64,000 bases of DNA from NCBI GenBank assembly GCA_020137815.1, contig CM035350.1:6200001-6264000 (forward strand). Direction: 5' to 3'. The position numbers and the translations under genes were made by a program. Source of the stretch: Hormiphora californensis (taxonomy: Eukaryota; Animalia; Ctenophora). The first letter of the stretch is position 1; each line of letters begins with the position of its first letter. The notes beneath the pieces are model-generated. The model did no database searches. It saw nothing but the letters and a program-made list of their open reading frames with translations, and was not told the origin of the DNA. Positions 1 to 64,000 of this stretch are shown here, in pieces.

Positions 1-3000
1 TGAGGGAAAAGATCTGGTACCACGGTGACATATCCACAACCTCGGCCGTGTGGAGGGCACAACAAATCAGGAACGGCATCCAGCAGCAGAAGTCGGTGAA
101 GCAAATCAAAGTAACTTTACGGCCAAGTGATGATGAACTTGAGTTCTGGACACTCGTTTTTTTGGAGAGGATCGCTATCAGAATATGGCATATGGCTACA
201 GCTACAAAACATAATAAATGGAAGCTAAGGTAAAGCCACACGTAGCCTGCCTGTGGGTCATCAGGGAGGACAAACGCCTTGAACATACACACTGGGTCAT
301 TCCCATAGAACGAGAGTTTTGTGCCACTGGTTGATCCGTTGTAATCGCGAGAAAACATCTCAGAAACCATATTTTGAAGTACATTCCAAGAGACGGAAGT
401 ACCGGCTGATTCACTAGACCCGTGATTCCCATGATAGACACGAACAATATTCAAAAGTTGTTTTTTGCCCGTCACTCCGAGGAACAATGGAATATCCTGA
501 TATATCAACCCATTGACAAACCAGTCATCTAAATCATCGATAAGAGGTAGGACAGCCACACCAACGGCAAAAACTATAACACCACCAAGGATCAACGTTA
601 GCTTCATTTTAAGTTTCGTAGTAACTTCCTCAGACCGCCGGTATCGTAGTGCTTGCAAGGTACCTTGAAGTCTAAAACAGCTGACTAATGCCATAACCAG
701 GGAGGAGATCGTCCCGCCAGTGGTATTGAGAACACCAATCATTTCACATGTTCGTCCTCCCATCCACTCAAACTGCCTTTCACAAAACTCCAAACCTATG
801 TAGTAGTGTATGTAGGTAAGGGTCAGGAGATAGATTGATGTTAGGAGATCTCCACAAGATATGGCGAGAACCATGACATTGTTCACGTATTTTCCAGTCT
901 TTCTTGAGTCACGTATCTCCCAAAAAGCCTCGTATGCACTGGCTAAACTGAGTAATGCACCTACTACCCCCATGATAGGTCGATATGACCAATATACCAT
1001 CGATCATGACGAGTTTCCTCATACATTGATCGTTACATTCGTCGGATAGGTCAGCACAGTCAATCTTCCCATCGCATTGCTGATCCACGGTCAGGATACC
1101 AGAGCCGTTTGAACATTGGAAGTTGTTAATACACTTCTCCTCATCCGATCTGTCTCCACAATCATCAACCAGATCACATACTTTCTCAAACAGGATGCAA
1201 TTAGTGTTTTTACATACGAAAAAGTTGTTGTGGTATTTATCCCGAACTTTTTCGTCACCGTAAGGGAATTCAACCCAAGGTTAAGAGAGAAAATTGTGTG
1301 TCTCAAGTTGGGGCATGCACTTTGGTGAACCGGCCGTTTCAGGGGACACTCTGTGTTGAAACATAGGCCCGAACAACTGTGGTAGACATATTCTTCTCCG
1401 TATAGATACCTGCAATCTTGTTTCTCGCTCAGAAGTACTAATTCGGTAGTAAAGTTCTTCCCGAAAAAACATATGAAATGGGTGGCTGAATATTGTAGAG
1501 TTACATTTTTGACCTTTTAGGCGAAGGAGGTTCTCTAGTCCATTGGTGCACACGACGCTTTTCAAAGTCTGTCCATTAAGTGTTTTGCTCAGAATCAACT
1601 TTCGAGAGACCACGACTTTTCCAGCATTACATACACCTTCATCGCATTTGTTGGGAAAAGAACAAAGAAACCCTAACTCCAAAAATCTTGTCCTATCTTC
1701 CTTACAAAGAAATACATCCGAGCATTGATGGGCCAGGTATTTGACCCGTGTTCTTGTCCCTTTGCCACATGTTTCCCAATCTTTCCGTTCATCTTGTCCA
1801 TCCAAACAATCAATCACCCCATCTTGGACCCATTCTACGGGTATCGGGAGGAGCCCTTCGTTCTGACTGAAACTACGAACACACGTTTGTTTGGTCAGTT
1901 TGGAACACAGCTCCATTTTCTCGTCCGCTCCCTCAGCACAGTCCGCTCGACTGTTGCACAGCAAGTGTTTCTGGATGGTACATTGCCGGTTGATCGTAGG
2001 ACACTTTGTCTCTATTCGATCATCACATACGTACGCAGTCCCGTGTTTTGGGCATAGCACATATATTGATACTGTCGTGAGATAGCCGTTCACCAAACAT
2101 GACCCTGCGACTTTGGCGGGGTCAGTGCAGTTTGTTTGGTCTAAACTAAAAATGCAGTAACTGGGCGAACTGGCCAAAAAGTACCCTGTTATGTGCTCGA
2201 CGGAGGGCAGGGGGATAAAGCAGCGAGACCCGTTGTTCAAGGGAAACAGATAAACATCAAAAGTGTCAATGTAGATACACGTTGCTACAGTTGGGGGAAC
2301 CCTATTCGGCCTATTGAATGGCTCAAGGAAGTATTCCCCTTCGGTTTGAACGACACCACCGTAACTATATCCATTGCAGTCCCGTTCGTCCACACACAAC
2401 AAAAAGTCCGCTTTTGATCGTCCCTCTTGACCGGGTCGTTGTATTTCAATATCATCACATACTCCGTCACACAATGCTCCGTCCTTCATCCAAATATCTA
2501 CCTCGCCCCCATCAACAGTACTAATTGTATACCGAACTTGTACCCGTGCACTTGGGCACTCTTGGAGTGACTCGTGGAGCCGATATAGATGAACCTCAGG
2601 GTCGAAACACAAAACCCCACAAGCAGGTGACGTGCGGAACAACTCTCTGGCACGGGTCGGGTTGTAACCAGATGCCCCGCAAGCCTGGTACTGGGCAGGG
2701 TCATTAGGACACATCTTGTCCACAAAGGTCTTCAGAGTGCGTGCATACAGGTCACATGTCTGTGTTATAACAAACCTCACTGTGGGCGAGCCAATGCAAG
2801 ACATTCTCGTCGAGCCAAGTGCAGTGAATTCACGAAACACTTTCACATTGGGAAGGTTGTTGGTACATTTCCGGACCAGGAAATCCTCGTTGATACTGGA
2901 TATCGGACACTCACCGTCATCATCCCCGGCCGTGGGAGTGGTGTTGGAAGGTGTTGTTTCACAGTCCACAAGGGTGACAAGACAAAGCAACAGCGCAATC

Positions 3001-3002
3001 AT
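1..3002 (-). CDS. LDLa-repeat-containing rhodopsin-class GPCR (GRL101/LGR-like); frameshifted, 3' end runs off the window
   Basis: ORF 1281..3002 has a signal peptide and Cys-rich LDLa-like motifs (LCDGVCDDIE, LCNSRADCAEGADE, QDGVIDCLDGQDE). Minus-strand translation of 1..130 gives RKVTLICFTDFCCWMPFLICCAL, the TM6 TDFxCWxP signature of LGR-type receptors. Confidence 0.8.
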
Positions 3003-3510
3003 GATTTGAATTGAAGACTTTGTTTTTAGAAAAACTACTTTTAAAGGGATATTCTGTCAATTCGTCACATTGACGTGCAATGAGCATTGTCGCAAATAGC
3101 ACTCATGTGCAGGAGTCCTGCATTCATGAAACAAAGAAGAAAACAAATGGAAGGCGACAACTTTATAAAAGTATTAAACGTAGATATATGATGTGCCTTT
3201 CCCTGATCCCCATCTTTGAACTTTGTAGAGCAGCTTTTCGCACTTCTGCAGTTTTATGAAGAGCTTCTTTATTTTTCATTTCCAAGAAACTGGACTGTGG
3301 TGTGAGTTGTGACCCCGAGAGACTGCAAACTCTCAGTGACTAGTGAGAATGCCCATCTCTGTGCAGTCTGGGTGGGAAGCTGTAAAAACCCAAGTATGAA
3401 TAGGTCGTGTGATCACTACTACACTCCTACCGGAATATCCATAATCCGTACTCCAAAAAAAGCAACCACTTTCATCTTTTTTAAACGTTATTCTGGCCAA
3501 ACTAAGGCTG

Positions 3511-3790
3511 GATAAACTTGATAAACTTGATAAATAAACTTCATTACAGAATCGTAAACGGTGTCAGTCTTTCAGCATCCCCCTTTTGCTCGAACCTCCA
3601 AAACCCAGTCCATGATAGAATTGTTGTTCCGGGTAGTGTAACCCTTCACAGGTGGATTGTCAGGGAAGTGGTCGAGCCAACGGCCCAGCAGGATCTTGAA
3701 CGTGTCTAAGGTCACTGCTGTATTAACCTATTTCGGTAATGTGTTCCATAACCGAGCGGCCCTCACAGTAAAGGAGTGGAAGTATTTTGT
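3511..3790 (-). mobile_element. 3' fragment of a CR1-group LINE
   Basis: Minus strand reads SFTVRAARLWNTLP...FPDNPPVKGY...NNSIMDW (with a stop), homologous to the C-terminus of the RT at 42852..44804. Tandem (AAGTTTATC)n tail at 3511..3540. Confidence 0.75.
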
Positions 3791-4736
3791 CGAGAATGGA
3801 CAGGATTCAATATGAACAGTGAATTTTTCAGCAACTCAATTCCTGTTAACTAGGTTAACATACGCGATATGCTAGACTATGGAGCCTGGAGGGTGCGCCG
3901 GGGGTACTGGGGAGTAAAATGGAGTAAAAAACGAAAATTCAAGTTTTGGAAGCGAGGTTTTTTTACGTTTTTAACATTTACTGTTTCGTATCATTTTACG
4001 CTGCAAAAAACCAATTTAAATGGAACCGGCGAAAAAAAAAACAAAGTGTTTACGCTGCATTCTGTTAACTTCGGCGCCGCGCTCCCAGTGTTGAACCAGC
4101 ACTGTTTGATGAGGAAGATATTAAAATTAGCTTTACCAGCACTGTTTGACAGTATTGACACTGAATCAATCAGGAGATCAGCTGCCACAACCAAGGGAGG
4201 GGCAGGTCCCAGTGGAATGACCGATGCACTGTGGGCGAGAATGTTGTGTAGTAGAACATCGGCATCGGGGAAATACTCCGGCGTATCATTGGGCGTACTG
4301 TTGTCTGCCATCTACACAGTGACATCATTGAAGCAGCCGGGCCACTGCAGCTTGCCTCTGGTCTTCAGGGTGGAATTGAGGCTGCCGTCCACAGCATGTC
4401 TAGCATGTTTGATGACGATGGCTCTGAGGGAGTGCTCTTAGCGGATGCAACCAACGCCTTTAACGTGCTTAATCGGGCTACCGCTCTCGTCAATCTCCGA
4501 TACCTCTGCCCCCCTCTCGCCACCTTCACGATCAACATCTACCGATCCCCTGCCAAACTTTTCCTACAGAATGGAACTTTCATTCTGAGTAGTGAAGGCA
4601 CCACTCAGGGTTGCAACCTTGCATCTCCCTGGTACTGCATCAGCCTGAATCCTCTCATCTCAGCCCTTTCCGAGGCAGACTGTGCACAGATCTTCTTTGC
4701 CGATGACGGTGCATCTGTTGGGAAACTCTTGGCTAT

Positions 4737-4763
4737 ACACTACTTTAAACAAATTAATTTGAG
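4737..4763 (+). other. Genomic relic of ctenophore spliced leader (3' 27 nt)
   Basis: ACACTACTTTAAACAAATTAATTTGAG matches the 3' part of the Pleurobrachia SL as recalled, not searched. Its last 16 nt recur at 45380..45395. Confidence 0.8.
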
Positions 4764-4806
4764 TTTCAGCAATATGGCAAAGTAACGGCCCCAAAGGGCA
4801 GAACGA

Positions 4807-5790
4807 ATGAGAATGGCAAACGATCAAGCGGAGGAAACTAAACGAGGTTTAATATTCGATGTACAACGGTTCCTGACGTTGGTCAAGTGTGGAGAGAGCT
4901 CTGTTGCTGATAGTGTCAGAAAAACGATAAGGAGAAGTCCTGATTTTGATGACACTGAAATACCAGCAGAAATTAAAATCAACCCGGTACACACGAAGCG
5001 TGAGTTACAAATACTGATAGAAGAAATGTGCTGTGCGATCTTTCCAGTTCTAAAACACTTTCATCGCCATGTCTTTGCCGAGAAATCCCCTGAGGTGGAA
5101 CTCAAAGAGGAGCTCGACGAACTCAAAGAGGAGCGAGATGAACTGTTGAGAAAATCTGTCGAGTTGCAGGAGCAGGAGGATAAGTTGAAAGTGGAGTGTG
5201 ATGATCTTTTGAGAAGAACTGTCAAGTTACAAGAGCAGGTTATAGAGCTTCAGGGCGAGCAACTGCATCGAGTTACCGAGACGGTACAGAAGGATTTGCG
5301 TACTTTCTCAGCGGTCGTTACTCAGAATTGCAGGACTGCGTTTGCACCGAAAAAGATCCAGAAAGCCGTGGAAAAAGTTACGCACAAGCCAGTAGATACC
5401 GGCCCAGACAGATCGAAAAATCTGATGGTGTTTGGTCTACCGGAATGTGAGGATGAAACTGAATCTGTGTTAAAGGGTAAAATGGAAAATGTTTTGGCTG
5501 AGCTAGGCGAGAAACCGACGATAGAAGCTAAAAGGGTGGGTTTGAAACGGGGAGGAAGGGAGAGACCAGTGATTGTGAAGCTACAGAGTAAGGAAATGCT
5601 GCTGAGCCTTCTCCAAAAGGCAAAGCAGCTAAAACAGACAGAATCGTACTGCGGTGTATATCTTGCAAGGGATATGTCCTTCGCAGAGAGAAGTGAGAGG
5701 AGAGAACTCCAGCAAACATTGAAGGAGTTGAGGGATTCGAATCCTGGAGGACAATTCCGGGTACGGAGAGGGGTGATAGACTTTACATAA
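4807..5790 (+). CDS. LINE ORF1p-like protein (coiled coil + RRM + CTD), intact 327 aa
   Basis: Heptad coiled coil followed by RSKNLMVFGLPE, RPVIVKL and VYLARDMSFAERSERREL, typical of CR1/L2/L1-type ORF1p. No RT or endonuclease follows. Confidence 0.8.
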   Translation: MRMANDQAEETKRGLIFDVQRFLTLVKCGESSVADSVRKTIRRSPDFDDTEIPAEIKINPVHTKRELQILIEEMCCAIFPVLKHFHRHVFAEKSPEVELKEELDELKEERDELLRKSVELQEQEDKLKVECDDLLRRTVKLQEQVIELQGEQLHRVTETVQKDLRTFSAVVTQNCRTAFAPKKIQKAVEKVTHKPVDTGPDRSKNLMVFGLPECEDETESVLKGKMENVLAELGEKPTIEAKRVGLKRGGRERPVIVKLQSKEMLLSLLQKAKQLKQTESYCGVYLARDMSFAERSERRELQQTLKELRDSNPGGQFRVRRGVIDFT

Positions 5791-8700
5791 TAGGCATCTT
5801 CAATGAATATCTATTGGTGACCCGTATTTGCCCACAAAAAGGGGCTTATTTATACAATTAAATTGTGTAAGTTATAAAGATTTAATAATAATAATAATAA
5901 TTGGCTATGCGGAAGTGGTGGGACATTCTGTGCGAAGTTGGCCCAGGATTAGGCTATTTCCCCAATGGAAAGAAGTCTGTGCTGATCGTCAAACCTGGGC
6001 TTGAGAACACTGCCAGCTCTATTTTCAAGGACACAGGTGTGCATATTACATCAGAGGGACAGAGATATCTCGGAGCTCCCCTAGGTACCGACGAGTTTAA
6101 GAAACAGTACGTCAGTCAACAGGTTGAGACGTGGGCCCAGGAGCTTACAGACTTATCGGATTTTTCAACATCTGAGCCCCATCCATCATTCTCTGCTTAC
6201 ATCATGGGACTCTCCAAACGGTGGTTGTTTATTATGAGAACTACCAAGGACATCTCTGGTCTCTTCCAGCCACTGGAAGACATCATATCATCCACTTTCA
6301 TCCCAAAAACAATCAGCAACCAACTGACACCGAACAATCGGAAGCTCTTGTCACTCCCTGCCCGCCACGGGGGCCTTGGAATCTTTAATCCCGTCGAGAT
6401 CGCGGATTTCGAATACACCAGTTCTGCTGCAGCTACTGCACCACTCTCCAAAAATCATTAACGGACAGAAAACACAATTTGATCCAGAGAGTTTGCATTT
6501 GCTGAAGCGGGATCTGGTGTCTGCGAAATCCGAGATGTTGACCACCAAACGGCTGAGCCAGACCAAGGCTGAAGAGCTTGTGAGAGAGGCACTGCCACCC
6601 ACCGAACAGCGTTTTCACCAAGAGAGAACACGGCGAGGATCGTCCATATGGGTAACATCTCTCCCCCTCAAGGAACATAGGTTCAATCTGAACAAACAGG
6701 AGTTCTGGGACTCCATGTCCCTCCGCTACTGCTTGGAACTTGAGGGTAGACCACCAAACTGTCCGTGTGGAAAACCTAACACCACTGAACACAGCCTCTC
6801 TTGTCATCTTGGTGGTTACGTGCAGCTGCGGCATAATGAGATCCGGGACCTTACTGCAAACCTGCTGAAAGAGGCGGGATGCCGTGATGTTTCAAGAGAA
6901 CCCCATCTTCTCCCAATCACTGGCGAAACCTTCCGGCTAAAATCAGCAAACACTGCCAACGATGCTCGCCTTGATGTTGCTGCCAGGGATTTTTGGCTTC
7001 CCATGGACAAAATTTACACAGATGTGCGCATCTTCAATCCATTGGCTCCCACAAACAGTGCCATTCCTCTTGATACAGCTCTGAAACGACACGAGGACGA
7101 GAAAAAACGCTGCTATAACGAACGTGTCCTTGAGGTTGAACAGAGTTGTTTTTGCCCACTCGTGTTTTCAGTAACTGGTGCCCTGGGCAACGAGGCAGAA
7201 AAATTCTACAGGCGCCTTGCCAAGCTGCTTGCTGACAAAACACACCAGGCTTACTCTGACACCATCCGTTACATTAGGCAGCGGTTGTCTTTCACCCTGC
7301 TCAGAACAACTGTCATTAGCTTGAGATGGCATAGAGGCAATAAGTTCACTAAAACGAGGCAGTATAAGAGCGAACTCAATGACATTAACTTATTATATAA
7401 CACTTTTAATTCTACCAAATTTAATCAATTTTAATCAATGCAGTAATTTATTAATCTTCTCCCCCATGGGAGACCGGTATTTTCATATTGATATTGTTAT
7501 CTAATCCCATTTTAACCCCCTTTTAGAAAAAAAAAAAACGTAACGCGGTTTTTTTTTTTTAAAAAGCGTGCGTTTTTAATTTTTAATTTTTCCCGTTTCC
7601 GCATCTTCCCCGCTCTAACATTTGTCACTCTCTGTATTACACGGCATGTGTATGTCACGGTTTCACAGATGATAACTTCGCAGCGGCATGTGTATGTTAC
7701 GATTTCATAGATGTTAACTTTGCAGCGGGCGCCGGGCAGCCACCTTATCTTGGCCTTTCGAGTTTGTGTAGAGTTGAGTAGATGAGGTTGCAGACTGGCT
7801 GAGAGAGGCCGAAGAAAGAAGAGTGAAGACCATACACTCCGTTTTAAACGTTTTTCTCGATAAAAAACTATGCCTTGTATGTCCAGACAATAATATCCAC
7901 CGAAACAAACTCTGTATCGAAATACACACTCTCAAGGACTGCATGTTTGAAGGACAGCTAATTTATTTATTTATTGTTTGCATTATTTGTACAGTTTGTT
8001 TGACTTTGGTGGTCTGTCGGTGGGTTGATTTGTTGGTCTATTTATTTGTCGGTGGGTTGATTTGTTGGTCTATTTATTTGTCCCGATGTTCTAGTAACTG
8101 TTATGATCGTGTTTTGAATGTTCGTGGTATATGTTCGTGTTTTGTATGTTCGTGTTTTGTATGTTCGTGTTTATTTTCGTGTTCGTATGTTCGTGTTTTG
8201 TTATGCTCGTGTTTTGTATCTGTACCACTTTTGAAAGTGAGAGAGTATGTCAAGCGTAGGCTGTTGGTGCGTGCTCCATTATTTTACACTATAAAGTGGT
8301 ATATATAAATGATTATATTACATTTACATTTACATTTACACCTGTTTGACCCCCTATCAGGCCAATGCCCTGACTACAGTTCTCGCGCTCCTTATTTGAG
8401 AGAAATGAGAATAGGGCCATGCCAATGCTCTGAATGCTCTGACAGTTGACCCCGGTAGTAAGGTCCATATTCTACAAGCGTTGTCTTATCTGCAGACTGC
8501 ACAGTGCACAGCGCACTCTGTAGCATATATGCCCAACGGTGCTGTAGCAAAAAGGACATAGGCAATTGACTACAGCAATACCAATGTTGAGAATCTCTGC
8601 CTAAATCTCCTCAAATCTTCAAATTTTCAAAAATAGTTTGACTAATAATGTCGAGACATCCACATTTAAAACAAACGCTTCGGCCTCTCTGAACTCATCC

Positions 8701-9408
8701 GGTTTTTGCCCGACCTACGAACAGGGGTGGTGCGTTGCAATAAATGTAAGGAGAGTCTTCGGTAATATTGGAGTTGTAAATGCTTTTTTGCTGTCTTTAT
8801 ATTCTGAGTAACTAGTAGGGTAGTTTTTAAATAGACAATTTGACAAAGGAGGACCCACGAGATTTCTGCACATGTTGAACTTGGTTGGACGTTGGTAGTT
8901 CACTGTTGGAGGTTCGAACTTTGTATTTTATAAAAACCAGACACAGAATTGAATTCTTTTACATTCCATAAAATTGTTAGCATGTGAGATGTAATTAGCA
9001 GTACTTAAGTGTGCAATCTAACACCCAATTGGTAATTATTGTTCTATAATTACACGTCACACTCCGGTATTGAAAGGTGATACGATACCTGACCTGCCCC
9101 CACACTGTCTCTCATTTCTCATCACTACATCTTCTCTTTTTTACAGCTTGTGCGTTCTATTTCTGTCAGCTGCTATTTGCACCTTTGCTAATAAGCCGTT
9201 TTTTCTACATGTGTGTGTAACCATTCTGAAATTACTTCCATGACTTCACAGAGTCTAAATAGTAAATACCAGTACGCAATCCTACATCCTTCAGTTGTAT
9301 TTTCAACTGATTCCGTCATGTATCATCATCATTGTAATTGCTACTCACCGAGTATTTCAGCTAAATAGCTGCCCTCCTATCAGCTAAATAACTGCCCCCC
9401 TGATAGTG

Positions 9409-12400
9409 ATGGTTGACAGGAGACGCCGCCAACGGAACCGTTCTGACGTTAGTAGTGAAGAAGAGGACAATGTGTGGAGTGGGGTGAGTGGGGTCATTGT
9501 GTTTGTAGTTTGGGATTAGCTAGAGTAATACTAGTAATTAGGGCAGCGACTGGCTAGTGGCTATCGCCTAATTGAAATGGCGGCTAATTTGAAACACCCC
9601 CTCTACAGGCCAGCAGGTGCACCAGATTTGGATTTTTAGACATCAGTGGGCTTGGCATAAGTTCTGACTAGCCCACTGATGTCTAAAAATCCAAACCTGG
9701 TGCACCTGCTGGCCTGTAGAAGGGGTGTTTCAAATTAGCCGCCACTTCAAATAGCCAGTCGCTACCCTACTAATAACCTCACTGTTTACAACTGTGATTA
9801 CGGGTTATCATGGGGGAATATCTAGGGGGGATACCTATGGGAAATATCCTGTGGAATATCTAGAGGGATGTTAGTATTTGGCCCGGGGCCCCCTATTCTC
9901 ATGTTTTAAACCCTTTGGGGACGATAACCCCCCCTGTCGACAGAATTCTCTAAAACAGGGTTCGAAGGACACCTTTTGTATTTGGTGGTATGTAGATCCG
10001 CAACTCCACGTGAAGTTGTTTGTTTTCAGACTGTGTCATGGATCTTTCCACACGGCGGTTTCAATTCGTCCCTAAAATATTTTACTCTTTGTCTTCCCTG
10101 TGCCCTAATTAACCTGGACAGTGTGTGTCTAATCAGTCCCACACGTGTGTGCCCTAATTAGGACCTAGTGTTCTAATTACCCCTCCCTTTCAGTCTGACG
10201 CCACTGAATCTGACGCCAGCGAGGATGTTGAGGTAAGAAGTGGGTTGGTGCACTGGGGCTGAGAGACAACAAAGAGATACATAATCACAGCTCAAAGAGA
10301 GATAGGGAAAGAGAGATTGTAAACAAATCAACAAAATTAAAGCAACTGTTGCAAATATAATCACAGTCTCTTACTCTCGTTTAATTCGCTCTGATGCTCG
10401 TCTAGTTCTAACCGTGCGTTATTGTTGTTGGGCAACCGACCCTCTTCTTTTCTCTCCTTGAGTCTCCCTGAACCTATTGCAGTTATAGTCTTAGCGGCCT
10501 TAGTTTATTCCTAATTTGAGAGATGTCGATCCCACACAAAAAGAAGCTGCTGTATCTGTTGGTAGCTCTCTCCCTAACACTCCTGATTTACCATGTGGTA
10601 GTTGGGTGGTACCCTTCGTGGGGTGACTCACAGCTGTTGAACAAAGGAAGAACACATTCTCCTTACCTCTCCACCGCGATTATTGGTCGTGATTCTCTCT
10701 GCTGCGCCCAATGCCCACCTTCGCTCTGTCCTTCGTACCAAGGGATGGATTCACCAACTACCTTCCAATGTACAGTACAAGTTTCTAGTGGGGGAACACC
10801 CCAATATCTCAACACAGCACGAAGGTGATGTGCATGGTGATGTGGTGGTGTGGCCTGGTCCTGACACCTACCAGAACATTGTCCACAAGATCACCTGGTT
10901 TCTGGTGTGGTCTATAGAGCACGGGACACACTGGGACTATCTGATTAAAACTGACGACGATTCTTTCATCAAAATCAATAACCTGGTCACAATGATAAGA
11001 GGAGGAGATTACGGGGGAGATTGTATTATGGGGAAGGAGGTTTATCGGACTGGGAAACTGGGGGTAGACCACCATCATTACCCGTATACCACCTTCCCGG
11101 ATTACGCAGCCGGAGCGGGTTATTTTCTCTCTAGACGGCTTGTGAAGGCAGCAACTCAGCTCATGTGGCAGATACCCCAGTTTGGGGTCGAGGACGCATA
11201 CCTAGGGGTGGTGTGTAGCTCCATATCATGGTGTCACGTGACATGTATTCCTGGCATGTTCCATGGGAATTGGAAGGAGGTAACGAGGGGAGGTAACACC
11301 AGTCGAGTTGTTCTTCTGCACAAGGTCGCAATTGGAGATATTGAACTCGTTAATGAGATGATGATGTGATAATGTGCGTGTTTTCTCTCATGAGTGTGTG
11401 TGACATGTGCACACCTCAGTCAGCAGCACTAAGCAGTGTTATACATTTTGGGCTGATCTGTATGTGTGCCCGGGCAGTTTCAATTGTATTTTCAAAGTAT
11501 TTTGCGGAGGGCGCCCCGACATCACAAAGACTGTCTTGTTTCTATGCGCTCATCGCGCGCGCACATTCCGCGCGTTGAGCGGGCCTTCCTCGGTTCACTG
11601 ACACCGGCGTCAATGTCCCTCATTGTCTCTCGGTCACTCCCCTCTTATCCAGACACCTCACACCAATCAATATCTTTTCATGGCCATCACTGTCTCCTTA
11701 CAGTAAGGACCTTACTGCTAACAAATATTCATATTTTCAGAGCGAGGAAGTTGCCAGTCTACCAGCGGAAGAGCCAGATCAGCCTAAAGTTGAGACAACT
11801 GCAGATAGTACCACAACTGCAGCGGATGTAGCTGTCCCGGAGAAGGAAGATACCAAGGAGAAGGAGGAGGGAGAACAACTTGCTAAACCGACAGATGTTG
11901 AACCAGCTGAGAAGGGGACTAAAGAGGAGAAAGAGGAAGGGGATGAAGAGGAGTATGTTGACTATGAAGAGGAGGGAGGGAGTGAGGGAGATAGTGAGGA
12001 CGGTAATGATGAAGAGGATGAGGACGGAGAGAAATCTGATGAGGAGAGTCCCACCCACATCCCCAGACGAGGTCGGTTTTACCAACACGATGATAGGAAC
12101 TACGTTGAGACCAGTTCAGCCCCACCAACAGGGTAAGTAAGGGTGGGTCAGCAGGGTAGCTACCAACCAATCATTGCCAGCATTGTAGAGTGAAGGTTTA
12201 AATTTCGCTCTCTTTGCACCCCCATTTCTCACTGCACACCGCCCTTTACTTAACTACAGTACTATAACAGTCGTGTTAGGTTTCTAATCCCACTATTTCC
12301 TATTTCTACTAAGTAGGCCCCCTCTCACTATTGCTATAAGAGTCTCCGTTGCCATAGTAATTGACCCCTCCCTACAGAGACCGTGGAGAAGAGGGTGGCA

Positions 12401-15400
12401 AGAGGGGAAGGGCACCCCGAACTGATGCAAACGGCAGGAAGTGGGGCGGAAAAGGTGAGAAGAAGTGGGCGAGAGATCTCTATGTGGAGGAGGAGCAGAA
12501 ACCGAAAGATGATGTACGTACTGATTTAGTTTGTTTTGTTCAGCTATCCCTCAATCATGAATTAACCGAATGTATGTTTCAGTGGGAGAAAAGGCGTGGT
12601 AAGAGAGAGAATAGGAAGCCTCGTGAAGGCGGAGATAGACGTGAAGGAGGCGGAGAAAGGCGTGAAGGAGGCGGAGAGAGACGAGAGGGAGGCGGTGAGA
12701 GGCGTGGTGGTGGTGAGAAAAGAGCGCCTCGACGGAGAGATGGACAGGAATTAGGAAAGAGGGACGATGCTGCAGCTCGCCAGGAAGCTGTTAATAACGT
12801 GCTCGCTATGACTGGTCAGGAGGGTCAGGAGAAGAAGGCCCGCGGTATTGGGAGAGGCAGGAACAAGTCTAGTGAAGTGGCTCTTGGAGAGAGCACTGGA
12901 GGGAAGGATTCATACCGCAGGCAGGCCGGTAATGGGGATGTGAGACCCAGTGAGAGGCCTGTTAGGAGAGAGGAGGATCAGGAGAGGAGGAACGAGAACA
13001 GGAGGGGCAGTGACAATAGGAACAACGATACCTGGGTGAGTGACAAAATAAGGAACAATGATACCTGGGTGAGTGATAAAACAAGGAACAATGATACCTG
13101 GGTGAGTGATAAAACAAGGAACAATGATACCTGGGTCAGTGACAAATCTAGGAACAGCAGGAACAATGATACCAGAGAGACCGGTCCGTACAATCGACAG
13201 GATGACCGGTATGACTCCAGACACCGCTCTCCCCCTGAGAGGAGTGAACGGGGAGGTAGGAACAGGGGATCTGATAGGGGCAGGACAACAGCCGCAGCTG
13301 CTACAGAGAGGCAACCCCGACAGGAGCAGTCAACCAGGGGACGATCATCAAATAGGCCTACCAGGTACTCACATGTTTCCAATATATCCTCGATATATTT
13401 AAATCGTTTTCATTCCCCCCCCTCCTAATGTCAATATTGTGAAGGCTAACTCTCCCCAGGGACCAAGAGGAGGAGTTTGCCCAGCGACCCCGGTACAGCG
13501 ACCAACAACCAACAGAGGGCCGCCGTGGTAGGAGGAAGAGTGAGGACGAGATTTGGAGGCAGTTGGAACAGTTGAGGATGGATACGGCCAAGTTGGGGAA
13601 GCACATGGAGATGGTCACCAGCCAGGTGTCAGCCGCAGCGGCTGGTGTTAGTTATGATAACTCTGGTGATGCAACTAGCCCCCAACCCGGTAGGTGTGCA
13701 GTACATCAGAATATCCATTGAGATACCTATTGCCTAATACCTCTGGATCGATCTAGATCAGCTGTGTAGGGCTGATGGGAGTTCACCACTCCCTCCTGCC
13801 ATAATAATATCTTTTTTTTCATTTCATTATATTTTATTATATCTTTTTTACATTTCATATTATAAATCGTTTACTAACTAGTTTGAAACATATTCCAGGT
13901 ACCCAGACAGACGATCTCGGCGAGATGGAACCCAAGTTAAAAGTAAGCCCTTTATTCCAAGCACTGGATATACTGTGTCATCACCTTGCTTCTTCTTCTT
14001 CTTACATTCCTACTGTACAATTCCCTTCTAGAACATTCCCTCGTGTTAATTTTTCTCCCCCTCTTCCATAATATTCTTTCACTATATTTTTCACCGCTTC
14101 CTACTCCTACAACTTACAAGACCTCATGGGCGTACCCATACTCTTTCCCTCTCCATCTTTCAGTTACCTCCCCTCTCTCAGTTACCTCCCTTCTCCCTCT
14201 CTCAGTTACCTCCTCAGTTACCTCTTTCAGTTACCTCTTGTGTAACAGGCCCCTTTCCCCTGCACAGAGTTCGACAGTACAGACGGAGGGTGACGTGTCG
14301 CTAAAGCCCAAGAGGTACTCACAGAGGAGTAAAAATACAGATACCATGGCGCTCAGAGAGAAAGTCAGGGAAAACATGACCAACACAGGTATGGGATATT
14401 TTATAAGAGCGGTTGCCATGGGCGTGAACCCCTCTTGGGGACCCTACGCACAGGGCCGATGTTAGTGATACTAGCAAGTAGCACCGCTAATACAGGTGGG
14501 ATATGAAGTCCTTTTTTATCACTTCTTCGTTCCAATATATCTGTCGACCCTCACCCCATGATGTGAACCCTGTCAGGCAATGAAGTCCCTTTTTATAGGG
14601 ACGGATGGGAATATTTGGTGAAATGGGGAAAATTTGTCAAAGAAACAGATATAAGTTGGTATCCAGTGCAGCACAAGACAGTGAACAGTTTTCCATTTCA
14701 CTGTCACCATGGTCCCGGGGATTGATTAATAAATGGGATTAATTGGGAGGGGAATAATTAGAATTAAAATATTCTGTACAGGGTGGGTATGAGTGAATAT
14801 ATACTATAATACTGTACACGTCTCTCTTTCACTGTCACACACTGTTTCACATTGTTTGTACAGACAGACACTCGCACACACACACACACACACCATCAGT
14901 GTCCTATGAGGGGGAGGGGTCTTCCTCTCTCTCGTTCTCACATACCATTCTCCTTCTTCAATCTGCTCAGCTCAATGTTTCTGAAAAAAGTGTGGAGAAT
15001 TGGCGTATAGAAAAGTTGGGACTTTCGCTAGAACTAGAATAATGTCACCCACTATCCATTTTGGGGGGGGAAGTAATTTTGATATCTCCTTCTGGTGATC
15101 AACACACACACACGCCCTCTGTACAACAGTTTAATGGGGAATCTCACACATACACGGGCAGAACTCGGTTAAGGAGAGATTAATTAGTATTCTGAATAAT
15201 GAGTTCAGAGCAAGAATTAAATAGGGAAGAAAATCGAAAAATCAGGAAGCGACCGAATATTCGGTTCGGTTCGGTTCGGTTCGGAGATTCGGTGTTTTTT
15301 CGGCGGTTCGGTTCGGTTCGGTTCGGTGGAAAATTTTGGCCGAACCACCGAATTTTTTGTTCAAAAAATGGCCAAAAATCGGGCTTTTTCAGCCATCATT

Positions 15401-18400
15401 TTTTCAATTATTTCACAATTCTTATAGATTTCAATGTCAATTTCGCCGTATGAACCCTATTTCGAATCGGTGGTGCTATGTGGAAATGATTTCGCTAGTT
15501 AGCGGGTTCAATATGGATTGATTTGATACGTGACTTCCCGTCGAATCGTGTCCTCATGAGAGGGTCAACAAATTCAGAAACTATTTTTTGAAAAAAAATC
15601 ATGGAGAGCACCGATCAAGGTGTTAAGAATCATTCTCTGAAATTTTGTAAAAAAGTTTGGAAAATATTTCAAAGTCAATTTTATGGAAAATTTTCTATGT
15701 CAATTTTTGTGTACGAATCGTGTTTCGAATCGGCATTGCTAAGCGGGAGTGATGTTGCTAATTAGTGGGTCCGAGATGGATTATGCTGATACGTGATCCC
15801 CCATCAAATCTAATTAGGAAGTTTAGGGGAAACGATTCATGTTTCGATAAATCCTGCTAATTAGCGAGAGCACTGCCGCACAGCATCACCGATTCGCAAC
15901 ACGATTCGTACGGCAAAATTGACATACAATTTTTTTACGAAATTGACTTTTGAAATATTTTACAAAGTTTTTTCAAAAAATTAAATGTTTCTCTAAAAAT
16001 TCATGGAGAGCATCGATCAAGGTATTGATCAATACCTTGATCGATGCTCTTTCTTTCACAAAATTTCAGGGAATGATTCTCGAGAATCATTCCCTGAAAT
16101 TTTGTGAAAATTTTTTTGTGAAAAATATTTTAAGTAAATTCTGGTATGTATGTATACGAATCGTGTTTCGAATCGACAATGCTAAACGGGAGTGATGTTG
16201 CTAATTAGTGGGTCCGAGATGGATTGTGCTGATACATGATCCCCATCAAATCTAATTAGGAAATTTAGAGAGACACGATTCATGGTTCGTTTAATCCTGC
16301 TAATTAGCAATACCATTCCCGTATCGCATTGCCGATTCGAAACACGATTCGTACGCAAAAATTGACATAGAAAATTTTCGATAAAATTGACTTTGAAATT
16401 TTTTTCACAAAATTGACTTTGAAATTTTTTCCAAACTTTTTTAACAAAATTTCACAGAATGATTCTCAATACCTTGATCGGTGCTCTCCATGACTTTTTA
16501 GAGAAACATTTATACAAAAAATTTTGGTATGGTTCGGTTCGGTTCGGTTACCGAAATTCGGTTCGGTTCGGTTCGGTTCGGTTCGGTAAAAAAGTTTTTC
16601 AAATTCGGTTCGGTTCGGTTCGGTAGAAAAAAACCCGGTTCGGTCGTTTCCTGCGAAAAATACTGGGTTTGACCGGGAATTGAACCAGGGACCTCCAGAG
16701 AGACATGCTCGGAGCTATAAACCACTAAGCTACCAAACCCTATGTACTGATCGCATTTCATCGCTCTATATTCAAGCTCCTGCCCTTAGCTAGACACCAT
16801 GTGATAAAGGGAAGTAATTTTGATATCTCCTTCTGGTGATCAACACACACACACGCCCTCTGTACAACAGTTTAATGGGGAATCTCACACATACACGGGC
16901 AGAACTCGGTTAAGGAGAGATTAATTAGTATTCTGAATAATGAGTTCAGAGCAAGAATTAAATAATAATAATAATAATAATAATATTAAGTTTTGTATAC
17001 CGCCACAGACACGACAGGGCCAGATAAGTAAAACTGTAACTGACACTGACGAGCTTCAGAGCGGTATACCTCACGCGAAAAGGTCCTTATATTCTCACAC
17101 ACTTTGGAAAAAATTAACTCCTAGTTCAAGATATACTAATTAGATAACTGGTCACATAACGCTTAAAAACTGTTTAGATGAAAAAATTACAGACTTTATT
17201 AAATAAAGGGAACAAAGCCAACAGCCCACACACTACTTATCAGCAGCTCAACAATACTGATAAAAAAGCCCTAAGTGTAAATGGTGAGCACGCCTAAAGA
17301 CCGCCTACTGACAGATGGGGAGCACGGTGAACAACTCAGACGCCACACCGGGAGTCTTCAGGGGTAGGAGGGAACGCTTCTAGGAAGAGTCTGGTCTTCA
17401 GCCTAGATTTGAACAACTCAATGGGGTGAACAGATCTCAGGTCTAGAGGTAAAGAGTTCCATACCGTCGGTAGAAACACCGAAATCCTCCTTCTCCTCAG
17501 TTTAGAGTTTGCGTTAACACTCGAGAGTTTAGGATATTTCAGCTTATAGAAGTCAATCACTGAATTCGCCCTCGTTGGTCTCATACCCAGAATATCATCA
17601 TCCCTAGGGACCAGTTCCAGCAAATACTCTGGAGCTGTTCCACGCACAATTTTGTACGCTAACAGGCAGGCCTTGAACGTTAGTCTCTGCTGTATTGGGA
17701 GGATATGAGCTTCCTTGAAATACTCATCATAGCTATCCTGATGTCCTCGTAGGTTATAGATGAACCGTACGCAGGAGTTTAGAACCTTTTGAAGATTGTT
17801 TAGAATCCGTTTTGGGAGTCCACAGTAGAGGATATTGCAGTAGTCTATCTTTGATATGACTAATTGCTTCACCAGAAGAATCCGTGTGCTATTGTCCAAA
17901 CACTTATTGAGTTGCCATAGGTTCTTGAGTTGCAGTCCACATTGTTTCTTAACATTGTTCACCTGCCTCTCCAGGGTAAGATGCTCATCCAGAAGTATTC
18001 CTAGAGTCTTCCCTGTCCTTCCTCTGCATTCCATGGGCTGCAACACAGCGTCACCAAACCTAATTTCCGGATCAAATACCAGCTTCTCAAGAGAACTTGA
18101 TTTTCCCAGAAGAACAAACTCAGTCTTACTCTCGTTACATTTGAGCCAATGCTGTACCATCCAGTTCTTAATAGAAGCGAGACACTCCTCAATACTGGTC
18201 TTAGTAGCTGTCCATCCCTCACTATCCGTTGGGACCAGTCCCACATATAACTGGGAATCATCTGCATACAGCTTTATCATTAGACCATACGGTCTAGCAA
18301 TATCCTGTAGCTCCTCTATGTACAACAGGAATAATACAGGACCTAACAATGACCCCTGTGGTACTCCACAGATGAGAGCAATAACCTCAGAGAGCTCACC

Positions 18401-20254
18401 ATGGACACTTACCCTGTAACTCCTGGGAATAGGGAAGAAAATCGAAAAATACTGGGTTTGACCGGGAATTGAACCAGGGACCTCCAGAGAGACATGCTCG
18501 GAGCTATAAACCACTAAGCTACCAAACCCTATGTACTGATCGCATTTCATCGCTCTATATTCAAGCTCCTGCCCTTAGCTAGACACCATGTGATAAAGGG
18601 AAGTAATTTTGATATCTCCTTCTGGTGATCAACACACACACACGCCCTCTGTACAACAGTTTAATGGGGAATCTCACACATACACGGGCAGAACTCGGTT
18701 AAGGAGAGATTAATTAGTATTCTGAATAATGAGTTCAGAGCAAGAATTAAATAGGGAAGAAAATCGAAAAATACTGGGTTTGACCGGGAATTGAACCAGG
18801 GACCTCCAGAGAGACATGCTCGGAGCTATAAACCACTGGTTCAATTCCCGGTCAAACCCAGTATTTTTCGATTTTCTTCCCTATTTAATTCTTGCTCTGA
18901 ACTCATTATTCAGAATACTATCCATTTTGGTTACAAAATAAAACTTCACACATTGGTAAGGGAGGGATAACTTCATCACCAACTATCCACTAACATGAAT
19001 GCTTAATTCCTGTTTAATTCCACTATCATGAGCCCACACGGGGCCACACAGAACATGAGACTTACATTTGATTTCTGAGGACCTTCTTCAGCTCACACAC
19101 CTCAATAAACCCACTCTGATCCTTATCAATGTCCTCAAACAACTCCCCCAACTCATCCTCGCTGATCGATCCCAGATAGGAGTTTAGCATCGACTAGGGA
19201 TGGAGGGGTTATAATTGGGAATATGAGTTCAGCATCGACTAGGGAGAGAGGGGTTATTGGGAGGTAGATCTTTCTGGCACCAGAAGAAAGAAAATACAGT
19301 AAAATATCAATACAATAGCAATGTACAACAATTACCTTGAACTCGGCCCGATCTATTTTGTGGTTTCCATCGCTATCAAACTGGTTCATTTCCTTCTTGA
19401 TCTCGTCATCCAGGAAATTCTCGTCTTTGAGCAGTCTCTCCAGGACCTGGATCATCAGAGCAGTATCGGCCGTCTCAATGTCACTCATGATGGCACGGGG
19501 TGATCTGCTATTTAGAGGAGTGGCCGTGTATTAGTGATTGGTGGGCCTCCTCGTGAGACAAATTGTATAGACTAATAAAACACTATTGTTTTCTATTTGA
19601 TGGGTGGTATAAGTTATGTTAGTTTAGACAAGAAGGAGAAGGGTAGTACGTCAAGGCTGTGACGTGTATAATAGGGGGAGACTCTATAATAGCCCAACTG
19701 TAAGCTAAGTTACCAAGGGTAATTAGGTCTAAAAAGAGTACCAAGAGATTGCCTTGCTCGACCCTTTTTCACCGCACCCCGCACGGGAAACAAATATAAA
19801 GGAGGGTTAGAACAAGATTCTAACAAATAATATTTCAGTTTTAGAAAGAGGGACGGTACCACAGCAAGCCCACCACATGCCCCCACAGCAGCACCCGTCC
19901 CAGTACCCAGCGGAGCACTATGGGGATGCAGGGTATGGCACTGCATCCTTCAACCCTTATGCTCAGGAGTTTGCCGTTACTGACCACGACGGTCGACATC
20001 AGCAACAGGTGGGAAGAAGAAGAAGGATCTTTAAAGGATCCTAAATAGCTTGTGTTAATTAATTAATGTTATAGGCACTGTTCAAGGCAAATTCCGGGCT
20101 TGTGTTGTTCAAGTTGGGAAATGAAAACTTGCATATCAATAAACTTGCATATCAACAAACTTGGCTTGCTGATTATTATTGCTTCTACACATTCTCTCTT
20201 TTTCTCTCTATCTTTCTTTATTTATCTCTGTCCCTCCTTTTTATCTCTCTCCCC

Positions 20255-20344
<90 letters not shown>

Positions 20345-22190
20345 ATTTTTATATATCGCTCTCTTTCTCCCATATATTTCTATCTCCCCCTCTCTCTTTT
20401 TCTTTCTCTATCTATCCTCATATCACTCCTCCGCTATGTACCACACAACTAAAGGCCGCATTAATAACCTACTACTATTCTAACCTCATCTAATACCAAC
20501 TACCAAGGGTATAGTGCTCATATATATGTATTATCATTATGTTAGCATGGTTAGGATACCTACCTATAAACCACTAACACTGTCGCGTAATTATATTTTC
20601 CTAAACATTATATGCTCAATATATATTCCGTTTCTCTAGTGGTTCTCAGTTCTCACTCTCCTCACCCTCCTTCTCATCTCTCCGCAACATACCACTAACA
20701 CCAGGAACCGACCGAATCAGGAAATACTGGTCCCTGATTGGCTGATAACTAGTCACGTGACCTAAATAACGAGTTCTGATTGGTTGTTTACTAACACCCT
20801 CCCTCCCCTAACAGATGCAACAAATGATGTTATTGCAGCAGCAGATGAACAGATACCCTCCAGCAGCCGCAAGCACAGAGTAAGCCTGTAGACTAATTAC
20901 TTTTTAATTAATTATCTTTCTCCCTCTATCCACAGAGATCAGAGCCAACATTAAGACCGGGTTGGTAGTCGTATGCAGACCAGGCACGCACAAAATATAG
21001 TGAGAGAGAGAGAGCTAGAGAGAGAGGGAGACAGAGAAAGAGAGAAAAGTAAGACCATTATCCAGAGATTGAAGCCCGAAAAGGGGAGTATCCGCGGGGT
21101 ATGAAACAAGTGAGTGGCAACAAAAGTATACAGCTACAACACGTGTGGAAGTGCAGGGAGCGTGAGAACAATAGGTGCACACTAGATGCACTATACAACA
21201 TGAGAGAGAGGACCCTCCTAACTAAACCTCAGGACACAGTTGTAGTAGCTGGAGAGGGAGAAAGAGAGAAAAAGAGAGAGAGAAAGAGAGAAAGAGAGAG
21301 TAGATGAGAAGCTATATGAGCTATCGCATGCCTATCTATCGCATCTATCTTCTGACATCTCTCGTCTCCTCGCCGCTCTCGCTCCTCTCCTCTCTACCTC
21401 TCCTCTCCCTTCCCCTCTCGTACTCTGTCACCGTTCCGTCTCATTCCGTGAAACAACAGTTGAAACCCTGGGAGAGGTCACTTTTTTCTTTTCTTCTCTC
21501 TTCCTTCTCCTCTCCTCTCTCTCTCTCTCTCCTCTCCTCTCTCTCTCTCTCTCCTCTCCTCTCTCTCTCTTTCTCTCTCTTCTCTCTCTCTTCTCTCTCT
21601 CTCTCTCCTCTTCCTCTCTCTCTTCTCTCCCTCTCTCCTCTCCGTCTCTCTCTCCTCCTCTCTCTCTCCAGTCCTCTCTTCTCCGTCTTGGCTAGGTCTC
21701 TACGTCCCTCTATTCGTTCTTCTCATCATTCTCTCGGTCGTCTCCCAGTACTTCTCTCAATCGTCTCACTCGTGTTGCTTTCTCTCTTCTCCTGTCGTTC
21801 AAGCTAGGATTTGTTTCTCTCGGAGTTTGCGTCATAGTCTCTCTGCTTCTGGCTCCTAGCGTCTGTCGTCTCTACTCTGTTCTCGAGTGCGATCACTCAC
21901 TGAGTATCCTGCTCTCTCCTCTCACTCTCAGTTCCAAAGATCTGCAGATGACTTCAGTGCACAGATAGCGGTTGGAAGGCTGAAGAAGTACTACACGTGC
22001 TATCGTGAACGGCAAAGAGAGAAAAGAGATAGAGCAAGATAGAGCAAGATCCCTCGGCCCAAATACTTGATTCTGATTGGCAGAATAATGCCACGTGATG
22101 GTTAAACGAACCTCTCTTTGGTGGTTTGCCTTCTGATCGAGCTAGAAGTAGCACAATTATGTCGTTTGGGTCCCTAGGGAAGAAGAGTGT

Positions 22191-22276
<86 letters not shown>

Positions 22277-23122
22277 GAGAGAGAGAAGATGGGAGTTGAG
22301 AGGCACTTCGCCAATACCAGGTTGGGAGAGTAATAACTGAGTGGGTTGCCTTGGTAACACAATCCGGAAGTCTAGTTAGTAGCCTTGGGAAGGGGTACTC
22401 TATCTATTTTCTCTCTTTCTCTCCATTTCTCTTTCTCCTTCTCTCCCTCTATCTCTTTCCGTTTTTGTGGGAAGAGATTTCTTCGATGGTGTATTAACAA
22501 TCTTTCTCTCTTTCAGCTATATGAACCAAGCCCTTCACTACCAACAAATGCAGCAGGTATGTGGCGAGAGAGAGAGAGAGAAGATGATAAGTGCCAGAGA
22601 GAGAGAGAGAGAGAAAGAGAGGATGTAATAGATCTATGTACTAAAACATCGACCAATAGAAACAAAAACGCTATTTTTGTGTAGCCCGTTATAGAATTAT
22701 CTCGCCAGAAATTTGGAGGCCGATAATTGATCCCACGGCTACTTTTAGACGTCAAAAACATCATGATATTTAGCTCATTAACTAAAAATACTTGAACTAT
22801 AAAGACACAGAGTACTCGTAAACCGCCTTCATATTTCTTCTTCTAATTCTCTAATAGAAGAAACATTCGTCTCTCTCTCTCTCATTTAGAGAGGTTCCTT
22901 GATCTCTCTCAAGAGTAAAGTTTCTAAAATCCCACTAAATACTAAGAAACATCTGTCTTCAGGCAGCAATGATGAATACGTACATGCAGCAGGCCCGACA
23001 GATCCCTCACGAATCAGAAATTATAATCAATGGTAAGTTGTCAGACTCCCCCCATCAGCCTGATAACCCACTCCCCAGACACCCCCTTCCTCAAGAAACA
23101 TGCAGCCAATGCTAGACTGTAA
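9409..23122 (+). CDS. CASC3: CASC3/MLN51/Barentsz exon-junction-complex protein, multi-exon
   Basis: N-terminus MVDRRRRQR, acidic tract, and Btz/SELOR motifs HIPRRGRFYQHDDR (~12056) and KWARDLYVEEEQKPK (~12465). GT-AG exons at ~9409-9483, 10194-10232, 11741-12132, 12378-12513 and 12582-13364. The Q/M-rich 3' exons to 23122 are inferred with less certainty. Confidence 0.8.
9539..9769. mobile_element. Fold-back hAT-like MITE
   Basis: Termini TAGGGCAGCGACTGGCTA / TAGCCAGTCGCTACCCTA. Nearly the whole element is a palindrome. Degenerate 8-bp flanks CTAGTAAT/CTAATAAC. Confidence 0.8.
10523..11369 (+). CDS. Beta-1,3-galactosyltransferase family (GT31), intronless, nested on the same strand in a CASC3 intron; one frameshift
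   Basis: Type II TM anchor in ORF 10523, then DTYQNIVHK, YLIKTDDDSF, FPDYAAGAGY and EDAYLG in ORF 10683..11369. Confidence 0.85.
13018..13170 (+). repeat. 30-bp coding tandem repeat (RNNDTWVSDK x4 plus a partial)
   Basis: AGGAACAATGATACCTGGGTGAGTGATAAA-like units inside a CASC3 exon. Confidence 0.9.
15243..16653. mobile_element. Non-autonomous hAT-like DNA transposon
   Basis: TIRs CAGGAAGCGACCGAA / TTCGGTCGTTTCCTG, 8-bp TSD CGAAAAAT (15235..15242, 16654..16661), subterminal (TTCGG)n and internal inverted repeats. Confidence 0.9.
16664..16740 (-). ncRNA. tRNA-like Pol III cassette (SINE head or pseudo-tRNA), copy 1
   Basis: GGGTTTG...CAAACCCA acceptor stem, A box TAGCTTAGTGG, B box GGTTCAATTCC and a T5 terminator. 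The anticodon arm is non-canonical. Confidence 0.75.
16964..18427 (-). mobile_element. 5'-truncated L2-group LINE (RT C-terminal half)
   Basis: GVPQGSLLGPVLFLLY, YADDSQLY and LVISKIDYCN in ORF 17336..18550. (TAT)n tail near 16961..16985. Interrupts unit 2 of the tRNA-like array. Confidence 0.9.
18453..18529 (-). ncRNA. tRNA-like Pol III cassette, copy 2 (a truncated copy 3 lies at 18775..18837)
   Basis: Identical to 16664..16740. Confidence 0.75.
19062..19488 (-). CDS. Small EF-hand Ca2+-binding protein, antisense-nested in a CASC3 intron
   Basis: EF loops DSDGNHKIDRAE and DKDQSGFIEVCE in separate exons. Internal exon boundaries are uncertain. Confidence 0.7.
20244..20340. repeat. (CT)n microsatellite
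   Basis: Long CT run. Similar runs at 22192..22286, 25889..25934, 26975..27010 and 36486..36581. Confidence 0.95.
20702..20789. mobile_element. Remnant of hAT-like MITE
   Basis: Starts CAGGAACCGACCGAA, like the TIR at 15243. Flanked by ACTAACAC at 20694..20701 and 20790..20797. A degenerate relative lies near 22058..22130. Confidence 0.6.
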
Positions 23123-24253
23123 TACTAAATTAATGAATATTAGGCTCATATATATTAGTGCGGTATGCAGGTCATATGTATCCACTACTCAGCCACTAAT
23201 ATACCATGCAATATCCATACTTTCTGTGGTCCGGCTAGTCCTAATATGAAATTAGGAACCTAGCTTCCAGGTTCCTTCAAGGGAGTTTCATGATGACCAC
23301 TTTCCATACCGCAATTTTAGTCATGTGCTTCATTACGCTTGGTTTTGTGAAAACTGAACACACAATACAACCACTCCCTCTAACCACTCCCTCTTCCTAA
23401 CCACTCCTTCTAACCACCCCTCCTAACCACCCATCCGTCTAACCACCCATCCCTCTAACCACTTCCGTCTTCCTAACCACTCGTTCCATACCAGGTCAGA
23501 AGCGGAACAAGGCCATCCCGATAGTAGACCCATCTGCCTCGATGCACATGTCCCATCAAGCGATACACCACGGACACCACCATCACGAGAGTTAGAGTTG
23601 TTTTAAGAGAGAGATAGTTCTGAGAAGAAAAAGAGATCCAGTTTATGAGCTTCAAAAAAGTTAATATATAACATAATATATCGTAACAAAGCTACATGAA
23701 AATATACATATTATATCTGACACAAAGTGCTAGAAGTAGGTAAAACGTTTATGTTGGTTGTGTTTGTCCGTGTAATATTATTTACATATTTCTAGCTGAC
23801 TAGATGATATATACATAGCGCTGAAGTAAGAGAAAAGACAGTAATATGATTTCTATCTTTTTAACGGTTTTTTGAAGTGTACCTAAAAATTTCTGAGAGA
23901 AGTAGCAACTCAAATATTGCACATGTGTTTCTCAATTTTCAAGTACGTTCAGATAAACAGCTTGCCTTTATACTGTGCTGTCCCCGCCCTCTCTAATTAC
24001 GAGGGGGAGAGATAGAATACAGTAAAGCTAGGTAGTAAGAATTCTGTATTAATTGTACGGCTAGAGACTATAAAGCACAAAACTATTTGATTTGTAAAAG
24101 ACATAATAAGTGAGAGTGTTTATTATGTTAAAGATGCAACAACCCCATTTTTCCTTTGTGCTACCCAAATTCAAGCTGTTATCTTGTCTCATATATAATA
24201 ATACTGTTCTCTCCGCACCGGGCTGAAGCAGCGTGCCTTACAGCTACTGTTAT

Positions 24254-25886
24254 CTATGATTTCACGGGAAGAGTCTGGTCATGGTAGGGCACAGGCCCGG
24301 GAAGATCTTGAACCTGGCACTCCTGAAGGGTTGAAGATATCTCCCCTAGCTGGGCCTTCACTTTCGTCAGGTGCTCGTTAAACTGCAGCATCTCCTGGAT
24401 TAGTGTCGTCCGTACCTGACAACAGAGAGAATATTAGTAATTACATATAGTGCAGTCCGTACTACCACAAAACTTGGTCATAGTCACCCGATCTACTCAG
24501 TCAACTTAGGGTAGCGACTTGCTATTTGAAATGGCGGCTAATTTGAAACACTCCTTCTACAGGCCAGCAGGTGCATATCAAATAGCCAGTCGCTACCCTA
24601 GTCATACAAATACAATGTGTTACTATGACTACCAGTAAATTAACTGAGTAGACTTATATGCCACAGTACTGACCAGTTTAAGTGCTAGCTGGTGGCTCTC
24701 GGTAACATCCTCCGTAGTAGCTGCTAGAGTTGTAGAACCATTGAGAGAGATATCAGCTATCAGGCTATCAAAGTTTAGGGTTCTGTCTGTCTTCTGCGTC
24801 AATCTCCGCCAGGTCTTCTCCTTCTGTATGCAGTACATGGACAAGAGAACACCGCATAGCCATGTGGTGTACTCACTCCAGTTCACCTAGGGAAGAGTGG
24901 GTTATGTGTAGGGTGCACAATGCACATGGCCTGGTGTTCCACAAAGTGGAACGAAATGAATCGCAATTCGCATCAATTCTATCCTCCTCGAACTCATGCT
25001 GTAGTTTGAGCAATGAACAACTGTGTACTTTCATTATAAACGCGCTATGTGGTCCTTGCGCGCAATAAACTCTGGACAGTTTTGCGTCAGACTCAGAGTG
25101 CAAGAGTTAGAGTGTATCATCGTCTTAATCTCATGCTACGACGCGGTGATACCTCTACGACACGAGATGTCATGCAATCCACTAATGTTTCTCTCTCTCT
25201 CTCTGTTTGTTAGTGCCCCCCCCCCCCGCTGCTGCAGTGGTAACCATGGTAACGGAGTGTACCCACCTGGAGTGTTGGAGTAGTGGAGGACAAGAAACCC
25301 AATACTTCAATCAGATGAATCATCTTCTCTTCAGCTGTTACCGATAGTTGGTGCAATGATCCCACACACAAATCGATCTGAAAAACAGGGTTTGTATGAA
25401 CAAGATGTGGAAAGGGCGGGAAAATGACATATATTCAAAGTATGAAGTCTGAGGGTAGTAAAATGCCACCCAGAGAGGGCCACCCCACATTTCATTAATT
25501 GTTGTCTCTCCTCAGTGGAGACAACACTTTCTAAATATCGCCAGCATGTTCATAGTCCGGTTGTAACTCGCTTTGTCAGAAGACGAGTTGAATAAAACAA
25601 GAGATCAAACAAACACCGACTTAGGACGCTAGGAGCCCCTTTACTTTACTTGTTTTATGAGTACCGAAAAGGGTCATGTGGACACTGTCAGAGCATTGGC
25701 CTGACAGTGTGGACACGGTTCATCACCACTGAACTGCAACTATGACACTCCGACCCATTGTTCCCCCTTTCCCCAATACAATTCCTTTCTTCAATTGGAA
25801 AGGGCTGTGTTGCAAATTAAGCACCCACAACGCATCACAATGGGTGTGACAAGTGTGCTCACAATAGAAATAGCTATCACCTGGCG

Positions 25887-25936
<50 letters not shown>

Positions 25937-26971
25937 CTCCTCTCTCTCTTTTTTTTTTTTCTCTCTCTCCCCCTCTGCGGCTTCCTCTCTGCCCCGGGAA
26001 ATCTCCTGAAACGTACCCTAGGAGCGGAACGGTTTAAGGGAGACGGTCAATTTAGAGAGCATGTACCATGGTTCCGCGATCATGAAAACAAAAAGGAAAA
26101 GGGGGAGGTGAGGAGAGAGAGAGAGGGAGAGAAAAAGAAAGAGGGGAGGAGGAAAAAGAGAGAGAGAGAGAGGAGAGGAGAAAAGGGAGAGGAAGAGAGA
26201 AAAGGGAGAAAAAAGAGAGAGAGAGAGAAGGAAAAAAGGAGGAGGATTTAAAAGAGCCCCCCCTCCCTTTTTTTTTTTCTCCCTTTTTTTGAGGGGTTAA
26301 AAGGGGGGAAAGGAAAAGGGAAAAAAAGAAAAAGGAATAGTTTGGATAAAACCCAAAGAGGAAGGAACCATTCTCTAACTTGGGGAAAATCTTGAAAGAA
26401 ACACAGAGGAGCGGGGCCCCGAGGATACCCCAGAAGAGGATTGAGAAATCCATTCATTCGAGCTAATGAACAAAAGGCCCGTTGTGGGTGGGGTTTTATT
26501 CCATATCTTAACCACCATTCCTAATATCTGGACCACCCTCAAAATTTATCTCTCCTACTCTCTCTCCCTCTTTCCTACTCCCTTCCTCCCCCTGGGGAGT
26601 ATAAAAATGGGGTGTTCGAAAAACGGAGTAGAGCAACCCTGAATGTGTAAAAACATTTTAAAGGGAAATACCCAAATTTTTCTGACGGGCACATTTTGAA
26701 AACGGGTCAAAGAGGAAGGGGAACGGCAGGGTCCCAAAACGATGTTTTTTTTACAAATTCGTTCCCGGGATGAAGGTTTTTTTTAACTTAAAGGGGGGAT
26801 GGCAAAAAGAGCGTAGGAAAAGGGACGAACGAAAGAAAGAGCATCGGGTCCGGATCAACCTGACAAGACTCTAATCCTCATTGAGGGAGTAAGGTAGCGC
26901 TAAAGCTATTATGAGATCGGGTATCTTAAACCTTTCAAATTGCAGCATGTCCATTTTTCCATCCCTTATTG

Positions 26972-27016
<45 letters not shown>

Positions 27017-28169
27017 GGGAGTAATAACAATTGGGTGGCATTGTTCTTTGAAACAGCTGAGTAGAGAGTCATCACGTGATATAGTTGGTATAAAACACCT
27101 TTTCAAACGGGGCAGGTACCACCCATTTCTCTGAACTTTGATCGACACCTCTTTGATATATCTGAATCATCAACCTGAGCTGCACCACGGCATGAATATC
27201 CAAGACCTGCTATGTTGTCCTATTGACAACATGTCAGTTCCGGCAGTGAAGCGTTTTACTTGTAACGTTTGTGGGGAGGGGTTCCCGGAGCGTCCCCTTC
27301 TCTACCTCCACTACCGTGACACCCACCATCACACCCTGTTCTCCTGTTCCTACTGCTCCAAACTCTTCACCAGGCGGAGCTCCCTGAAGACACACACCCG
27401 GGTCCACACGGGAGAGCGGCCCTACACGTGCCTCACATGTGGGAAGAAGTTCACTCAGCTAAGCAATGTGCTGCAACACAACAGGGATGTCCACATCAGG
27501 GAGAAAAGGTTTAAGTGTGATCAGTGTGATAAGGCTTTTAGTAGACTGGAAACACTTGCAATGTCACATGAGGGTTCACACAGGGGAGAAGATCTTCAAG
27601 TGTTCGGTGTGTTCCAAGTCTTTCTCACAGAGAGCCAACTTGAAGGTTCATATGAAGGTTCATAAGAGGAAGGAAGCACCTAGAGGAGCTGAATTTGGAC
27701 TTTTTGCTGCCCACGTTGGCGCTCAAGATTGTATTTGACAATTATGTATCAATGGTAGCATGCAGTGCTTCTGTGAGACAGAGCTTTATTGGTTAGGAGG
27801 ACTGAACTCTGATGACTATGATTTTTGTCATGTTACAAGTAAAACTGTAGTTTTGTAACTCACCCAAGAACAAGACATGTCCCGGCGGCATCTCTCGCAT
27901 TGATAACTTCAACTGTATCTGTTATTTTACGTTTTTCCAACCTGCAATACCCTCATTATTTGGCCAGTGTCTTGTAAATTTATAAATTAAACATTTCATC
28001 AAGGTATCGGCATAATTCACACTCACACTTTTTGCAGATTAGCCAAGCCAGAACACACAGGGCAAAGTGTTACAGGCTTCAAGGGAGCATAAACGTCCTC
28101 TCTCACATTCACCAGGATGTCTGTTGCAGAAACCACATGACTTTCATTGACCTGCTGGAACCTGGGCAT
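24254..28169 (-). CDS. Unidentified multi-exon protein
   Basis: Acceptor-like CTTTTATAG just before the ATG at 28169. Phase-consistent GT-AG exons 28169-28025 and 27941-27864, and later exons 24887-24675 and 24416-24254. Middle exons are obscured by low-quality sequence. Confidence 0.55.
24507..24600. mobile_element. Internally deleted copy of the 9539..9769 MITE
   Basis: Same TAGGGTAGCGAC...GTCGCTACCCTA termini and left arm. Confidence 0.8.
27231..27738 (+). CDS. C2H2 zinc-finger protein (5 fingers), intronless, antisense-nested; one frameshift
   Basis: CxxC...HxxxH repeats with HTGERPY and HTGEK linkers across ORFs 27138 and 27466. Confidence 0.88.
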
Positions 28170-28482
28170 GCTATAAAAGAGGCGATACTGTACACGAAAT
28201 GTTAGTGATTATCACGATGCATGATACTATCATTAATAGCCACGCCCTCTGTGTTTGCGAGAAAGTTCACCACCTCCTCTTTTGGAGGAGGGTAAACTAT
28301 TTTCCCTGGGGCCTGGACTCTGGACCACTGACCAGCGTGTCCCTGTGCGTTCGGAGGAGTGGAAGCCCCCACGATCAAGGCCTACAAGCCCCGGTAGGTG
28401 TCGAGAGGGTATGGAGCATCGAGATGCTCCAGAGTTGTGAGTCCAGACCCCAATTTTAAGTTTAAAAAACTTTCAGAAACCC

Positions 28483-28625
28483 TTGGCCTATGCTACAGGC
28501 CCTAAAGCCGTGGAAAACGCGCGCACTTGGGGTCTGCAGCGCATGCCAACAGAAATCTTGGCAAACGTTGCTGGCCCCCTGTTCTGCGCCACGCGCAGCG
28601 CGGGATAAGGCAGCGCTTTTCAAAC
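28483..28625. repeat. Inverted-terminus repeat family (TTGGC...CAGGCCCC / GGGGCCTG...GCCAA)
   Basis: 28483..28549 is nearly the reverse complement of 48533..48603. GATAAGGCAGCG...CTTTTCAA matches 49246..49272 reversed. Confidence 0.75.
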
Positions 28626-29350
28626 AGAAACCCCTCCATTTTTTAAAAAGCAAATTCACCCGATTTTTAAAAAATGCAAATGTTCGGGTAGGATAAACGC
28701 GCCGCGCGCTTCGTTTTTGCAGCGCTTTTTCATTTATTCTGCTGCGGCTAAAAAGACTGCGCCAGTATTTGGCCTCCCCGCTCTATCGGGGTCGGGGTTT
28801 TTGAGTTATCCCCTCCTCACATCCAAGGATATAACAGGTGCAAATAAAAACGCTCGTTTCCAGTATGACAGTAACATAGCAATGACATGAACCATTCAGA
28901 ATTCAGAAGGTAAAATTTACCAAAAATTCTGGATTACAAACTTAGAAACAAAGTCAACATTTATAATACTTCAGCCGAACGAGACAAATTAAAAACTTCA
29001 AATATTAGCGGATATCGCTTACAAACACAAATACAACATTTTCTCGCTAGTTGGTATCTCTTTTTCCATGCATCGGCGGTAATAGATTCTTATTCAAAAC
29101 TGAATATAAACTGGGACATACACTGTTCGTTGCTTTTCTTGTCGCTGCGAATTGGCATTATAATGATAATAATATCATACTTGTATAATTATATAGTAAA
29201 CCCCGGAAAACAACAACAAAATGTACACTAACACAAATATAACACGCATCACGCGGTGTCTAACACAATATAGAGCTGCTCTAATCTATAACATCTAACA
29301 CTACTACTTGATATATCCCCTCCTCAATGAGGAGGGAAGAAGATGCTGGG

Positions 29351-32081
29351 TCAGGGGAGAAGTTGTCGAAGTGCCATGTCCTCAGCAGCTTCAACTGCAT
29401 TCTGGTAGCGTACATAGGTATCCGCCATCTCATCATCATATCTCACATTGAAGGAGAGTAGAAAGGGGGAAACACGGTCACTGTCAAGGACCTCCTGACT
29501 CTTATCATCCAGCCAACGAACACGATATCTAGAGAGGATTAGTTGATTAGACGATAGTTTTAGATGTTTTTAGTTCCATTCAGAATCTGGAAAACTGCCA
29601 GAAACTAAGAGGACAGCGATATTTAGGTGCCGGCAGGCACCTCCGACCCGAAGAAAACAGGAAAAAAACACAGAAAAAAAACGAAATAACCTACTTGTCT
29701 GGAGATGGTATGGCTGAGATTGTAGCAGGCCACCACTCATCTTCAAAGGTACCCCAAACAATACTCCCCTCTCCTAAACCCTTCTTAACGTCCCGCTCAG
29801 CCGCATCCAACGCGTCTTTCCACTCCTAGAGAGTGAACAGGGAAGTTATGGTATATGTAGAAACTATAATAATAGATAGTGCTGTTTTGAAAGGGGTTCT
29901 CTGAGTTAACCCCCTTGCCACTCAATGGAAAAACGGGGGGAGGGGGACTTGAAAACATACACTCACTTTGCTATCCTTGAATGGATCATAAGAGAGGCGG
30001 TGTTCATGGCAATCCATCGTAGTACCAACTGGCGTTACTTTTTGCAATCTGCATCACCTCATTTGTACCATAGAACGATACACAGATAGTGAGACCTGGA
30101 TGAAGTTGAACATGTGTGAGAATCAATAAACATGTTATAAAAATACTCCTATACGATTCCCCATAATAGATAAGGGTCTCGACTCTCAGGGTCTCAACTC
30201 TCAAGTCTCACCTGTAACTGAGATGACACGTCCAGGCCAGTAGGGTCTCCCCGGTCCCAGGGTCCTCTTTGCCACAATGACATCGCCCATACCAAATGGG
30301 TTGTGGTGCTCAGTGAACTTGTCCGCTAGTTTCTGAATCTCCCCCTCATTCATCCTCTTTTTAGCCTCAGCCAACTTTAAACTCCGGGGCCCGCTCCTCG
30401 ATTTCCCTCGGGCTATCACCAGTTTCAACTTCCTAGGACACCACCGGGGCCACTCTAGGTCCATGTAGTTCAGCTTGCCACTGTTGCTCATAAGGGTGCT
30501 GTATAACAAATCCAAATCATCACATGATAGGGACTTGGCGAACTTTTGTCGGAATGTGTCTGCAGCTTTGATGTCAGCAGGGGTCGTTGGGTTCTTCATC
30601 GAAGCAGGCCGGGCCGGGCTATGGTGAACTGTTGGAGATGATTTAGAGATACTCTCTGGGACACTGGGACTAGCGGTTTGTTTTGATGTTGAAGGTTTAG
30701 CAGGTGGCTGAGCTTTCAGGAATTTAGCCCCGAATTTAGGTTTCGAGGGCGAGGGTCCGTCACACTTTTGTTTCTTTGCCAGGGGACCAGCAGCAGTGCT
30801 ACTACCGGAGGATTTAGTTGACTTAGCAAACTCCACCTTCTTAATGAGTTGTTGGAGTGGTTGGGGAGGTTGCTCGTCCATGGAGGATGACGCACTAGAA
30901 CTACGCTGTTGGAGGGCCTTTAGATCAGTGTTGGACAACTTGAATAGCTGTCTAGCCGGGGAAGGCCTTGCTATCACCGGAGCCCTTTCTAAAGAGTCAC
31001 CGTCAAGGGAAGATGCACCTTCTGAGCATCCATTCTCTAACGACAATCCTGCAGGGGGGGGTTAACAACTTTTGTGGGACCAGAATAAAAACAGATTAAA
31101 GTGCTAGAAACTGGGAACTATATAATGGGATTCCTACCAAGTTTAGTTTTCAGCTTCTTGTGGTATTGTGCCGGTAGTTGCTCAGCCACGAATCTACCAG
31201 GGACAGAACGTCCATTCTTGACCATGACTTGCCTGATAAGGGAAGTAGGGGGTTAGATGAGTAATGTAAAACGATCTGACATTGTCACAGAATTGTCCTG
31301 ATTCTATTCTCATTTCTTTCACAGAGCATTGTTCCTGACAAATCTGACAGCGCTCTGCAACCAACCTGATATTATGAGACACCAGCACGCCACTGTACAG
31401 TTCACCTCCAACATTATAAGTCACAAAGATGGTATCGCCAGTACGGTGCTCCACATCACACAGAATCTTGTCAGCTGCAGGCCGGAGGGTGGGCGCCCCA
31501 CTCCGGCTAGTAACAGGGGCCAATGTCCTAGCTCCACCCCCACCCGTGCTGGACATCGGGTGCTCCTTGACATAGGAAGTGATTATCCGGGCTCTACTTT
31601 CCAGCTCGGAGATACTGACAGAATGGCTATTTAGCACTAGAGGGTTCTTCCTTTTCAAGGTGGGGGAGTACATCATGGGAGAGAGGTTAACAGTTTTTGA
31701 TCCCCCACCATTGCTACCAGCTGGAGGTTTAGCGGGGGATCCTTTACGGAGTATATTAGGCTGGAGTTTAGTTGGTGTTTTAGTTGGTGTTTTAGTAGGT
31801 GTAGTAGACTTCTTGTTACTGGTGTTAGGAGGTGTTTTTACGGGTGTCAGTTTCTTGTTTACGGTGATTTTAGTAGTGTTAGAAGAAGTAGAGGAGCTAG
31901 AAGACATCTCAGCCGGGTGCTTGGTAGTTGCAGGAACTATTGGTGTCTTGATTTGGTATGGTTCAAGTTTCACACTCGGCCGGCTCGGCAGATCAAACAC
32001 CCTCAGCTGTTCTTTCTTACTTTTGCTCCTGTAAGTCTGTTTGACAGTGTGAAGTCGGGGCGAGGGAATTTCACAGTTCAT
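29351..32081 (-). CDS. Double PWWP-domain chromatin protein (PWWP2-like)
   Basis: GDVIVAK...PYWPGRV and GSIVWGTFEDEWWPATI domains, plus a VGGELYSGVL motif. Multi-exon. Confidence 0.75.
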
Positions 32082-32777
32082 GTTTTATCCTCTAATGACA
32101 TGTCCTATACAGGGAGGGAGGGAGTGTGAGAGTGTATTACACACTGTACGTTCTATATCTCAGTGCCTGGTTGGGACAATTAGCGGTTGTTTCGCCCCAA
32201 ATCGGCTATTTCCGACTTGGCATTGTTGTGCGTGCGCGTCACAACGCGCGACACCAACTATACTTTCATAAGAGCGGTGTCGCGCGGCTGCTAGTCGCGA
32301 AGATGTCTCGTATGAGCAAATAGCTTCCTCTCATTGCCAGTGCTGTGCTGCACTTCACTGCCTCAGCCACATACCACATGATATGCCATATTGGGTTTAG
32401 GAAAGACTCGATGGTGTGGATTAAAATTAACAAAATAACAACGAATCCATTAATAGAATCTCTGGCTTTCAGTCTAGTTCAGCACAGTTTTTTCTTTAAA
32501 CAAATGATGGATGACTCCGGTCGGTAATTAGGGGTTCACGCCTCACACACACAAACCACTACATATTAACATACTGGGATATTAAACATACAAAAAGTAA
32601 TTTCGCTACAAAAATCTAAATCATTTTTGAGCCAATACAGTATTACAGATGGAGGAGATTACATCTTGGATTAGTAAAAAAGAGAGGATAATTCATCGCT
32701 CTAAAACAACTTTTACATTCTAACAGATCAGTAGAGATCAACGTCACATGAATGGACACACCCTCTAGGAAGATGGG

Positions 32778-35700
32778 TCATTGTTCCAAACTAAACCGAG
32801 GGGGTGGCGTTGGTTTATCTGACCCGGTGGAAGGATTCCGGCTGTGTGTAGATGCTCCAGAAGCATTCCGCGAGTGGGCACCCCGTTTAATTGACGGAGA
32901 TGAGTCGATGATGGTGTCTTCCTTAGGAGCAGGTGATGGAGGCGGTTTGTCGGCGACTGGAGGGGGAGCTGGAGATGGTTGTCGCTCTTCCTCCTCCTCT
33001 TCCTCGTCTGTATCTCCGAAGGGGTTCAAGTTGCCCCCAGCAGGTGCTGGTGAGGCAGTTCTCACACTATCAACCATAGTGACCTGGGCCTCAGTAGGTT
33101 CTGGAGAGTTGAAGGGGTTATTCCTAGCTGCCACGGGCAGTTCCTTATCATTCAAGTTACCCGGTTCATTCCACTCGCTATCATCGTCATCTTCATCATC
33201 TCCAAAGGGATTCAGAGCAGTGGGCTTGATGTCAAGTTTGGGACTGGAGACAGATGTTTTGGGACTGTGTGTTGGTGTGGTGACTTTGCTCCATGATGGA
33301 CTCTTCAGGTCCTGTACAGGGCTGGCCTCTCTGCTTAACATGGCTGGACTGGAGGGAGTCTTGTCAAGATCCTGACGGGGCGGGGGAGCTGGGGCTCCCA
33401 CCCTTTTTAATGGCGTCGGTGCTTTGCCCTTCTTGTGTGTTCTAATGGAACCCCGAGCGGGAGAAATTCCGCTAACTGTCATAGACCGCTGGGTGGGTGC
33501 GGGTCTGGCAGTCGCTTCTGCGGGCAGGGGGTCGGGGAAAATTACAGAGTAGTGATTTATCATTAGTTCAACTAGGGTAGAGGAGGCGTTCAGGGCAGTG
33601 ATACTCTCTCCCTCCTCTTCAGCCTGGTTCCGCAGAATATTAGGACCTAATACAAGACCCAGGTTGCTGGAACCCATCTTATTCTGGGCCTCCTTACCAG
33701 CCACCTGGCTGAGGAACCAAATCAAATACTGAAGATTGGTTAGGAACGGAGTGGGAAGTTTCTGTACCAGTTCCTTGCACCTCACAAGTCGCTCTGGGAC
33801 CCGTGATATAGCCACACATCCCACCCAATCCTCAAACATGGTGTATGTGAGGAGTGGTTCAGGCAGCTCCCTTAGGTACATCTTGATCGCCTGGCCGAGA
33901 GTGTAAACATCTTGTTCCCACTCTTCTTCCTCCATTCGGTTACTATCAAACATGGCCTTGAGTTTTCTGAGCTGGGGCAGTCCTCCAGCTAACCGGAATA
34001 TACCGGGCTGCTCAATTCCCGATCGGATCAGAGAGGAACAGCACTTGTGAAGGACGGAGGCGATGGGACGTCCCGTTATCTCCAGATGTTTCTCTAGATC
34101 TGTTCCAAAAACTGGGGTATTCGCTTTCTCAAACTTGACTTGGAGGGCAGGGACATTTTGTTTCAAGATTCCCGCTAGATCCACGTACAGCTTCTGGTAG
34201 CAGGCTAGAAGGCCCTCCAGGGGGCTACTGTGGTCCCGTTCTTTGCTACTGAAACTCAACAGGGCGGTAATATACGTGTCCTGTGCCATATGAAACTGAT
34301 TCTCCGAGTTCTCCTTTTCTGCAACTAACTGGGCGTGAACGGGATCCGACTCATCAATCTGCTTCTTCTCCTTTCTCTTTAGGGCACTATGAGCTCCATC
34401 CAGATCCAGACGGGCCTTCGACAACTTCCGTCTCAGCATCTCAATATCCCGGATGTCGGAGAGAATGTTGCTCATCGGGTCGATAACTTGTTCCTTATAG
34501 TCCATCTCAAACCTGACGTAGTTCTTGGCGATCAGCTCCTGCGAATGGAAGGGTTGGGAAGCTAGGGAAGAAGGAGGGTTGGGAAGCTAGGGAAGAAGGC
34601 AAAAGGAGGGTTGGGAAGCTAGGGAAAAAGGCAAAAGGAGGGTTGGGAAGCTAGGGAAAAAGGCAAAAGGAGGGTTGGGAAGCTAATCAGGAGGGCTAGG
34701 GCTGAGAAAATCTCGAGAAAAAGGGGGGAGTTCTTGGATTTAAAGTTAATGGTAGGGGAAGGGTGGTTGAGAAATAGTTTGTGACAATAGTGGAGGAACG
34801 ATATTGTGGGGGCAATATATATACTGTCTGCCATGTCTGTGTGTGCGTGTGTGCAATTTTGTGCAAACCGAATTACACAGTATGTGTACACAAGTATTAC
34901 ACAATGCACAGGTCACAACTGCCATTTATTACACATGTGGTATCTCCATCTGAATACTGCCGTTATTTCTCTCTCTTTCTCACTTTGAAGTCTTTCTCCA
35001 TCTCCTCTTCTCTCTCACACTTCTCTGGTCTATATAATAACACGTACCATGGTTTCGCCACAATGGGAAAGTGATCCATGCAGAAAATGATTATCGTCCA
35101 CCACCTTTTTACCGTCGAGGAGGGCATTACCTAGTCCCCATGTTACTTGTTTTCTTGGTACGTTTCTCTGAATCGTCCAGACTCTCTGCGTTCCTATACG
35201 ATGGCTGAAATAGGTTAGGGTTACAAGTTTGTCGTTAGGACTTAGGTTGTGGTGTTCTAACCCTCCTTTACATTTGTTTCGCTGTTCGGGGGGGGGGGGG
35301 GGGGGGGGAAACAGGATGGAGTAAGAGTATGATGAGGAAAGGAGGTATGACAAGATGAGAAATTTGAAAACATAACATTTTTTTTCTGGATATAGACTGC
35401 TTCTCTAGACCAAATAGCATTGCAAACGACCAGTATTCATATAGTTAATGACAATTTAAGGCGTATATAATTGCTAGCCAGTGCACATGTGGTGCTCTGG
35501 CTAACCCCTTTTATACTACCTGGGACTCATTAACTATAATAAAACACACGTTATTCATGTGGTCCAATCTCCTTACAAACTAATAGGAGAGGGCACTCTT
35601 TTGTGAGACATATCCCTGTTATAGCATTTCCCAGACTTCTTGCCGGTGCTATTGGGGCATTAGTAATAATTCATTAATTCATTAATCCATTAATAATTCA

Positions 35701-36069
35701 CACCAGTGAACTTTGTAACTCGATGCATAAATTATTCCGGACAAAATGAGCTAGTGAACTCTTTTCTCTGCCCTTTTGCACCTGCAAATTATCCTACTAA
35801 CTTTGTTTGTACGTTCCGGTGCCCAAACACCCCCCCCTCCTAATTTCTCGCCCCTTTGCAGCTGTATAAACACCTTATATACTTACCAAAGATTCTGTAG
35901 CCTTTTTTAGTGCAGCCGTGTACACTGTTTTGAGTTTCTGTACATTTTCCTCGACCTCGACCAACTCTGGGGACAACTCCTGCGTTTTCGTTGTAGTTTT
36001 GTCAACCGTCTCATGGACCGTTCTGGTTAACCTCTGTAGGTTCTTCTTAAAAGCGAGTGCATGGCTCAT
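32778..36069 (-). CDS. BAR + RhoGAP protein (ARHGAP17/ARHGAP44/SH3BP1 family)
   Basis: BAR helices, then PVFGTDLEKHL, GIFRLAG, YLRELPEPLLT, NKMGSSNLGLVLGPNIL, and an NPF/Pro-rich tail. Exons ~36069-35887, 35202-35049 and 34540-32778. Confidence 0.9.
34548..34686. repeat. Intronic minisatellite (~25-32 bp units)
   Basis: GGAGGGTTGGGAAGCTAGGGAA... repeated about 5 times. Confidence 0.9.
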
Positions 36070-36482
36070 TCTGCGCTACGGAGAGGGAGATGTTATGATA
36101 ATGTTAGCATTTAACTACCAATAGGGAAGCAGAGAAGGGGTTGCAAAATACGAAACAATATAGTTGTAATTTCTGAGATCTAAGGAAACTGGGAGGGGCG
36201 GGTTTTAAACACAAATGTTGAAACACGCACGTGTGTGTAGGTGATGAAACAAAGTGCAGCGAAATGGGGGAGAAATGGGCGAGGGAAGGAAGAAATGAGA
36301 GAAATGGGTTAGAAAAAGAGAGATAAATTGTGTAGTGAAGAGAGAGAAAATTAAAGAAAATTAATAGACTGAGATTCGAATTAACAAAACGCATGTTGTC
36401 GTATGATACAGCACACTCAGTAAGTATAATGCACTCGTACACACAAATAACACATACATATGAAACCATTTATAAGCATATA

Positions 36483-36584
<102 letters not shown>

Positions 36585-37311
36585 TCATATTGTTATCGTG
36601 ATATTGTAAGCACATACTGCTGGTGAGACTGATTTGTGTTGACCCTAACAGTGGCGGTACACTAACGCAAACATAACCCGCACACGCCTTTATAAAGTAG
36701 AAATGATAGCCAGAATGAGAGAGATAGTCTAAAAAGAGAGGGTGAGAGAACGGTAGTGTAAAAAAGAGAGAGAGTGGAAGTGATTATCAAAGATGCTAAA
36801 AATACGTGCCCACATCGAGATACACATTAGTGCAGTGTACGGAAAAAGGGAGGAAGGTAGATCATCAAAAATTGGTAGAAAAAGTTGAAAAAAAACCTGT
36901 GATAGTAGAAGGAAGGGCAGAGAGATTTGAAAAGAGTCGAGAAATGAGAATATATGATATTGTGAAATGCAAGAAGGGCCAGAGGATAGTGACATTCAAG
37001 CTAATATAACTTCCAATAATGGCGATATATTCGCTCCTTCTGTCGCTCGCCCTCCCTCTCGACTCTCATCATAGCAGTGTATCACTCTCAAAAATCGCAA
37101 GAAATGATATGAAACCTTCACAGGATCACGGCTCAATAAACTGCACTGCGTGTACCGCGATGAGCAAAATGTGCAATTTTCGTGTGCAGCACTGTATGCC
37201 ACTTCATATAATGGATAAATAAACGGGGATAAAATTTTAAAAGATATAATATTATCTAGACATCTGGCGCGTCAAACACTCTCATGGTACATATTCTGGT
37301 GAACGAGTCCC

Positions 37312-40300
37312 TCACTGACTGCCCAGTTGTCTAACACCCAGATCCTTCTCAAGCTCAGCACGGCGTTGTTGAACCTTGGCGTAGAAGTATCGACAGACAC
37401 CCTCCTTGATCCATTCCTTCTGGTAAAAGTCAACCTGTCTCTCCTCCTCTGGATCTCCCTCCAAATTCAACATAACCTGGAGGAATGTAGACAATTAGAA
37501 ACATAATAAAAAGGGAGAGCTAGAGAGGGGTGAGAAATATTGAGTCTCCGGAGGTGTATCAATGCTCTAGATCTTGCAGACATGTCTGACCACGTGTCTG
37601 ATATTTCTCTTGATAATTGCTCAGACAGTTCTTGCCTCTTGATACCTGCTAAACTTGACAGCTAGAGTCCTATAATCACCCTATGACATCACAATTACCT
37701 TCACAATTACTGATCGTTTAGTAAGGACTATAAAGGACTTGACATAATTGTAGTACTACAGTTTTACTTTCGATTATATGACACCCTAGTCTTGTACAAC
37801 AATCTCAACAGTGAAACAAGTTGCACGGAACGTGAGGTTGCCATGTAACATTTCCGGGGGTCCTAATTACTAGATTGCTAGATGATTATATTTTGTCATG
37901 TTTTGTTGCTGTGATTTTACCTTGAGATCTCGACTTTGTGAGATTAGCCACTTGTTGATAAACCCATAGGGATCAGAAGCGAATGCTAACATGAACTCCC
38001 TCTTTGTTTTCAGGGCATTAATGCTGTCCACGGTTTCGTAAATCTTTGTATCAAGACTCATCACTTCCTGCTGGGTTACTGTGCTCATCAGGAAACTGTT
38101 CATCTGCTGCTTCAGGGAGTCGTCTATCTCAACACTGAGGAGAGAGAGTGAGTGAATGTGAGAGACAGGGAGATTGAGAGAGGGAGAGATATTGAGGGAG
38201 AGTGAGGGAGAGTTAGAGGTAGAGATACTGTTGTTCCTCCACACAATGAGCGGCAATACAAATGCCAGTTTTACCAAAACTGATATCCCTGAAGGAGATG
38301 ATGAAAGCGAATTTGAGTATCTCAGCTATCTCTTCGTTGGTGTATCCGGTTTGGCTATCTTGTCTAACCTCTCCTCCCTATATTTTCTACGCAGATTCAA
38401 CACTCCTAGTCTAGCTACCCAGCTCACCCGCCTTCTCAACATATCAGATGGGGTTGTGGCACTACTGGCCCTCCTTGCAGGACCTATCACTGACATGATC
38501 CCCGAGACAGAAGATACCGCCCTATCAATTGTCCTGGATACAATCCAACCCGTGATGGTCCACCTCCTTGATATTGGGATCCGACTAACAGGACTGGTTA
38601 CATGTATGTTGAGCGTCACCAGAACTATCAGCCTCACAACACCCTTCTACCAGATCAACAAGTCCCTACTATACAGGGTGGCAGGCGGGGTTGCACTCTG
38701 GATAGTTGGCAGTCAGGCTGCCCTGCCGACATACGACGATATCACTACAATTGAGCTCCGGAATGTGTGGATGGTTTATATTATCGGCAGTGAGATGAGT
38801 CTCATGATTCTCGTGGTCCTAGTTAGTTGTGTGATTAGTGCAGTTTCCCTTACCACCCAGACACGGAATGCAGGTACAGGCCGACATGCCACCATCACCA
38901 TCCTTATCGTATCAGTGATGTTCTGTCTATTCAACTCCCTCACCCTCTATGTGTATGTAACGTTGTGGCCTAACCAGACAGCAGATAGTGACTCCTGGTC
39001 AGTGTTTGATCTGTTTGTCTATGTATTCTCAGTCCCCCTCAACTCCTCTCTCAACCCGATGGTGATACTGGTTAGAAAGAGGAAGGTGCGGGAGTGGGTG
39101 GTAGGCAAGTGTAGGTGTGGAGGAGGGAGTATCACCCCCACAGAGGGAACAGCATCAGTTATATCAAACAGAGCTGCAACCACGGGTGTCACATCTCAAC
39201 TCTAGATGTGTGGCAGGAACAATTGAAGGATGAAATCCGGCCCTAAACTACTCAGAAGATGTCAGAGCTTCTTTTAAACTGTCATTGAATTCTAAATATA
39301 TAATGCTAATTATTATTTTAACCGCTGTAAATAATTCTATCCTTTACCCCCAAATTATTGTTTACCTGATATCCCAGTGGGTGACGCTCTTTGTCTCACC
39401 CGGCTCCACCGCCACCATGTGCTCAATAACAATGGGCTCAGGCTGCATAAACAGGGGGTTCAACTTGAATGGGATATCACTGAATTTCAGGGCTTGGCAG
39501 TTGAAGATGCTTTGCAGGTACTCATCACACCGGATCTGATCTCGTAGCACCGGGTCTTGCAGCTTGTTCCTCTGTTGGGGAGAGATGGGGTTATCAAATC
39601 TGGAATAGAAACTTTCCTTTAGGGTTTACGATTAGAAGTGTACCTTGATGTATTGCCAGAGGGCGGCAACGATTGAGGGCCGAGTACCAGTGTGAATTCC
39701 AAGAAGCCTGCCTAAGCGAGCATCCAGTTTGAATTGTTGTGGCTGATGATCCAGTTGGAGATTAATAGTACATTTCACCGGCTTGTCTCCCGGCCTCTTT
39801 ACCTGAAAGATTGAATGGTGGATTAGTGAGAAAAAGGTAAGATTTATACACTTCAATTGCAGCAAGTTCGATATATTTCTAATTTCCGTACCTGAAAACC
39901 GTCAGTTTCCTGTGTGGTGGGACTGCGATGCCACTCCACAAAGTTACTATCGGGCCCATACATCTCCTTATCAAGCTCAATAATCAAACTCTTGAAGAAA
40001 CTACTAAACTTCCTCTTGGGTGCCCGGCTGTCTGGTTTACTCTGTCCCTCATCCAACAGCCGCCCCTCAATCTTCAGCTCCCAAGTAGTCTGACACTCCT
40101 CAGAGTTGGTTGAGGTTGCGGTAGAGGGCATATTGTCCTTCCCTCCCTGGTTTGTATAGGTTGTATTCGTGATAAAGATCCTTAACTTCCGTTTTGTTTT
40201 CATCGGCTTCTTCAACACTTCCTGGATGTCAAGACGTTTCCGGATGATGGTGGCATCTAACTTCCTCTCAAACGATAACAAATCCATGTAGGCCTGAGAT

Positions 40301-40662
40301 TCTGGAACAAGTTCCCGGAGTTTCTGAGAGATCACCAGATCACTGGCCTTCCTCTTTGGTTTGGGTTTGTGGCCGGGTGGCCGCTGGACTGGGTGGGACA
40401 TGGGGTTCATACCAACTGGGTAGCCTGATGTTGGGGGTCCACCGCCCCCCGTAGACCTGCCACCCCCTCGACTCCGGCTGTTGGGGGTTCGGCGGGGTGA
40501 GTCTTGATGAAAGGGCATTCTTGGAGGGGTACCCTGAAAGAGAACCGACAATTAGAAATTAAAACTGAGAACAACGATTGTTGGTGAGTGAAAATAACGT
40601 ACCGTCACGTGGGGTGGCATACGGGGCTGTCCCTGGGGATATCCCGGGTAGTTATTGACCAT
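37312..40662 (-). CDS. SMARCD1: SWI/SNF subunit BAF60 (SMARCD family)
   Basis: [54 protein letters not shown], the SWIB region and SQSRDLK. Six exons. The symbol denotes the family. Confidence 0.93.
38246..39205 (+). CDS. Intronless rhodopsin-class GPCR, antisense-nested in a SMARCD intron
   Basis: Seven hydrophobic segments with LSVTRTISL (DRY-equivalent) and NSSLNPMV (NPxxY-equivalent). Confidence 0.85.
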
Positions 40663-41024
40663 ATCTGAGGGAGGTGCTTCTTATTAAGGGGGGGGGGACA
40701 GGGGAGGGGGGTGGGCAAGGGGCCAGGGGGAGTTGAAATGAAACACAGTTGTTACGAGATGGTGGTAAAGGAATTGAACGCATCAAAGAAAAGGGCTCCG
40801 TATTCAGATTTACCAACAATTCTAATCACGGGGGTCAATCCCCTCATCCACCATCCAATCGTTTTGTCTCCTTTGGAGCGGGTGAAACTGCAATAAAACC
40901 CAAACCAAACGAAACAAACCGAAACGTAAAAATAGAAGTCTCTGAAACCCGTTACAAAAGTAAATAAAATTAATCCCCTAATATAAATCTTCATAAAAAC
41001 AGAAGTAAAAAAGATTCCTCCTCC

Positions 41025-41829
41025 TTATAGCTCATCCTTCTCAGCATGTTCCTCCAACATCAGTTGGATTCTCTCAGCCAGCTTGAGAGGGGCGGTGTTG
41101 GGACCATGATATTCCACTGTATTACCATCAGGGGAAACCAAGTACTTTCCGAAATTCCAATTGGGTTGCATCCCAGCACTTGCCTCCTTCAGCCAATTAT
41201 AGACAGGGTGGGCGTTCTTTCCCTTGACATCACATTTCTCAAATATTGGAAAGTTACATCCGTACCCTTCAGCAAAGGTTGTTATTTCAGTGGCACTTCC
41301 AGGCTCCTGGGGAATATAATATGATAGTGATGAGGGGATGTTTGACACACACTACTAGTGAATAGCATCATAATATGATTATATATTATTTCCTAATTTG
41401 GGCCTCTCATATTATACCTGTCCTCCATACTGGTTACACGGGAAAGCTAGGACAGTTAGTTTCTCAGAGGTAAATTCATTTTGCAGTTTCGTTAGTTGTT
41501 TGTAATCTCGGTCGGTGTACCCTCAGGCAGAGGCAACATTCACAACCAGAGATACCTGGAAATAGAGATGGTATCAGGAAGAGAATCCAAACAAAAGGAA
41601 GATTGAGTAGGTAAGAAATACCGGGAAGAAGAGTAAAATAAAGAATATATCCAGTAGAAAGTGAAGAATGAGTATTACACTCATCTCATTACTAACATAC
41701 CTTGCCACTATACTGGCTGAAGTTTACAGTATCACCGGACGCCAATAACTTTGCGGACAGCCCAAAGAAAGAGCCAGCTCTGGATGCCATCACCAGACTG
41801 AGTAAGAGGAGAATAAACCGAGACATCAT
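41025..41829 (-). CDS. GPx7/8-like glutathione peroxidase with in-frame TGA (probable Sec) and C-terminal KDEL
   Basis: VSLVVNVASA-TGA-GYTD, LAFPCNQYG, QEPG, PNWNFGKYL and KDEL. Three exons. One frameshift in the signal-peptide exon. Confidence 0.9.
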
Positions 41830-42156
41830 CCCCTATCTCGCTACACACTTGTTGTTCATACCAGACCACAGTTATATAATAGTCACACACACGTCACACA
41901 CGTCACACACGTCACACATACACACATACACACACACGTCACACACATACATGCAGAGACGAGAGTAAACAAGAGGGTAATTAACGGGGAAATGTGAAAT
42001 TTATTAAAACAAGAGACACAGTAAAGACAATTAAAAAGCAAAAGTTACAACACGTGCCGCTGCCTCAACAAGTTGTTGTTGGCGGAGTCTGTATTGATAT
42101 CTGGCAGGATACTTGGTAGGAAACCTGAATGTTGTACCCCTTCCCATTGTGAGATG

Positions 42157-42773
42157 TTATCGTTGCAGTGGGTGGCGGGGAGGGAAACACAAAACCTGTA
42201 TCCTGAAAATGAGGTGAGGTGTATAAAAGTCTCTGTATACAGGTTCTAATGGGTGTGGTAAAAAAGTGAGACCAACCTGCTCAGGGGACGGTGTTGGGAA
42301 CGGAGAATCTGTTGGGCTCACTGGTACTGAAGTTGCTGAAGGAAATAATAGGGTAGACGGGAGATATTGTAGTAACTTTGAAGCATCAGCTAGAATAGTT
42401 TCTGAAGTTGGGGGATGGTATCTGGTTCTTTTGTTGGGGTGTTTCATCTCACTCTCAGATTCATCTGGCGAGGCTTTACGGATAGTACAGCGGCGTTTTC
42501 CCTTTTATCTCTGGTTGTATGCAGATGTGAGGATCGTCCATCAGTTTGGTTTGTTTGCGGTGGTGGTGGTGGTGGTGGGGGGAGACTATCACGTCGCTTT
42601 CGTTTCTCGAACCGATGTGGTGGTAGTACAGGTTTTATACTGTCGGTGTAGCTTTCCGGGGATTTGATGGGCGATACTGATAGGAATGGCGTATTGGATA
42701 TTTCTCCCGGTTCGAGTGGTCTCTCAAATTTGAGAGATTCGTCAATTTCCATTTGCTCGGAATCATAATTCAT
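42157..42773 (-). CDS. Unidentified Pro/Ser-rich protein, frameshifted
   Basis: Overlapping ORFs 42444..42773 and 42157..42447 with coding-like composition. No recognisable domain. Confidence 0.35.
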
Positions 42774-42851
42774 TTGTATTCCTAAATCGGTGTTATCAGA
42801 AATTTTAAAATGTCTGTCGTCCGAAAATTACATAGAAGCTAAAATTCAAGC

Positions 42852-44951
42852 TTGACATTTGAATCGCCTGAGAAGACTGGTGATAGGATAAAGGTTCACC
42901 TCCTTGGGCTTTTGGAAGGAAGAGAGAGAAAGGCTATTGACACTATCAAATGTAATCCACGGTTTTTCTGGTCATTTGTGAACAAGCATCGGAAAATCAA
43001 GTCTAGCGTGGCCCCACTCCTAAGACCTGATGGCACAGTTACCGATGATCCCCTGGAGAAATCAAACATTCTTCAGTCACAGTATGTGGGGGTATTCAGC
43101 GATCCTGCTAAGTGTTCGGCCGAGGAGGCTACTAAGGATATTCCTTCTACGACCATCACACTGGACAATCTTGATTTTACTCCCGGCTGTATTGAGGATG
43201 CATTGGCTGAGTTAGATCCTTACGCTGGAGCACCACCAGGGGACATACCAGCGGTTATACTGTCCAAGTGCCGGAAACAGTTGGCATACCCCTTATGGTT
43301 ACTTTGGGATTGTTCTTTCCATGAGGGTGTCGTACCAACATGCCTTAAACGCCAATATATAACACCCGTGTTTAAGAAAGGATCCAAAATGGAGGCAAAA
43401 AATTATCGGCCTGTCGCACTCACCTCCCACATGATTAAAACATTTGAGAGAGTTGTAAGAAACAAAGTTGTCGATCATCTGGAGGGAAATGGGCTCTTCA
43501 ACGATGGCCAGCATGGTTTCCGGAGGAACAGAAGCTGCTTGACTCAACTCTTAAACCACTACGATAATGTCATGAGAGAACTGAATAACGGACACGAAGT
43601 GGATGTTGTGTATTTAGACATGGAGAAGGCTTTTGACAAAGTCGATGTCAAGGTCTTGATGGCAAAATTGGAAAAATACGGTATTCGGGGACAGCTACAC
43701 CGTTGGATCAACAACTTCCTTTCAGAAAGAGTGCAAACAGTGATGGTAGATGGTGCTCAGTCTCGGGAGGAATTGGTCATCAGTGGTGTCCCACAGGGTA
43801 CAGTTATTGGTCCCTTGTTGTTTTTAGTCTATATGATAGACATAGAGACACTTCTTTCTGGCACAGTCCTCACCTTCGCAGACGATTCCAAGCTGTGGAA
43901 GGCAATCAAGTCATTGGATGATAGAGAGGATCTCCAGAAAAGTCTAGCTGTGTTTGCACGTTGGGCGACAGATAACAACATGTCCCTACACCAGGACAAA
44001 TTTGAAGTTATGAACTATACTCTTCGCTCCACCCAACTGTTAAGAGAGCTGCCATTCTCCAATGAAAACTACTCCTACAGTGGGCCTGGAGGCGAAACGA
44101 TATCCCCTAGCGAATCTGTCAAAGACCTAGGAGTCCTTGTTTCAACAAACTGTGCATGGTCGGAGCATATCGGCAGCATCACGATTAAGGCTCGTCGGAT
44201 GAGTGGCTGGGCACTTAGTGTGTTTCGGGATAGATCGGATGACACCATGCTCACCCTACTCAAATCCATCGTCAGACCCCAGGTTGAATACTGTTGTCCC
44301 CTATGGAACCCTGTCAAAAAGTCAGATATTGCACTGGTTGAGGAGGCACAGAGACAATTCACCCGCAGGATCGCGAGTTGTTCGGGCATGAATTACTGGG
44401 ACAGACTCCATCACCTCAAAATCCTGTCCCTTCAACGGCGCCGAGAACGATATATAATTATCCACGTCTGGAAGGTCTTGCATAAGGTAGTACCAAACAG
44501 TACGAGTCTCTTGTTTACAGAGCACCCACGCCTTGGCACCAGAGCGGTAATCCCTCGGTATAACTACTTGGCCCAAAAATCCATCTCTGGCCCCTATGAC
44601 TCATCATTCGGCGTAAAAGGAGCTCAGTTATGGAATGCAGTGCCTCGGGTAGTGAGATCTTCAGCTTCCCTACTCGAGCTAAAACAGTCGCTCGGTAAAT
44701 ATCTGTCCACCATCCCTGACCAGCCACCGGTTCGTGGGTATAGTGTTCAGCACAGTAACTCCCTGTTGGATTGGAGAAACGATCCGAGTGTTTTCAGAGA
44801 GTAAACCATTCAGGGGTGTTTTGCTTTTCTATGTTGTTTGGCTGCCCATTAAAACCCGATTCCTTTTGGTGTCTGAGTGTTAGCTCTTTTTGAGCTGAAA
44901 CTTTGTGTACAATGCTTAATTTATTTATGAATGTTTATGAATGTTTATGAA
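42852..44951 (+). mobile_element. 5'-truncated CR1-group LINE with open RT ORF
   Basis: NYRPVALTS, QHGFRRNRSC, YLDMEKAFDKV, GVPQGTV, FADDSKL in ORF 42852..44804. Candidate (TTTATGAATG)n tail at 44924..44951. Confidence 0.9.
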
Positions 44952-45379
44952 CTGTTTCCAATGTTAAGTTGGAATAATTGAACCGATACTAAGCAGGTCA
45001 GACGACGGTGACAAAAGGGACTCACAGGAGACTCACAAAAAACCACTCAACCATTTTTCATTTTTAGCGAATTCAAAGTTTATTCGACAGGAAGTCTCAA
45101 GCCCTAACCCCAGCCCTAACCCTAAGCTTACTTTAGCCCTAACTGATTCTTATCCCGATTTAATTGGACCGGCAACTCCGGTTTCCCCAACTTTAGCCCT
45201 AAAAAACCGTGAGTGCTGACACTCAAAATTCAAAACACCAAGATTTTACAGTTTCCCCACTTTTAAAACCTTGCAACTTGGCATACGTTGCAGGTCCTAG
45301 CTCTGACCAGAGCCTGCAGCACATTCCGACCGTCCAGCGATCAACTTTGCAACAGAAACGCGAAAAATCAGCTCTCGTG

Positions 45380-45395
45380 AACAAATTAATTTGAG
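45380..45395 (+). other. Spliced-leader relic (3' 16 nt) directly before the CRE ORF start
   Basis: AACAAATTAATTTGAG is identical to 4748..4763. ATG at 45399. Confidence 0.75.
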
Positions 45396-48330
45396 GTTAT
45401 GAAGGTCAAAGAGATCAAGCAGGAGCTCGAAGAACGCGGTATTCCCTACAAAACAAACCTATTGAAATCAGATCTACTTGCCCTGCTTGAGGAAAACATC
45501 GCCTCAACATCTTCATCTCTACCAACCGATCATACCGATCCAGAACAACAGTACGAATCAGAGCTCCACCGTGAGGTGAGCAAAGCGTATCACGAGGTTG
45601 TATTCTGGCGAGCAAATTTGTGCCAAGTACCATCCGGGAAAACTGGGAAGGATTTTGTGCATGAAGTGGCGAATGTTCTGAATTCCTTCAACAAAAACAG
45701 CCAGAACAGTACAATTGCAATCATGCTGCTGATGCTACTTTTCCCCCTAGTACTTCAAAAACCATCCGCTACCAGTAAAACCAGAGACCATGTTATAGCT
45801 ATAGAACGACGACTCGAATCATTCCGAACCGGAGACTTTCAATCTTTGCTCCGTGAAGGACGTGTAATTCAGAGCAGATTGCCTAGTAGGGAAGGTAAGG
45901 CTCGAAATGTCCTCAAGGCTTTCACTAGATTGATGTTACATGGCAAGGTAGGACAGGCTCTACGGGCAATCCGCGATAGTGATGTTGCTCCAGTTCCTGT
46001 TACACCAGAGGTTGTTACAGAGTTGATAAAAAAACACCCTTCACCAGCAGCATCATCATCCCTGTTGGAGGGTCCAGTTTTCCCCAAAATTGATTGTTCT
46101 TTCTCTCATATATCGGCAAACTCGGTTCTCAAAGCTGCAAAAAGCATATGCTCCTGTCCAAAAAACTCAGCCCCGCCTCAAACGAGTTAGCACAGGCTAT
46201 ATCAACCTTCGCTATTAAGTTAGCTACGGAAACAGTAAATCCTCTTCACCTTTCGGCTTACGTTGCATCTAGACTGGTCCCTTTGAGCAAAAAACCATCA
46301 GGAATCCGCCCAATCGGGATTGGCGAAGTTTTACGCCGGCTTGTCGGTAAGGTGATTACCCGCTCACTGAAACCTAACATCGTTGAATCTACCGCCCCAA
46401 TACAGCTATGTGCTGGGCTGGAGAGCGGAGTAGAGGCTGCCGTGCATGCAGCGAGAGAACTGTTTGAATCTGAGAAATGTGAGTGTGTGCTATTAATTGA
46501 TGCAAGTAATGCTTTTAATTCGTTGAATCGATCTGCTGCTCTGAACAATATAAAATACGTTTGCCCCGAGTTTGAGCTTTATTTAAAAAATACATATGGT
46601 TTAACATCTAACCTATTCCTATGCGATGGAACAAATAATGAAATTATTAAATCTGCTGAAGGGACGACCCAGGGCGATACCGCCGCCATGATGATGTACG
46701 CCAGCTGCCTCATGCCCCTTGTCATCTCACTGAAGGACATTAATCAGGTTACTCAAATTTTCTATGCCGATGATGGCCTTGGCGGAGGGACTTTGGCTTC
46801 TGTAAATCAGTGGTGGGATAAAATCAAACTGAAGGGACCTGAATACGGCTACCTACCCAATCCAGGAAAATCTTGGTTGATTGTTAAACCTCACCTGGAG
46901 GACGAGGCAAAAGCCCTTTTCCCTGATGTTAACATTACTTCGGAAGGGCAACGGTACCTGGGATCGTATATCGGAACTAAGGAAGGTCAGGACAAGTTCG
47001 TTGAGAGAGAGGTAGATAAGTGGGCCGAAGAAATTACCTCACTAGCGGAGATTGCAAACAGTGAGCCTCAGCTTGCTTATACAGCCTACACCATGGGAGT
47101 ATCTAAACGGTGGTCGTATCTTATGAGAACGACTCCGGGCATTTCTGATCAGTTGGGCCCGATTGAGGATTCAATTCTGCAGCAACTCATCCCTTCTATG
47201 ACTGGACAACCTGTTATCAACGAGAGACTTCGATCAGTTTTCTCTCTTCCAGCGAGATTTGGAGGACTCGGGATTCAAAACCCCGTCGTTACATCGGATA
47301 GCGAGTACTATTTCTCCAAACTCATGACTGAAAATCTGTCTGCAGCTGTGCTGAACCAGGAAGATACGTTTACTGCAGATGATGTCAAAAACTCAGAGAA
47401 CAAACTCATTGTGCGTCGAACGAAAAACGATCAACATCAGAAGGCAATCGATCAAATAAAATCAAAATCGACACCAGAAGAGAAGAGGACCCTCGATCTC
47501 CTGGCCGAAAAGGGTGCATCCTCCTGGCTAACTTGTCTCCCACTAGAATCTCTTAACTTCACTCTAAACCGACAGGAATGGTTCGACGCTATCTCGGCTA
47601 GGTACAATCTCCCCCTTGTTGGCGAACCTCTACCAGATCAGTGTACATGCGGAGAAGCTAACAGTATCGATCATGCTATCTCCTGCAAGCTTGGAGGATT
47701 TGTTAACTACAGGCACGACAACGTGAGAGACTTTATTGCGAAAGAGCTTAGCACTGTCGGCCTCGATACCAAGGTCGAACCTCACCTTCTCAACGTTCGG
47801 GGAACATCCCTTCCAGCTGGGACCATCACAGCAGACGGGGCTCGCCTTGACATCAGAACCCGTGGACTCTGGTCAAGCTTAGACTGTACCTATTTTGACG
47901 TAAGGATTTTTAATCCAAGGGTTAAGTCTAATGCCAACCAGAGTATACAGAAGATCTATGAGAAGCATGAAACTGAGAAGAAGAAAGCTTATCTGCAACG
48001 AGTTCTCCAGGTTGAGAAGGCGGTGTTCACTCCACTTGTCATGTCAACATCAGGCGGACTTGGTAGAGAATTTCAGAACACACTGAAACAGTTGGCCCAC
48101 CGAAAATCTTCCAAAACTGGATATGAGCGCCAGGACTGTATTCGGTATCTTAGACTGCGCTTATCATTTGCGATGGTTCGCTCAATAACTGTATCGATTA
48201 GGGGATATCGGGGCAGGGGCAAGGCGGCTGCAAGTGACGCTGATGAATATTTATATCGTATGGACTAATTCCACAATAATTTATTGATTCCATTGATTTC
48301 TACTGTATAATTTATTATATATTTTATTTT
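45380..48330 (+). mobile_element. CRE-clade non-LTR retrotransposon (SAP-like + RT + RLE), copy 2
   Basis: ORFs 45399..46190 and 46094..48268 contain IRPIGIGEVLRR, DASNAFN, EGTTQGD, YADDG, CTCG...HAISC, RHDNVRD, RLDI and EKKKAY. Frameshifting deletion near 46147. Confidence 0.9.
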
Positions 48331-48532
48331 AAGGCCGATATTGGCCGCCCCCCCCCCCCACTTTTTTAGGCTTTTGATCTCGCGCTCGCTTGCGTCGAAT
48401 TTGTTAAATTTAAAGCGTGGTATTTACAAGCCAGCGGCAAAATATTTTCATTTAACGCTGCATCTGCGACGCGCGTATTATGAAGTTTTTCTAATTTTAA
48501 AATAAATAATAAAACGCTCGCGCTTGCTCAGC

Positions 48533-49272
48533 TTGGCATGCGCTGCAGACCCCAAGTGCGCGCGTTTTCCACGGCTGTTTTTAGGGCCTGTAGCATAGGC
48601 CAATTGCTCAGCTTCTTTTTCCAAAATTTCTTGGAATGCGCTGCAGCCCCCTCATGCGCGCACCCCCGCAACGAGGGGACTGGAGGGAATGCCGCGCGCG
48701 CGTTTGGCCTGATCCCGGCTGGGTCGAAGATAACTTTGCGGTCGAAAAAACGGCGGTGCTTATAACTTTGGCTCCTGAAGTCCGTTTGACTTGATTCTTT
48801 CACCAGTTGTTAGATCTGACGATTATCTACCTTGCTGTTTTTGAGAGAAGTTAATTGGACTTAAGGAGGCTGAGCAATAGCCGTTGAAAGATGGGTTGTT
48901 TTCAAAAAGTGACGTCACAGATTCTTGCAGGGACACCTTTTTAAAAATTTCATTCAAATTTTGATTTTACCGCACTCGATTTTGCGGAGTTTGGTTCATA
49001 TCTCCTGTTCCTGATAAGATAGAGACCTGAAACCGGTTGCATTTGAAAGCTGTTATCTTCCTCTTTCCAACGCTACCAAAACGATTTCTGTACCTTATCT
49101 GGAACCGGAGATATGATTGATTATGTATTCCCCCCTAGCGCGGTATTCCCTCCAGGCCCCTTATATTATATTATAAGGGGCCTGCAACGTATGCCAACAA
49201 AATTTCAGAATTTTGCTTCGAAATTTTTTCCCTCGTCCTTTACGGTTGAAAAGCGCCGTTCGCTGCCTTATC
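48533..49272. repeat. Cluster of paired inverted termini (Kolobok-like non-autonomous DNA transposon ends)
   Basis: Arm pairs at 48533/48603, 48632/48695 and 49140/49197. TTAA- or TTATA-like sequence abuts some GG termini. Confidence 0.6.
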
Positions 49273-49426
49273 AAATAGGGTCAGTAGCATTTGCCTACCT
49301 TTACAGGCACTACATCACACAACTACTAGTAGACCATACAGTTTAACCCATTGTGGCTCGTTAACGATTCATTTTAAGTAACGAAATATTCGTGAGTCGA
49401 ATTGAAACCTGTTTCAAACTCTAGAG

Positions 49427-50470
49427 ATGTTTTCGAGTTCTCATAATCCCAACAAAGATCACGAAGTTACTCAGCCGCCAAATGACAGCGTTTCTTCACT
49501 CTCTTTCTCTCCATCAGCCGACTTTCTGGTCGGAGGCAGCTGGGACAATTGTGTGCGATGTTGGGAGATCAAGCAGTCTGGATCAGTTGTACAATCAGAG
49601 CCCAAAGCAGAACAGCTGATGGCCGGCCCTATCCTTTCAACCTGCTGGTCAGGTGACGGGAGTAAAGTCTTTGCTGGTGGTTGTGATAAGAGCGTCAAGA
49701 TGTGGGATCTGAATTCAAACACCTTCACTCAGGTTGCTGCTCACGATCTGCCAGTGAAAACTGTCAACTGGGTTCAAGCACCCGGGTATCAGTGCATCAT
49801 GACAGGAAGTTGGGATAAGACCCTGAAATTCTGGGACACTCGCCAACAACAACCCATGATGACTATCAATTGCGAGGAACGTGTTTATGCCAGTGATGTT
49901 CAGTATCCTGCCGCTGTGGTCGTTCTTGCAGGACGGAAGGTGAAAGTTCTTTCTCTGGAGAACCAGCCCACCGTTCTACACACATCAGAACCACCCCTAC
50001 GGTACCAGCTCCGGGACATTTCAATTTTCAAAAAGGACGGCAAACCTGCCGGTTATGGTGTGTGTAGCATTGAGGGCCGGGCAGCTATTGAGCCCTTTGA
50101 CAACAACACAGCGAATAGTAAGGATAAGTTCACATTCAAGTGTCACCGTTCTGCGACCAGTGATCACAACAAGCCTCAGGAAATTTACTCGGTTAATGGA
50201 ATCAAGTTCCACCCGTCGTACGGTACCCTAGCAACAGTGGGAAGTGATGGCAAGTTTGCATTCTGGGACAAGGACGCCCGGACAAAGTTGAAGGGCAGCG
50301 AGCAACTGGACAACACCATCACGTGTTGTGATTTCAATCATAATGGCACCTACTTTGCATACGCAAGTTCGTATGACTGGAGCAAGGGACACTCCTTCCA
50401 CAATCCCCAGCAGAAGAATTACATCTTCGTGCGAGCGGTAAAAGATGAGCTAAAACCGAGAAAGAAATGA
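49427..50470 (+). CDS. RAE1: mRNA export factor RAE1 (WD40), intronless
   Basis: [37 protein letters not shown] and [10 protein letters not shown]. Confidence 0.96.
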
Positions 50471-50674
50471 GATGGGTTGAGTTGAATCAAATGAACAACA
50501 AGATAAAGAGTGATACTGAGAGACCGGTTGGGCTAAAGACATTACAGTTGTGATATTACACAATTCTATATTTCATCGATTTTTAAATGTTTGACATGCA
50601 ATAAATCGTTTATTACCTTTTTGTGTCTCTATTCCTCATATCTTTCTTACTCCTTTCTTTGTGTAGGGTGAGGG

Positions 50675-53600
50675 ATGGCAGAGCAGTTTGCAGCGCTCCT
50701 TGAGACCCTAGCAAGTCCGGACAATGATACGAGAAACAGGGGCGAGGCTCAGTACAACACCATCCCTGTAGAACAAAGGATAGACTTGCTGATTCAGTCA
50801 ATCGAAGGAGGGCCACAGGCAACCCTCCGATCTTTCGCTGCTATCCTACTTCGACGGTTACTTACCAGTAATTGGGATGTATTTGCGGCCTGCAACGACA
50901 CTGCTAAAGACGCTTTTAAAACATCACTCTTGAAGGTAATATTCCACTCCTCAATATGACGAGGTTGCTATATCGTTCTGCCCTACGGGGCAGAGTTTGG
51001 CACGCTATAACCTATCTTCACCACCACCACCACTTCTCACTATTTTCTTATAAACCTGATCCCCTCCAAAACTGATCCCCTCCCCCTTCCACCCAGATCC
51101 TCCAGCAAGAAAAGGACGAGAGTTGTCGGCGGAAGATATGTGACACAGTCTCTGAAGTTGCCCGGAATCTTCAGGACGAGGATGGTAACATGGGATGGGA
51201 TGACCTTCTCAAGTTTATGTTCCAGTGCTGCAAGTCAGGTGATCCACAGCTCATGGAGACTGCTCTCTCTATCCTGACCTCAGTTCCAGATATATTCGGA
51301 TCTGCCCAGGCGAGCTACATGGACCTCATCAAGGAGCTCCTCTTCATTTCCCTGAAAAACTCTGATCACCCTAACGTTCGGTTCTCGGCCGTCCGAGCGA
51401 CATGTGCATTCCTGAACCACGTGGGAGAGGATGATGCAAAGAAGCAGTTCTCTGCCTTTGTTGGACCTCTCCTGGAGGGTATTGAGGATTGCGTGGTGGC
51501 TGAAGATGACGATGGTCCGTTGAAGAGTCTGGTGGAACTGGCTGAAAACATGCCCAAATACCTGAGGCCAGGAGTGGACCGGTTAATTCCATTCTCCATC
51601 AAAGTCATTGCTGATACGGACATTGCTGATAACTGGAGGCAGCTTGTTCTGGAGTTGGTCGTGACGCTGTGTGAGTCGGCTCCCGCTATGATCAGGAAAA
51701 AGGTACAAAGATATAGTGAGACAAGAAACTACTACTATTTGGTATTGTTTCACATATTTAACATCACCCTTACTTCCTCAGGAACAATTTGTATCGCCCC
51801 TGGTTACACAGATTCTGAAGATGATGACCTGAGATTGATGATGAGGACTGATTGGGCTCAACAAGATGAAGCTGAGGATGTTGCTAGCGATGTAAGATCA
51901 CATTTTCACCACACGATAACTAACGTTACGGGTTACAATTTGTGGTGGTATTTCAGTCCATTGATCTAAACCACCTTCCTCTACTTTTCAGGAAAACTCA
52001 GGTGGCAGCAGAGGCCGCTCTGGATCGGTTGGCGTGTGCCCTCGGAGGAAAGGTAGTTCTTCCCTCACATCCTGGAAGCGACCTCACCCATGCTGAAATC
52101 GGAACAATGGCAGTACCGGTATGCAGGTCTCATGGCAGGTCAGTGCGTGTGGTGAGGGATGTAAGAAAACCATGGAAGGATTCCTCTCACAGATTGCGTT
52201 GGGATGTTTGCCCTATCTTCAAGATCCCCATCCGCGTGTTCGGTTCGCGTGTTGTAACGCTCTCGGCCAGATGTCAACAGATTTCGCTCCTACCTTCCAA
52301 AAGAAACTCCACGCTGAAGTCCTCCCTGCCCTAATGAGGCTATTGGATGATGACGGTAATCCTCGTGTCCAGGGTCACGCTGGTGCTGCTCTGGTGAACT
52401 TCTTCGACGAGTGCCCCCAGAGTATCATCCTACCCTACCTGGGGTCTCTGTGCCAGAAAATGCAGGCCGTACTAGGCAGTAAGACCATGGAACTTGCCAG
52501 CACTAACAGGAAACTCGTCCTGGAACAAATCATTACAACGATAGCAACCATTGCAGATACTGCATCAAGTCACTTTGCCCCCTACTACGGGATGTTCATG
52601 CCAAATCTTAAGTTCATCATGCAAAATGCCCACAGCTCCGAGCTTCGATTACTCCGAGGTAAGACCATCGAGAGTATTTCTCTGATTGGTCTGGCTGTAG
52701 GTAAGGAGGTATTTTACTCCGATGCAGCTGAGATTATGGACATGTTACTGAAAGCCCAGACAGACGAGGGCGAGGAATTGGAGGCAGACGACCCTCAGGT
52801 CTCCTACATGATATCTGCCTGGGCGAGGATGTGCAAGATCATTGGATCACAATTTACAGCTTATCTACCCGTTGTCATGCCTCCCTTGCTCAGGGCTGCC
52901 CAGATCAAGCCGGAGATAGCGGTGGTGGACCCAGATGAGACCCCACTCGATGAGGAGGACGGGTGGGAGTTCCTGCCCCTATCAGATCAGCAGATATTTG
53001 GGGTGAAAACAGCAGGGCTCGAAGACAAAAACACTGCCTGTCAGATGTTAGTGTGCTATGCTCGGGAACTAAAGGAGGGATTCTCGGAGTACACGGAACA
53101 AGTAGTCAAGATCATGGTTCCTCTGCTCAAGTTTTATTTCCATGATTTGATTCGATCTGCGGCCGCTGAATCACTTCCCTACCTGCTGGAAAGTGTGAAA
53201 CACAAGGTAATTATACCCAGTGTTATACAATGTTCAATGTTCACCACTAATCATCCCCCTGAGTCAGGTCCCTGACCTTCACTGTTTCAGGGCGAGGATT
53301 ACGTGAGAGAGATGTGGAACTACATTTGCCCTGATTTGTTCAAGGCCCTCCAGACTGAAATGGAACCTGAAATCCTTGCTGTCATTATGGAGAGTGTAGC
53401 GGCGTGTGTAGAGGTAATATATACCTTGTTATTGAATATATATTCAATATTAATTCCAGTTAAATTGCATGATTGTTTTAAACTAACGCTACAATACCCC
53501 TCAGACGCTAGGTGTTGGGTTTATTGACAGCACCCAGATGGAACAACTCACTGAGGCCCTCCGCAAGCAACTCAAGAAGAATTACGACAAGGAGGAGGAG

Positions 53601-54476
53601 AGGAAGAAGGCACGGAAGGATGAGGACTATGATGAGGAAGTGGAGCAGACCATTGAGGAGGAGCTCGATCAGGATGATTATCTGTTAGGAAAAGTGTCAG
53701 ATATCATCCACAACTTGTTTGGAGTTTACGGAGAAGATTTTGTGCAGATATTCGATAGTCTGACGGAGTATTTCGTGGCCATGTTGGCACCTGATCGACC
53801 CAGTCTGGAACACCAGTGGGCTATCTGTGTGTTCGATGATCTTATTGATTATGCCCCCAACTCAGTTCACAAGTACCAGCACCATTTCCTGAAAGAACTC
53901 ATGGAGTTCCTTACGGACAGCAGTCCAGGGGTGAGGCAGGCGGCTGCGTACGGTGTGGGCGCTCTAGCAGTCAAATTCCCCGGTCCTGACTCTCCTTATA
54001 AGGCATTTTGCCAGAGTTGTATTCCCCGACTAGTTAACGTGATCCAGGGGTCCACCAGTCGCGAGGAGGATAATGTCACCGCCACGGAGAACTGCATTTC
54101 AGCTATTACAAAGATTTTCAAATACATCATCCTAGCGGAGAACCTGGACGAGGCGACATTGTTGACGTGGTTCAGGTGGCTACCAATTCAGGAGGACGAG
54201 GAGGAGGGGGTTCACATTTACAACTTCCTCCTCGACCTGGTGGAGGCTAACAACCAATATTTGTTGGGCTCTGATAACAGCAATGTCAGGGATATCGTGA
54301 TGGTCCTGGCGGAGGGGATCATCAACAAGACAATACGAGCAGAGGAGGAACCTGAGCTGATGAGCCGAGTTGAAGCTTTCTTTAGGTCCCTACAAGCTAA
54401 TGAACAGTTGTGGGCGGGCATTGTCTCCCAAATACCAGATACTCACAAGGTGCTTCTATCTGGTCAACCTACCTAA
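50675..54476 (+). CDS. IPO5: Importin-5 (karyopherin beta-3), multi-exon
   Basis: [52 protein letters not shown] and PLLKFYFHD. About six exons with a few frameshifts. Confidence 0.95.
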
Positions 54477-54902
54477 CAGGAGAGGGGCAACTTTTTCTTA
54501 TTGTGTCTTGTGTCTTATGTCAGGTTTTACGCCCCTTACTAAAAGGTCAGCGAGAAATAGCCTGCTTGAATCGACTGGGTGTGTGTGTGTGTGTGTTTAG
54601 TATGTGAGATTGTTTTTATCCCTTTTTGTGTGTTTTTCGTGCTCAGAATATTCAATATCATGTTGTTCTGAGTCAGAATGTGCAAAAGAGAGAAAGTTAT
54701 TAGAGTTTTTAGATTTAATGACCTGGTAGTATGTTCTAAGTTATTGATCCGAACTATACTGTGTTTAATTTATTTTCCCCTCCAGTTTCCTTGACCCTTG
54801 TTCCAACCCCTATCTACCCCCATTTACTTAGCTTATCGTCAAATACTAACTCCTTACCCCAACTCGCAACCTATACAACTATTTCTTCCCTTTTTAGGCA
54901 GT

Positions 54903-56028
54903 ATGACAAGGTTATTAACCCGAGCACTAATAATTCGAGGGGTACTACTGCTTCTACAATACCTTACAACATCCCTCATCCCCCACTACGACACTTCGGC
55001 CGCTGAGGCATACCCTGACTGTCCGAATTGGGCCAAACTGGGGGTGGGCAACTGGGATGCCGTCTATTACACTCATCTCGCCCAACAAGGCCATTTGGGC
55101 TATGAGAAGTTCGGGGCATTCTTACCACTATATCCATGGCTACTGGAACAGTTATCCATGATGCCGTGTTCCATGCTTGTGTTGGGCACCTTTCTAAACA
55201 ATGTGTTGTTTCTCCTAAACACTCTACTAATCAAACAATTAGCCCTTTCCCATGGTCCTCTCCCCCGCTAAATCGGACCAGGCTGCTCTCCTCTTCGCCC
55301 TCAACCCTGCCTCCATATTCATGGGCGTGCTCTACACAGAATCCCTGTTCTGTTTCCTCGTAACGATTGGGTTTCTACTTAGAGCTAAACACTCGTTCCT
55401 CGCAGCCATCCCCTTTGCGTTGTCGGCCGGTATCCGAAGTAACGGTGCGGTCTATGCGGCATTCTTCCTCTGTGACGAGTTTGTAACAATATTTACTACA
55501 CACCACCTCTCTCTAACCAGATTTCTCAAAACTACACTTAGTGTAGCTCTTGTGCCCCTTCCTTTTCTCCTCTTTCAGCGAGATTTTGCCTCCCTGCACT
55601 GTGTCGGTGAAACGTTACCCGACTGGTGCACCAGCGGCTTTTCCTACGGTTACATTCAGCGGCACTACTGGGGAAATGGGCCCTTCCTATATTGGGAACT
55701 CAAACAACTTCCCAACTTCCTACTTGCTGCACCAATGTTACTGTTAGTTGGAGTTTTAACTGTCCAGTATTTGCGGCGACACAGCTCCTTGTCAGACTTG
55801 GTTACCAGGGAAACAGTTGGATATGGTCACGTGACTTGTCTAGCGGTGATAGCATTGGTGAACATGAACGTCCAGGTCGTTACCAGGTTCCTCTGTTCCA
55901 GCTGTCCACTGTTGTTCCTTTACTGCACCGGACTTGGAAACCCTGGGATAGGCTGATTTTGGCATACTTTTGTGCGTACGCCACAACTGGTACTAGTTCT
56001 TTTTTCTACTTTTTATCCTTGGACATGA
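54903..56028 (+). CDS. PIGV: GPI mannosyltransferase 2
   Basis: NWDAVYY, AFLPLYP, NPASIF, YTESLF, RSNG, YIQRHYW, QLPNFLLA, VQVVTRF and terminal PWT. Frameshifted. Confidence 0.92.
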
Positions 56029-56146
56029 GCTGTATTTTGATAGAATTTTGTTAATGTTTTGGGAATTATTTTCTTATCTGCGTGTCGTTATTATCATCTT
56101 ATACCCTAGGTCTCGTTTTGCCCAATTTGCTATCTTCCCTAGCATC

Positions 56147-56536
56147 ATGAGCGATTTAACGAGCGTGTTACGGGAAACATTGGAACGCCAGGGAGTGCTA
56201 GACGAGATCAAGGGACGGGTCAGGGCGGAGGTATTCAAAGCCCTGGAAGATAGAACAATTGAGCGGCCAAAACTTCCATCAGAAAACATTTTGATTAACG
56301 AGTTGATTAGGGAGTATTTGGAGTTTAACGGCTACCACCATACCCTCTCAACATTGCTTCATGAGACGAAACAGCCACAACAACCACTAGACAAGGAGTT
56401 CCTGAGATCAGAGTTGAGGTTGTCAGTGCAGCCGAGTAATGTTCCACTTCTTTATGGCATGGTATCACACCTTGCCGAGCCTGAGCAGGAAGAGTCGGAG
56501 ACAAGACAACCACTCGTCACCATCGTCCGGAAATGA
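56147..56536 (+). CDS. FOPNL: LisH centrosomal protein FOPNL/CEP20
   Basis: LRETLERQGVLDEIKGRVRAEVFKAL, LINELIREYLEFNGY and VPLLYGMV. Confidence 0.9.
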   Translation: MSDLTSVLRETLERQGVLDEIKGRVRAEVFKALEDRTIERPKLPSENILINELIREYLEFNGYHHTLSTLLHETKQPQQPLDKEFLRSELRLSVQPSNVPLLYGMVSHLAEPEQEESETRQPLVTIVRK

Positions 56537-56898
56537 GCAACTTAAAATGGCGTGTATATTATCCCCTTCATCCCTGCATGCAGACCATGACCAGACGAAT
56601 ATTTGTGTATAGTATGACTTTGTAAATATTGTTTAACTTTTTTCGTTAGTAAAATGATATCACATGTCGACTACAATTGTAATACATGTTTGCCTCCCAT
56701 CTTTAGTAATCATAGCGGATGGTTAAAGGAATATGTAAATCGATCCTATCGAGCACCATCCCAAACCATCTCTCCAGTCCAAATTCTCCGAGCTACTCTC
56801 CCGGAGGAACACTAAAATAGCAGCTGGTTGTACATTGTTTGTTCTCCACGCATTTACCGCATACCTCTACCTATTCTCAGACTCAGCCCCTCAATTCA

Positions 56899-57151
56899 AT
56901 GGCCCGGGGTTACACGGACCGAAGTTACAAACACTACCTGCCCCGATCATTTCTGGAACGGTTCCACGTTCAGATACAGACGATTGACGGGCGGAACATG
57001 TTAACGATTCTAGTATTTGGGATTGCGGTGGCTGTACTACCGACATACTACAAATGGAGAGAGGTGGGGAGGAGAGAGTTCATGAGGACGAGAGGATAGG
57101 AAGGTCGAAAATGCAATTGCTTCTATGAGAGCTGAAGAGGAAGAGAAGTAG
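56899..57151 (+). CDS. Small single-pass membrane protein, unidentified
   Basis: Acceptor-like TTCTCAG before the ATG and one hydrophobic segment followed by a charged tail. The 3' end is uncertain because of a possible frameshift. Confidence 0.5.
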
Positions 57152-57495
57152 AAGATAAACTGGGTAATTTATTAAGTTTATTAAGAAAGGGCGACCGCAG
57201 ATTTTGCGACTATGCACAAGATTTGTAAAAAGTGTTACATTCAACTTAGTTTGAGGTCAAGTCACGATTCTATTCATTAAATGACTAGCTTTTCGCACGC
57301 TAAGAAATCTAGCAAATATTGTTAGTGTCTGCCATTCCTAACAGTGCCAATCTGGGCAGCGAAACCTGCGGCCGCCCACCCTCCATTTGTACTGTTCTCA
57401 TTACTGTTTAGTGTTTGTTTTCCCTTGTTTTCTATCACTGTTCTTTCCTTTTTAAGCATTCTTTAAACTAACACCATTCCCCTCAATTAGGCGAA

Positions 57496-59014
57496 ATGAA
57501 GTCAGTTGTTTTCATCGCTCCAGGGTTTGAGGAGATAGAGTTTGTTAGCCCAGTGGATATTCTAAGAAGGGGAGGCGTGGAGGTCACTGTTGTCAGCCTT
57601 CAGGGTAAGTGTGATTCTCTTAAAACATTCATTCGACAAATGAAGTATGAACGTTTGTAGACTGGCGCGTTATCAAGTTGGCTGTTCCCAGCGCGAGCTG
57701 GGGACAGCCAACTGGAGTTTAATCGCCCGGCAGGGCGATTAAACTGGTTTAAATCCCGACGCCGATCCCGAGGCGCCAGCCGAGGGTGAGGGGGAGGTGA
57801 TTTAAACCTATAACGCGATAGGCTAACAAACGTTCATATTTTATGAAACCCGATAGTAATTACACACAAATAAGAGACACAATATAAGGTGAAACACACT
57901 AGGACTGCTGGCAATTAGTCAACAGACACCGTGAAAATGTGTGTAGACTTAGTGTCTACTGTTCCTAACATGTTTGAGAAAGAGAGAGAAAGATTAGGGG
58001 CAATACACACTGTCAGAGGTAGTGAACAGTAAAAGAGGCAATGAGAGAGAGAAATGAATGGAATGTGATTCTTTTCACTCCTTATGAGAGAGATAACATT
58101 GAAACGTGTTGCAGAGATGTTTCCCCTTTCTTTTGTTGACAGAACTGTGTGTTTACACACATTTTCAATACTTAGAATTTTACACGCATGTTATTCAAAT
58201 GAAGAGAAACGCGTGAAAGAGGGAACTGGTCTGTCAAACTGCGAGAAGGGTGTTATATCTCCCAGCTGGCGGTTATCATGTGCGCGCAAATTCTTCAAAC
58301 GACCGATAAATCAGCTATCGGGTTTCATAGATAGATAGTTACACAGTTCTATTACCAGTTTTCTCCCTCAGATGCTGTCGAGCCAGTGGTCGGTAGGAAT
58401 GGTATCTCCATCTCACCCAACTGTCTTGTTAGTGATCTACCCGCTGATTCCCTCTGTGATCTTGTCTGGTTGCCCGGTGGACTGAAGGCTGCGGAGGCAT
58501 TTGCAGCCTCACAATTTGTCCGGGACTACTTCCACCGTCACAACGAGGCTGGAAAACTGGTTGCTGCTATTTGTGCTTCGCCTGCTGTTGCCTTCAAGTG
58601 AGTATGACACTATCTTACGTACTGCTTTTTGACAACCAGTTTAGATAATAACTGGGATAACTTCGATTTACATAATCATTATTTTGCTCTTAGTGCGTTC
58701 AAGTTGAACCCTGGAAAGAAGTTGACGTGTTATCCCGCCCTCGCTGTCCGACTGGATGGAAACTACAGTTACTCAACTGACCAAGTCGTAGTGGATGGAA
58801 ATATGGTAAGTGTGAATTATGAAGCTGTGTTTGGGTCCAGATAATTGGCATTTGGCAGCGAAACACTCACATAATATCCTATTCCAACTCTTTCCTTCAG
58901 ATCACATCGCAAGGCCCAGGGACTGCTTTTCCGTTTGGTTTCCAGCTTCTAGAGAGTCTCAAGGGAAAGGAAACAGCTGATAAGATAGCTGCGGACATGC
59001 TTTACAAGAGATGA
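57496..59014 (+). CDS. PARK7: DJ-1/PfpI family protein
   Basis: APGFEEIE, VDILRRGG, LPGG, AAICASP and ITSQGPGTA. Four GT-AG exons. Confidence 0.92.
57646..58329. mobile_element. Multi-hairpin non-autonomous element in DJ-1 intron 1 (Crypton-like, tentative)
   Basis: Nested inverted repeats at 57646..57838, plus the IR pair TATGAAACCCGATAG (57842..57856) / CTATCGGGTTTCATA (58315..58329). Confidence 0.6.
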
Positions 59015-59360
59015 ACAATCGTTTAGTGAAACACAACTTCATCCTTTATTCCTCCCTACATTCCACCTTCCCATCTTCCCTCCTCCAGCCATTCCTGATT
59101 TCCTTCTCCTCCTCCTCCCTAGTTCTCTATCCTCCCTCACTTTCTCACATACGTGTCTGTTTTGAAGAAAATCCTACGGGTGATCCACGTACGTTTAATA
59201 GCTTTGTAAATTATTGTTGATGTAAAAAAGTGAATGAAGATTTTTGTTTGACCCCTCTTTTAAATTGATGCCTCTTTCAGGTTCCCTTCCTCCCTCTCCC
59301 TCCCCCAGCAGCTTGTCCACATTCCTTTCCTCCTACCTCCCTATAACTGCCTATAATAGC

Positions 59361-60380
59361 ATGGTGGAGAGAAGACGACGGAGTGAGAGTCCCCGACCAG
59401 CCCGGTACCAATCGGATGATGATGATTCTAACAAGAGAAGGAAGGTATCACATATCCTGAAAATGCTGTGCCCCTACTACGCAGCTGGAGCGGTCATTGG
59501 AAAAGGCGGTGAGAGGATCAAAGAGGTGATTGATAGATCTGGATCGAATATTGAAATATCTCGATACGATGCCCGTTTTCCCAGCACTGATGACCGCGTG
59601 GTATCCATCGAGGGTGAAAGAGATGAGCTTCAGGCAGCAAGTCGGTTGATTCTGGAAAACATGAGAGATGTTGAGGCGACCCAAGAGGGGGGAGGATCCT
59701 CCTCCCGTAGTCAACGAGAACGGGAAACCTACAGACGGAGATGCTGCAAAATTCTTGTCTCTGATTCGGCCATGGCAATGATCATTGGTAAAGGTGGAGA
59801 GAATGTCAGGGATATTAAAAAGGAGTACGGAGTACAGATCAACACCTCCCGAAGGAGTGAGACGCCCCGGGAGTTGGATGAGCGGATTGTAACCATTGAG
59901 GGAGATGATCGTGATGTAGACAGGTGTCTCGATGAGCTGGTCTGCCAGATTTGCACCGATGACCGATCTCACATGAAGTTCTTTGTCGACTACGCCGAGT
60001 TCAAATATTTCCGTCCCCGTCGTGGATCTCCCCCTCCCTTCCACAGGGGTGGTGGAGGAGGACGAGGTGGCAGGTCCCCATCTCCCCGAGGAGGAGGAGG
60101 AGGTGCTGGTGGTGGAAGACGGTTCCGCCGCTCTCCCTCCTTTGATCGAGGTGGTGGTGGTGGTGGCCGGAGAGGTTCCCCTCCTCCTCGTGGATCCAGA
60201 AGAAGTCCATCACCCAACGGAGAACGTAGAGGCGGTAGGAGGTCCATGTCACCCATTGAACGTCGTAGAGGCAGGTCTCCCTCTCCAATGGAACGTCGAC
60301 GAGGCAGGTCTCCCTCTCCTATGGAACGTGCTAGGCCCAGACGTCGCACTCGCTCTCCCACCAGGTCAAGATCTCGATAG
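59361..60380 (+). CDS. Two-KH-domain (Nova/PCBP-type) protein with RS/SP tail
   Basis: AGAVIGKGG and AMIIGKGG KH loops, with C-terminal RRGRSPSP repeats. Confidence 0.88.
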   Translation: MVERRRRSESPRPARYQSDDDDSNKRRKVSHILKMLCPYYAAGAVIGKGGERIKEVIDRSGSNIEISRYDARFPSTDDRVVSIEGERDELQAASRLILENMRDVEATQEGGGSSSRSQRERETYRRRCCKILVSDSAMAMIIGKGGENVRDIKKEYGVQINTSRRSETPRELDERIVTIEGDDRDVDRCLDELVCQICTDDRSHMKFFVDYAEFKYFRPRRGSPPPFHRGGGGGRGGRSPSPRGGGGGAGGGRRFRRSPSFDRGGGGGGRRGSPPPRGSRRSPSPNGERRGGRRSMSPIERRRGRSPSPMERRRGRSPSPMERARPRRRTRSPTRSRSR

Positions 60381-60781
60381 AGAGTGGGAACTGGGAAGGA
60401 ACAAATGCTGTTTGTCTAATAATACACTATATTATGAAATGATTTGAGTGTGAAAGGAGTGATTGTTTGAAACTGTGAGTGCTAACTTGTGTCGAATCCT
60501 AGTGCAGTGTGGGTGTGTGGATATGCGTGTTCGAAATTTAAATACCACTTTACATAACAATGATCCCCTGTATGTTGTAATCTATCTTATTTCTTTAATT
60601 TGTTTGTTTTCTTTTTCTTTGTCCAATCTGGCTGGCTGGCCTTGACCTAACCTCCCTATTTCTGGCCTTACCGGCATTGTTGACTGTCTTTTCTCAACCC
60701 CATACTCGTGTCCATGGTAACTCCCTCCTCTGTCCTAAATTAGACAGTCTCTAATCCCCTTCCTGTCCTTTAGCAATAGTC

Positions 60782-61877
60782 ATGGGCGACCGCAAGCGAG
60801 GTCCTGATAACAATGACTCCGGTCCACGAAAAGAAATGCGCTCGGGCACCATAGTAAAAATGCTCTGTCCATTCTATAGTGCGGGTGCTGTTATCGGCGA
60901 TGGCGGCAGTGAGATCAAGAGCATTAAGGAGGGCATGGGTCTGAGCATTCAGGTCTCCAAAAAAGAGGTCCGATTCCCCAATACGGATGAACGTGTGATC
61001 ACCCTTCAGGGAGAGTGCGAGAACCTTAAGAAGGCCGTCCGGCATATCCAGGAGCTGATCAGGAACGATAAACCTCCCCCGAGTGCCAAGAGTGTTGATG
61101 TGGAGGGCAACGAGAAGAGGAAGAGATCCCTGAAACTTGTTGTCGCGGATACCTCTGCCGGAAGGATCATCGGCAAGGTGGCGAGAGCATCAAGGCCCTA
61201 AAAGATAAATTCGCTGTTGCCGTGAATACTAGCAAGAAGTCGGAAACCCCGCCCTCCCTGGACGAGAGGATTGTGAGCGTGGAGGGAGAAGCCGAGGAGG
61301 TGTACAAGTGCATTGATGACATCCTGGAGACGATATGCACTGACCGACAGGCCAAGATGCAGTGGTTTGTGGAGTACAACAACCTGTCCAGTGGAGGTTA
61401 CGAGGACCGTGCCGGTGGGTACGATAATGGCCGAGGGTATGGCGGAGGAAGTGGTTATAGCAGCGGTGGTGGTTATGGAGGTAGCGGTGGTTATGGCCCG
61501 CCCGGTGGATACGGTCCCCCCAGTGGTTACCGTGGCAGCTATGGAGGTAAGATACATGATACGGGGGGGGGGGGGGGGGGGTAAACTAACAATTAGACTT
61601 TCTCACATTTTACTATTATACCAGGTATACCCCAGTTCATAACACCCACTCCCCTGCAGGTGGCGGCTATGGTGGCGGCTATGGCGGTAGTGGTGGCGGT
61701 TATGGCGGTAGCTATGGTGGTAGCTATGGCGACTACCCGCCTCCTCCTCGATCAAGTGGCGGTGGATACGGAGACCGTGGGTACGGTAGCAGCGGAGGTG
61801 GCGGACACCGAAGCTCCTCTGGCTCGGACAGTTACCATGGTCGATATAGCAGTAGTGGAGGTTACGGCCGTCGCTAG
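60782..61877 (+). CDS. Paralogous two-KH-domain protein with GY-rich tail
   Basis: AGAVIGDGG and AGRIIGKGG, one frameshift near 61180, intron 61547..61659 and GYGG repeats. Confidence 0.85.
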
Positions 61878-62204
61878 AGAGAGAGTGTGAGAGAGAGATC
61901 GAACCAGAGAGTGTGAACAGAAAAGAGATATATAACGAGAGAGTGAAGTTTAGATGCGTGAGACAAAAACAACTGGCTGACGGCTATTTTATTTTCCTTA
62001 ACTTCCCATTGACGCTAGATGTAAGCATTGATTTTGCTCTAATTTACTTACGTATATATATTTAAGTTGCGAGCTCTTGTTCATGTCTCTCTAAAACCCG
62101 GCCCTAGGTAAACTAAGTCTCCTCCATTGAGCAGTACAACCCTTCAGGGCACCATAAAAAATCCTCAAATGATAATATCTAACAATTCCCCCTCCCTCTA
62201 TAGC

Positions 62205-64000
62205 ATGCTCTCGAGGGTATGTCGGCGGTGTCTACCTCTCCGTGCTTCCCTCGCCCGGCCTGTCCAGCGCACCGTGCTCCTCTCAACCAAACCACCGACA
62301 ACATCAGGTGGATTAATATCACGGGCCCGAGAGGGGATTAGGAAGAACATATCCGGATACACCAGAGTACTCCTTGTTGTGACCGGGATGATGTGTGTGA
62401 TAGTCGTTGTCGCAGAGCAGAGTATCGCCGCAAACTCGGTGATAGTTAACGAGTTACCTCCTGCTCCCCCGCACGATATTTATAACTATCCTCTGGCATC
62501 ATTCGACCCCCTCCGAACCACTCCTCAGCTCTATTCAGCTCGAACTACTATGGTGAATGTTGTGGGGGCAAGGGGAAGTGGGAAGACAGAATATCTTCGG
62601 CAATACGCCGCAAATTTTATCAACGCCGGTCCACACGGTTATTACAAACTCCAAAAGTTGTCCAATCGAAGGTTTTGTAATGTGTTTGTAGTGGACGCTA
62701 GGAACGCTCAGACTCTCGCTCACTCCCTCGCCTATCTTTGCGGGAAGGTCCGACAGCCGAAGGGGACCGGAGGAGCCACGGAGAGTCACAATTACATTTC
62801 TGGAATCAAAGAGGCTCTTCTGAAGCAAAGTCGCTGGTTATTGATCTTCGAAAATGCAAATGGAGAACTCGATCTACCGGAGTTGTTAGACGGATTCGAG
62901 GATTGGGGTGATGGTCAGATTATTGTGACATCAGAGAAAGCTCTTCCAAACATGCCCCAAACACATCACATAACATCTCTTGTTCCCAGAGCTGTCGCGG
63001 AAAAGGTTTACTTCTCTGTAGCTCCTCCCGATGATGTCTTCAATCCCACGCTCCTTCATAAAGTATTCTCTGGTGATCTGAGGGCGGTTATGGCTGCTGG
63101 AAAGTGCGTTCAGATGGAGCAATCGCGTGGCGTCGACTTTTCGTTTCATAAACTGCAATCTCTCCTGACTGACTCTGCTGATCCGTGTACTGATGTCAAG
63201 AAGTTGTACTGTGGTTTGGTGGCCCTTGAAAATCCCAAACTCCTATTTGCACTCGATTTCTTGGGAAAGCTACCCGCCTCTGATGTACCAGTTCCTTACA
63301 AGTTCCTTCGGCAGCACATGAGAACCACAATGTACGATAACTTCTACGAGTCCCTCTACAATTACAGTAAACACCGAATCCAGGTGGCTCCAACCAAGGA
63401 TTATCCCCCCTCCGCCGGAACCTCCTAAAACGGACCCTTCGTCACTCTCATTCTTTGCGGCAAAACGTCGTGACTATTGCATCAAGCTGGGTTTAAATCC
63501 AGACAAAGATATTATCAAAGCAGCTGAAGGAGATGCGGGAGCAAATGATGCCCTCCCCTCCCGAAGACCCGGAGATGGCAATTCTAAAGGAGTGTCCTCT
63601 TCTCCACTTTTCGCCCAACTACGGTGGTCATATCGAAACATTTTCCTGTGGATCCACAAACACTGTCTGTCCTTGGGTCTCTCCATGAAGAGTTTACCTC
63701 ACATCTCCTGGAAGCTTCGCTGGTTTTGGAGCAAGAGCAGAAGTTCAAGCGAACATGGCTTGCTAAACTGTGGTCCTTTGATCAGTACCGAAACGAAAAA
63801 ACGATGAAAGCTCGAGCTGACATCCTTGGGAAGAGCAAGGTTCACCCTGTGGAAAAGTTACCAGAACACACGCCAAGTATCATGGATTACCTTCTTGTCT
63901 ATAGGGCAAATCCGATTTGTGATAAAAACATGGCAGAAGTATCAGGAGCTACACTACAAGCAGGTCCTGAGATCGGTTATGGCATTTGTGGATGTATCTG
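62205..64000 (+). CDS. NB-ARC/STAND-like P-loop NTPase with transit-peptide-like N-terminus and TM segment; runs off the window
   Basis: GARGSGKTE Walker A, WLLIFENA Walker B-like and GQIIVTSE. Arg-rich, acid-free N-terminus. Frameshifts after ~63400. Confidence 0.7.

Follow-up and report, generated by a model that had tools for sequence, protein, structure and literature searches.

The segment at positions 4737–5900 of the window, by which the whole analysed stretch of 64,000 nucleotides of Hormiphora californensis DNA is meant, is a copy of a recently active comb-jelly retroposon. Most probably (with a probability of roughly 0.8), it is a non-autonomous non-LTR element of a 'half-LINE' type, which encodes only an ORF1p-like protein and was templated by an RNA that had received the host spliced leader (SL) by trans-splicing. 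This largely supports the interpretation given in the initial annotation of this DNA with regard to the trans-spliced template, the existence of a family, the selection on the reading frame, and the protein fold. An autonomous LINE that shares the 3' end of the element, which had also been envisaged there, was not found among the best-scoring candidates.

The insert and its target site

The initial annotation had described an insert of 1164 bp with an 8-bp target-site duplication, and this was confirmed by the two copies of TTGGCTAT that enclose it (Table 1). The single intact ORF1p-like protein proposed there corresponds to an ORF of 327 amino acids with a predicted L1 ORF1p-like fold, and the end described as a hairpin with a (TAA)n tail was read in the window copy as two hairpins and (TAA)6. 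The insert contains one ORF only, and a Pfam search of its 1164 bp yielded no reverse transcriptase (RT), as had been stated before, and no endonuclease match. The element is therefore non-autonomous.

Table 1. Positions of the insert, its parts, and its host element in the window
Feature	Position	Strand	Basis
Left target-site duplication TTGGCTAT	4729..4736	+	Window letters; empty-site contig
DNA copy of the SL, final 27 nt; 5'-truncated head	4737..4763	+	Match to published SL
TTTCAG, alternative trans-splice acceptor; missing in 'short-junction' copies	4764..4769	+	Copy comparison
Mini upstream ORF (ATG, two codons, TAA); seen again in several SL-headed families	4774..4785	+	
5' UTR hairpin GCCC-loop-GGGC, then CAG; the stem is conserved, the loop differs between families	4788..4799	+	
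Intact 327-aa ORF with a long coiled-coil helix, RRM-like and C-terminal domains (predicted L1 ORF1p-like fold)	4807..5790	+	
3' UTR hairpin 1 (GCCC...GGGC)	5830..5845	+	
3' terminal hairpin 2, 11-bp stem	5848..5872	+	
(TAA)6 tail adjoining the right duplication; without poly(A)	5883..5900	+	
Right target-site duplication TTGGCTAT	5901..5908	+	
Host: 5'-truncated RT-bearing retroelement, frame broken by the insert (context, outside the element)	3869..7434	+	

The host ORF, which starts at 4396, has two bases left over at 4736, and position 5909 completes the codon; by arithmetic only, the restored frame is that of the ORF listed at 5901. In these terms, the claim that removal of the insert restores the host RT frame holds. 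An empty site was found in a public read contig of 967 nt (run X3, record 18), which joins 4736 to 5910 with 0 mismatches. Two further copies of the host flank, both 100% identical, exist in the genome, and because of these the contig may represent a paralogous site and not an allele. It is thus no proof of an insertion polymorphism.

The empty site is also relevant to the idea that SL RNA genes are the target, as with NeSL, SLACS, and CZAR, and that the leader belongs to the target DNA. LINEs specific for SL genes are known in nematodes and trypanosomes (PMC4640811). However, the leader lies inside the target duplications, each copy has different flanks, and the empty site consists of an RT coding frame with no leader in it. 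For the window copy, targeting of an SL gene is refuted by the empty-site contig, and the overall probability of this explanation is close to nil.

The spliced-leader head and its junction

The SL of Hormiphora californensis has a length of 44 nt and is present on 56% of Iso-Seq reads (PMC8527503). The first 27 nt of the insert are identical to the final 27 nt of the leader printed in that publication, and this 27-mer, earlier identified as the 3' part of the Pleurobrachia SL, is thus part of the leader of the species itself. It occurs once in the window, with 0 occurrences expected by chance, and the match stops exactly at the last base of the leader exon, inside the target duplication. The length of 27 nt is a mere 5' truncation of the window copy; sister copies have a leader of 39–44 nt. 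Heads in the full-length copies range from 27 to 44 nt and directly follow the target duplication, and in only one copy is the leader match preceded by additional letters, which are perhaps a variant leader. Another copy (L002) has a single altered base in its head. As the head is a DNA copy of the host SL, the RNA of the element would have been trans-spliced before it was reverse copied.

The TTTCAG behind the leader, earlier described as acceptor-like, turned out to be more than that, as copies without exactly these 6 nt show the use of an alternative acceptor. The junction reads SL+TTTCAG+CAAY in 10 copies versus SL+CAAY in four, and SL+CAG+GTAG in four copies versus SL+GTAG in one. Two copies (L004 and L012) have 100% identical bodies and differ solely by TTTCAG, and the same dimorphism was found in an autonomous LINE (L065 versus L067, 99% identical). 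In all full-length copies read, the body begins right after an AG acceptor, with alternative acceptors being used. The short junction arose at least four times independently in the family, once between 100% identical copies, so trans-splicing appears to recur. Repeated small deletions are an unlikely cause of the dimorphism, because the junction differences fit the AG sites exactly. Judged from the sequences, the copied RNA evidently carried the host SL, whose exact 3' end had been joined to an AG acceptor in the element. Such joining evidently took place repeatedly among close lineages, which used one or the other of two acceptors.

Alternatively, the leader-like head might simply have been inherited as the 5' end of the element itself and perhaps serve as an internal promoter, with trans-splicing having taken place once long ago or never. 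Such an origin would fit with the presence of the head at the start of each full-length copy, with a short-junction sub-lineage (L009 and L011) that seems to have propagated, and with some nematodes, where the leader sequence forms part of the SL gene promoter. It is at odds with a junction that differs by exactly one AG-ended unit in at least four lineages, including the pair with identical bodies, and with the occurrence of the same head on unrelated LINE families. Furthermore, a divergence of 26% in 5' UTRs and bodies is accompanied by perfect conservation of the head, with 27 of 27 leader positions being identical in a subfamily whose body is just ~74% identical to the window copy. An inherited head is on the whole improbable.

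The head could also have been gained by a switch of the RT from the element RNA to SL RNA or to a leader-capped mRNA. Template switching by LINE enzymes is known, for example from U6-L1 chimeras, and head-to-head leader fold-backs are present in the Hormiphora genome. Template switching would, however, give variable body ends, whereas the observed body start is always right after an AG; in addition, the leader stops at the exon boundary, never includes the SL-RNA intron, and is not followed by GT in the window copy. A gain by template switching was consequently rated as very improbable, and a trans-spliced template is the preferred reading. The window copy was also considered as an SL RNA gene and rejected, as TTTCAG and the ORF follow the leader and not a GT donor.

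Genome-wide, the exact 27-mer was found 527 times, versus 0 in the control, and a 23-nt pattern of the leader 3' end plus GT at 89 places. With only 89 leader copies followed by GT versus 527 27-mers, most 'leader loci' would therefore be heads of retroelements. Among 30 consecutive leader sites on chromosome 1, 12 head ORF1-like elements and six head LINE-type ORF1s, and only one site resembles a leader gene. A total of 718 "leader sequences" was reported for the Hormiphora genome (PMC8527503), most of which would be retroelement heads and not leader genes, with consequences for gene models whose start is the "nearest leader locus". A candidate SL gene cluster was observed on C13. A hammerhead in leader-headed elements with CTGATGA...GAAAC was considered as well and rejected, since the search gave no Rfam hammerhead (gathering score or E ≤ 1) and hairpin noise only.

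The family, its protein, and the search for a partner LINE

The genome contains 46 matches to the family, and at least 19 full-length copies (those read) belong to three subfamilies with identities to the window copy of ~96–98%, ~89–90%, and ~74%. (TAA)n-type tails are found in all 19, at least 14 of the 19 have clear target duplications (6–26 bp), and 5'-truncated relatives, starting at positions 269, 791, and ~1093–1113, share the 3' end. Duplications, (TAA)n tail, and 5'-truncated relatives show that the copies were inserted by target-primed reverse transcription. As multiple copies combine an SL head with target duplications and a (TAA)n tail, the element is not a one-off pseudogene but a member of a family, as had been assumed. 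The ORF1-only architecture is common to families that are 28–40% identical in protein and have different microsatellite tails.

A single intact ORF without RT would also be expected if a host coiled-coil RRM gene had given rise to one isolated retrogene or processed pseudogene. This explanation is extremely improbable in view of the tens of copies in the family and the 607 first-look candidates of the superfamily in the genome, the LINE-type microsatellite tail in place of poly(A), the 5'-truncated copies, and the predicted L1 ORF1p-like fold.

The ORF is intact in 15 of the 19 full-length copies, and dN/dS values between subfamilies of 0.28–0.35 (~0.3) indicate purifying selection. An AlphaFold model of the protein has a helix at 95–178 and an alpha/beta domain at 205–326. 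In a structure search, the ten best PDB matches were all human LINE-1 ORF1p chains (2ykp, 2yko, 2ykq, 2ldy, 2w7a), the best one with an E value of 1.5e-6, and the RRM domain reached a TM score of 0.69. The protein is thus predicted to fold like LINE-1 ORF1p, with a coiled coil followed by RRM and C-terminal domains. Pfam gave no family for the protein beyond coiled-coil noise and no match to the L1 ORF1 model, and a profile of nine family proteins had no match among PDB sequences. A protein of Pleurobrachia bachei shows 88% identity.

Several searches were directed at an autonomous partner. The last 120 nt as a genome query retrieved just ORF1-only relatives and truncated copies and no autonomous LINE. 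Among the best-scoring candidates per search, no LINE shared the 3' hairpin with its (TAA)n tail or had a related ORF1, and comparison of 119 ORF1-like matches with the 150 best RT matches gave 0 adjoining pairs in ORF1–ORF2 order. Two candidates for the RT donor were rejected. The SL-headed LINE L065/L067 shares its first 67 nt with the window element at 96% identity, and it ends in (TTGTAAAC)n and has an unrelated ORF1. The second candidate, the LINE in L064, has an (ATT)n end and a 3' UTR without a match to any of the ORF1-only families.

A possible role of the leader and known systems

A new copy would be transcribed within a longer host or neighbouring transcript, and this promoter-free read-through could supply the element RNA. 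The DNA-encoded leader (...TTTGAG) and the TTTCAG behind it might then act as 3' splice sites, and trans-splicing would free the element from the co-transcript and supply it with a new cap and a leader of full length. The ORF1-like protein may bind its own RNA in cis, with RT and endonuclease coming in trans from an SL-headed autonomous LINE of the same genome. Both the promoter-free read-through and the use of the leader's own AG as an acceptor are inferred.

More generally, and only tentatively, the DNA leader might be a trans-splice acceptor module by which the host would excise any insertion in transcribed DNA, re-cap it, and equip it with a complete leader, so that the element could do without its own promoter. 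A whole guild might rely on it, in which autonomous LINEs and further retroelements would stand beside ORF1-only half-LINEs with several different tails. In that case, the ~500–700 'leader loci' reported for this genome would mostly be heads of retroelements, and the half-LINEs with ORF1 alone would form a long-lived parasitic lineage of the SL-headed LINEs.

The SL heads provide a natural sequence-tagged record of reverse-transcribed RNAs, and the element is a compact one-protein system of 1.2 kb in which to study how elements with ORF1p alone come to use a foreign reverse transcriptase. The closest parallel in architecture is HAL1 ('half-L1'), reportedly described by Bao and Jurka in 2010 as ORF1-only non-autonomous LINE derivatives of mammals. 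Like HAL1, the Hormiphora element has only an ORF1p-type protein with predicted coiled coil, RRM, and C-terminal domain, no RT, a LINE-type insertion with target duplications and 5' truncation, an ORF under selection, and several subfamilies. Unlike HAL1, it bears the host SL at its 5' end and a hairpin with (TAA)n instead of poly(A), its architecture is shared by such distant protein families with differing tails, and no parent LINE with related ORF1 or 3' end was found among the best-scoring candidates. The Drosophila I factor resembles the window element in that it ends in (TAA)n and not in poly(A), and it differs in being autonomous, with an internal promoter of its own.

In the literature searched, no report on ctenophores was found, only passing remarks on flatworms and SL-tagged retrogenes of dinoflagellates. 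In parasitic flatworms, leader pieces were noted on LINE and LTR elements (PMC12582326, PMC5832876), which similarly points to integrated transcripts of leader-bearing retrotransposons; the papers mention this in passing for discarded loci, without family anatomy, junction analysis, or ORF1-only elements. Retrogenes of dinoflagellates carry SL relics (PMC5585692, PMC6050394, PMC12014239). There as well, a DNA leader at the 5' end proves a trans-spliced template, and the retrocopy can be trans-spliced again. The dinoflagellate relics, however, belong to host genes and are truncated and often tandem, whereas in Hormiphora mobile-element families are concerned, the leader is replaced as a whole, and 0 tandem leader–leader copies were found in the genome.

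The 5' ends of LINE-type elements are easily lost, so a route for rebuilding them is needed, and the known remedies are internal promoters and self-cleaving ribozymes. In the present case, host trans-splicing appears to rebuild the 5' end, and every new copy then contains the added leader as DNA. R2, L1Tc, and related LINEs carry an HDV-like ribozyme at the 5' end (PMC3185411, PMC4035085); there, an element without a reliable promoter is likewise freed from a co-transcript at an exact 5' end. The ribozyme LINEs achieve this by self-cleavage, which leaves an uncapped end, whereas in Hormiphora, host trans-splicing would add a capped leader that subsequently becomes encoded in the DNA.

The insert and its site

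The initial annotation had described an insert with an 8-bp target-site duplication, and the same octamer was indeed read at both of its ends. The sequence on both sides is that of another retroelement, matched weakly by RVT_1 (Pfam) at 4396-4728. That removal of the insert restores the host frame follows by arithmetic, as 4396-4736 leaves two bases over and position 5909 supplies the third, in frame with the ORF from 5901. A 967-nt public read contig (run X3) matches 4584-4736 and continues with 5910-6400 without a mismatch, and is the uninterrupted site with a single octamer copy. As two further 100% identical copies of the downstream host flank (5909-6400) exist in the genome, this contig fixes the insert borders and is not proof of polymorphism.

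Features of the insert and of the autonomous LINE (L, genome locus read; G000:Cn, contig n of the genome)
Feature	Position	Basis or remark
Target duplication, octamer TTGGCTAT	4729-4736 and 5901-5908	read in window sequence
Insert between octamers, 1164 bases	4737-5900	window sequence
27-mer of the initial annotation	4737-4763	window sequence
TTTCAG	4764-4769	directly after 27-mer
Short 5' UTR	between TTTCAG and ORF	window sequence
Intact ORF, 327 codons	4807-5790	ORF listing
3' UTR, 110 nt, two hairpins	5830-5845 and 5848-5872	folding
(TAA)6 tail	5883-5900	window sequence
Autonomous LINE (L065/L067)	G000:C10:7436700-7444900, C4:2770300-2778500	ORF1 438 aa, ORF2 with APE and RT

The interrupted host retroelement (about 3869-7434, +) bears an RT and is 5'-truncated. 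Towards the C-terminus it contains CPCG...H...C and then RHNEIRD, an arrangement typical of restriction-like-endonuclease LINEs (R2/CRE type). Its 3' part is present in two further copies at 100% identity, which indicates that it was recently active too. A 573-aa cysteine-rich open frame (1281-3002, -) adjoins it. Elsewhere in the window, two tRNA matches of equal score (16665-16739 and 18454-18528, both -) lie 1.8 kb apart and therefore probably represent a duplicated unit.

Leader heads and their junctions

The Hormiphora californensis genome comprises 110 Mb on 13 chromosomes, and 56% of Iso-Seq reads carry a 44-nt trans-spliced leader (PMC8527503). The 27-mer, described in the annotation as the 3' part of the Pleurobrachia spliced leader (SL), proved identical to the last 27 nt of this published Hormiphora sequence. 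Searching the genome (110.69 Mb, 45 contigs) with the insert gave 46 matches among 169 first-look candidates, and the copy analyses rest on 19 full-length copies that were read. By body identity to the window copy they form three groups, at about 96-98%, about 89-90%, and about 74%, the members of the second being 98-100% identical to one another. All 19 start with the leader, over a matching stretch of 27, 29, 33, 36, or 39-44 nt that is shortest in the window copy. Target duplications of 6-26 bp abut head and tail in at least 14 of the 19, and 5'-truncated copies start at positions 269, 791, and about 1093-1113. Duplications and truncation together are the signature of target-primed reverse transcription, with the RNA 5' end at the leader 5' end. 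The element is thus a multi-copy family rather than a one-off pseudogene, as had been suggested.

Extra letters between duplication and leader match were seen in a single copy (L009, G000:C6:7568156 region), where 22 nt before the leader's CAACAC resemble, without equalling, the leader's 5' part and may stem from a second leader variant. A family relative at G000:C9:6247541-6252712 (-) is split by about 4 kb, its N-terminal ORF1-like part sitting in a 554-aa open frame; this would represent a nested insertion or else a relative of greater length.

The leader is followed by TTTCAG and then CAAY in 10 copies and directly by CAAY in 4; in the 74% group, CAG precedes GTAG in 4 copies and GTAG follows at once in 1. 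In every case the long and short forms differ by a single AG-ended unit, exactly at the leader end. One long-junction copy (L004) and one short-junction copy (L012) show no other difference along the element (100% identity), another short form (L023) is 99.6% identical to a long one (L024), and L003 is a short form within the window copy's own group. Such close pairs in several lineages indicate that the short form arose at least four times in the family. The autonomous LINE has the same pair (L065 long, L067 short, 99% identity). If the 5' end were a fixed, inherited part of the element, recurrent loss of one AG-ended junction unit would not be predicted, whereas two neighbouring 3' splice sites used alternatively would produce this pattern. 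Copies short of exactly TTTCAG bear out the reading of this motif as an acceptor, and with leader heads lying inside the duplications, the proposal of a trans-spliced RNA as template holds. The leader part is 27/27 identical in the group with a body only about 74% identical. No tandem leader-leader copies were found in a genome-wide search, consistent with an acceptor located at the 3' terminus of the DNA-encoded leader, itself ending in AG; trans-splicing there would replace the old leader whole.

The protein and a possible RT donor

ORFs are intact in 15 of the 19 copies (320-327 aa), and dN/dS between groups is 0.28-0.35, a level that would fit a need for the protein in spreading; pairs of very young copies have too few changes for such a judgement. 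Pfam and PDB sequence searches with the protein gave only coiled-coil noise. Nine family proteins were aligned for an AlphaFold model (mean pLDDT 72), in which a long helix spans 95-178 and an alpha/beta domain 205-326. The ten best Foldseek matches of the model in PDB were all human LINE-1 ORF1p chains (E 1.5e-6), among them the RRM domain alone (2w7a; TM 0.69, rmsd 3.4). The description as one intact ORF1p-like protein therefore agrees with the ORF and is backed by predicted fold, not by sequence. An identical match of 434 nt to the window ORF in a seawater metatranscriptome is weak evidence of expression.

The annotation had also suggested looking for an autonomous LINE with the same 3' end, and none was found among the best-scoring candidates of the genome searches; nor did any of 119 ORF1-like matches stand in ORF1-ORF2 order beside the 150 best-scoring RT matches. 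An autonomous 4.5-kb LINE with APE endonuclease and RT (L065-L067, copies 99% identical) begins with the leader and ends in (TTGTAAAC)n. Its ORF1 is unrelated to the family protein, yet its first 67 nt (leader plus the next 40 nt) are 96% identical to the window family, which suggests recent exchange of a 5' UTR module and hints at this type of LINE as a possible RT donor.

Leader-headed elements in the genome and in other systems

Protein searches of the genome gave 607 first-look candidates, of which 122 were scored, nearly all with open frames of about 320-370 aa and 36-46% identity. Other ORF1-only families that were read follow the same plan, in which the leader is followed by a single ORF within about 1.0-1.1 kb and a short 3' UTR; their tails vary among (TAA)n, (ATT)n, (ATGTTT)n, (GAT)n, and (TTGATA)n. 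Exact matches to the 27-mer number 527 in the genome (control, 0). A 23-nt pattern of leader 3' end plus GT, required in an SL RNA gene, occurs at only 89 places, some of them retroposons whose body starts with GT by chance. In the Hormiphora paper, 718 leader sequences were treated as leader loci (PMC8527503).

Among 30 consecutive 27-mer sites surveyed on contig 1, 12 head ORF1-like elements, six a LINE-type ORF1 (one of these read on into ORF2), one a PHD-finger ORF, and several non-coding repeats. One is leader-gene-like (L032, G000:C1:428037): the region upstream is TATA-rich and a GT donor is present, but the leader is shorter in its 5' part. The strongest candidate for genuine SL RNA genes is a 14-kb cluster of eight leader-plus-GT sites (G000:C13:3181666-3195338).

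A PHD finger was seen in the first ORF of two leader-headed elements (L036 and L067:134-1708:-). Several unrelated families have, 10-40 nt after the leader, a mini upstream ORF (ATG, 2-5 codons, stop) and a GCCC-loop-GGGC hairpin with variable loop, then CAG (window 4774-4799, L005, L020, L039/L068, L033/L044, L031/L050, L065); a similar hairpin also occurs in the 3' UTR, and these features may serve the families as a common signal for translation or packaging. Head-to-head leader pairs 40-90 nt apart form fold-backs (L046/L047 at G000:C1:3434329-3434395, L043, L052), with more for example at C2:3466799/3466888 and C3:400014/400077. They are followed by CTGATGA...GAAAC-like motifs, for which Rfam gave no hammerhead ribozyme at E<=1.

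It is well supported that the window element is a half-LINE, coding for the ORF1p-like protein only, with a 5' end made by host trans-splicing. Its copies may be promoterless and rely on read-through transcription, as the annotation had proposed. In architecture, HAL1 of mammals is presumably closest. Our full-text literature search found no description of SL-headed retroelements in ctenophores. The closest phenomenon is the leader relics on dinoflagellate retrogenes (PMC5585692, PMC6050394), and in flatworms LINE and LTR loci bearing pieces of the leader have been mentioned in passing (PMC12582326, PMC5832876). In function, leader addition is most closely paralleled by the HDV-like ribozymes that process the 5' ends of co-transcribed LINEs (PMC3185411).
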